The notes under the pieces: generated by a model | Told to the model about the DNA's origin: nothing | Databases searched by the model: none | Seen by the model: only the letters and a program-made list of their open reading frames with translations | DNA from: the human T2T-CHM13v2.0 reference genome, Homo sapiens | Length of the DNA stretch: 64,000 nt | Strand: one strand, 5' to 3' | NCBI RefSeq assembly: GCF_009914755.1 | Contig: NC_060930.1 | Position numbers and translations under genes: made by a program | Part shown: in pieces, positions 1-64,000 of the stretch | Layout: each line of letters starts with the position of its first letter | Position numbering within the stretch: position 1 is the first letter of the stretch

Positions 1-390
1 AATTTTCTATTGATATTAGAAAAAATGTCCAACTAGGAAAAAAAATGTTTTCGCATTTTAGAATAAAGTCAGTAGAGCCAGTAATTTGAAAATAGAGAAT
101 TCTAGGAACACTGACATTTCCAATTCATAGTTATAATTAGGAAGTGACAGAATTTTAAAAAATTGTGTGGCTTTTATAGTCTTCATTCTTTTTATATGAT
201 TTGCTGGCTTATGCAAATCGTTCTATGCCAATTCACAAAGTCTTACAAAGCCCCTTGTTCTGCCATAGCTATTTTAATGATAATATTGTGTTTTTCTCTT
301 TCTGAATGCTCAGAGAAGATGGTGCCCTCTTCAATTTCTTGACTATTAAAAGCATTTAGTTCTGGAAGAGTAGAACTTAAGTAGTTCTAC

Positions 391-426
391 TATGTATATG
401 TGTGTGTGTATGTGTATGTGTATGTA
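391..426. repeat. (TG)n/(TATGTG)n microsatellite
   Basis: tatgtatatgtgtgtgtgtatgtgtatgtgtatgta read directly. Confidence 0.85.
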
Positions 427-964
427 ACTAAGGTCATGCAAGCCCAAGCAGACTTTTGATTGAGTGTATTTAATGGCAGCTTTACATTAAGCCACATGAT
501 GTGGCAACAACTGAGATTTGATGATGCTTGTACTTGGCTGGCATATGGAAGACAAAACATGACCTATGTTAGTGGCTTGCCCCAGGGTCACCCAGCAGGA
601 CAGGGGAAGATAACTGAACTCTAGACCTGAAAATCCGTGAAATTTTAGTCATATACATGACAGCATTGTGTATTCCATAAAGTACTATATAAATATTGTT
701 CATATATTCTACTCAAGTAGCAGTGAAAAATCTCTACATTATTCATTTATTTTGTTAATTTAACAAATATTTACCATGATCTTACAGTGTACTTGACACA
801 ATTTGAGAATAATTTTTTTGGTCAATCCTCTCAAAACATAGACTGTATCTTTATCTCTGTATGTTTCTTATTCAGGGGAATGATGTAAAAATGCATAGAA
901 TCACTTTTTAGAAGTTTATATTCCATGACATACTACCCCATTATGTATCAAATGCTCCTTACTA

Positions 965-1049
965 TGCATGAGTAGGGTAGCCAGGAAACGTGTATTTGGA
1001 AAATTTTCCTAAGTGATTTTGGCATATTCTCTTGATTTAGAATCACTGA
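965..1049. mobile_element. MER5-like hAT-Charlie DNA transposon fragment
   Basis: ccaggaaacgtgtatttggaaaattttcctaagtgattttg...tttagaatcactg resembles the MER5 terminal half. Confidence 0.5.
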
Positions 1050-1589
1050 TATGTACCACTAATATGCTCAGTAAAAATGAAGATTAGATGGGATGGGTGA
1101 TAATTTTATAAGTCAAAATTAATGTGAATATCACTGAATTGGACCTCTCTTTCAAAACTCATGTACAGATATTGCAAGGATAAATAAATATTGGCAATAT
1201 TATTATTAGAAAGTTGCTGTGCCTCAGGGCTCAGCCTGGTTACTCTGTGAATCACTGCTATTTCCTCTGCTCTTCTACAGAGTCATTTGTCCAGGATGAG
1301 AACAGTCTGCCCGTGCCAAGAAAATAGTTGGTTGTTGTGAAAAAACAGGAAGCTTATAGCCAAAGGAGGCAAAATATAATGGTGGTGTGGACTCTACTGG
1401 TGGCAACTGAGATCGGTACCCACTGGCTACTGCACTAGTGTGAGAAGGAAGATATTAAATAAAAGAAAAAGATAATGCCTAGGACCTTGGGCAAAGCATG
1501 CAGTGAATTAATGTGTATTTAGTGGAAAATGATAATGGTGAATAAATGAATGCACTCATGTATTATTTGTATAACAAATCTTAAACATT

Positions 1590-2090
1590 ATTAATGTGGG
1601 TAAAAGTTCAGGAGTCAGAATGAAGCCATCAGGCAAGGGGGACATTGAATATATAGTCTGATTTGAAAAGCATATTTGGCCAATGAGTTGGAGGAATACA
1701 AACCTGTGAAAGGCAGTTGAGGCCAGTTTATGAATGTCCTTGAAGTCCAGCTTTGATAAATGGATTTTACTCTGAAGGGAGACACCAAAGTATCTGAACA
1801 TGGAGCTATCTAGTTGAAAGGAAAGTTTCAGGATAATGAATTTTTCAGGAATATGCATGATGGATGAGCGTACGGCATTCCTGGAGAAAAAGGGACCAAT
1901 TAGTAGATGATTAAAATAGATGAGACATGGCTAATAATAGTAAGAATAATGGCAATGACTCCAGAAAAAATGGATGAGAGAGACATTTGAAAGAAGAAAC
2001 TGGTACGCCTTAATGACAAGTGGATGTAGTTATGAAAGGGACAAGTAAGAGATAAGACAAAAATTTTCTGAGATTTTGGGACTGGGAATT
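1590..2090 (-). mobile_element. LINE-2 fragment
   Basis: ggccagtttatgaatgtccttgaagtccag...ggattttactctgaaggg is typical antisense L2 body; explains ORF 1556-1858. Confidence 0.6.
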
Positions 2091-2369
2091 ACCAAAGGAG
2101 AGTTAATAAAAAATAAGGATAGAAAAGGCAAGTACTTCTAGGGAATTACATTCCTAAAGTATGCATTTCTTTTCTGATTCCTGAGAGAAATCCACAGAAA
2201 AGAAGATTCTGTGGCACAGTGGAGAGAATCATTCCATATGGGAACATCAAAAAGAAAAAGAGCACACATCTAAATTTTCAAAACTGCTCACCAGTCTAAG
2301 TTCTGCATAAGATTAAAGCAGAAGAGTGTCTAATTTTAGCTTTTTGCTGATTTTCTATCAACTCTGGTA

Positions 2370-2520
2370 ACAATAACTGCAATTATATGCTGTTGTGTTT
2401 TAGGCACTTTATGTGCATTTAACCCTCATGAAACTTTATAAAGTATTGTTACTGTCTCCATTTTACATATGAGGAAACTGAGGCACATAAAAGAAAATCA
2501 TTTGCTCATGTTCATTTACC
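2370..2520 (-). mobile_element. MIR SINE
   Basis: core ccattttacatatgaggaaactgaggcaca. Confidence 0.8.
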
Positions 2521-3699
2521 CACTAATAATCACATTCATTTACCCACTAACTTCTGGTTATTCATTTTAACTATTCAGGTCAGGATTCATTGGCAGCATT
2601 CTTCTTGCTCAATCTTGGGCTAGGATCTAGTGGGGTTAGAAGACAAGAATACCATAGGATTCTTAATTCAAATAATTCATTCTAATATGGTAGACATAAT
2701 ATATAATCAGTGAGTAGGTCACACTCTTTGTGGTATTCACCCCACATTAGAAAAAATTCATAGAAAAGATGAAAGTTGACAGAGAATGTACAAAATTGCC
2801 ATTGGTAATGTTTTCATCTAAGTTTCCTTATTTATAAACCATGAAGGCTCTTCTTTATTTTGCTTGCAGAAAGGGGGTTTAATCTCTAATCCAGCAATAC
2901 TTTTAAAGAGCACTAGTCATTTGGCAGTAAGTCGTATGCTATCTTGGGATATGTTTTCTCTGGTTGCCTTAGTTTATTTTTTTTTAAATCATTCACTTTT
3001 TCATTTCTTTTGCCTTGTCTCCCCACCTGCAGTGTTCACCTCTTGAAGAAAGAGACTGTATTGCAGGGAAGTCATTGGTGTACTATAATGCATACTACTA
3101 AGCTATGCCATTGGAACTTGATATAAATTGCTTTTTTTTTTTGGTTTGAACTATGATTTGATTTGATTTGAATACTGAATGCCAATTGACAAATGATTTC
3201 AAGATGGATTATATTATCTCCCTTATTGATAATGGCAAACCAAGCCGCTAAACATTATGGAGTAGAGGATATGGAGGATCAGGGAGGAGAATAAAGGCAT
3301 CTTTCATTTTATCACTTTGATTTTTCTAACTCTGCATTTCCATGCAATTCCAGGGAGCCATTTCCACCATCTATTATCCTTTGAAGCATTAAAAGTGTTA
3401 AAATACTTGGACTGGTTCTTTGCAGTCTTATTTTACTATGAGACCTTGTTAGTATGATACCTCAGCTGATAATCTTGGGCCACATTTATGAGAAATGTTC
3501 AGGCTTGGAAAACGTGTGACTTTGAGTTCTATTTCAGGGTGTGTGTGACTGTAGGTATTAACACAAAATTTAAAGTTCTTGCCTTCTACAGTGCATGCTA
3601 CTTTACACATAAGGGTGCTCAAATATTATGTTGTTTGTTCCAAGTTTAAATGGAACTGAACTCAGTATTTCCTTCCACATCACACCCCAACAAACCCAA

Positions 3700-4440
3700 G
3701 CACAGTCACACTCATGCATCCTTCTTCACCTTCTCTCATCTATTTATGACATTTCCATTCTCACAGTCACGCAGATGGGAAACCCCTGAGTCATCTTCAG
3801 CTCCCCACTTCCTTGTGTGCTCCCTAAGTGTAATCAGTCACTATGTCCTGTCAGGTCTAATTCTGAATCTCTGAATCGTCTCACATCTGTTCCTTCTGTC
3901 AGTTCTCACTCCCATCCTCATATTTCAGGCTCTCCTTTTTGCATGGGGTTGGATACCCCTTGGCCTTTTGTCTTCTATTCCTTTACTAGTCTAATTCATC
4001 CCACCCAGCTTTGCTCAGAGCACCTGCCCTCTCTGAAGGCCTTTAGGTCCAATAGTCCATGTATAAATTAAGTCCTGCCTGCACAGTGCCTGATTGTCTT
4101 CTCTTCAACACTAACTTCTCTGGTCTAAATGTTTTACAAAACCACAATATTCCCTACTCATTGAAGATGTCCTTCCCTTCTATTTCTACCCCGAGCTTTT
4201 GCCACTGCTTGTTTTAATATCTCACCCACTCCTCTTTTTCCACCAATGATAATCCTGCCTGTGACTCAAGTCTCTGCTCCAAAACAATTTCCTCCAAAAC
4301 GTACTTGACCACCCCCTTCACCAAAATTTTTTCTTCCCTGAGCTTTGGTTATACCTGCCTTCCTAGAGCACACATTATGTTCTACCTCTTATTTGTGTGT
4401 TTCTTGGATCTGCTGTAAGTTTATGAGCTCTATTTTAGTT
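3700..4440 (+). mobile_element. LINE-2 fragment
   Basis: aaacccctgagtcatcttcagctcccc...aatcagtcactatgtcctgtc matches the L2 3' region; pyrimidine-rich. Confidence 0.6.
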
Positions 4441-5924
4441 CTCTATTATTTTCCTAATTGTTGTAAAAAAGGGTCAATAGGTTCTTAAGTGGGATTGCAT
4501 ACCAGAATGAAACCACCAAGAGCGTGCTTATGCTCTCACTCTCACACTTGGTCTCTCTTTCTATTTCTCATTTAAATATTAAGTTTAGAGATTAAGTTAT
4601 ACAGGGAAAGGCCCAGTCAGTATTGTATAATCAGAAAAAAAGGGTTTTTTTTATTATTGACATAAACTTGATTTTTTTTTCTTTTCTTTCAACATTGGCA
4701 TAGGGACTATGACTTTTTTCTTTTGAGAAAATTTGAGATTGTACAGCCAGCCTAAGTAAATTCTCAGTTAAAAGTAAATAAGTCATCAGATGTGGTTACC
4801 AGAAGAGGGATGTTGCAGAATACACAACAAGAGAAATGACTACTTGCCATCTTCTTTGTGTTTTCTTTCCAGACTGTCCTGAATGCTCAGATGTGGAGCA
4901 CAGGGACTGATTTATGTTTTTTCTGCACAGATTTTATGTCTACTAACTACACAAAACTTGGGGGAAATAAATCGTGGATAAATTTTAAGTACAAATATGA
5001 AGAAGCTACTTACATAGCAAACCATCTTGTATATTTAAAAGATGTTCTTTCTTAAATTCCATTTTTATCATATTACTGTCTGATTAAAAAACGTATTTTG
5101 GTTTGCTGTTGCCTATTATGTGAAGCCTAAATTCCAATGTCTGGATTTCATGGCATTTATCTTATCTTTGCTAATTGCTATTATGTGTTTATCATAGGTT
5201 TCCACATGCTTTCAGTAACATTCTGTAACTTATGAAATATGTTAATTTTTACTTATTGATTGATTTATGTATAATCAATTGTAAGTATAGTTGGTTATTT
5301 CAATAGCTATAACCAGAATGTATTAGAGACAAGGAAACTGTATTTTTAATTGAACATTGGATTTCTCTAATATGTTTCTATCAGCCTGAGAAGAATGCAA
5401 AAAGGCTTAAAAAACATCTCTCTATTCTGAAATGCTAAATAATTCTTAGATGAAATAGAAGGAGGCACAGAAAGGGAAATGGGAAGTAAAGGTTGTGGAC
5501 ATGCCTAGAGGGACTCAAAGCTAATGTTAAGAGGATGATCTTTGAAGGAAAAGAAAAAAAAAAACTGTACTGCTGGAGCTACACTGTGACAAATAGGGCT
5601 GTGTCTCTACCTTTTACAGAAGCAGCAAATGCACAATCTTATGAAAAAAATGTAGAAACCACAGTGATACTAAAATTTTTTATCTGGCAATTTATAATTT
5701 ACAAGCCCTCAACACGTTAAACCTTAGTTAATTTTTTTCCCAGAGAAGAAGGCATTATTATATTATACTTTGTGCTTTGAGAAAATTAATGCTCAAACTG
5801 GTTGCCAGTACTTGATGGAGCTATTACTCAGACGTCTGTTTCCAGGTGCTCTTTTTATTTCATTGCATAGAAACAAGCAGAACATTGTAAGTTGAGTCCT
5901 GTAAGTTGAGATTGTAAACCTTCA

Positions 5925-5968
5925 TATCTATGTATCCATCTGTGTATGTATGTATGTATGTATGTACA

Positions 5969-6003
<35 letters not shown>

Positions 6004-6045
6004 TATGTTTGTATCTATCATCATTATTGCCTATCCATCTATCTA
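5925..6045. repeat. compound (TATG)n(TCTA)n tetranucleotide microsatellite
   Basis: read directly. Confidence 0.9.
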
Positions 6046-6177
6046 TAAGCTGATGAGGGTGGTATAAAAGGAAAGTCCAACATCCTCCCCTTCCCTATTC
6101 CTTAGCACTCCTACACTCTTCCTCCTTCACAGAAGCACTTTGTACTCCACCAATACAGATTGTAGTTCACCAGCACA

Positions 6178-6919
6178 CAGCAATGTACATGAGACAGCCC
6201 ATACTAGCTTGGGAGAGTCAACTGTTAGATATTCAAAAAGTTTGCAATCTAGTTTAAATAGGGCTATTATTAAAACTGAATTATGACTGGGCATCATGGC
6301 TCATGCTCGTAATCCCAACTCTTTGGGAGGCCATGGCAAGAGAATTGCTTGAGCCCAGAAATTTGAGACTAGCCTGGGCAACATAGTGAGACTTCTGTCT
6401 CCAAAAAAATTAAAAAATAAAACATTAGCCAGGCATGGTGGCGTGTGCCTGTAGTCCCAGCTACTCGGGAGGCTGCGGTGGGAGGGCCACTTGAGCCCAG
6501 GAGTTCAAGGTTATAGTGGGCTGTGATACACCACTGCACTGCAGCCTGGGTAACAGAGTGACACCCTGTCTAAAATAAAATAAAATAAAATAGATAAATT
6601 ATATTAAAATAAAGGTAAATGCTCAACTCACCAACTTCCTAATTATTTTGATACATGTCACGGTCCATGCTCTTGAGTTATGTACGTCCATTATATATTA
6701 TATCTTCATGATGGAAATACTGCACTAAACATCTTTTACCAATTCCATGTTAAAGTGACATCCTATTTAAAGTTTGAAATATGTCTTGGGTGGGAGTATT
6801 TACACCATGGAAATTGACAAACCCTATAATTCAGTAATTGGTACTTTCTTTTTTCTTTTCTGTTTTTATTTAGTTAGTTTTTGAGAAACAGCCGTTAAAC
6901 ATTTATCAGCAGACCACTG
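6178..6919 (+). mobile_element. MER63 (hAT-Blackjack) DNA transposon, MER63B-like, interrupted by AluJ
   Basis: ggtgggagtatttacaccatggaaattgacaaac and terminal gttaaacatttatcagcagaccactg match the MER63 consensus as recalled. Confidence 0.75.
6285..6591 (+). mobile_element. AluJ SINE
   Basis: dimeric Alu with J diagnostics (ttgcttgagcccag, ggcaacatagtgagac) and (TAAAA)n tail. Confidence 0.92.
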
Positions 6920-7182
6920 CAAACACACTCTGTTGAGTCTCTCCTTCTTGCCTTTGTAAATGTTCTTTCCTCTGCCTGGAGTGCCCCTCGCTATGTCTGA
7001 GACATACATGTATATGTATGGACACACACACACACCAGTAAACTTCTTTTAATCACTTTAACTAGTGTCATTTCTTTCCAAAAGCTGCTTATGCCTCCTA
7101 GGCAGGGTTAGTCTCTCTACTTTGTAGTAGTTCTATACTTTGAATATCTTTACTTTAACATATGTCATCCTTTATTACACTT

Positions 7183-7345
7183 AGAATTGCTAGATTTAGC
7201 AAATAAAAATACCAACCCTCATGAAATTTAAGTTTCAGATACAGTTAATATTTTTTTCATAAAAGTATGTCTTATTCAATACTTGGGCATACGTATACTG
7301 AAAAATTATTTGTTGTACGTCAGAAATTCAAACTTAACTTGATGT
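7183..7345 (+). mobile_element. MER53 palindromic MITE (copy 1)
   Basis: ttgctagatttagcaaataaaaatac...agtatgtcttattcaatacttgggcatacgtatact...cagaaattcaaacttaact. Confidence 0.75.
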
Positions 7346-7539
7346 CAAGAAACCATCACAACTTTGGGTTTTGTTTTTTTTTTTTTTTTTAATGTTTCAC
7401 CCTCTTAGTAGAGAGATACTAGGTCTTTTCTCATGGTGTCCATAATGTCTAGCACAAAGAATGGCTCATAATAGGAAGCTTGTTTGTTTGTTTTAATAAT
7501 ATGCATACCATGATTTTTCTTATTCCTCGTCTGACTGAA

Positions 7540-8260
7540 TCATTTCTAAATATTTCTGGTGGACAAAATCAGGAAAATGGAGATGGTGGAATTAGGACAA
7601 CCAGATAGAAGGCTAAGGCAATAGGCCAGATGAGTGATGGCAATGTGTGATCAAGAAACTGATGATGCCTTGTCGTGGGGAGAAGAGCATGGATTATAAA
7701 TAAGAATCTAGTGCAGAAACAACTAGACATCATGACTGGATATAGATGTTGAATGAGGAGAAAATAGAAATGACTCTGAAGTTTCTTATTTGGGCAATGG
7801 AGTTGATGGCACCATTAACTGAGAGAGAAACAAAAGATGTGTAGTTGATAAGAAGCAGTAGAAATAATTGAGGGATTCCATTTGGGATATTCTAAATTGG
7901 ATGTGTTGTGACCAGGCATGATATGAAAAATATTTTTCCACCAGTCCAGTGTGGGCATTGCCATTAGAATGAATATCAATCAGTTGGAATGGGCAATAGC
8001 CCAAGGGTGCTGCTGTGTGAGAGTGCTTTTGACTCAGTAAAAATGTCCAATAGGGAATCATAACTAAGGGTCTGAAACTCTGGGCAGAATTTGTGTCTAA
8101 AAATTTTGGGGCTCCTGACTTAAGGTGACACTGATGCTCAGGGTGTAGATGGTAGCGTTTACAGAGTATTTGGAGAAGAGGATAAATGATGGAGCCATAG
8201 AGAATATTTATATTTACATGACATACAGAAGAAGTAAAAATAGTCAAGGAGAAATATGCA
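7540..8260 (-). mobile_element. LINE-2 fragment
   Basis: aatgactctgaagtttcttatttgggcaatggagttgatggcaccattaactgaga is antisense L2; explains ORF 7786-8247. Confidence 0.65.
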
Positions 8261-8391
8261 GAGTGGTTAGATTTTATATATGGTAGAGGTGATGGATTAT
8301 CTTGCTTTCATGTCAAGCTCCTCCACATTTTTTTGGTAGAGCAATTGTTACGTTATAAATGATACTGTATAAACCTAGGGGCTTCTGTAAA

Positions 8392-8761
8392 ATGTCATCT
8401 TAGTTCCAGGCTGCTATTAAAAAATGCTTTTGACTAGGTAGCTTTAAAAGCAGACATTTATTTCTCATAGTTCTGGAGGCTGAAAGTCTGAGATCAGCGT
8501 GCCAGAATTGATCAAGTTCTGTTGAGGACCCTCTTCTTGGTTTACAGACAGCTATTTTCATATGGTGTCCTCACAGGCGGAGAGCAGAGATAGAAGAAGC
8601 AAACTCTCTTGTGTCTCCTCTTGTACAGGGCACTAATCCCATTTATGAGGGCTCTGCCTCATGACTTAACTCTCAAAGGTCCCACTTCCCAATACCATCC
8701 CATTGGGTATTAGACTACAACATATGAATTTTGGGACGGTACAAACATTCAGTTCACAACA
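8392..8761 (-). mobile_element. MLT1A-type MaLR solo LTR
   Basis: atttatttctcatagttctggaggctg...caacatatgaattttgggac...aaacattcagttcacaaca. Confidence 0.88.
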
Positions 8762-9639
8762 AATATCAAACACCACAGATACCTAGGGGCTTGACCTTTT
8801 GTGCTACAATAAGACTACACTTGGCTGGATCTAGTGGTTGATGAGAGATACACAATATCATTATCAATCCAGAAGGGTCGGCTACAATAGAAAACAAAGA
8901 TATGTAGACTGGGAGGAAGGTGGACTTATTAGTCAAGGGTTTGAAGTTGATTGGCTGAGTAGCCTTTCTGGTTTCATTTTGTGAAGAGAAGAAAGGGCTG
9001 GGAATAGAGAGTTGCCTGTGGTGTGTCATTGATTGTGTCCTTAGAGGGCTTTTGCTGTTGTCATATTTCTCAAACTTGATAATAGGAGCAATTTTGAGTT
9101 GATGAGAAGGCATTTGCATTTGAACAGTGAGTGTTGTTCTAGTTCTGTTACTCAAGGAGTTTCTAAGGAAAGTAAGACTGCCAAAGTCCATATGGTCTGG
9201 AAAAGAACACCATGCTCAAATATGTGTGGGTCAGCAGACTGCTGGAGTTTTTTTTTTTCTTCCAATTCTGAAAGGATGCTTAATCATTTGTCCCATTATT
9301 GAAAATGTCACAATAATAATTATAAATGGTTCTTTGCTTCCTGTAGCAGCAAATCTAAATTCTTTCAGTTGACATCAAGATTCATGCTAGCCTGCTTTCA
9401 GTAACCAATTTTTCATATCTAATTGCCCCAAAATTATACCACCAGCTTTACTGAGTCTGAATCCTGATTGCCACATGGGCTCATCTTGTTGTTTCCTATT
9501 GCCATTTCCTTGTCTATCTTATTCTTTTCATTCAAAATTCCATCCAGTTTCTGCTTTGCCTATCCAAGTTCTTTGGGGTCCATGAGAACTAAATTCAAAA
9601 TCCGAAATTCTTTACTTAGGAATTAAAAAAAAAAACTTG

Positions 9640-9810
9640 TGTGTTCTCATTGAGCTAGTAATCCCATTTCTGGGAATATTTCAGGCAGAAATCCGATGTC
9701 AGTATGTAATAATATATATACAAAACGTGTTTACTGTGATAAATTGGAAAAACATGAATGTCTACCCATAGGAAAATGGCTGAATAAATTATGGTATTGC
9801 CCTGCTGTGA
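9640..9810 (+). mobile_element. old L1M ORF2 3' fragment
   Basis: ctagtaatcccatttctgggaatat...aaatggctgaataaattatggtat. Confidence 0.55.
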
Positions 9811-10511
9811 AATTCTTGTTATTCTTAGGAGCTCCTGAAAAGAATTGAGCATCTTCAACTAAACAATGGGTGAACCTAGAGAGTTGTTGGAATAATTAAT
9901 TAAACTATACAATTGTGACTGGCCCATAGCAAACTGTAATACAGAGTAACTGTTATTACAACTATTGGTAACATTATTTTTTTATTTTTTATTAGAAAAC
10001 ATAGGAATGGGATATTTTTATGTGAATAAAGTAATTTGTATGTTACCATCTACATGTGGGGGCCATTTGTTAATACAACAGCATCATATATACATGCCTA
10101 AGTGGGACTGATTCAGATTATTAAACAATTTTTAAACAACTTGTAAGGAAAAGGCACAGCTTAATAAAAGGTACGCTAGCTCTGAGCAGCTGGATTGCCA
10201 ACACCAGTTTGTAGCTAGCTCTTTAAAAATCCAACACCAAAGACTAATGTATAAACAATGGAAGAAGTATGGAAGTATATGCATACCATTGTCAATAGTG
10301 GTGCATTATACACATGGGAAGGGAGAGGAGGAGATCATTCTACTAGAACACTGCTCTTGCCTGAATTGCTACAATAAGCATATATTACTTTCTAATTAAA
10401 CTGACTCAAATTAAAAATAATGCTTCTTTAGTACAGTGACTAGCACATAACAGGTGCTCAATATTTGCTAACTGTTATTTTCATTATAGGCAGTCATTAT
10501 TACTGCCTCAA

Positions 10512-11603
10512 GTTCCATAAACTCCAGAAATCTTCACTAACAACATCTCCCCTATCCTTTGGAATGAAACACTGATATGTGCAGCTTATTTACAAAGCAC
10601 TTAATTTCATGGGTGAAGCTTCACTCACCAGGGGGTAGCCTGCATTGAAGTTTTGTTTTGCTCTAAGGGCATAATTTTATTTAAGATGAATTCACATTTT
10701 GTACTTAATTTGTCTCATCTCAAAGCATGAGAAAAATTACAATTACAATTAGTTACAAACAAAATATTGGCAAACAGTTGCAATCAATTTATTCCAAATG
10801 GATAAGAATGTAGGTGCTACAGTTTCTTGATTACATTTGGTCGTAATCATTGATCGATTCATTAATTCAGTAGATATATGTTGAGCATCTGCTACGTACC
10901 AGGTACCGTGCTAGCAACCAGGAATAGAACAGTTAGTTAGAAAGATAAGGCCCTCCCTATCATGGAATAGGAGCTATTCCACTGTCAAACTCGAAATAAG
11001 ATGCACAGTCTTTGCTGTGTCCTGCATGACCTGGCCTAAGCCTGCTCCTCCAACCCCACCTCAGGCCACACTAACCCTCACTCAAAGTGTTCCAGGGACA
11101 TATGGCTTCTGATCTCAGAGCATGCTGTCCATCGTGTCAGGGACACCCACGTCCCAGCTTCTCCCAGACTGTGTCTCCTCACTGTTCAGCCCCCAGGTCT
11201 CTCATGGAAGCCATCTCTGATTTCTGTATTAAAGTAGGCCCCTCTGCTATTCTCTACCATTGCCCCTATTCATTTAATTCCTACCTCCTATCACAGCCTC
11301 TATTTATTTTATGTAGTTATATATTTACAAATATAGATTTACACAGTTTTATTTGAATGTCACCCAGAATGACATAAACTCCACAAACTCCAGAGATGTT
11401 CCATAAGCTCCAGAAATCTTCACTAACAACATCTTCCCTATCCTTTGGAATGAAACACTGATACGTGCAGCTCATTTACAATGCACTTAATTGCACGGTG
11501 AGGCTTCACTCACTACAGGGTTACAGGCATTGAAGTTTTGTTTTGCTCCAAGGGCATAATTTTATTTAAGATAAAGTCACATTTTATACTTAATTTGTTT
11601 CAT
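10512..11603 (+). repeat. direct duplication of a ~205-bp segment (10512-10718 and 11398-11603)
   Basis: both copies read gttccataa(a/g)ctccagaaatcttcactaacaacatc...agggcataattttatttaagat...acttaatttgt; roughly 85-90% identical by eye. Confidence 0.95.
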
Positions 11604-12123
11604 TAAACAAATTGAATTAAAGATAATTAAATAAATACATTTAATGAAGCCTTGTAAGACTGTGGTCAGCTATTATTAACAGGTGATATTATTTGAGAAT
11701 GCCACTATCAAACTTGAAATAAAACCTGCAGTCTCTGTGTGCCCTGCATGACCTGGCCTAAGCCTGCTCCTCCAGCCTGCAGAGGCCCAGAGGGGCCTAA
11801 TTTAATAAAGAAATCAGAGATGGCTTCCATGAGAGACCTGGGGGCTGAAAAGTGAGGAGAAGCAGTCTGGGAAAAGCTGGGATGTGGGTGTCCCTGACAG
11901 GATGGGCAGTAAGCTCCGAGATCAGAAGGAACGTGTCCCTGGAACACTCTGAGCGACAGTTAGTGTGGCCTGGGGTGAGGCTGGAGGAGCAGGCTTAGGC
12001 CAGGTCATGCAGGACATGGTTGAGACTGTGGGTTTCATTTCGAGTTTGATAGTGGTATTCTCAAATAATATCATCTATTGATAATAGCAGACCAGTCTTA
12101 TAAGGCTTCATAAAATATATTTT
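10979..12123. repeat. inverted duplication/triplication of an L2-derived segment: 10979-11246 (+), 11633-11778 (+), 11788-12123 (-)
   Basis: 36-bp perfect inverted match 11743-11778 vs 11978-12013; paralogous ORFs 11087-11356(+) and 11708-11947(-). Confidence 0.95.
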
Positions 12124-12941
12124 AAAACAATTAAGATAACAGAATTCTGTCACATCTAAGAAGGCATATCTAACAATGCTCTAAAATATGTTTATGTACA
12201 TTAGATTTTGGTCTCAAACTATATTTGAGGAAACAAAATGAATACAGAAAGATCAATGGTTTTTTTATAAGGTCAAAATTACCAGCCTCAGCTATATTCT
12301 ATTTATTTTATCTAGGACTTGCTTCACTAAGCCATACTGAAAGGAATATAGTAACCACTTTATTTTTATAAATGCCTTCCTTTAAATTGCAGACTTTATT
12401 TTTGAAATTGCCTCTGGACTATATGAATCACTTGTCTTTTTAATTAAAAAAAAAAACTTTAGTTTTTTAACAGCATTTTATGTCGATTTCCCCAGAACAT
12501 CTGAACATGTCTTTTAAAAATGCCTAATTCTATACTGTTTACTTTATCATTTACTTGGCCATATTCTTTTTTGGTAGCACATCCTGAAACCCAGATTCTT
12601 TCCGTATTTTTAGGTCATACAAATGACTGTGATCAACAAATATTCCCCAAACTGAGTGTAGTTTATTTAGTATTCATTTAGTCATTGAACACAAGCACAT
12701 GCTGTATACAAATCACTAGGTTAAATATTATGAAAGATATCAGACCGGATTCCTGCTCTAAGGATATTCTATTTCATAACAGAGTTTCAGTCTAGTGCTC
12801 AAATGAAATGCAGAGTCCTTTATATGTTACATTAACAAGGGAGAAATAAAGTACTGTAGTTTAGAGACTTCATATATCTAGTGGGAAGTACAAATGTATT
12901 GTTATGAGAACTTACTTATTTAAAAAATTACTTGTATGTTA

Positions 12942-13270
<329 letters not shown>

Positions 13271-13539
13271 AAATTGTATGAAATAGAGAAGTCAGGATTT
13301 TAGAGCTAAAAGAGGTTGAAAGGATCATCTAATTCAGCTCCCTTGCATGACCTGTAATGCCACTGAGGTTCAGAGACGTCACATTAGAATATCCTGCCCA
13401 GTGGTACACGGGGAGTTTGGGTGGGGTTTTCCTGACTGTCAGAGGTACTTGCCTCCACTGCAGTGGAATCATTGGTGCCAATTTGCACCAGGAATGTTAT
13501 GCATGACAGCCAAGGCCTATCTGGAGAATATAGTTTAAT

Positions 13540-13576
13540 CTTTTTTCCTTTTTCTTTCTTTGCTTGCTTCTTTCTT

Positions 13577-13645
<69 letters not shown>

Positions 13646-13860
13646 CTTTCTCTTTCTTTCTCCTTTCTTCCTTCCTTCCTTCCCTTCTTTTTCTTCTTCT
13701 CCTCCTCCTCCTCTTCCTCCTCCCCTCCTCCTCTTCTTCTTCTCCTTCTTCCTCTTCTTCTTCTTCTTCTTCCTCTTCTCCTTCTCCTCCTCCTTCTCCT
13801 TCTCCTTCTTCTTCTTCTTCTTCCTCTTCTTCCTCTTCCTCTTCTTTTTTCCTTTTATTT
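13540..13860. repeat. ~320-nt polypyrimidine tract: (TTTC)n,(TTCC)n,(CTT/CCT)n
   Basis: read directly; sits at the tail of the adjacent antisense Alu; source of the low-complexity ORFs 13463-13958. Confidence 0.95.
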
Positions 13861-14154
13861 TTTTGAGGCTCAGTTTTACTCTGTTGCCCAGTAGGGAGTG
13901 CAGTAGCGTGATCACAGCTCATGGCTCACTGCAGCTTCAACCTCCTGGGCTCAGGTGATCCTCCCATCTCAGTGTCCCAGGTAGCTGGGACTACAGGTGC
14001 ACACCACCACACCTGGCTAAGTTTTTGTATCTTTTGTAGAGATGGGGTTTCACCATGTTTCCTAGATTTATCTGGAACTCCTAGGCTCCAGCACTCCACT
14101 GGTCTTGGCCTTCCAAAGTGCAGGGATTACAGGTGTGAGCCACCATGTCTGGCC
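13861..14154 (-). mobile_element. AluJ SINE
   Basis: gctcactgcagcttcaacctcctgggctcaggtgatcctccc J-type; ends tctggcc. Confidence 0.92.
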
Positions 14155-14634
14155 TTTGTCTTTTTTAATTTTCAAATAATCACATTTCACTTTCAGAGGA
14201 CTGCTAATTGGAATTTAAATGAGCAAGTGCACTTCAATCAGGTTCTTTTTATCTAAACACACACAAGATTGTTAAGGAAAAATTGGATTTAATAAAATCA
14301 GTTGAGATGTTGATTAGTTATAGGTAAAGCTGCTTCTTGATGTTCAGGTAGTTATAACACCAGAATGATCTGTTAAGAGAGGTTTTTAAGACTCAGTCCC
14401 CATCATTTTAAAAGAGAGAAAAGAAGACTGTTTTGTCTACAGGTCCCAGACAGTAACTGGCCACAAAGTCTCTCAAGGCCCCTCTGTTCCGTGACTTTAT
14501 TTAAATTTTCTTTTGTTTTGTTTTCAACACTATGTAGAGAGGAAAAGCTTCAGGTGGAATCTATGCTCATTTCTGTTTGTTCTCATGCCCAAAGTTCATG
14601 ACATGCAAAGCAGAAACATAAACAGGAACATTGC

Positions 14635-14698
14635 TATTTTGGTGTGATTGGCATTTTGACTTGGCATATTTTTGGTGTGATTGGCATCTTAAATTGGC
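14635..14698. repeat. ~32-bp tandem duplication
   Basis: tattttggtgtgattggcattttgacttggc / tatttttggtgtgattggcatcttaaattggc. Confidence 0.85.
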
Positions 14699-16641
14699 CT
14701 AATTTTTAAATGGGAAGACTTCCTTGGTAGAAATTAACCATGGAGTGAAAGGTCTCTGTTTCTTCTTTCTGTCTTCGGTACATAAGGACAAAACAACCAG
14801 AAACCTGAGGACAAAGCAACAGCAATCCAGGTGAACATGTCCACTCACAGCATACAGACAGTGACAGCTCTGTGTGAGTTTCAAGTTGAACCTACATCAA
14901 CCGTTTTTATTCTTTTCTAGGTTTACAATTATTTTCAAATTGCAAAGTTTATAGAGTTTGGTATATAGGAGATTCTATCTAGATTTCATATAGTGGTAGG
15001 GGGCTATTTCCTTATGATTTTAAAAACTGGAGTTCTTTCAGAAATTATGGCTCAGATATGCACACAATATATTTTTATTTCTATTAAATGGTCACAAATT
15101 GAAGATTTTTTAATACTATTGTTGGTTAAATGAACAATGTTTAAGCAATTTCGATAGTCAATATTCTCACTGTGATTTTTTGCAATGCTTTATTTTCTAA
15201 AAATGTATCTTTGTGTGACTACAATTCAAGAGCATTGTACTCTTAAGTCAGTGAGAGTGGAGAATGATCAGTGATGGTTATAGTTTGTTTTATCAAGACA
15301 GCTCGTGGGAGATGGTAATGGGAATTCCCCTAGCTACTTTTGTTTATTTTTATCTCCCTTGTCATTTTCAATATGGAGGATTTATGTGGGGAATTTAGTG
15401 TTATTACTTTAAAATTGATCTTCAGAAAGATAAAGCAAAAATCATTTGGGGTTTGGCAAAACATTTTATTAGAAAAGAAGAGAAAATATTTCCAGCAAAT
15501 ACGTGTAGTAGAAACCCTCTTGGCTTCTTTACCTTACCATATGTTGATAGGCTAGCTGTTGTTCAAATAATGGCATGAAACTACTAGATAATTGTCATTG
15601 GAAGGATAAATGTGCCAATAGAAAGTAGCTGCCCTCAAGAAGCATAAAACATAAGACACAGCATGGTATTGGTATAAGGCATTTTAAGAGCACTCTTTAG
15701 ACAAGTCATTTTGATAATATAATGGGGACATTTTGTCACATCTTAAATATAGTTTTTTAATTGCCCAAGGAGTCTCAATCTATTCCTGAGCCTTATCCAA
15801 ATGGTATTTTTCTACTTAGCTGCCTCAGAATGCTTCACCTTGTCATCATAGCTACCCAAAAGAATGTGTCAATCTCACCAGCTATTCTTTTGAATAAAGG
15901 AAAATAAACTGAAGTGGCAGTCCAGTTTTGCTAGTGGAATGAAGATTGTATTTTATACATATTAAAAAGATGAGTTATAATTTCTCCCTTAAATTATGTT
16001 TGTTGCCTTGCATGCTTCTTTCTCTAAAGCTGAACCATGATACTAAGTGCCTGGGGAAGGGAAGGGCGGGTATACTGCCCAGAACACAAAGGCCTTGTTT
16101 TGCTTTTGCATCTCAAAGCCAACTCTTTTGTTCTAGTCTTCAGCAAAGAAATTATTTTGAAATATTGCCTTTGTTAGAAAGAAATAGATGTTCTGAATTA
16201 TGTGAGATCTATTAACATATCAAGAAGTAAGCTAGCATCACAGAATTCTTCATAGTGTAGATCTAACACTCTTTCTATCATGAAGGGTGAGCCATGTTTC
16301 TCTGGGAAGAAAAGACATGTGATGTAGGGGAGGTCCATTGAGCCACTCCTCAGGAATTATTTATAAAAAACAGAGAGAAGTTGAAGCAGAACTTTAAAAG
16401 CTGAGCTTATGTCTGAAATGCACTGTTCAAAACTAAAAGGAAATTAATTTAGAAATGACTGTTTCCAAATTGAATTTCCAAATGTTAAGCTAGTTCCTCA
16501 ATCATTTCTGCCTCAGACTATATTTTCTTTGTACTCTTGAGGATAAGTAAATTGTAAATCACTATCCCCTTTTACAGTGATGCAGTATGAACTGAGGCAA
16601 GCTGTTCTGTCTCTGGTTTCTGATTATTTTAATCTGTAATA

Positions 16642-16645
<4 letters not shown>

Positions 16646-16681
<36 letters not shown>

Positions 16682-16730
16682 TTGTGTCTGGGTCTGTCTG
16701 CTTGTTTGTGTTTGTTTGTGTGTGTGTGTT
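16646..16730. repeat. (TG)n microsatellite with degenerate extension
   Basis: read directly. Confidence 0.9.
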
Positions 16731-16758
16731 TACTGGATGTGTTCTAGATTATCTTCTT

Positions 16759-17435
<677 letters not shown>

Positions 17436-19479
17436 CCTTCAAACCTAAAATTTTGTATTCAACATATAACATGACGTTAAGTCAATCCCATTTTTATATG
17501 ATCAAATTGGCTATAAATAGCATCTATGTCTAAGTTCAAAACCTTATTAAAACCTTGCCTGCCTACTAATGCTAAGTGCTTGTGTTTTATACCTTTACAC
17601 TCTATACTTTCACTATTATGTTTTTCAAATTTATAACTAGCAGAATCAAACTTACAATTGCTAAAGGAAAGATAATTTAATGGAGAGATTCAGGGGTATA
17701 TCAAGACCTAAAGCTCTCTTTCCTAATTTGTACTTTATTCCTTTCTCTTTGAACGGATATTTTCTCTGCACTACTTATAAAGATGGCAGAAAATGACAAG
17801 CTCGTCCATGAGCCTACATTATCTCCCAGTCATAGTGCCTGTGATCACGTCACTGATGTCTATTGTCTTTGTACAGAGGGACTGTGAAGGTACACACCAG
17901 GGGTTCTTCCTGGCACAACCTCTGTGTAGATAGAGGTGACAAAAACAAGGCAACACAACCTTGGAGATCCATCATGCTGCTGGAGGAGCATTTCTTGGGG
18001 AAAAAAAGGAGTCTTACTGCAAAGATACTTTATACTCTGCCCATTAAAATTGCACTGGATTTGATTAATGATGCAAGTTTCAAATTAAAAATGAAATTAA
18101 TTTGTAGATTTTATAATTGATAGGTAATAACTAATCAGATGTAGTAACTGCTCTATAATCATAAAGTGTGCATATGGAATGACAGATCAATTTTCATCAG
18201 TGTGGTCTTATTGATATTTTAAATTTATTTTGATAAATCTCTAAAGCAATAAAAACATTTTGTCTGAAACATTTCTTAATGACTACTCTGCACAGAATGT
18301 ATAATATGAAGTAACTTAATTACTTTTGAAGAAAGGCAAAGTTCACTTTCATGTAATTTTAGAATAGGGATAAAATAAACTTTTTCATATTAATGAAGAA
18401 CTCCATTACCTGCCCCTAAAATGATTAAACCTTGACATAAGTTTTCAAATTTAGCTTCATTTTAGAATAATAAGAACTAGAAATAAATATATTTATAAAC
18501 TAGATGATAACTATATGCAGCAAGGTTTCTTTGAATACAGTATCAAAATTCCTGGTTATAGAAAGCAAGCCAGCTAAAATTCAAAAGGAATGCAAAAGCC
18601 ATAAAATAAAATAGCCATTTAAAATATTTAATGAAGTGTGAACAAAGCTCATGTGCTTTAAATTGCTGTCCCTTTCATTAATTTCTTCTCTAAAGCCTAA
18701 ACAATTAAGCTGAAATGTTAGAAATCATCACAAAATTTAAATAGCACTTTGGGGAATGATGTGTTTTGAAGGAGGTGTTATTGCATAAGAACTGCAAACA
18801 TGAAAATAATTTTATCTCATCACAGCAAGTTAGATGCGTGTTCTATATAGAATGGTAAAAAGAGAAAAAGGAAATGTTAATGCAATTACAGGCAACAGGA
18901 ACCATTACAAATATGCATGTTCTTATAAGAGAAGCTGGCTAATACAGGCTCCTATTTTAGAATCTCAGAGTTTTTAAAATGCTAAATGAAGTTGATAGGA
19001 AAACAAAATAGGTACAACATATCCAGGTGACTTTTTTAAACCTATCTCTGTGGTTACTACTGTGCCACTCTATTCTAGAGAAAAACAAGTAAATTAGCTT
19101 GCTCTTCTTAAAAACTTTTAATGGTGGAATAATATAAAAATGTATAAAAATTGAAGGAAGTTGTCCAGCATGAACAAATGCTGGACATTTGTTCATGTCC
19201 AGCATTGCCAGTAAAAAATATTGGCATCTAAAATGTTTAATGATTACTGGCAAAGATTAGAGAAGCTTCTCTCAGGATGGGATCTGTGGGTCTCCTGCCA
19301 CTGCCTTCTCCCTTTCAATATGGTATTATGCTTAGAATGTTTCTCAGCACTTTATTATTTAGGAACATTTACCTACTTTATGTGGATTTTCAATATTTTT
19401 GTTTCTAAAATTTAGAATATTATTGTAATCAGCCTCAGTGGTCGACTCACTTATTTACTGCTCTCCTGGACATGTGCAT

Positions 19480-19792
19480 GGGTGGCTGTCCCCTCCACTC
19501 TTCAGTTTCCTGTTTCCTTTGTTCAGAAGGAGCTTTCCTGGTGCCTTCATCTAGAGCAGCGCTAGAGCAGCACTGTTTCTCGCGCCTCTTCCTTGTGCTG
19601 TGCTATTATTCCTTATGTTGCTCATCACTACTTTAGCTGAGTTGTGAATCTGTTTGTTTATGGCATGTCTCCTCCATTAGAATGTAAACTCCAAGAGAAC
19701 AGGGAACTTTAATCTCTTTCCCACTCCCTGTTCAATATTTAGAATAATGCCTAGTAAGTTGTTGTTGCTCAATAAATCTTTGCTGAATAAAA
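19480..19792 (+). mobile_element. LINE-2 3' end
   Basis: ccattagaatgtaaactccaagagaacaggga...gctcaataaatctttgctgaataaa. Confidence 0.75.
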
Positions 19793-19849
19793 GGCTAAAT
19801 AAGTAAATCCATATCATCGATTTGAAATTGCACATTTGTCATATGTCTA

Positions 19850-20580
19850 TCTGCATGCCGATAGTTTTTAGAGTCTCTTTTTCTTTCAGATCTATTTTTG
19901 AATACTATATTGTGTTCATCAATATTACTTTAAAATACACTTTCATACTTAAAAAAGCAAAGAGCAAGGAGCTCCTCATTTCCTTGCCACTTCAAATACA
20001 TTCTGACTATTCTATATTTATTTTCCAGGAGGAGCTTTAAAATAAATCTGTCAGATTCCAATGAACCTCTCATTCATTAAACTAAATTTATAAATGAATT
20101 TGCCTCTTTCAATATTGTCTTCTAATTCCAGATCAAGACTAGCATTACCCTTTTTCTCATTTATTTTTATGTCTATTGGATTAGTTCTGTAGTTTTCTAT
20201 GTAGGTCTTTTGCAATTCAAGTTAGGATATTGTTATGATGTTTTTTCTACTTTTTAATATGATCCCTTTTACAATATTTTTCTCTGACTATAGAAATATC
20301 TTTATTTTAAGATAGATTATAACTGATCACCTAATCAAAATCTAATTTAAATACATAATTTTATTTGTCTGTTATTCTTTCAAGATAGACTATCATACCA
20401 AATGTTGGTAATCTTGCTTTCTCTTTTCTAATTTTTAGATTTTTAATTTTATGTCCATATTGAAATACATTGGAAAGGACTCCCAGAAGAATACTAAATA
20501 CTAATGATGATGACGATGATCCTTGTTTTGTTCCTGACTTGAATGAGAATGCTACTAGTGTTATCAATACACATAACATA
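19850..20580 (-). mobile_element. old L1M ORF2 (RT region) fragment
   Basis: ORF 20361-20579 reads SFKSGTKQG..LVFSILLGVLSN..MIVYLE, a decayed match to L1 [25 protein letters not shown]. Confidence 0.75.
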
Positions 20581-21679
20581 CATAGTCCTGGCTATTAGTT
20601 GGTGGGATGAACAAAAAAATACACAAAGATTCAGTCAAAGATAAGGATATGAAATGATTATCTTTTGTTCTACAAATTATGTATTTGTGCTATCTTTGTT
20701 AAGTTTTCCTTTCAGAATTCTGTTGATTCTGCAAAATAAATTGGCAAGAATCCTAACCTTGGATGGTTTTAATAGTATATAAACATTGACAGCTTGAAAT
20801 TTGGTCTCAATCTGGCCTTTTGAGGTAAGAAGGTGTAATTCTTTGGTAATTAAAATCGTCCACCTTTAATAATATTTAATGCACACCTCTTTTAAATTAA
20901 ACGATGTTTACTAGTGTGGCATTAAGCAGGCAGGACAATTACCTGAATTTTCTAATTACTTTTTGTTGGTTGTGGGGTAAGATGTCTTTAGTGAAGTATT
21001 TTCATCTTTTGTAGTCAGCACATATTTCCAGCCTATCGTTCTCATAATTGGATGTTGATTTTTTCATAATTTCTTCCAGTTCCTGTGTCATTGTACTGTT
21101 CTGAAGAAGGATAGTTGAATGTCAGATTCCACCATCTTATTACACTTTAGATTGAAATACTCTCTACCAGATAGTTCTCAAAATTTAAGATATTAATCTG
21201 TTGTTCATATTTTTAGCATTGATGAACTTTTCTTCTCTAATTTGTTCTTTTTAGTCATTTTAATCAGTTTCTGAGAATGGATCAAATGAGGGAAAAAAAA
21301 CAGTGTAAACTTACAATTTACCCTATCCTTCTTGGATATCAGTATATGATATGATATATTAATAACATAAATCTTATATGATATTAATACATCTTATAAA
21401 TCAAGTGGAAAAACATATCCTGATTCACAAGTGATGCAAAAAGTTCTTGGGATATAGTATAAAATAACAACCCAAATTTTCTCCTGTAGGTAATTTATTT
21501 TTCATCAACTGAGTTCAAGATATGACAACATTTCAAGTTACATAAATATATTCCTCAAGCATATCTAGCAGATTTATAACACTGTTTTTGGAAAATAAAT
21601 GACTAATAAGTTTATCACCTCTGAGACTTAGTGTAATGATTGCTACTACATTCTTTCATTTTCTGTTTCTCTTCTCTAC

Positions 21680-22760
21680 AATCTTTTCTACAACCCATAA
21701 TCACACTTAAATACTCTTACCATTTGCAAATAAACAAGTGGATGAGCCTTTCCCTAATGCATCTACCCCACTTCTACTGCTGTTCTATCTTCCTTCTCTT
21801 TTCTACCACACCTCATCAAAGGGAGGGCTGCTTCTAAAGTCCTAAAGTTTGACTGCTGCTCTTGCCATTGCATTCAAGTCTGCCCCATCTAGCCACAAAT
21901 ACATTTCCAGTTACCAACTCTGTTTTATGTTTATTGTCATCAGACTTCCTCAGCTTTAGACATTTGCCATTGTTTATAGTCCTATCTTTTATGAAATTCT
22001 CTCTTCTCATTACTTTTACAGCTATTAACCTTCCCACATCCTCCTCAATAATCCTTCCCTCAAAGTCTTTTTCTGTCAAACCTCTTCTGCCCACTTCTCA
22101 ATTTTTTTTTTAACTACTATTACGTTGCACATACAGAGATACATTATGTTGTACATTCTGTCAACTAAATATTGCTGTCTTTGTAGTCTGTGGTCATCCT
22201 AAATTTAAAACACCTGTAAAAAAAATTCATAAATTCATATTCTCTGCTTCTAGTCACTGTTTCTCAGTTCAATTAAGGTCATCAATTTCACTCATTATCT
22301 GAAGCTGAAAATATCAGAATTACCTAAAGGAGGAAACTTGATCTCCTTAGCATACTATATATGACCCTCTAGAGCCTGACCACACACTACATTTCCAGGC
22401 TTTCTGTCACCCCAGCCTCACTGCACATTCTTATCATGCTCTTCCAGTCTTCATCCTCATGCATTCTTACACATCGATATATTTTACTTTGTTCTTCTCT
22501 TGTCCTGAAACGAATTTTCCATTCTTCTATATATGAAAAAACGTTACTCAGACATTAGATTGCAGTTCACATATAATCTCATCCTCATAATTGGCATTTT
22601 GTTCTCTATGATCCACCATTCTTGGACATGTTACCATTTTAGAACTAATTATATTAGTATTTATTGTTACTGATGCCTTTTTCTCTCTTCTCCCTACTCA
22701 CCCCCTGCCCCATATACACCTGAATGTGCTCTTTGTTAGGGAAGGAATAATATCTAATGT
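21680..22760 (+). mobile_element. LINE-2 fragment(s)
   Basis: gacttcctcagctttagacatttgccattg resembles the L2 RT DLSAAFDTVDH region; pyrimidine-rich L2 3' body follows. Confidence 0.6.
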
Positions 22761-24399
22761 GATCGTATTATATAAACAACAAAGTTTTGCTAAATAATAA
22801 GCATAAAGAAGGATGGGGGAAAGGCAAGCATTTATTCCTATAGGTTACTATAGACTAAAACTTTGACTAATCTAATACTGATTTTGATTGTATATTGTAT
22901 CAAACACGACATATTATGGTTGTCTGCAGCAGTATAAATAGTTTTCTAGGGCTAAGTTTTAATGAATTTGTATTCTTTGAGGTTTCATGACTGTCAGTAA
23001 CCAGGGACATCCCTGTGATATTTTGGATAGTAGAAGGATCTTATTCTGCTTAAAATGTGGTACAGAACATTCCACAAAATAGATAAGTAAATGAATGAAT
23101 TATGAGGATGAGGATATGGAAATCCTCAAAAGAGCTTAAAATGTTCATTTTATCTTCATATCTCTATAATGTAAGCTGTTCAAATGACTTTAAAAAGTCA
23201 TTAAGTTAAAACTAAGGACATGGTAGGGGAGAAGTTTGTTAAAGTTTGCCACTGTGTTGGTAAGAAAGCCAAAGATGAGATCTCACACTCCATTTTCTGG
23301 CTCTCATCAGTCCGTCTTGCTGCTAAATGCATGCTGAGTTATTACTTATAAAAAAGTTACAAATGGCAGTAGGTTAAGGAACATAAAGGAAAAAAATGTC
23401 AAAAAATAGGAAGTATCAGAACGTTTTTAAAAGTTGCTTGAACTCTGTCCTGGGAGCAGCTGTTACTAAGGCTCCAACAGGAGGAAAAGATGTTATTAGC
23501 AAAAAAAAAAAAATTACAAAGTTCTAAAATGTATAGAATATGAAAGGTGATGTAGCAGCCGTGGCACTATTATTGTCAGACTTGGCAACAATACCCCAGA
23601 AGTCTGGAAAAGGGGAAAAAAAAGGTTCAAAATAGCATCCTAAAGATAAAATGTTTAAAAATACCTCAGTGGGACTGGAGAGAACAAAAGACCAAAGATG
23701 CATGGGGTAGGAGTGTGCAGACGCTGCCACAGTGCTCCTATAAGCACATCATCCCAGTCAGGGAAGCATGCGTGGCAGCCTGAGGAGGTGGCAGTGACAA
23801 AGTTGGATTTCACTGAGCAAAGGCAAAAAGCTTGTGCATTCAGAAACAAGATCACCAGTGATGCCTGTGGAACCCGCAGAGCTGTGTGAACGGGGAACTC
23901 AGGGCAGGATCAGGCAGGATGTAACAAAAATAGGATTGGGTAGGATGAGTGATGAGTAGATGAAGTTGAAAGTCAGAAGTACAGGAAAAAAATAGAACTC
24001 ACCTGGAGTGTTGTTTACCCTTTCATCCAATGAAAGAAAATGGCTACATCCCATGTCAGAAATCCCATAAAGGAATAAAGACTCAGTGGAGTAATTGTCC
24101 TTTTACATAGCAGAATCTGTGGGTCTGAAGCTGCTAGTCTCCTTACTTCTGTCTCTATCTCCTGCACCAGTGGGGTCACAGGTATGCTTTCTAGCCACTA
24201 ATGAAATATCCATTTTTATCTTTTCTCCAGAGCAGTCAGCTTACAGGGTGGCCAGATTATAAGAGAATTACCAGAACTCCGTGGCTGAAGTAGGGGAAGA
24301 GATGAGGGAGGACTCAAAATAACACTTAGGGTGATTATGGGGGTGACTGTGATAGGTTGGGTATAGAGGGAATGATCTCATCGACACCCTGATGTGCTT

Positions 24400-24655
24400 A
24401 GAGATCTCTTCATTGTCAGATCTTATGGCTCTTTTCTTGCCTTAGTTCTCCTTAATATTTCTGTAGCACTGGACACCCTTACCTAAACTTTTCCTTCTTG
24501 AAATGCTCTCCTTTTCTATATTTCTTGGTATCCGATTTTAAGTTCCATAGGGCAGTGATCATGACTGTCTTACTCACCACAGTACTTCACAGAATGCCTT
24601 CCTGCTTGCCTGAGTGGATGAATACATGAATGAATGAATGAATGAATGAATGACA
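24400..24655 (+). mobile_element. LINE-2 fragments ending in (TGAA)n
   Basis: ttccatagggcagtgatcatgactgtcttactcacc...(tgaa)6. Confidence 0.65.
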
Positions 24656-24802
24656 GTTGAGCCATCTTCCTCACTATTCCTTTCTATTTTCTCTGACACC
24701 TAATTTTCAGCTTACTAAAGTTAACAGATTTAGCTAGCAATGGGTTTCTGGGAAAGAAAAAATAATAAAGTTATCGATATACAATTTTGCTTGCAGGTGT
24801 TT

Positions 24803-24843
24803 GTCTGTGTGTGTGTGTGTGTGTCTGTGTGTCTGTGTGTGTG
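24803..24843. repeat. (TG)n microsatellite
   Basis: read directly. Confidence 0.85.
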
Positions 24844-25043
24844 ATAAGAATTTACGTAGACTCTCTACCTAAAGTATCCCTGCTATATGACTGTGTCCAA
24901 AATGTATGTCTCCAACAAAAGTGGTCAAGTCACCTACTGAATATAGCTATGTACTTTTAATTAACTGTTCACAGTGGTCGTTCTTTTTCTTCAATTCAAT
25001 TTTAAGCAATTTGAGGAATGAGGCTAAAGATCATTTTTCTTTT

Positions 25044-26646
<1,603 letters not shown>

Positions 26647-27106
26647 TTAGGAACTAATACAGAGCTGATCAGTAAGTATTTGCTGATTAATCAATTGCTG
26701 GGAAACAGGTTACTTATTTTAGCTTAAAAATTATTTACTGTTTGAGAAAATTGTATTTGCTTTCCCTTAAATTCAGGCAAATAAATAGACTAAAACCATA
26801 ATCAGGTACCAGGAAAGACACTGACTTGCCTCTATTACAGTACTTCTGGAATTCAAAGGCCTGTTGTGCTGGTAAAGAAGGCTGTTTTTAACAGTATTTG
26901 CTTATTCAACTAAAAAACATGCTGGATGGCTCTTCTGAGCTTCATACTAGAGATAAAGTAAGGAATTCAATAGTTTGATCTCTCCTGACATGGGACATGT
27001 AGATTAGTGGGAGGCAAAATATGGTTCAGAAACCAAGTAAATGAGATATTTACGAAACTGGAGTTCTATCAATGTAACACAACATATAGTAAATGGAAAG
27101 ACTGAA

Positions 27107-27481
27107 GTCTTAGTCAATTCAAGTTGCCATGGCAAATTACGATAGAATGGTTGGCTACTAAACTACAGAAATTTATTTTTCACAGTTTTGGAGGTTGGAA
27201 GTCCAAGATAATGGTGACAGCATGGTTGGGTTCTGGAAGTGGGGGCTTGCTTCCTGGTTTACCGATGGCCTTCTTGCTTTGCTCTCAAGTGGTGGAGAGC
27301 AGAGAGCGGAAGCAAACTCTCATGTCCATTCTTATCACAGCACCAATTCCATTCATAAGGGCTCTGCCCTCATGATCTAATTACCTCCCAGGGGATCCAC
27401 CTCATAATACCATCCTATTGGGGATTAATATTTCAACATATGAATGTTGCAGGGGTCCCAAACATTCATTCCGTTGCAACT
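27107..27481 (-). mobile_element. MLT1A-type MaLR solo LTR
   Basis: gtcttagtcaattcaagttgccat...cagaaatttatttttcacagttttggagg...tttcaacatatgaat...aaacattca. Confidence 0.88.
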
Positions 27482-27538
27482 TAGTTAGGGTTTTCAAGAA
27501 GCACCTATTTAGGAAGATAACATTAAAGTTGAGACTTG

Positions 27539-28561
27539 GAGGGCGGTTCCAAGATGGCCAAATAGGAACAGCTCCAGTCTACAGCTCCCAGCGTGAGCAA
27601 CGCAGAAGATGAAGGATTTCTGCATTTCCAGCTGAGGTACTGGGTTCATCTACTGGGGAGTGTTGGAAAGTGGGTGCAGGACAGTGGGTGCAGTGCACCG
27701 AGTGTGATCCGAGGCAGGGCGAGGCATTGCCTCACCTGGGGCAAGGGGTAAGGGAATTCCCTTTCCTAGCCAAGGAAAGGGGTGACAGATGGCACCTGGA
27801 AAATCGGGTCACTCCCACCCTAACACTGCGCTTTTCCAATGGTCTTAGCAAACGGCACACCAGGATATTATATCCCGTGCCTGGCTCGGAGGGTCCTATG
27901 CCCATGGAGCCTTGCTCATTGCTAGCACAGCAGTCTGAAATCAAGCTGCAAGGCAGCAGTGAGGCTGGGGGAGGGGCGCCTGCCATTGCTGAGGTTTGAG
28001 TAGGTAAACAAAGCGGCCGGGAAGCTCGAACTTGGTGGAGCCCACCACAGATGAAGGAGGTCTGCCTGCCTTTGTAGACTCCACCTCTGGGGGCAGGGCA
28101 TAGCCAAACAAAAGACAGAAGAAACCTCTGCAGACTTAAATGTCCCTGTCTGACAGCTTGGAAGACAGTAGTCATTCTCCCAGCACGCAGCTGGAGATCT
28201 GAGAACGGACAGACTGGCTTTTCAAGTGGGTCCCTGACACCCAAGTAGCCTAACTGGGAGGCCCCCCCAAGTAGGGGCAGACTGACACCTCACATGGCTG
28301 GGTACTCCTCTGAGACAAAACTTCCAGAGGAACGATCACGCAGCAACATTTACTGTTCACTGATATTCGCTGTTCTGCAGCCTCCGCTGCTGATACCCAG
28401 GCAAACAGGGTCTGGAGTGGACCTCCAGCAAACTCCAACAGACCTGCACCTGAGGGTTCTGACTGTTAGAAGGAAAACTAAAAAACAGAAAGGACATCCA
28501 CACCAAAATCCCATCTGTACATCACCATCATCAAAGACCAAAGGTAGATAAAACCGCAAAG
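27539..28561. promoter_or_regulatory. L1 5'UTR bidirectional promoter (YY1 site 27550-27559; antisense promoter ~27940-28140)
   Basis: caagatggcc YY1 motif intact; position homologous to the known L1 sense and antisense promoters; many CpGs decayed. Confidence 0.7.
27732..27986 (-). CDS. L1 ORF0 homologue, 84 aa, open
   Basis: MAGAPPPASLLPCSLISDCCASN...RVGVTRFSRC matches primate L1 ORF0; ATG in gcaATGg context; expression unknown. Confidence 0.6.
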   Translation of the reverse strand: MAGAPPPASLLPCSLISDCCASNEQGSMGIGPSEPGTGYNILVCRLLRPLEKRSVRVGVTRFSRCHLSPLSLARKGNSLTPCPR

Positions 28562-29577
28562 ATGGGGAAAAAACAGAGCAGAAAAACTGAAAATTCTAAA
28601 ACTCAGAGTGTCTCTCCTCCTCCAAAGGAATGCAGCTCCTCACCAACAATGGAAGAAAGCTGGACGGATAATGACTTTGACGAGCTGAGAGAAGAAGGCT
28701 TCAGACAATCAAACTTCTCTGAGCTAAAGGAGGAAGTTTGAACCCATGGCAAAGAAGTTAAAAACCTTGAAAACAGATTAGACGAATGGATAACTAGAAT
28801 AACCAATGCAAAGAAGTCCTTAAAGGACCTGATGGAGCTGAAAACCATGGCATGAGAACTACGTGACGAATGCACAAGCTTCAGTAGCTGATTTGATCAA
28901 CTGGAAGAAAAGGTATCGGTGATGGAAGATCAAATGAACGAAATGAAGCGAGAAGAGAAGTTTAGAGAAAAAGAATAAAAAGAAACAAACAAAGCCTCCA
29001 AGAAATACGGGACTATGTGAAAAGACCAAATCTATGTCTGATTGGTGTACCTGAAAGTGACGGGGAGAATGGAACCAAGTTGGAAAACACTCTGCAGGAT
29101 GTTATCCAGGAGAGCTTCCCCAATCTAGCAAGGCAGGCCAACATTCAAATTCAGGAAATACAGAGAACTCCACAAAGATACTGTTCGAGAAGAGCAACTC
29201 CAAGACACATAATTGTCAGATTCACCAAAGTTGAAATGAAGGAAAAAATGTTAAGGGTTGCCAGAGAGAAAGGTCGGGTTACCCACAAAGGGAAGCCCAT
29301 CAGACTAGCAGCTGATCTCTCGGCAGAAACTCTACAAGCCAGAAGAGAGTGGGGACCAATATTCAACATTCTTAAAGAAAAGAATTTTCAAGCCAGAATT
29401 TCATATCCAGCCAAACTAAGCTTCATAAGTGAAGGAGAAATAAAATACTTTACAGACAAGCAAATGCTGAGAGATTTTGTCACCACCAGGCCTGCCTTAA
29501 AAGAGCTCCTGAAGGAAGCACTAAACACGGAAAGAAACAACTGGTACCAGCCACTGCAAAAACATGTCAAATTGTAA
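28562..29577 (+). pseudogene. L1 ORF1p, disrupted
   Basis: ATG 28562 (MGKKQSRK); CGA>TGA stops near 28739 and 28853, frameshift near 28970; C-terminal 186 aa open. Confidence 0.93.
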
Positions 29578-29625
29578 AGACCATCGAGGCTAGGAAGAAA
29601 CTGCATCAACTAACGAGCAAAATAA

Positions 29626-33470
<3,845 letters not shown>

Positions 33471-33719
33471 ACAATGAGAACACGTGGACACAGGAAGGGG
33501 AACATGACACACTGGGCCCTGTTGTAGGGTGGGGGAAAGGGGGTGGGATAGCATTAGGAGATATACCTAATGTAAATGACGAGTTAATGGGTGCAGCACA
33601 CTAACATGGCACATGTATACATATGTAACAAACCTGCATGTTGTGCACATGTACTCTGAAACTTAAAGTATAATAAAAAAAACTGAAAAAATTATGAAGT
33701 TGAAACTTGAAGGATTAAT

Positions 33720-34030
33720 AACTAGTCATTAAAAACAAATAACAGAAGTGGAGCTTGTGGGAAAAAAAAGCAACCTGGGTATATGTTTTGAGGCATAGAA
33801 GAGAACTTGATGTATGCTGGGACCTAAGAGGACCTGAGAATGCTCAAGGGAATGATGCCACAAGGTAAGGGTGGAGAGATGTACACAGCAAGGTTATAAT
33901 AAAGCTGCTTGGCATTGGTAAAGAATCTAGATTGGATTTGGAATGTGATGTGAAGCCTTTGAGACCTTTAAGCTAGAGAATCACATGACTTAAATTATGT
34001 CTTAGAAAAGACCACTCTGTTATATTTCTG
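33720..34030 (-). mobile_element. LINE-2 fragment (probably continuous with 26890-27530, split by MLT1A and L1 insertions)
   Basis: ggtaaagaatctagattggatttggaatgtgatgtgaagcctttgagacctttaagc...agaaaagaccactctg. Confidence 0.65.
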
Positions 34031-35211
34031 GTATTATGGGCTCAGGCAGTAAATTAGAGGTGTTTGGGTTAAATTGTATGTTGAGACCATTCATTTTGTG
34101 AAAGCATGCATTCTAGGGTTATTTGGTCTTAGAGCATGTTTTGCAAAGGCATCACTGCATTTGGAATCAAGACACCTGTGTTTAAATTATGCCTGTCTCT
34201 ATGTCTATGTAGGTGACGCTGTGCAAACCACTACTTTAGTTTTTGGTTTCTTAAACACTGCTAGGGTGGATTTTATCCCAATGACTCTTAAAGTCCCTTC
34301 AAGCACCATAACTATATAAACCTATTCACATATTTGTGTGCCAATCACACATATATTGTGCCAATTAGACCTATTTAGAGAATGCCCAGAAAATAACCCC
34401 AATATTGCCTACGCCTGTCTGGAGACAGCTAACAAATCTCTGAACATTGGTCTTTGCCCATGAAAAAAACAGCAATATAATTTATAAATATTATGTCATA
34501 ATAAGTACAGGATTTATAATTGAGAATGTTTTACTCTAATTCTGATTATTCTGACCTTTTATTCACCAACCATCTTTTGAATGTCCAGTGTATATATTAA
34601 CTGTGCTAAATGCCATGGCTATGTAGATAGTATAAGACAAAATATGTGATCCTTACAAGTAACTAGAGAAATGAAAAAGACTGAAAAAGACTGACCTGGG
34701 AACATATGATGACAATATACTGTGATTGTTGTGTGAAAATGTGGACTAAGTGTCCTGAAAATCCAGGAGAGAGGCAAGCAGTTTGCCTAAGGAGACAGCA
34801 GTGACGTTTATAAGGCTAGGTCTGTCATTTTACTTCTTGGCTCAGTTTCTCCTTCATTTCAAATGCTAGATTTAGGAAAGCTTAAACTGAGTAGTCTTCT
34901 TTTAAAATAACATCTTTACTGATATATAATCTACATACTATAAAATTCGCTGTATGAAAGTGTGCAGTTCACTGGTTTTTAGTTTATTCACAAAGTTGTG
35001 CAACCTTCACCACTATGTAATTGCAGTACATTTTCATCACCTCAAAAAGAAAACCCATACTTATTAGCAATTGTTCCCCATGTATTTTACACCTAATCCT
35101 TGGTAACCACTAATCTACTTTCTGTCTCTGTGGATTTGCTGAACCTAGACATGTCACATAAATGGAATCACACAATATATGGTCTTTTATGACTGACTTG
35201 TTTTCACTTAG

Positions 35212-35579
35212 TGTATTAGTCCATTCTCACACTGCTAATAAAGACATACTCGAGACTGGGTAATTTATAAAGCAAAGAGGTTTGATTGACTTACAGTTCA
35301 GCATGGCTGGGGAGGCCTCAGGAAACTTATAATCATGGTGGAAAGGGAAGCAAACATGTCCTTCACATGACAGGAAGAGAAGTGAGTGGCAAGTGAAGGG
35401 GGAAGCCCCTTATAAAACCATTAGATCTTGTGAGAACTCACTCACTATTAGGAGAACAGCATGGCAGAAACCACCCCCATGATTCAGTTATCTCCATCTG
35501 GTCCCTCCTATGACACGTGGGGATTATGGAAACTACAATTCAAGATGAGATTTGGGTGGGACACCGCCAAACCATATCA
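35212..35579 (-). mobile_element. THE1C/D MaLR solo LTR
   Basis: tgtattagtccattctcacactgctaataaagacata...gccaaaccatatca; 5-bp TSD cttag/tttag. Confidence 0.93.
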
Positions 35580-36185
35580 TTTAGCATAATCTTTCAAGGT
35601 TCATCCTTGATGTTGCATGGAGCATATATAAATATTTCATTCTTTTTTATTGCTGGATAATATTCCATTGTATGGATATACCACTTTTATTTATCCGGAC
35701 ATCAGTTGTTGGACATTTGGATTATTTCCACTTCTTGGCTATCATAAATAATGTTGCTATGAACATTCATGTATAGGTTTTTGTGTAGGCATTTGTTTTC
35801 AATTTTTTTTGATGTATAAATAGTCATGTGGTAACTCTATGTTTAACATTTTGTGGAACTGAAAAGCCGTTTTCCAAAGTGGCTGCATCACTTTATAATC
35901 CCACAGGCTATGAATGAGTTATCTAATTTTTCCACATCCTTGCCTTGTCATTATCAGTGATCTTGATTTTAGCTATCTTAGTGGGTGTGAAGTGATATCT
36001 CATTGTGGTTTTTATTTGCAAATCGCTAATGAATAATAAGGTCAAGCATCCTTTCATGATATATCCTCTTTGGAGAAATATCTAATCAAATTCCCTGCCT
36101 ATTTCTTTTCCGGCTCAGATTTTGTATTAGGTTATTTCTCTTTTTATTATTGTATTATATTGTTAACTGCTAGAGTATAGAAATA

Positions 36186-36544
36186 AAAGTTGAATATCCC
36201 TTAGCCAAAATGCTTGGGACCAGAAGGGTTTTGCATTTTGCATTTTTTTTTATTTTGGAATATTTGCATATAGACAAGGAGATACCTTGGGGATGGGATG
36301 AAAGTCTAAACATGAAATTATTTATATTTCATATACACATTATGCATATAGCCTGAAGGTAATTTTATACAATATTTGAAATAATTTTTTGCATGAAACA
36401 AAGTTTTGCCTGCGTTTTGACTGCAACACATCACATGAGGTCAGGTGTGCAATTTTCCAATGTGGTATTATGTTGGTGCTCAAAAAGTTTTTGATTTTTG
36501 AGCATTTTGAATCTTGAATTTTTGGATCAGGGATGTCCAAACTG
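36186..36544. mobile_element. Tigger4b/MER46-type Tc1-mariner MITE
   Basis: gttgaatatcccttagccaaaatgcttgggaccagaag...ggatcagggatgtccaaactg; TIRs and TA flanks. Confidence 0.85.
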
Positions 36545-36755
36545 TATAACTGATTTTTTGTATATTGATCTTATATTCATCACCCTTGCTGAGCTTGTTT
36601 ATTAATCCTAACAAGTTATTTGTGGCCTGCTTAGAATTTTCTATATAGAAGATCATGTTATCTGCAAATAGGAATAGTATTCTTTGTTGCTTTCCATCTT
36701 TTCTGGATATCTTTTATTTATTTTTCTTGCCTAACTTCCCAGCCTACATTCTTTA

Positions 36756-37149
<394 letters not shown>

Positions 37150-38754
37150 TCATAGAGGACATTTATCAAATTGAGAAAGTTCTATTTTAGTTTACTGATT
37201 ATTTTATTATGGAAGATTTGGGGTTGTTTCAAATGCTTTATCTGCATCTTTTGGATGACCGTGTGGTTTTTATCTTTTATTCTATGAATGTGATATATTA
37301 ATTAACTTTCAGATGTTAAACCAACCTTGCATTCCTTTGATAAGTTATATTTGGTCATGGTGTACATAATCTTTTTTACGTGTGGCTGGATTTAGTTTGC
37401 TGGTAATTTGTTGATGATTTTTTTATAAGGGGTATTGGTCTGCAGTTTCCTTTTTGGATCATATGTTTGTCTTTTGATGTCAGGGTAGTATTGTTTTTTA
37501 CTCTCCATTTCATTTATTTCTGCTCATGTCTTTATTATTGTCTTCCTTCCATTTGCTTTTGGTTTAGTTTGCTCTTCTTTTTTGAATTCCTTCTACAAGC
37601 TACCTTCTGGGCTTTTAGTATTTACAGATACTTTGTTTCTTGGGGCAGCTGGTTTTGAAGGCTGTTGTAGATAGGAAGAAAGGAATGGAATAAGTGAAAG
37701 TGAAAATAGCATAAAACATACTGTTCTTTCCATCTTATTCAGTATCTTTTCTTGAATAATTGCTCCTTGGATTGTTGAAAGCTTGTGGTTAATTTCAAAA
37801 GTTCTCAAAAAATTGATTTTGACAAATTTTGCCAGTGTTCTTATTGCTTTTATGGAGGATATAATTTTTGAAGGCCCTTATTTTTTATTCTAGAAGTGCT
37901 TTTTTTCTGTAGTCTTCTTTTAACTGTATTTGACAGAAAGAGAATGATCTGCAATATTTTGAGGAGACAGTTGTACATTTATGTGAACACAAAGTAGATG
38001 ATGATATGATGTAGATGAGAATTAAAATTCCCTTCAATGCTTATAATAGGGAGAATAAAACATTCTGGGTAGTCAGTTTGTGAGTATGTACCATTGACAT
38101 GGGACCCTGGCAATTCTTATACAGTGGGAATCCTGATTATCTTTGCTCTGGTGAGGAAATGGTAATGTGCTAATAGACATAACTAAAATATTTCATATTA
38201 TTAGCTGAGTTCAGTCCATTAAATCTTTAAAAGATTGCCTCTTGAGAAAAGCGCATATGCCAACACACCCTGTAGGGTCTACTCATGATGGCCCGTGGTA
38301 TAGACATAGGCAGAGACAACATGTGTTCACTACAACTGATGTAAGAGAACATGCTTCCATCTCTTTCTCTTAGTGTTTATTCCCTATTTTTATCCCTGCT
38401 CTATCTTAATATTTACATATTTTGATTCAGTTATTAATACTTAAATTTCATTTTAATGGGAGCACATTAAGGCTGAAATATATTGCCAGTGAAAACAGTG
38501 GTAATAATAATTTGCTTTTTTTGTAAATAACACAAGTGCCATTATGGTAGTTTGATAAAAACTATACTTTGCTTCTTGAGATGGTATACAGTGCCTCTGT
38601 AGATGTGACTCTTTCCATTTTACCAATTGGATGTGAAAGAGACAAATTTCTTTATTTTAAATAAGAAATAATGCACACAATGGAGAACTGATATTAAAAA
38701 TAAAGTAAGGTAAAAACATTAGCATGGTGGATGTACACAGTGCATCACAATGGT

Positions 38755-40000
38755 GGCATTTGTTTATTTATTTAAAAATATTTCAGAGCATTTATTATGT
38801 ATTGGAAACTGTTCTGGATTCTAGAGATACAGTAGTAAATAAGAAAGATAAATTCTGTTAAGGAAGAGTCATGATAAATAGATGCAGTTTAATTTTCAAA
38901 AATACTTAAGGAGAAAATTTTCAAAATAAAGAGAATAGGGGCAGGGAGTATTGCTGCAACATATTGCAATAATATGTAGGTACCCAAGAAAGGGCTTAAC
39001 TAAGAAAGTGACATTTCAGTAACAACCTGAAAGAATTGTGTGTGAGCCATTCTGGGCAGAAGGACATGCAAGTGCAATATCCACAAAATGGAACTGTGCC
39101 TGGATCACTGGGGAGGCATGTGTGCTTGCAGCAGAATCAAGACCAAAGAGGTTTCAAAGTGGCAGATCTTTATTAGCCAATGGAGGCACTTTGGATTCTG
39201 CTTTGTGTGAAGTAGGGAGACACTTGAAGAGTTTGGCCTGAGAAGTGATATGATCTGAGGTACATTTGAACCATATCACTGTAGCTGCTGGGCTAAACAA
39301 CCCATAAGAGTGCAGGCTAGAAACAAGGATATTACTTGAGGGCTATTGAAGTAATATAGATGAGAGGCAATGACTTTGCTAAGGGTAGTAGCAGCCTAGG
39401 TTTTAAGTATTAGTTGAATTTTAGATATATTTTGGAAGTAGAATTGAAAGGATTTCCTGACAGATAAAATATGGAGTGTAAGGAAAAAGAGTCAAGAATA
39501 ATTAAGTTTTTTTGGTCTCAACAAACATAAAAATGGAGTTTCCATTTACTGAGATGGGGACGACTTTTAAAGAAATGGATTTATGTGTTTGTGTGTGTGT
39601 GTTGGTAGGGGTGGAGGTTGAAATATCAATAGCTTGATTTTAGACAAGATAAATCTGAGGTGCCTATTAGACATCATAGATGGAGTTATAGAATAGGCAT
39701 TTATATACACAAATCTAGAGTTTAGGAAGATGTCTGAGCTGGATAAATATACTGAGAGTTATCAGGATACAGATGTCATTTAAAGCCATGGGCTGGGAAG
39801 ATTACCAAGGATGAGAGTATTGGGAGAAAATAGCAATGATCCCAGGTGTGAGCCGTGGGACATTTCTCCATTTAGAGGCTGGAGAGAAAAACAGGAAACC
39901 CAGAGAGTGTAGTAACCTGGAAGCCAGTGAAGAGTGTCTCAAGGAAGACAGTGAGCAGATTAGGATTGAGATTTGGCCATTTGGTTCAGCAATATAGAAA
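38755..40000 (-). mobile_element. long LINE-2 element
   Basis: starts tttatttatttaaaaatatttcagagcatttattatgt; tctgaggtgcctattagacatc; aggattgagatttggccatttggttcagcaa. Confidence 0.8.
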
Positions 40001-41194
40001 TAATTGTTTGATTGAGCAGATATTCTCCCCAAGAATGTAAAATTTATAATTTCAAGGAATTATGTGCCATATCTTAGACTATAGTGCTCAACATTTTAAT
40101 AGATGTTAGAAAAGATGCTGAGTTGGAATGCACAATCATAGCCATTAGGGAAGAAGGCCTCCACTGGCTTTTTAGATGACCTGCTTGATTAGATAAGAAA
40201 TTGACTAAGAGGCGGCAGTGTGATTCCTGCCCTGTGTTGATGTATCATGGAGTTGTTTTAAGAGAAGTGCAAACCTTATGGCTCTTACTATATTTTCATA
40301 CTAAAAATTCCTTATGTGGTATTACTTCATATTTGAGGTATGATAACTCCAAACCCATAGGATGAAAATACTTATATGAATTTTGAATGAAATCAGATTT
40401 GTAGGTGTTTGTACATGTATACACGTGCTGTCAGTATAGTGTAATTGGCTTTCAATTTAGAAGTTTATTTAGGCATTAAACTGTTGTTATATCTGAGATC
40501 CCTTTATAGATTGCAGTCAACACAAACCTTGGTCAGCAAATGAGGTCACTAATATTTACTGTGTTCACTTGCCAGTGCTCAAGTGAGGATCAGATAAGAA
40601 AATTAAAAGGAGAAAATCATGTGACATTGTCATGTTATGAATAACATGTGACAATCTTTTCTTACATATAAAAACCTTTGCAGGTGTTATAGCGATCACT
40701 ATAGTAAAACCCTTTTACATTTTCTATTTGAGGGAATTTGTGATAGAGATAATGCAAAACATAGACTAATCAAATGTGGATTTATATTTTGGATTTTTGT
40801 AATGTAATTTGAATGGCTGTAGACTTAACATTCTGGAAAATTATTTCACCTTGATAATCTGACTAAAGGAACTAGGAAATTATTTAAATATATTTTCCCT
40901 TTCCTGTTCTTCTTGGTTTCTGTGCTGAATCTTGGCTCCGTGGGAATGTGGGTCCTATGTCTTTGGAGGGGGATGAGAGTGATGGCATTTTATCAGTTTA
41001 GTTTTTGAAGTCTGGTTAATTGCAGTTTTTTTCCCCACATAGGCATGTGAATTTACATATATTGTCCAGATAGTTGGTCCTAATGTGGTATTCACCATTG
41101 TCTTGTAAGATCCTTGAGGATTGAGGGCATGTCTTGTTTTGCCAAGCTATACCAGATATTCTATAACTCTGAGAACTGATGTAACACCATCCCA

Positions 41195-41345
41195 AAGAGC
41201 TTAGGCTTCAGAGGCAGAAAACTGGGGTTCAAATCCTGCTCTGTCACTTCCACAACAAGTCACTCAACTTCTCAGAGTGTTTTCTTATTTGACAATAACA
41301 GTAATTACACTTATTTGGAATAACATATCAAAGTTAGTTCTACAT
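41195..41345 (+). mobile_element. MIR SINE
   Basis: ggggttcaaatcctgctctgtcactt...caagtcactcaacttctcagag. Confidence 0.7.
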
Positions 41346-42788
41346 ATAGTCAGTTCTTACTCTTTTTAATATAGCAGTCAATTAGTATTAATTAATAATT
41401 GCTACTAATACTATAATGATAACATTCTATGATGCAAGTTTGTCCTACCTTCTTTAGAGGTACTGGAGATAATAAGGTGTCTGCATTGCAAAATCCTTTT
41501 CAAATAGTCTGCACAATAGCCGAAGTAAACCCTTAAAATCACATAGTTTTTCCTGCTTAAAACCTATTGGTGTTATCTTTGTAAAAACATCTTCACTTGT
41601 TTGGAAAGCCATGTTCTAAACCCAAGCCCTTGGCCCACTCAGCCTCTTTGCACCATGTACCAGCAGCCCTTGCCTTCTGCTGCTTTCTTATGCCAAAGTC
41701 CTTTATGCCTCAGGGTCACTGCCTCCTAGGGGTCTTCTCACTCTCCTTCCTTCACTACATCTGTTGGTCAATTCCTGCTCTCCTTTTATTTCTCCATTTG
41801 CAGTGCACTTGATATTTCAATGGTATTTGATGGTTTGTGGCTGGAGAAGTCAGAAATGTTGGACTATTCTTCCCATGAAATTCTCAAAGAACAATAATAT
41901 ATGGCAAAGAACTACTGTCTCTTTAGTGGGATAGTGCTGGGAACTCGCAAAGAGTACTTTGGTGAAGCAAGTTGGAGAACATGGCTTAGACTGGATAAAA
42001 GAGTGCAAGTAAGATGCCCAGACTCCAACAAGGAATCTGACTGAATTTACCCACATTTTAAATGTGAGCATTCTTTTCTGAAACTAAACCCTGTTAGAAT
42101 ACTAGCCACTCTTTTAATATGTTATCACTGAGTACCTGCTATATGTGATACTGTACTGATTACTGTATCTGTTTTATTTTAATTCCAAGATATTCCATAT
42201 TCATTTTCTAACTAAAGTTGTAGTGAATGTGATAGAATAGATGATTCACTCACTCTCTAATTTGGCTACATTCATAAGAACATGCCCATAGATAGATAAA
42301 AGTTAATGATCTTGCCCCATATTTCATCATAAAGAGTTGGCTCACTTTAGATTGAAATTGTCTCTTACTTCTCCGTCTAAGAAGGCATTCTATGTGAGAC
42401 CATAATTTTTTTAAACAATAATCTTAATAAATGTGTTTCCTTCTGTTGAAATTAAAGAATTCACATGTTTGTACTGAAATAAATTGTTGTTTAGTGCAAA
42501 TATACTAGAAGCTTTCAAAATGTGATTATAGGGGCTTTGGGTATTGAAGCTGACAGTTGTTGATGAACAGTATTTGCCAGTGATATACTCAATTTGGTAT
42601 ACAACAACTCTTTAATCATTTATCAGATCTATACTATTTTCCATATGCTTGGAGTATACAAGGGTAAATATGATGCAATCCCTGTCCTTGAGGTCCTTAT
42701 CTAGATGAACAGATAATAGCAGCAGCATGTAGTAAGTTATGTGTAAAACTTAAGCCCAGTATACCTGGTGCACGAAGAAAGAACACAG

Positions 42789-43270
42789 TGTCAGTTGGGG
42801 TTATATTTGTCTTGGAGTAGTAATAACAACAGAATACCCCAAATAACAAGATCAAAATTTATTTTTCTCTCAGGTCTAACAAGGTATAGTAGGAATTGTG
42901 TGGTGCCTCACCAGGTCCAGAGCTCAGGCTTCTCTCCTGTCCTGTTACTCTCCTGTTTGTGGCTTTCATTCCCAAGTTTTCTCATGGTCCCAAGTGGCTG
43001 CTGGTATACAGATAGGTCTGCATGGAGCCATCAGAAAGCAGGAAGGGGAGAATGCAGAATTCACCCTCACCTTTGAGGAGTAAGTCCCAGAAGTTGTACA
43101 TAGTACATTGGCACGTATCCCATTGACTAAAAAGTGGCCCATGGCCATCCATACCTGCATATACTGAGAGTTTGAAAATACAATTTTTCTTCCAAGCAGT
43201 TTTATCCTCAAGTAGAATGATAGGTTATCTTGTTATGAAAGAGAGAAAGAATGGATATTAGGGGACAACT
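42789..43270 (-). mobile_element. MLT1J/K/L-type MaLR LTR
   Basis: tgtcagttggggttatatttg...cccagaagttgtacatagtac...gtatcccattgactaaa. Confidence 0.7.
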
Positions 43271-44975
43271 AAGTATAATAAAATCCCACCCAGCTAGGAG
43301 TGAAAGTGAAAAGAACTATGAAGTGTTAATAATAAAATGATAATATTAGTGTGTGATGTTTTAACTTTAAGCTATATTGTTTTCCAAAAAATATTTACAG
43401 AAAATTTATAGTTTAATTGAAAACTCACTGTAACTTGCAGCCATTGACAGCAAAACGTTTAAGTTGTTTACACATAAAGGTGGAGCATGCTGCAGGGGTA
43501 TCTTAGCAGTTCTCCCAACAAGATGGAGTCCCCTGTTCCCCTTGTTCAAACTTGGGCGTTATCATTATTATATTTGCCAAATTATTACATGTAAATGTTT
43601 ATGTGAATGTGAAAAACTTATAAGGAGAGTAGGTGATCCACCTTTCTAACATATTCTAATACATTAGGTACATTTATATTACATATTTGTTGTAGTATAG
43701 AAGAAAAATATTCAATACCTTAGTGTATGGTTGTTAACTTCAGACAAAATATGTAACCTCATTAAGCATTAAATAATTAGGCAATTAGTGTCTTAAATGC
43801 TTTACATTATGCAGAAAACCTTGGTGAATTGTTAAGTATGTTTAAGAAGATTTTAGTCGTGTTCGATGAAATTGGTTTGAGATTTTTGGATAGGCTTTAA
43901 ACTCTTTATCATTTTTTTCCCATTTAAAATATTGAAACAAAGACTCTCTCTATCTGAAAACTTACTATCAAACCCATTTTCTGGAACATATTAGGTGCAA
44001 ATAAAGAGGAATGCCTCTAATGAATGAATCCTAAAGCAGGAGGACACAGTGGGGAGGAGACTGACTAGAAAGGCAGAGGCTTTATTCATAATGTATTCTT
44101 AATGTAATATGAATATTGAAAGATGATTTTTATAAGTGACATTAAACACACACATCCAGATACACATAAATGTACAGATTTTAGTCCTTTCATTCCCTTA
44201 CCTTTGACTGCTTACTCGTGCATGAGTTCTCCATCTGTGGAAACAGTTGAGAATTGCAGGCTGTTTCTGTTTGGAGTGATTTTTGAATTATTTTGCTTTC
44301 TACAGAGAAATTCAACAAAGGAAAAAAATAGTCATTTAATCTTAACTGGGAAGCTTTTCAATGTGATTTAAATTACCCAAATCATGCAAAAGACTCATTT
44401 ACACTCTGAAAGAGCAAGAAAAATATTGTTAAACGTTTGATTTGATAGCTAACATATACATTTTAGGTCTGATTTATGATATAGAACAGTGTCATACTTA
44501 CGTGTTGTAAATAAATAGCACAGTAGCTTTCTAATGTAATTGAAGTTTTTAACACACTTGATAGTTTTAAATAATTCATATGTAATTCCAATAACTTAAA
44601 TTGTTACAATATTTTGTAGTTGTAGGGTTTTTTTGTTATTAAAGTATCTAAAATTCACTCTCAAGAAATCTAGATTTACATATATTTCCTGTAGGAAAAT
44701 GTGTCCTTATTTGATAAAACTTTTTTTCTAGTCAATGTTTAAAAAATAGAGAAAGAGAAAAACTTTCAGTAAGTATGATGTTATTTGAGATATGGGAGAC
44801 ATAGCTTTGTGATCTTTTTTAATTTGTAAGTTTTTTTTCATTCCTATGCTATTTGTAGCTAAGTCAAGAATTTCATTGATTTGGATTAGACAGAATTGTT
44901 ACATAGTATCGTTGTACTATGCAGGTATCTTGTTTGTGTAAAATATTGAAACCAAATTTATTTCATGCTGAATTT

Positions 44976-45038
44976 ATAGAGATATTTACTTCATAGAGAT
45001 ATTTACTTCATAGAGATATTAACTCATAGAGATATTTA
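44976..45038. repeat. 17-bp minisatellite (atagagatatttacttc) x ~3.7
   Basis: read directly. Confidence 0.92.
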
Positions 45039-45569
45039 AATAAATACACTTTACATGTACTAAATATTATTTAATAAGAATCAAGTGTTTTGCACATAAT
45101 ATGTTTCAGACACTATACTGAAAATTTTTTGTAAGCTAACATGGAAAGGTTGACTCCTTCAAAGACATGTCCATCTAGGAGGAGAAGACTGTGTCTTAAT
45201 GAGGTGAAACTACAAAGCTTTAGTGTCTCAATAACTTATCACAAAAATCAGCCTATAAAACATGATTTTAATGTACTAATTAGCTTTAAAGGAAATCTGC
45301 AGGTGAACTTACGAAGCAAAGTTCCTTTACTTGCCTCTCAAGCATTTCTCTTACTACATCTCTCTTTCTGCCTACTGGTTTTTTATTTTATTTTCTTAGC
45401 TCTTTCTTCCTTCTTGGCTTCTTTGTTCCTCATTGTAATGTATGCCCATCTTCTTCTGTTCCTAGGGTTTCTCTACAAATTCTCATTTTTACTCTTATTG
45501 TAGTTTTCTCTAGCAAGATGCACTCCTACTTCTGAATCTAATAGACTTTGACTTTATCAAAATTTACAC

Positions 45570-45710
45570 ATCATCTCTTAGTCTTAGTCTCTTCATTTGT
45601 GAAATGGAGATGCCAATCCTGACCTCATAAAGTTATTATGAAGATTAAATGAAATAATGAATGTAAAGTGTTTGACATATACAAGGCACTCAAATAATAT
45701 TTGTTATTTG
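45570..45710 (+). mobile_element. MIR SINE
   Basis: cttagtctcttcatttgtgaaatggagatg...gaagattaaatgaaataatgaatgtaaagtg. Confidence 0.8.
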
Positions 45711-45869
45711 TATTAAAATTTAGCTCCCAGGATTTCACCTAATATCATTGTCAATATATTTAGTCAGCAATGGCTTCTTTACATTTTCTCAGTTTTCAGG
45801 GGTCTGCAGATGATCACTAGGCTACAAATAATATCTCCACCAGCTTTCAACTTAATAAAACCAAAATAA

Positions 45870-46402
<533 letters not shown>

Positions 46403-46848
46403 AAAGTCTGCGTTCCTTTTTTGCCACGTGCTCCTTATATTTGTTTTAGACTTTTACAGACATTTGCTTCTTTGAGTTTGGTTTTTCCCCAAGGATCCTT
46501 CTTTGTGATGGTAAGTAGGGCAGCTTCACACTCACACATAGTGTGAAGAAGTGAAGGGATTTACTCACATAGGTGGAAGAGCTGAAATTTAAAAACAGGT
46601 TAATCTACTTCAATGTCCTGCCTCTGCTGCTTCTCTAAAATGAAGCTAGTAGTTTGCAAAATATTTATATATTGCTAGATAATACTCTTAACTATAATGC
46701 GATATAAGTAATATACCACACACCATTATTCTACCTATAATGGAATGTGTGTCCATACTGCACACATAGTGCACACAGTTGCACTAATTTTCCAAAATAA
46801 TATTTTGTCTAGTAGAACTCCCAGTTGAGTTGATGGCTAGGACCTTTT

Positions 46849-47382
46849 TGTACTAGTTATCTATTGCTTCACTCGCATAAATTACCCCTAAATGTAGTGT
46901 CTCCCAACAACTATAATCGTCTCTTGTATCTCATGGCTTCTATAGGTCAGGAATTTGAGAAAAATTTCTATGAGTGGTTCAGGCTTGGATTCTTTCATGA
47001 GGTTACAGTCAGATGTTAGCTGATGCTATATTCAACTAAAGACTTGACTAGTGCTGGAAGATTCGCTTCCAAAGTGATTCACTGATATGACTGGCAACTT
47101 GGTGCTAGAAAAGGTCATCCTTCTACAGATGGATCTCTCCATGGAGCCACTTGTGTATCCTCCCAAGATGGCAGCTAACCTCCTCTAGAGCAAGAAACCC
47201 AAGAAATCAAGGCAGAAGCTGCAATGTCTTTATGACCCAGACTTAGAAATTGCATACTGTCACTTACTTCATATTTTATTAGCCTTACAGACCAGCCCTG
47301 CGTCAATGCAGAGAAGGCCTACATAGAGCCCGAATTTTACAGGTGTGGATTTTCAGTGGCTATCTTGGAGGTTGGCTACCAC
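46849..47382 (-). mobile_element. MLT1F/G/H-type MaLR LTR
   Basis: tgtactagttatctattgct...ggctatcttggaggttggctaccaca. Confidence 0.82.
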
Positions 47383-50300
47383 ATTTCAAGAAAAACAGCA
47401 ACATTTTATTATTTGTTCAGCATAGAGAGGCAGTGTATTGGGCCTGAAAGAGCACAGATGTTGAATCTGATGGCTCTACTTTCCACCTCAGATTTATCAC
47501 ATACCAGCTGGTGGCCTATAGTATATTATATCTAAATTCCCTTTTACAAAACTTTGGTGATTCTTTATTGTCAATTGAACAATGTATAAACACCATAGCC
47601 TGGCATTGTAGACTCAAAAATTCTGTGCCTAATGTATTCTTCTCCCCCAGCACCGCCCCCCCCCAACTTTTTTTTTTCAAACTATTCTTTTTGACTAGGG
47701 AAGAATCTACCAATGTGGAGTCCATTTGGGTTTTTGGAACTCTTCAAACCTCACAAATTATGTAAAATAACATATATAGGAATATGTCCTTTGTTTCTAG
47801 AGAAATTTGCCCAGATGTTCTACCATTCCTTTCTTCTAGGAACAACTTAAATGAAAACTTATACATGAAAACCTTATCTAATCAACAGATAGAAAGATCA
47901 TTTCCACCATCACCTCACACAACCCCTCAAAAAATTAAATAGTATTTTGTTTTCACTATGTAGTGGCACTTTTTGTATACTGCCTTGTATCACCATTTTA
48001 TAAGTTCATTTCATATCTCTTCAAAAAGCTTTTAAAGCCCTTGAGGGCAAAAGTCATTTCTAAATTACTTCTGATTCTCCCAAGACTTTTGATCTTCTAA
48101 TTCAAATAAAAAGTGTTCATATTAGAAAATTTGGAATGTATAGAAAATCAGATGGGAAAATCATTTTCTTCCATCATCTGCAGTTTAAGCTCTAAATTCA
48201 GTGAGAAAAATGAAGAACAATACATTAATGAATTTTAGTCATGTGTGCATATAAATATGAATGATTTAAAATGTACTAATATATTAATATTGGCAAAATT
48301 ATTTGGACAGGCAAGACTTTTTTTATTGTGTAATGTGACCCCTTAATTTTCTATGCATTCTAAGACCAAACTGGCATTCTTCTGGTTTATTGGCTGCTAC
48401 GCAAACTCAATCTTACATCGGAAATAGATGAACCCGGAACCTGAGCCCAGGAGGCCTTGTGGTTCATTAGCCTGGAAGACTTGAATTGCCAAATAGGTCA
48501 TGTGGCCCTGTGGCTGGGGCAAACAATTTTTGCCTCTCTGAAGGGGCAACCACTAGAATGAGCTATACAAAATGATCAATTTGACCACATCTCTACCACC
48601 AAAACTCTTAAAAATTAATATGACACATATAACAGGTACTTCTTGGGAATGCCCTCAGAGAATGTAAATAATATATATATATCAAAGCAGATTTATTATT
48701 TGCTGATAACAATCTAATATAAATATTCCCTTTTTACATGACCTGTAGTTCTATCTCCCTATCAAGTTCTTGGAAATGAACTAAAGGAATACTCTACACT
48801 TAGAAATGTACACTTGACTCTCTCTTCATTTAAAAAAACAGCCCTAAGAAATTTCCTTGGTCTCAGCCTCTTTCATAGATAGCTTCTTACTGTCATAAAG
48901 TTATCACCTGAGACTGTATCCCATGCTTTAATTAATCCAATAACAACAGTTTCAATTTTTATGGGTTTTTTTAATGGGAGTATAGGAGAAATTAGAAACT
49001 CAAGGATTATCAGATATACATTGCATGATTTAGATTTTGGATACTTATCTAATAGATTTTCATGGTAGCATCAATAATAATAGTCTTGATTGTTGTCTTT
49101 TGCTATTCTGTTGAGGCATTAAGTATATTGGAGACATCCGTTTTCATTTCCATGTATATTTGTTTTTGCTCAGTAAGAACAGTGTGCAAAATTACTTATC
49201 TTTAGAATTCAGATTAAAGAAAAGCCTAATCAAACTGATATGTACCAGGTTGTATAGGCTATCAAATTGTTATTAAATGGAGGGAAACATATTCTGAATT
49301 CTGACTGGATGTGTTAAGTACAATGATTATTTGATTTAGCCAAGCAGTCAACAATAATTGGTCTTACCTAGTAATGCAATATTAATTTAGTAAAAAGAAT
49401 CATGTAGCCCAGTGCAATTCTTAACACTTTTGTCATAATATTTCTAATGTAACATTTCTAAAAGAATATCTCATAAGAAATAAATATTTAGTTATGTTTG
49501 TTAAACTAGTAAATATATAGACCTAAGAAGTCTATGTAATTATTTGGTTACTATAACTTAACTATGTAGATATTTCTTGTAAATATTTAATTTTTAATAT
49601 CTGTAACAACCTAAGAATTTGAAAATATATTTTGCAGTGTGAAATTTCATATATAATTTGGAAATCTAGAATCTGCCAGATAGGCCAACAATGGAAGCTG
49701 AGTAATGTTTGACAGTCTTGTCCTAAATCAATACCATTTTCAACATGATGGAAAATGAAATGCTTCCTTTTTCAGCTTCTGCATTATCACATTGGTGATG
49801 AGTCAACACACCTTTCTACCAAACTCCCTGCTAAAAAGACAAACGAAAGCATGGATGTCTTTCAGTTATTTTAGTTGAATTTCCTTAGATTAAAATAGGA
49901 TATTTCTTAAAATATTTTAGAGACTAAAAGTACTCAGAAGTATTCAGAATACATATTTATTTTACCAAACATACAGACTCTTAAAATCATCTGGATGCTG
50001 AAAGAAAAGTCTGTGTAAAGATGGAGATTCAATAAACATACATGTATTGCGCACCTTCTGTGTGCTCATCTTTCCTTTATATTCTGCAGAACCAGTTGGA
50101 CACTAGCTTTACTTATAGTCAGAAATGTGCCATAATGGTACTGAAGAAAATGGATAATCAAGTTGTTAGACTTTTGTCTTCTCATATCTGACATTAAAGT
50201 TTTTATTGAAGTTTAAAGAGTTTGCTTGGTAACCACAGTTCATGTAAAAAGGGAATATGGAAAAGAGTTTTGCTTGGAAACTCTTTAAGCTTCAGTAAAC

Positions 50301-50529
50301 AAAATCCAAGAGGAATTTTTGCTTTATTATTTTCTATGATGTGGCTTGATCCTATCACCTCTCTTTCTGCATTTTACGTACCAAAGTCTCAATAAAACTA
50401 TTGAGGTTTTTGGTCAAATGCAGCAAATATTTGGATCAAATGCAGAAAAAATACTTTGTGATTTTTATAAGTTAGATAAGTAGCTCTCCATATAATTTTC
50501 ATGTTAAGTTATAAATAATAGTTTCTACA

Positions 50530-50861
50530 TATTATAGTCTGAATGTGTCTCCTCACAAATTTATATGTTGAAACTTCATTGCCAATGTAAGAGGTTGGGC
50601 CTTTAGGATGTGATTAAGTCATGAGGAATTAGGGCCATTACAAACGAGGCTGAATGGAGGGAGGTGCCTTGCCCCTCTGACATGTAAGGACACAGCAAGA
50701 AGGTGACATCCAGAAGGAACAGGGCCCTCACCAGACACTGAATTTGTTGGCATCATGATATTGGACTTCCCAGCCTCTAGAACTGTGAGAAATAAATTTC
50801 TGTTATTTATAAATTATCCATTATAGAATATTTTGTTATGGAAGTCTGAACAGGCTAGGAC
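50530..50861 (+). mobile_element. MST/MLT1A-type MaLR LTR
   Basis: tatagtctgaatgtgtctcc...ttggacttcccagcctctagaactgtgagaaataaatttctg. Confidence 0.87.
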
Positions 50862-51321
50862 TTTCTGCAAGTTAGCACCAAAATCTTTGAAGTAGTGAGA
50901 TGAAGGTGGGAGATGGAGGAATACCAAAACATCTGTCCCATATGCTCGAACACTCTAGCTCCTGGCATTTTATTATCTCCAAAATTAAGATATTAAGCAA
51001 TTCCAAAGATGTAGCTAATGTAAGTTACTGCTGTTATATTTGTTGAGTGATGTCATACTTAGGCAAAGCAGGTAGATACCTCAATTAACATTGTCACATA
51101 AAAAGAGAACATGTGAGCTAATGGGAACTAGAAATGGCATATTTCAAAGAAGGGACAAGATGCATGTAGAGAACAATCTAGATACGATTTGGCCTCGAGA
51201 AGTCACATGCAAGTAAGGACCCGAGATGCCAAAGGAAGACTAAAGGAAATCAATGTCAAAAGTTTATTCAGGGCCAGACCATGTCATAGATATGAATGTT
51301 CTTTAATTTCAAAATATGGAC

Positions 51322-51480
51322 CAGTGCTTTTCAATCTTTAATGAACATGCAAATCACCTCAGGGTTTTAGCTAAAATGCAGAGTTTGATTCATTAGGATG
51401 TGGTGGTGCCCAAGATTCTGCATGTCTAACAAGCTTCAGGTAATGTGATGCTGTGGGTCTTTGGACTACATTTTGATGTG
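51322..51480. mobile_element. MER5A-like hAT-Charlie MITE
   Basis: cagtgcttttcaatcttta...aatcacctcaggg...taaaatgcagag...gcccaagattctgcatgtctaacaagct. Confidence 0.8.
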
Positions 51481-52959
51481 GCTATTGGTTGCTAAAATTA
51501 TTTTACTTGATTCAGAGAGACTTTTCCCTCTATTAGTTAATAAAGAGACTTTATCTATAATTTTAGCAGAATATACTTTTGACCTTTTATTTTTACTTAA
51601 GCTGTTGTAGTGTTAGGACTATCATAATGGATGTTTGAAAGTAATGTATTAAAACATAATGGAATCTAGATGTGTTATGTTAAAATTTATAATTGCAGTG
51701 ACATTTCTCCATAGTTTTTTGCATTAATTTGCCATGTCATAGGCCATCATTTATTTCTATGATTATAAAATAACATGAATTTTAAAAGATACACTACACA
51801 ATTACATTTTAATTATTATAATAAACTTGAGATTTAGTTTTTAAGTGGAATTTTTAATGTTATATTCACTTTTCTAAAATTTTAAATGATGTAAAGAAAT
51901 CTTTGAATTCAAAATCCATGTGATCTTTTTAAACAAAACAATTATGCCATATAAATAGAAAGGCAAAATTTAAGAAACATTACTTTCAATTGCTAACTTT
52001 TATTTCCATTCTATTTTCACCAAAATAGATCACAGATCAAAGAAAGATTTAGTTCAAACTCTCTTTGTTTTACTCTTCTATTGTTAGGAAAGACGGCACA
52101 CAAAGTAAAGAGCACAGAAGGAATTGAAACATACTTTCTATGGATTTTTAACTTTGGTTCTATTATTTGTCTACCATCCCTTTCTAACAAATCTCATGTG
52201 AAGGCTTTGAGGTCTTCTTGTTAGAATAAAAACAAGTAAGTAAAATAAATACAACACATGGCATGACAGTTTTTAACATTATATCTTGTAATTATGAAAC
52301 TTTCTTTTGCAAACCTTTAGTTTACCTGTGATCACTCCCATGTGACCAAAGATTACACAGATGGTCATAAATAGCAATAAGAACAAACTATAAGATGACA
52401 GCTTGAAGCTACATTAAAAGAAGTGCTAAAAGAAGAGATATCACCTCTGATTTTCTGTCTGAGGGAAGTGTGGGGATTTTAGTTCCACCACTTCCTGTAT
52501 ATATTTAGCAGTATATAAATGATTAAACAATACTTCTGTCAGAGCCCCTACCCCATTCTTTATATCTCAACTCATCCACCCAAGAAAGCATTTTCATTTA
52601 TAGCTTAGAATAGCAGTTTATGCTTGAGTATAATTTGCTAGTGATTCCAAATAAGGAAGTGTTATTCTTGCAACTGGGATTAAAAATATAGAAAATGTTT
52701 CTCAATATAGGAAAGTAATTATAGAACTCAGATTCTCTTGAATTGATGTAAACTAAAATCCGGGGGAAATAGTTGGATAGGAAAAAATTTCATATGAGTA
52801 AACACTCAGAAAGCAATAAAAACAAACCTACGGCATTATGGTCCAGCTTCTGAAGTATGTGGTGGTTAATGCCAGGCAGAGGTAAAAGCTCCTCTGAATG
52901 TCAGTATGATTCATTTGTGGTGAAATCCTGAAATCCTTACATTTCAACACCTATTTATT

Positions 52960-53470
52960 TCTATTTAGTTCTTTATTTATTTATTACTCAAATATCTATT
53001 ACTTGAACATTTATTAGATGCATAGCAATATACTCTGTGTTATTAAGGGTGAGAAAAAGCAGATTAGAAGAGAAAGGTTTTGCCTTTGAAGCTGTAATAA
53101 TAGAGATGGAAATAATAAGCATACATAAAATAATTAGAATGCATAAGCAAGGTTTTATAATATAATGTAAAGTATTGGCTTTAAGAGAAAACAATGAGGA
53201 ATATATTCAAGGAAGTCTTCTTGTAGAGGGTCATACTGGAGACTAATGATGCATTTATATCAGGGGAAAGGAAGGAATGCAGAGTCTAAAGAACATAAGC
53301 AAAGTTGTATAGGAGAGAGTGAGAGGTGTGTGTGTGTAGGGGTGTGTGTTTGTGGGGAGGTATGTATGCATGGAAATGTGTGCATGTGTGTGGGTATTTC
53401 CGTGTGGCCTTAGAAACAATGAATCACCCGTAATTAAACAGAAAGAATGGAATGTGTGAGAGGACTAAAA
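52960..53470 (-). mobile_element. LINE-2 fragment
   Basis: tttattattactcaaatatctattacttgaacattt...caaggaagtcttcttgtagaggg. Confidence 0.55.
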
Positions 53471-53969
53471 ATACAGCAAGAACTGATTCATTGTCAGTTA
53501 AAAGTACTGTCTTCCACAGTTGTTTCATGTGTGAATTTCCAGACTCCTCAAATAGACTTTAGCTTCCTGGAGCTCTCTCTGCAGTACTCACATTATACTG
53601 ATATATATGGGTTTAAGTTTGGCTTGTCCTAGAGTACTGGGCTCTTTCATTTTAGCTGGAAATGAATGGTATCTGGGAGAGAAGACAGGATACCCCTGGC
53701 ACATCATGGATTTATATTTATTCATGAGGGTTTGTTTAAGAGGAGTTCTGTCTGTATAAATCCTCTGTAAATAAAAATGCTCTATTGCATTTCAATCAGA
53801 TTTCACCCCCACTCCTTAAGAAGAAATGTAGAATTTTAAAAAATAAAATGTGTAAAATAAATTCACAATGGGAAGCAGACCACGGAAGAGTGGTATCTGA
53901 ATAAAAGATCTTGTATGTAAAATTCTATGATCTATATGTCTGATTATTTCTACCCTCTATCTCACATGA

Positions 53970-54297
53970 CCACTTATGCATTTATTCAGAAGGATCTACG
54001 TGCCCTTATGAGTGGCATAACTCCTATTCTCAAATAGCATTTGCCTTGTAGGGGAAAACAGACATGTGGACACCTAACTCAATCTAATAAGACACTGGCT
54101 ATGTGGGAGTACTGAAGGGTATATAAAAAGTACCAGGGAGTTCTAAAGAAGAAATAACTAGCCAGGCCTGCAGGGATTTATGCAGATGGGATGACAAAAG
54201 ACTGAGAAAGATTTGCAGAGGAGGGACACTGGAATTGGGTCCTAAAAGATATGTAGACATTTTTCAGGAAGTGAAGAAGAAAATGAACATTCCAGGC
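53970..54297 (-). mobile_element. LINE-2 fragment
   Basis: gagaaagatttgcagaggagggacactggaattgggtcctaaaagat...aacattccaggc. Confidence 0.6.
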
Positions 54298-54680
54298 TTG
54301 CCTGACCCTCCCGTTTCTTTGTAACTGGATGTTGCATTTTCCAGAATTCATCTTTGTATTCTTTGTTCACCTTAGATCTACAGTTCAAAAAACAAAATCA
54401 CGGCTGCCTAGTTACCTTCTGTTCACTAACCATCCAAATTAAAGCCCTCTTGACAAGTTGCATGTTACAGTATGCTGACCTCAGTGGCAGTGTGGGGTTA
54501 TGCGTGGGCATCTTGCCCTTATTCCACCAAATAAGCTCCTGCCTATTGCTTGCCCTACCCTGGGCATGTAATTGTTGCATGTTAATTACCTAATAAACAA
54601 TCATTTACATCTATACTTATCACATCGTGTGCCTCTTTTCAAAAACAAATTTCAGTGGTCATCTCTTCCAAAATTGCCAA

Positions 54681-55004
<324 letters not shown>

Positions 55005-55335
55005 TGAACATTCCTTTCTACTAGCGTAACAGTGACTAAAGAAAAACCATTAGGAAATTAAAGAACAACTCTGAGAGGGTTGGTTTATAGAAATTTTTTT
55101 AAAAAATATTTTACTGCCCATAGCCTGTTTGAATAGTAACTAGTGTTATAATTTAGTCTTTTTCTATATAAGTGATAATTTGGTGTTGGGTAGGCACAGA
55201 TGTCTACAGAATGAGGAAAATTAAATGATACCTTAGACTAGCATTTCTCACATGCATGCTCAGTGGTTCATAAGTTCTAATTATTTTGGTTTTGGTTTTG
55301 TGTTTTCACCTCAAATGAGTGATTCATTTACTGGT

Positions 55336-55554
55336 AAAATTGCCAGAAAAAATTACAAGTACCCAGTAAAATTTAAATTTCTGATAAACAATGAATGATT
55401 TTTATTATGTCCCTAAAACTTTTAGTATGGGACATACTTATCCCTTATATAGGGATGTCCCTCAGTAGGACATACTAAAAAGTTATTCTTTGTTTATCCA
55501 AAATTCAAATTTAACTGCTGTCCTCTATACTTATTTGCTAAATCTGTCAATCCC
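55336..55554 (-). mobile_element. MER53 palindromic MITE (copy 2) with expanded centre
   Basis: ttgccagaaaaaattacaagtacccagtaaaatttaaatttctgataaac...gtttatccaaaattcaaatttaactg...tttgctaaatctgtcaatccc. Confidence 0.85.
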
Positions 55555-55849
55555 GCTTATTAATAATAAAAAGCAAATTTCTATTTTGTAAGGATGATTC
55601 ACAAATACAAGATATTTCCATGGTACAAGACCTGAGTTTTTTTAATCAGTATTTCTCAGACTGGGAAACTATGGAAATGTGTTTTGCAGCTCTCAGGAAT
55701 TATGTTTTCCTGGAACAGGTGTGGTGCTCCATACGCTAGCTTTTAAAACTCTGTTTTTAAAGTGGTAAACTGTAAAATTATGGAATTGCTTCCTCATTAT
55801 CTGAGCTATTATCAAGCAGATAGAACAAATATCAAGAGACAATAGAGTT

Positions 55850-56010
55850 CTAGGAATCTGGAGTTGCAAGAGATATTAAATGTCACTTTGTCTAAGTAAT
55901 TTTTATTATCACTAAGAAATGAGCCACAGCTTCTGATGTTAAGTGACTTATTAACGAGTTAGGTTAATAAACTGAGACGGATCCCAAGTCTTCCAGCTCT
56001 CAGTCTGATG
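55850..56010 (-). mobile_element. MIR SINE
   Basis: taagaaatgagccacag...gttaagtgactt...gatcccaagtcttccagctctcagtc. Confidence 0.6.
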
Positions 56011-56204
56011 TTATACAGGTATGTAAATATGAAATATACAGGTATGTAAATTAATTGCATAATTAAGATGCATAATTGTTTGGTTATTTAAATGAGCAAA
56101 TTAATTGAATACAAGAACTTTGAAATGCTTCTGTTTGGACATTATAAGCCATAATAACAATCTCCAATAGTACTAATTGTTTACTATATTCAACTAGTTA
56201 TCCA

Positions 56205-56445
56205 TTGCCAGTTGCTGACAGCTGAGAGCCATACTGCTTGGTTTAAATCCTTGCTGCACCACCAGCTTGCTATGTTACTCTGGGCAAGTAACTTTTTTGT
56301 TCCTCAATGTCTTTATCTGTAAAAAGGGATTATGGTAATGATAGCTACATCAAAGGCTGTAGTAAGAATTTATGAAGATCTCTGTAAAGAATTTCTAACA
56401 ATGCCTCAAATTGGTAAGGGTCTAATAAGAATTGCCTATTATTAC
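56205..56445 (+). mobile_element. MIR SINE
   Basis: ggtttaaatccttgctgcaccacc...ctgggcaagtaac...cctcaatgtctttatctgtaaaaagggat. Confidence 0.8.
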
Positions 56446-58709
56446 CTTGTTATTCTTCATGGTGTTGTTAATATATCAGATACCTACAAATGGTGAGGGC
56501 TGATTATTTCCCAACCTTTATCAGAGTATATGTGATTAAGAATGTGATAAAAAGCTATAGTTTAGATATAGATTTTTAGTAATTTTATGGAAGACTCAAA
56601 GGCAAAACATTCAATGCTTTGTAGGGTTGGTGCTTTAATGTTTTTAAAGGGCATTAGACCCCCCTCCTTTAATTTAGCAACAAAGACAAATATCCAAGTT
56701 TCTGTCTTACTTCCTTCAGTGATACCATGTCTGAGATTCAGCCCCCATTTCTTCTCTCATCTTTTTAAGATTAATTAGAAAAATGTGCCCACAGTAGAAA
56801 ATTATTATTTGAATTTGTGTGTTTATGCAATCCTTTCAGTGACTCAAGAAAACCAGTCCTGTTAAGCCTCAGGTTGCCTTAGTGACTTCCCAAGAGGCTT
56901 AATTATTCACTCATGGGAAGAAGAGAAAGAGTAGCTTTCCACTTCAGTTCTGGTAATTCCAGGTAGGGGTTTATACCAGCAAAGTTTGGGATATGTTTCC
57001 AAATTTAGTGGCTGTAGTGTGTTAAATTCTGGAAAAGCCACAGGGGAAACTGATGTATTTATCTCAGTAATACTTTTGGACAGAAAAGACCAAGTAATAC
57101 TTTTGAATAGAAAGGTACTTTAAAAAAATAATAATAGTAAAGTAGTACTTTACCTGCTTTAAATTTAACTAAAGAAGTAGGTAGCTGTTGTATTGTTATT
57201 TGGTGGATTCAAATCTATTATAATACTCTAAGGCACAGAAAAGCTGCATATTTTTCCCTGAAATACTCAAATTCATAAAATTCTGCCAACAGTTTATGGC
57301 AACATGATCCAGATCAATTTCCTTTATGTTAGTCTCTTAGCATGACTGTGGCAAAGAGTGAATCATTGTGTGTTCCTAGTCCTCTGTGAGACCTAGGGAG
57401 ACCTATTACTTGTTGTTCTTTTAAGAGCTGGAATTTAGTTAAGGAGTTTCTTAATTTTCCAAAAGCTGTAGATAAGGAGAAGTGAAATATAATACAGAAA
57501 GGCAAGACTCTCCTGGTTTGCAGTAATGTCGGGAATATCTACTCTGGAAAATCATACCCATTCATTTCTTCACAGAACTGTTTGTATGTTTATTCATGCA
57601 TCCCTGCACTTATCTATTCATTCATTCATGCCCAAGGACTATGCAAGGCATAGGAGATACAAAGACAAGTAAGTACAGTTCCTGTACCCAAAGCTGCTGT
57701 TTGAAACTTATACCAAAGCCTACAAAGTAAACAGATCTACTTCCATCCTCAGCTCTGTAAGTCTGAGTCTAAAATAAATCTAATAAAATATTGGAAAATA
57801 TTTTCACTTAATAACTGAGCTTTGAAGCAAATTATAATCTCCATATTAGCAGCAACCACATATTTAACACTATATCCTCACTGTGCATGACATATAGTAG
57901 GTAAATAGTTGTTTAAAGAATGGAGTAATAACTAGATATATTCTTCAAAAAGCTTTGTGTTTTTTAGGTTCAAACAAGCTGAAGCCATCTAAAGTGCAGA
58001 GCTGTTAAAGTTGTCACGCATGTAGAGTTGTTCTCAAGCTAGAAATGAAAGGGGGCAACATGGGAATTTTTAATGCTATAGTGGGAGGTATAACCTCCAC
58101 TTTGCTTTTAGATCAATCAGTAAATCTTAGCCTGAACTTTCTCGTAGCAACCAGAATCTCTGAGTAAGTATCACATTCATACCAGAAACAACAGCTGTGA
58201 TTTGTACATATTAAAATGATGAAGTTCTTTCCAGCTATCAGGCCCAGAACCCTTTGCCATCACCCTTTGCCATTATAAAATCCTTAGTGAACTGAGTTAT
58301 GTATATTTACTTCCTTATAGCAAAGGCGGTTTGGAGGTTGGGGGTGGGGGTGGCAGGCAGCATTCTATTTTGGCATGTGGCTGAGGTGACGGGAGGATTT
58401 TAGCAGCTCGTGGGTGGGTGTTCAGGGAGCAGGTGGCACTGGGAGAAGGAAGTGACTGTCAGGATTTAGTGGCATTTGGGGGCGTGTATAGGCAGGCATT
58501 AAAAAAAAGAGTTGGATATTCTAAAAACACTTTGGTATTCTCATAATGAGAAATGTAATCCAGGGCTTTTGCTGTTCTAAGGCACAGCATTTTAGTTTGT
58601 CACCCTGTGCAGTTTTAGGAAAAGAGCCCAAAGGGTTAAAGTTAAATAAGAGCAGTAACCAATACAAAGAGTATATTAACAAAATACAGATGATCCCTTG
58701 AGGTTTTAG

Positions 58710-58880
58710 TTTTTTTTTAACAGCTTTATTGAGGTGTAATAGAGATATCAAAAAAACCCTACGTATATTTAATATATACAATTTGATGAGTTTGGACATA
58801 TGTGTAGACCATGAAACCATCATTACAATCAAGATAGTAAACATATCCATCACCTTCAAAAGTTTTCTTGTGCCCCTTTG
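58710..58880 (-). mobile_element. old L1M (L1MC/MD-like) 3' end fragment
   Basis: ttttaacagctttattgaggtgtaat...catgaaaccatcattacaatcaagatagtaaacatatccatcacc. Confidence 0.8.
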
Positions 58881-59285
58881 GGTTTTTTGTTCTTTCTTTT
58901 GGTGTTTGTTTGTTTGTTTTAAGGCAGTGCTTTTGCTGGTCAATAGTAGGCTTTTTTATGTTCTTACTTTATCAGAGAACAAACAGTTTTCACCTCACTC
59001 TTCCTATTTTTGGTTGATTTGAGAGACATCAATTGCCTCAAATGAAATGAAGCTGTTTCTGTGTATCAATTAGAACCACATCAACAACTGATGACCTTTA
59101 ACATTTGGTATTACTTGGCATATATGTCCTGAACTGCACCTCGAGTTGCTCATTTCTTAAGATATCTGGGCACTCTGACGTGTACAATGAAAGCGTTTCT
59201 TCAGTTATTGATCTAACCTATGATCCCAGCCTCTTTGGAGGTATGGGGAGAATCAGTTTTGATTCAGTTCTCTGTTGAACAAACA

Positions 59286-59288
<3 letters not shown>

Positions 59289-59323
<35 letters not shown>

Positions 59324-59331
59324 TATATATA
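59289..59331. repeat. A31 followed by (TA)6
   Basis: read directly. Confidence 0.95.
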
Positions 59332-62300
59332 AAATCTATGTATAACTTCCCCACCCCCAGTTTTCCAAGGACACTATGGAAGTCTTCAGTAAAAAAGGTT
59401 AAACAACAGAGATATGAAAAACCCAGATATATTAACCACAGTGACGTTACAAAGATATTTCTAGAAATGAATAGCAAGTCTCTTTTTTAAGTAGGCTTTT
59501 GATAATCTGTGGTAATTTGTAAACACTGTCATATCAAAGCCATACAAAAGATAGTATTCAAAATCTTTGGGAAAACAGTTTTTCATAATTCAGTGCAATG
59601 TTTAAAGATAAGAATACCCTTCAAATGTTCATGTCACTTTAAAGACGTGTTAGGGCTTAAACACCTTAAATGTAGAAATTCAAATAGAAACTGATGTATT
59701 AGGCCTTAACCACTGAACATTTATAAGCTCATATTGAAATGGGAAATAGGGAGTTTTAAAACAAATGTTTACTTAACCATTTATTAGGGGTTATGAAGGG
59801 GAAAGAATCAAGGTCAGTTATGCGGCAAATCAATGGTTGTGTGGTGAAAGTAGCGTCAGTAACAGATAGCCCCAACTGCATATTTTGTTCCTCAAAGGAA
59901 GAGTGTTCAGGCTGCAAGTACATCAGAAATAACAAGGATATGTCTCGCTGTTCTGCACTTTGCAAGAACCTGCTGGGAATGAAGTATCCAAGGCTCTTAT
60001 GTGGTTTGTGTTGGGATTTCTTCAAGTTACCATAATGAGGTGTTTTCCTATTGCCCTGAACTGGCTGGGCTATAAGAGTCTTCTTGTACAATGATTGTTT
60101 TAAAGTATCTCCCTCTTAGGTGTCTCCTGATGTATTTACGGTTTATAACTTGAAAAAATATTTCTTTTAATTAGCAGTGATAATCTGAAAAAAATTAAAA
60201 TAGGATTTCACTGACAATTCAATATTGAAAATGACCTTATTTGACTTTTCCTAACAGTTTTCAAGTGGTTTTTGAATGCTCTTTTGTTTGTATTCATTTC
60301 TTCTCCAGAAACTACCATTCATTAAGGGCTTTCCAAAAGAAGTACCAGTATTTTTCATAAGTGCAGGTGTGAATTAGCAACATACCTGTTTCAAATAATG
60401 TTGATTGAAACATTATAGCATATTGTCATCATTGGTGTCAAATATAGAAACCAATTTAATGATTCTTATATATTTTTGGCAATGAAAAGCAAAAAATATG
60501 AGGCATATTTCTCTTAATCTCACAAATACAGAGAGAAAATGTTAATTTTTTTCTGAAGCAGATCTTCCTTTGTACCTGACATTCATTTTGACAGTATGAA
60601 GAACCTGTGAATGGATTGATCAAAGTGTGTTGACATTTTAGTGGGTTTTAAATGATTCTTGGTATTCAGGCAAGGCTGATGGCTTCATCTGCAGGTGAGC
60701 CATATTGTTAAAATATTGAAACACTTCCTTACTGCTCAGAAAAAGGTGCCCTTCATTAAATGCTTCCAAAGTACCTCTGCCTCCCAAGCACCAAGACTCT
60801 CTGTGATCCAACATCCAGGGGAGTTTTGGGACAAAATATTTTTTGTATCGGATATTCTATCTGGTTCTGTGATTTGGGTGGAGTTATTGGTTTGCATTTT
60901 AAAATGTATATTCAGAAATATTAATGGGTTACTATTATTTTTAATACCCCAAAGGAAGTTTTAGCCCAGTGTGTATTGTATCAGAGACACTTATCTAATA
61001 CAGGTACAATGATTCAAAGCATTCACTGTACTTAAAAAAAATGGTATAATTAATATGGCATTCTTTGGTGGGCAGGCTTAATAAGGCAGGAGAAAGAAAT
61101 ACTGGATCATACAAATTATTACAATATTTGTCTTAACATTGTTTTCACTTTTTTTGCATAACTAAAGGCTGTAAGCCAGAACTGGTAACTTAAACTCACA
61201 GACACTGCAAATTAGCATTGTTTACAGCACATAGGTTTAGCTACTAACACAAAAAATTTTTTAAATAATTATTTTGCTACTGTTAGGCTCTATGATACTG
61301 GATAGAAGGTACTTAGTACCTAGGGACCTTAACTTTCTCATCTGCAAAATGAAGAGTAGAACTACATTCTTTCTCCACTTCTATACTTTGTATTCTTATG
61401 TCCCATTTTCCCTTATGCATGATAATTCCCCTGGAAGACTAGTGAAGATAGAACCTGGTGTCCAGTTACAGTTTTCAGCCATCTGTTGTTTGGACCTAAA
61501 GTGAAAGCAATAACAGGACTTAATGAATAGTAGTCACAGGCTTTCCTAGGCAGCATGATGATAATGTGATGTTTGGAAATGCCTGTCTAGATTTTGAATT
61601 CTAGCATTTAGGACAATACTTTTATTTTACAGATGAGAAACACTATGCCCTGAGAGTTAAGCCTGAAGTCAAGTTAGACAATTTCTTGAACTGAAATTTA
61701 CAATTTGGGCTAGTATATTTGGGGGACATAGGTAACAACCTGAAAATTAGACCTGTACTGTTTCATATATTTTGATTACTATTATATAAAATATGTAAGT
61801 AGTTTTAGGATGAGATGTCTCAGCAAGCTACAGAATCTACAATTAAAAGAATATTAGTACCATACACTAGCACCTAATGACTAAACAAACTTGAAAAGCT
61901 AAAATAAATCTAAAAAATAGTAGATTGTTAGGTAAAAGACCATTTTATTGTTTCACTTTACTTTTGTTTACTCTTGATTTTTCTAGTATTCATTTAAATT
62001 TGAACTTTAATTTTATAAATTCCTTTCAGATGTTCAAAGATGTAATTTATTTTATTAATAATAATATGGTTTAAAAAATATTTGGTGTGTCCCTACAACC
62101 CTACAACCCCCCAAAAGCCTATTTGTTATCTGGCGATCGTTTCAGATGTTTTCTTTTTAAATTGTCCTGCTTACCTTATAGACGATACAAATTGACCTTT
62201 AATATTTGTTTTTAGAGTATAATGACTGACTTCATGCTTACAGATGCTTGTGTGCTTATATGTGTATGTGTGTATGCACATAGGAATACACATTAAGTAG

Positions 62301-62909
62301 CTCCAGATGGGCTTTATGCACATAATTATTCAATTTTGAAAAAATAAACAAACTGAAGTTCTTTCTGTCTATCTGTCCATCTGATTGGAATCACACTTAT
62401 TGAGAAGACAGAGCATTGCATTCTGGCCATGAAGAAAAACCTGAATACCTGGCTATACCTGCTAAAGTCAGCCAATGCCAACAAATTTTGTAGATTTTTA
62501 TTCATTTTTAGATAATAGAGGTTTTGAAAAGGCTTTATAAGAAAGTTGTACATTGTGAAATCCTAAAAAGCTGTCTGGATATGGTATCAAAAGTTATAGT
62601 TTTTATCTTGATGACTTAAGATGAAGGGAGGATGCTTATCTATTAAAAAGCGGAAAAATGAGATCAAACTCTTTTCTTAGGTTGTATCTCAACTTTAGGG
62701 CTTTATGAAACTTTATATGTGTATGAAATTTGTTTTACTAATACATTTTAAATTATACTGCTGCTATTACTCTCTCTTGTCTAATAAGACGTGGCCTCAC
62801 TCCCTCTTCCATGCAAGTGAGGTCTCCTTCCACACAACTAAGCCTTCACTGAACAAAAAATAACTATAGCATATGCATGAGTTATCAGGGAGTATGGACC
62901 CCTAGCATT

Positions 62910-63165
62910 GATGTATATTTATTACTGAGCACATGCTCAATGCTGTGCAGACACAAAACACATATCTTCCTTGTATTTCATCGTTGAATCTTCACAATAA
63001 CCCTATAGGATAGATACTCTTCTTATTTTATTTAACAGTTAAGGAAACGGAGACTTAATAAGGTAATTTGCCTACGTAAACACAACTGATAAATGGCAGA
63101 GCAAGGATTCACACCAAGACTGACCTAACGCCAGACTCCAACTCTAAACCATTATGTTAGCCTAC
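62910..63165 (-). mobile_element. MIR SINE
   Basis: aatcttcacaataaccctatagg...tttaacagttaaggaaacggagact...aaatggcagagcaaggattcacacc. Confidence 0.8.
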
Positions 63166-63499
63166 TTCTCCCCATGATAGGAAAATTTTATTTACATTTG
63201 TATCTGAGAAGCCCAAGTCTTGCTTTATATTTTTGTCTTCTTATAGTTAAATATTTCTTGGTATCACGAAAACATTTTTTCTAAATGAGCATATTTTAAG
63301 ATAACACACAATATTGGTATTAGTTTTGTCACAAATTGACTAAACTTTCAACCCAGATCAGACACTATAGAAAGCTAAAGTGTCTTGTATTAATAGTAGA
63401 AAGAGGTCTCTGCTGCACACTCACTACAGTTGAGAGAAGAAACCCTGCTGATCAGGAGCTGCCCTCTTATGGAGAAAGGCTATGGCAACATACTTTTAC

Positions 63500-63960
63500 G
63501 GAAGTATTATTCCAATAGCTGTGCCTTAAGATCTCACAAGTTTCTACTGTTACTTACAAAGATTTTTTAAGATACTGGATAAATATAAAACAGTTATAAA
63601 AATTAGTCCCAATTTTATTTCCATGTTTAATCAGGTCTTAAATTATATATAACATTTTATATCAATGAGTGTTCTTGAACCACATTATGTTTAATATTTG
63701 GAGAATATTTCCTTGTATACATGTGCCGTAATTTATTTTTAAATTTCTTTACCCACATACCACATAGGGTGTCTCCAATTTTTCCAAATTACTAACAGTG
63801 CTGTATAACACTTGTACTTTCTCTGCATGCTGCATTTCTTTTCTAAGTTTTTCCTCTGTTGAGGTTAACATATTGTGCTTAGGATTTACAAATAAATAAC
63901 AATCTGTTCTATCTTTAGGAGTATTTCTAATGGAGTTGCCTTTCCCTTTCACATTATAAA
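63500..63960 (-). mobile_element. old L1ME-like fragment
   Basis: tgtctccaatttttccaaattactaacagtgctgtataac is decayed antisense L1 3' ORF2/UTR. Confidence 0.55.
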
Positions 63961-64000
63961 TGCTTTTAATATGCAGACCACGATAAAAACTTAAAAATGG

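What the first reader, a model, noticed from the sequence alone, without database searches (positions are those of the whole stretch)
10512..12140. Complex template-switch scar: duplication plus inverted triplication with microhomology and stutter junctions
Seen order: A(10512-10718) .. X-Y(10979-11246) .. A'(11398-11603) - AT linker - W-X(11633-11778) - rc(Y)rc(X)rc(W)(11788-12123). cataaactcca just before A' (11373-11383) is identical to the start of A (10516-10526), and is followed by a stutter (caaactccagagatgttccataagctccagaaat). The inversion junction reads gcagagg-cc-cagaggggcc, a restart. The linker taaacaaattgaattaaagataa resembles taaaacaattaagataa just beyond the right arm. The copies are about 10-15% diverged, so the event is old. 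Inference: a fossil FoSTeS/MMBIR event, possibly a breakpoint of a larger ancestral rearrangement. Repeat annotation would show only L2 fragments here.
Basis: partly seen in the sequence, partly recalled or inferred. Interest (0 to 1): 0.72.

Follow-up and report, generated by a model that had tools for sequence, protein, structure and literature searches.

The report
Ancient DNA-repair scar in RIMS1 intron
A 1.6-kb stretch of a human RIMS1 intron holds local duplicated and inverted pieces and a split, partly flipped old repeat element, likely left by one messy repair of a broken chromosome in an early monkey-ape ancestor; it is a neat fossil of a known kind of mutation with no sign of function.

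Summary
The repeats are real and local: four copy pairs at 85-90% identity, with no like copy found elsewhere in the genome. A profile built from 61 other loci shows that one LINE-2-type element (name recalled) is split and half-inverted here. Rejoining it at 10962/11383 lifts the score from 57 to 97 bits, against at most 62 in 250 controls. So the ancestral order was likely A-B-z-y-x-w-C; the LEFT X-Y-Z is the derived inverted piece; net gain 688 bp. Both flanks keep their orientation, so a larger breakpoint is unsupported. Divergences fit one event (p=0.65), about 0.06 per copy, likely on the simian stem. The linker's likeness to the right flank is at chance level (p 0.35-0.46). Best reading (0.5): one double-strand break, both ends lengthened by templated copying and joined by snap-back/microhomology end joining; serial FoSTeS/MMBIR is the rival (0.35). 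It is a small, fixed-looking 'local n-jump', not DUP-TRP/INV-DUP. No evidence of function.

The parts
10512..10718 (+). A, original copy; template of A'
   Evidence: only two copies found in the genome
10846..10967 (-). B end: 3' tail of a LINE-2-type element (name recalled), lying on the minus strand; ends at the inferred break point (about 10962-10966)
   Evidence: profile positions 17-138, 57 bits; join scan
10963..10981 (.). Junction 1 (B to X): perfect 8-bp hairpin, 3-nt loop
   Evidence: shuffle p 0.0013
10976..11246 (-). X-Y, derived copy inverted relative to the inferred ancestor
   Evidence: 87.5% to reverse complement of 11788-12058; profile positions 158-553 on the strand opposite to B
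11247..11383 (-). Z, single-copy piece of the same repeat element, inverted in place; its end is the inferred break point
   Evidence: best join of 234 tested is B 10962 to Z 11383
11373..11397 (+). Junction 2 (Z to A'): 11-bp microhomology with the start of A, then a 14-nt stutter copy of A's start
11398..11603 (+). A', direct copy of A
   Evidence: 20 differences in 206 sites
11592..11645 (.). Junction 3: AT linker 11604-11632 with two hairpins, 11592-11613 (9-bp stem on the end of A') and 11626-11645 (7-bp stem on the start of W); inferred meeting point of two tails
   Evidence: shuffle p 0.006 and 0.025
11633..11778 (-). W-X', inverted (fold-back) copy of the right arm
   Evidence: 86.4% to reverse complement of 11978-12122
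11775..11798 (.). Junction 4 (X' to y): 9-nt insert 11779-11787 with a 6-bp and a 4-bp hairpin and a short direct restart
   Evidence: shuffle p 0.038 for the 6-bp stem
11788..12122 (+). y-x-w, inferred original copy in ancestral orientation, running on into unique flank C
   Evidence: collinear with B and Z in the rejoined element, profile positions to 557

Best explanation
This is a local cluster of duplicated and inverted segments with four junctions, likely made in one germline event when a double-strand break fell inside an old LINE-2-type element and both broken ends were likely lengthened by copying nearby DNA before being joined. Shown: the copies, the junction hairpins, the microhomology and stutter, and that the repeat element is split and half-inverted at one point. 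Inferred: ancestral order A-B-z-y-x-w-C. The left end (B) primed on the right arm, copied X-Y-Z backwards to the break (408 nt), then jumped by 11-bp microhomology to the start of A, restarted twice and copied A' (206 nt). The right end, cut back to Y, folded back on its own X and copied x-w (146 nt). Each tail ended in short snap-back synthesis and the two met in the AT linker, by synthesis-dependent microhomology end joining of the polymerase-theta type. An equivalent route inserts everything at the break with no loss and then flips the inner segment between the new X-Y inverted repeats; the sequence cannot tell these two apart. Age likely on the simian stem; most likely neutral.
For: Rejoined element scores 97 bits as one hit versus 57+18+4 in pieces; 150 window and 100 shuffle controls reach at most 61.7 and 58.3. 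The best of 234 joins puts the end of B and the end of Z at the same ancestral point, sharing 4 bp, so two of four junctions leave from one site. Divergences are homogeneous (p 0.65; non-CpG p 0.77) and private changes in the three X copies are 6, 4, 5. All 3 hairpin centres with stems of 7 bp or more in 10400-12250 sit at junctions; native positions have stems of 4-5. The new arm lies 3' of the native arm on the + strand at the end of A', and on the - strand at W and at J4, as two converging 3' ends would give. Snap-back and loop-out inserts are the defining marks of SD-MMEJ (PMC5728401, passages); 3-30-bp direct or inverted templated inserts in AT-rich flanks mark polymerase theta (PMC7165422, passages).
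Against: No orthologue could be examined. The 146-408-nt copies are far longer than polymerase-theta tracts (rarely over 10 nt per round), so another polymerase must have made them. Hairpin polarity is not decisive: a single strand that lands forward and makes a U-turn leaves the same spacer palindrome, and junctions 1 and 2 have no clear polarity. Junction 2 has no hairpin (p 0.75). Hairpin windows were chosen after seeing them, the null was a mononucleotide shuffle, and J3b and J4 are marginal (0.025, 0.038). About 6% change per copy since the event blurs junction detail, and hairpins can be perfected later. The test of one event has low power (64-206 sites per pair).
Confidence: 0.5

Rival explanations
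1. One nascent strand at a stalled or collapsed fork made four or more serial template switches (FoSTeS/MMBIR): B to reverse X-Y-Z, to forward A', to reverse W-X', back to forward y; the hairpins are U-turns at each switch.
For: Same product and same single age; long templated segments, mixed orientation and low copy gain are what Li et al. ascribe to a copy-and-paste process (PMC7025897, section 10); 11-bp microhomology with repeated restarts at junction 2. The reverse copy ending at the departure point could reflect running into the previous lagging-strand fragment (inference).
Against: Needs extra forward landings at J3b and J4 to put a new arm ahead of sequence not yet copied, whereas snap-back from the other strand gives them directly.
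Confidence: 0.35
2. Several separate events at different times (an inversion or inverted duplication, later a short duplication and a fold-back) piled up in 1 kb.
For: A/A' is nominally younger (K 0.105) than the inverted pairs (0.134); simple local repeats are not rare (7 self-hits of 60 bp or more in 5 of 61 control loci).
Against: That difference is not significant (Fisher p 0.48); X copies are star-like; A' is inserted exactly at the end of Z, the inferred break point.
Confidence: 0.12
3. Independent insertions of a dispersed repeat, an assembly artefact, or the edge of a large rearrangement.
For: X, Y and Z are repeat-derived; the genome search skips very common words; a larger inversion confined to this intron is not formally excluded without orthologues.
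Against: No other copy at like identity; A and W are not hit by the profile; 10-15% divergence rules out an assembly duplication; the flanks are collinear in the rejoined element.
Confidence: 0.03

Closest known systems
Local n-jumps (Li et al. 2020, PMC7025897; passages and section 10 read)
   Same: Single derivative, low-level duplication and triplication, mixed inverted and direct junctions, all templates local.
   Different: Those are somatic, with footprints up to about 1 Mb; this is a germline event of about 0.9 kb ancestral span, tens of millions of years old.
SD-MMEJ / polymerase-theta templated insertions (PMC5728401, PMC7165422; passages read)
   Same: Short junction inserts that form inverted (snap-back) or direct (loop-out) repeats with the flank; AT-rich insert; repeated restarts.
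   Different: Main copied segments here are 146-408 nt, not 3-30 nt; enzyme not testable.
DUP-TRP/INV-DUP (Grochowski et al. 2024, PMC11293582; passages read)
   Same: Copy number along y-x-w is 2-3-2; template switching; microhomology and templated inserts at junctions.
   Different: Four junctions rather than two; two of three X copies inverted; no pre-existing inverted low-copy repeats; sub-kilobase scale.
Short-range template-switch mutations, four-point model (Loytynoja and Goldman 2017, PMC5453318; passages read)
   Same: Local reverse-strand copying that leaves inverted repeats and inverted spacers in the human lineage.
   Different: That model covers one switch-and-return and states that it does not treat multiple rounds; this has at least four switches and includes a direct duplication.
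Complex structural variants in human assemblies (bioRxiv 10.1101/2024.12.19.629504; passages read)
   Same: Structures such as INVDUP-INV-DEL and DUP-TRP-DUP traced through template switches; 128 distinct structures reported.
   Different: Those are polymorphic and large (median about 91 kb); this one is small and old.

Membership tests
Local n-jump (copy-and-paste cluster) | Phased on one chromosome with tightly clustered breakpoints | tested here: met
   four junctions within 1.6 kb of one assembled sequence
Local n-jump (copy-and-paste cluster) | Low-level copy gains with both inverted and direct junctions | tested here: met
   A x2, y x2, x x3, w x2; direct and inverted pairs
Local n-jump (copy-and-paste cluster) | All templates local | tested here: met
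   no distant copy of A, X, Y, Z or W found (lower-bound search)
Local n-jump (copy-and-paste cluster) | Made in a single event | tested here: inconclusive
   homogeneous divergence, p 0.65 and 0.77, but low power; no orthologues
DUP-TRP/INV-DUP | Two template switches, one inverted triplicated copy | tested here: not met
   four junctions; two X copies inverted relative to the inferred ancestor; definition
DUP-TRP/INV-DUP | First switch at pre-existing inverted low-copy repeats | tested here: not met
   the inverted repeats are products of the event; the rejoined model holds each segment once
SD-MMEJ / polymerase-theta end joining | Junction inserts that form direct or inverted repeats with the immediate flank | tested here: met
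   hairpins at J1, J3a, J3b, J4 and stutter at J2
SD-MMEJ / polymerase-theta end joining | Templated inserts of 3-30 bp | tested here: inconclusive
   met for the junction inserts (about 9-29 nt), not for the 146-408-nt segments
SD-MMEJ / polymerase-theta end joining | Dependence on POLQ | not testable with these tools
   fossil event
FoSTeS/MMBIR | Microhomology at switch points | tested here: inconclusive
   11 bp at J2; other junctions carry inserts and have at most a few bases of homology
FoSTeS/MMBIR | One-ended, serial synthesis by one nascent strand | tested here: inconclusive
   hairpin polarity points both ways and converges on J3, but U-turns could mimic this
LINE-2 (substrate of the event) | Match to the curated LINE-2 consensus | not testable with these tools
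   no repeat library on hand; the family name is recalled; what was tested is a match to a profile from 61 dispersed human loci
Dispersed repeat copies at like identity | Other genomic copies at 85-90% identity over the segments | tested here: not met

The most novel reading that the evidence does not exclude
A 40-60-million-year-old germline break whose repair can be read step by step from one genome: the split repeat element supplies the ancestral state, and hairpin polarity shows two long templated tails converging in a polymerase-theta-style join. If such scars can be read this way genome-wide, they would give a dated record of how complex rearrangements were made in primate germlines and a test of two-ended joining against serial fork switching.
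Probability: 0.35. Interest if true: 0.5.

Novelty: new member of a known kind. Interest (0 to 1): 0.3.

Why it matters
The locus itself is probably neutral intron. Its value is as a worked example: complex multi-jump rearrangements, known from disease and cancer genomes, also became part of the normal human genome at sub-kilobase scale, and an ancient repeat can serve as a built-in outgroup for reconstructing them. The 271-bp inverted repeat is predicted to pair in RIMS1 pre-mRNA, but inverted Alu pairs of like identity occur in the same window and no selection on pairing was seen.

Tried and rejected
Linker as a copy of the flank beyond the right arm: chance level. Dispersed-repeat origin: no like copy. 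Left X-Y as the original: B followed by X-Y-Z scores 57 bits, no better than controls. Selection for RNA pairing: inverted arms are not less diverged than the direct pair (40 of 330 versus 20 of 206, p 0.48) and wobble-compatible transitions are 16 of 27 (p 0.44). Known RNA family: one Rfam match at E 0.32, 21 bits against a gathering score of 45, taken as chance. The RNA fold (-597.6 kcal/mol) had no shuffle control and only restates the inverted repeat. Telling a later flip of the inner segment from a direct route: not possible, the profile scores are alike. Pairwise test on 4 loci was mixed: 2 of 4 (L004, L005) aligned along the model, L003 gained only on AT-rich sequence, L006 hardly gained; that model also had a 2-base indexing slip at the join, corrected from then on. 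Orthologues of other mammals are not held by the tools. Earlier scan findings were not available.

Full report
Observation. Self-comparison of 10000-13000 against the 64-kb window gave four significant pairs: A 10512-10718 / A' 11398-11603 (direct, 89.9%), X-Y 10976-11246 / 11788-12058 (inverted, 87.5%), W-X 11633-11778 / 11978-12122 (inverted, 86.4%) and X / X' (direct, 85%). Whole-genome searches with three stretches covering most of the region found only these local copies, plus 4 short matches to the unduplicated end of B. The tool says such counts are lower bounds, but the stated refutation is not met. The supplied annotation places the window in a RIMS1 intron, + strand, with no exon.

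Ancestral state without orthologues. The end of B and X-Y-Z looked like parts of one old repeat on opposite strands (LINE-2; the name is recalled, no call labels it). I collected dispersed copies (30 of 40 listed matches fetched in each) and built a profile from 61 loci, none from this window, with Alus cut out. On the window it hits 10846-10967 on + (positions 17-138, 57 bits) and 11326-11003 on - (positions 158-553, 18 bits). A model in which B is followed by reversed Z and then the right arm gives one hit over positions 17-557 at 97 bits. B followed by 150 random window segments or 100 shuffles reaches at most 61.7 and 58.3; the present order scores 57.2. Of 234 join positions tried, the best are three equivalent ones, B 10962 to Z 11383, with 4 bases (TGGA at 10963-10966, TCCA at 11380-11383) kept on both sides. 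Caveat: training loci were found through B-like tails, and the two follow-up queries were the 2 of 4 loci that fitted my model best, so the B score is partly circular; the position of the join was not selected for. Inferred ancestor: A-B-z-y-x-w-C, 923 bp from A to w against 1611 now, a gain of 688 bp. The right arm is the original and the left X-Y-Z is inverted. Since B and y-x stay collinear, nothing points to a larger breakpoint, although a separate intronic event cannot be excluded without other species.

Age. Differences are 20 of 206 (A), 22 of 191 (Y), 7 of 64 (W), 12 of 80 (X), homogeneous at p 0.65. Pooled K2P is 0.122 (95% bootstrap 0.094-0.157), 0.104 without CpG-like sites; private changes in the three X copies are 6, 4 and 5. 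That is about 0.06 per copy (0.047-0.079), against 2.68% from the ape-Old World monkey ancestor and 4.23% from the ape-New World monkey ancestor to apes (bioRxiv 10.1101/036434, passages and first part of Results read). The event is therefore older than the catarrhine split and likely at or somewhat before the simian split; 40-60 million years is a recalled calibration. Among 7 Alus of the window, non-CpG distances are 0.085-0.14 among the four youngest-looking and 0.23-0.34 for pairs with the two oldest-looking, which fits.

Junctions. J1 (B to X) is a perfect 8-bp hairpin at 10963-10981. J2 (Z to A') has an exact 11-bp match to the start of A, found at 2 places in 64 kb, then a 14-nt partial copy of A's start, then A'. 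The profile consensus aligns through this stretch of Z, so much of the microhomology likely pre-existed. J3 has a 9-bp hairpin on the end of A' (11592-11613) and a 7-bp one on the start of W (11626-11645). J4 has a 6-bp hairpin (11783-11798), a 4-bp one (11775-11786) and a short restart. The window has 11 hairpin centres with stems of 8 bp or more; 2 are these junctions, and all 3 centres of 7 bp or more in 10400-12250 are at junctions. Local shuffle p values are 0.0013, 0.75, 0.006, 0.025 and 0.038 for J1, J2, J3a, J3b, J4; the matching native positions have stems of 4-5. These windows were chosen after the fact.

Mechanism. Two junctions leave from one ancestral point (end of B, end of Z). 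The new hairpin arm follows the native arm on + at J3a and on - at J3b and J4. The simplest reading is a break at B|z with two 3' ends: the left one copied X-Y-Z backwards to the break and then A'; the right one folded back to copy x-w; both ended in snap-back synthesis and met in the linker. Snap-back and loop-out inserts define SD-MMEJ (PMC5728401, passages), and short direct or inverted templated inserts, AT-rich, mark polymerase theta (PMC7165422, passages). The long segments exceed that enzyme's described tracts, so strand invasion or fold-back synthesis by another polymerase is inferred. An alternative route, a clean insertion at the break followed by a flip of the inner segment between the new inverted repeats, gives the same sequence. 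Serial switching by one nascent strand (FoSTeS/MMBIR) also gives it, with extra U-turns. I put these at 0.5 and 0.35, several events at 0.12.

Function. The arms are predicted to pair in pre-mRNA (no control), but they are no better kept than the direct pair (p 0.48), show no wobble bias (16 of 27) and match no Rfam family. One result points the other way: a 32-bp run is invariant in all three X copies (p 0.0004 by shuffling columns, 0.006 without CpG columns, 0.01-0.05 from the per-copy rate; post hoc). Conversion between arms, constraint or chance are all open.

What is known. The structure meets the tested features of local n-jumps (PMC7025897, passages and section 10). It is not DUP-TRP/INV-DUP (PMC11293582, passages) and is beyond the single switch-and-return of the four-point model (PMC5453318, passages). 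Complex variants of this general type are catalogued in human assemblies (bioRxiv 10.1101/2024.12.19.629504, passages). One search named RIMS1: none of the 10 papers listed, of 49 matching three of four terms, contains the gene name. Searches (listings only) showed no title on this locus. That is weak evidence of absence; supplementary lists of microinversions or template switches were not opened and could include it. In 61 control loci (189 kb) there were 7 local self-hits of 60 bp or more in 5 loci, none with both direct and inverted hits in one locus, so simple local repeats are common and this pattern less so.

Verdict. Real, well resolved, a new member of a known kind, probably neutral. 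Interest 0.3.

Noticed in passing
window 11021-11052, 11743-11774, 11982-12013 (approx.): A 32-bp run is identical in all three X copies while the 5' half of X is heavily changed; p 0.0004-0.05 depending on the null. Could be conversion between inverted arms, constraint or chance.
   Followed up: partly
window about 10628-10642 versus 11513-11527: Cluster of 7 mismatches in 15 columns between A and A' (p 0.009); may be a later multi-nucleotide or short template-switch change.
   Followed up: no
window 25072-26619 and 32133-33679: Two L1-like 3' ends (family recalled) in opposite orientation, 94% identical over 1548 bp, 5.5 kb apart; ordinary but the longest inverted repeat in the window.
   Followed up: no
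window 38757-39561, 19472-19808, 33755-34019, 24515-24653, 7579-7823, 10429-10469: Other pieces of the same LINE-2-type family hit by the profile; 10429-10469 is a separate short tail just left of A, on the opposite strand to the split element.
   Followed up: no
L044 519-988; L043 571-1128; L003 496-600 and 2523-2627; L057 1291-1438 and 2880-3024: Local repeats in control loci: a 235-bp tandem pair at 97%, a degenerate tandem array, a 105-bp direct pair at 91% and a 148-bp inverted pair at 88%.
   Followed up: no
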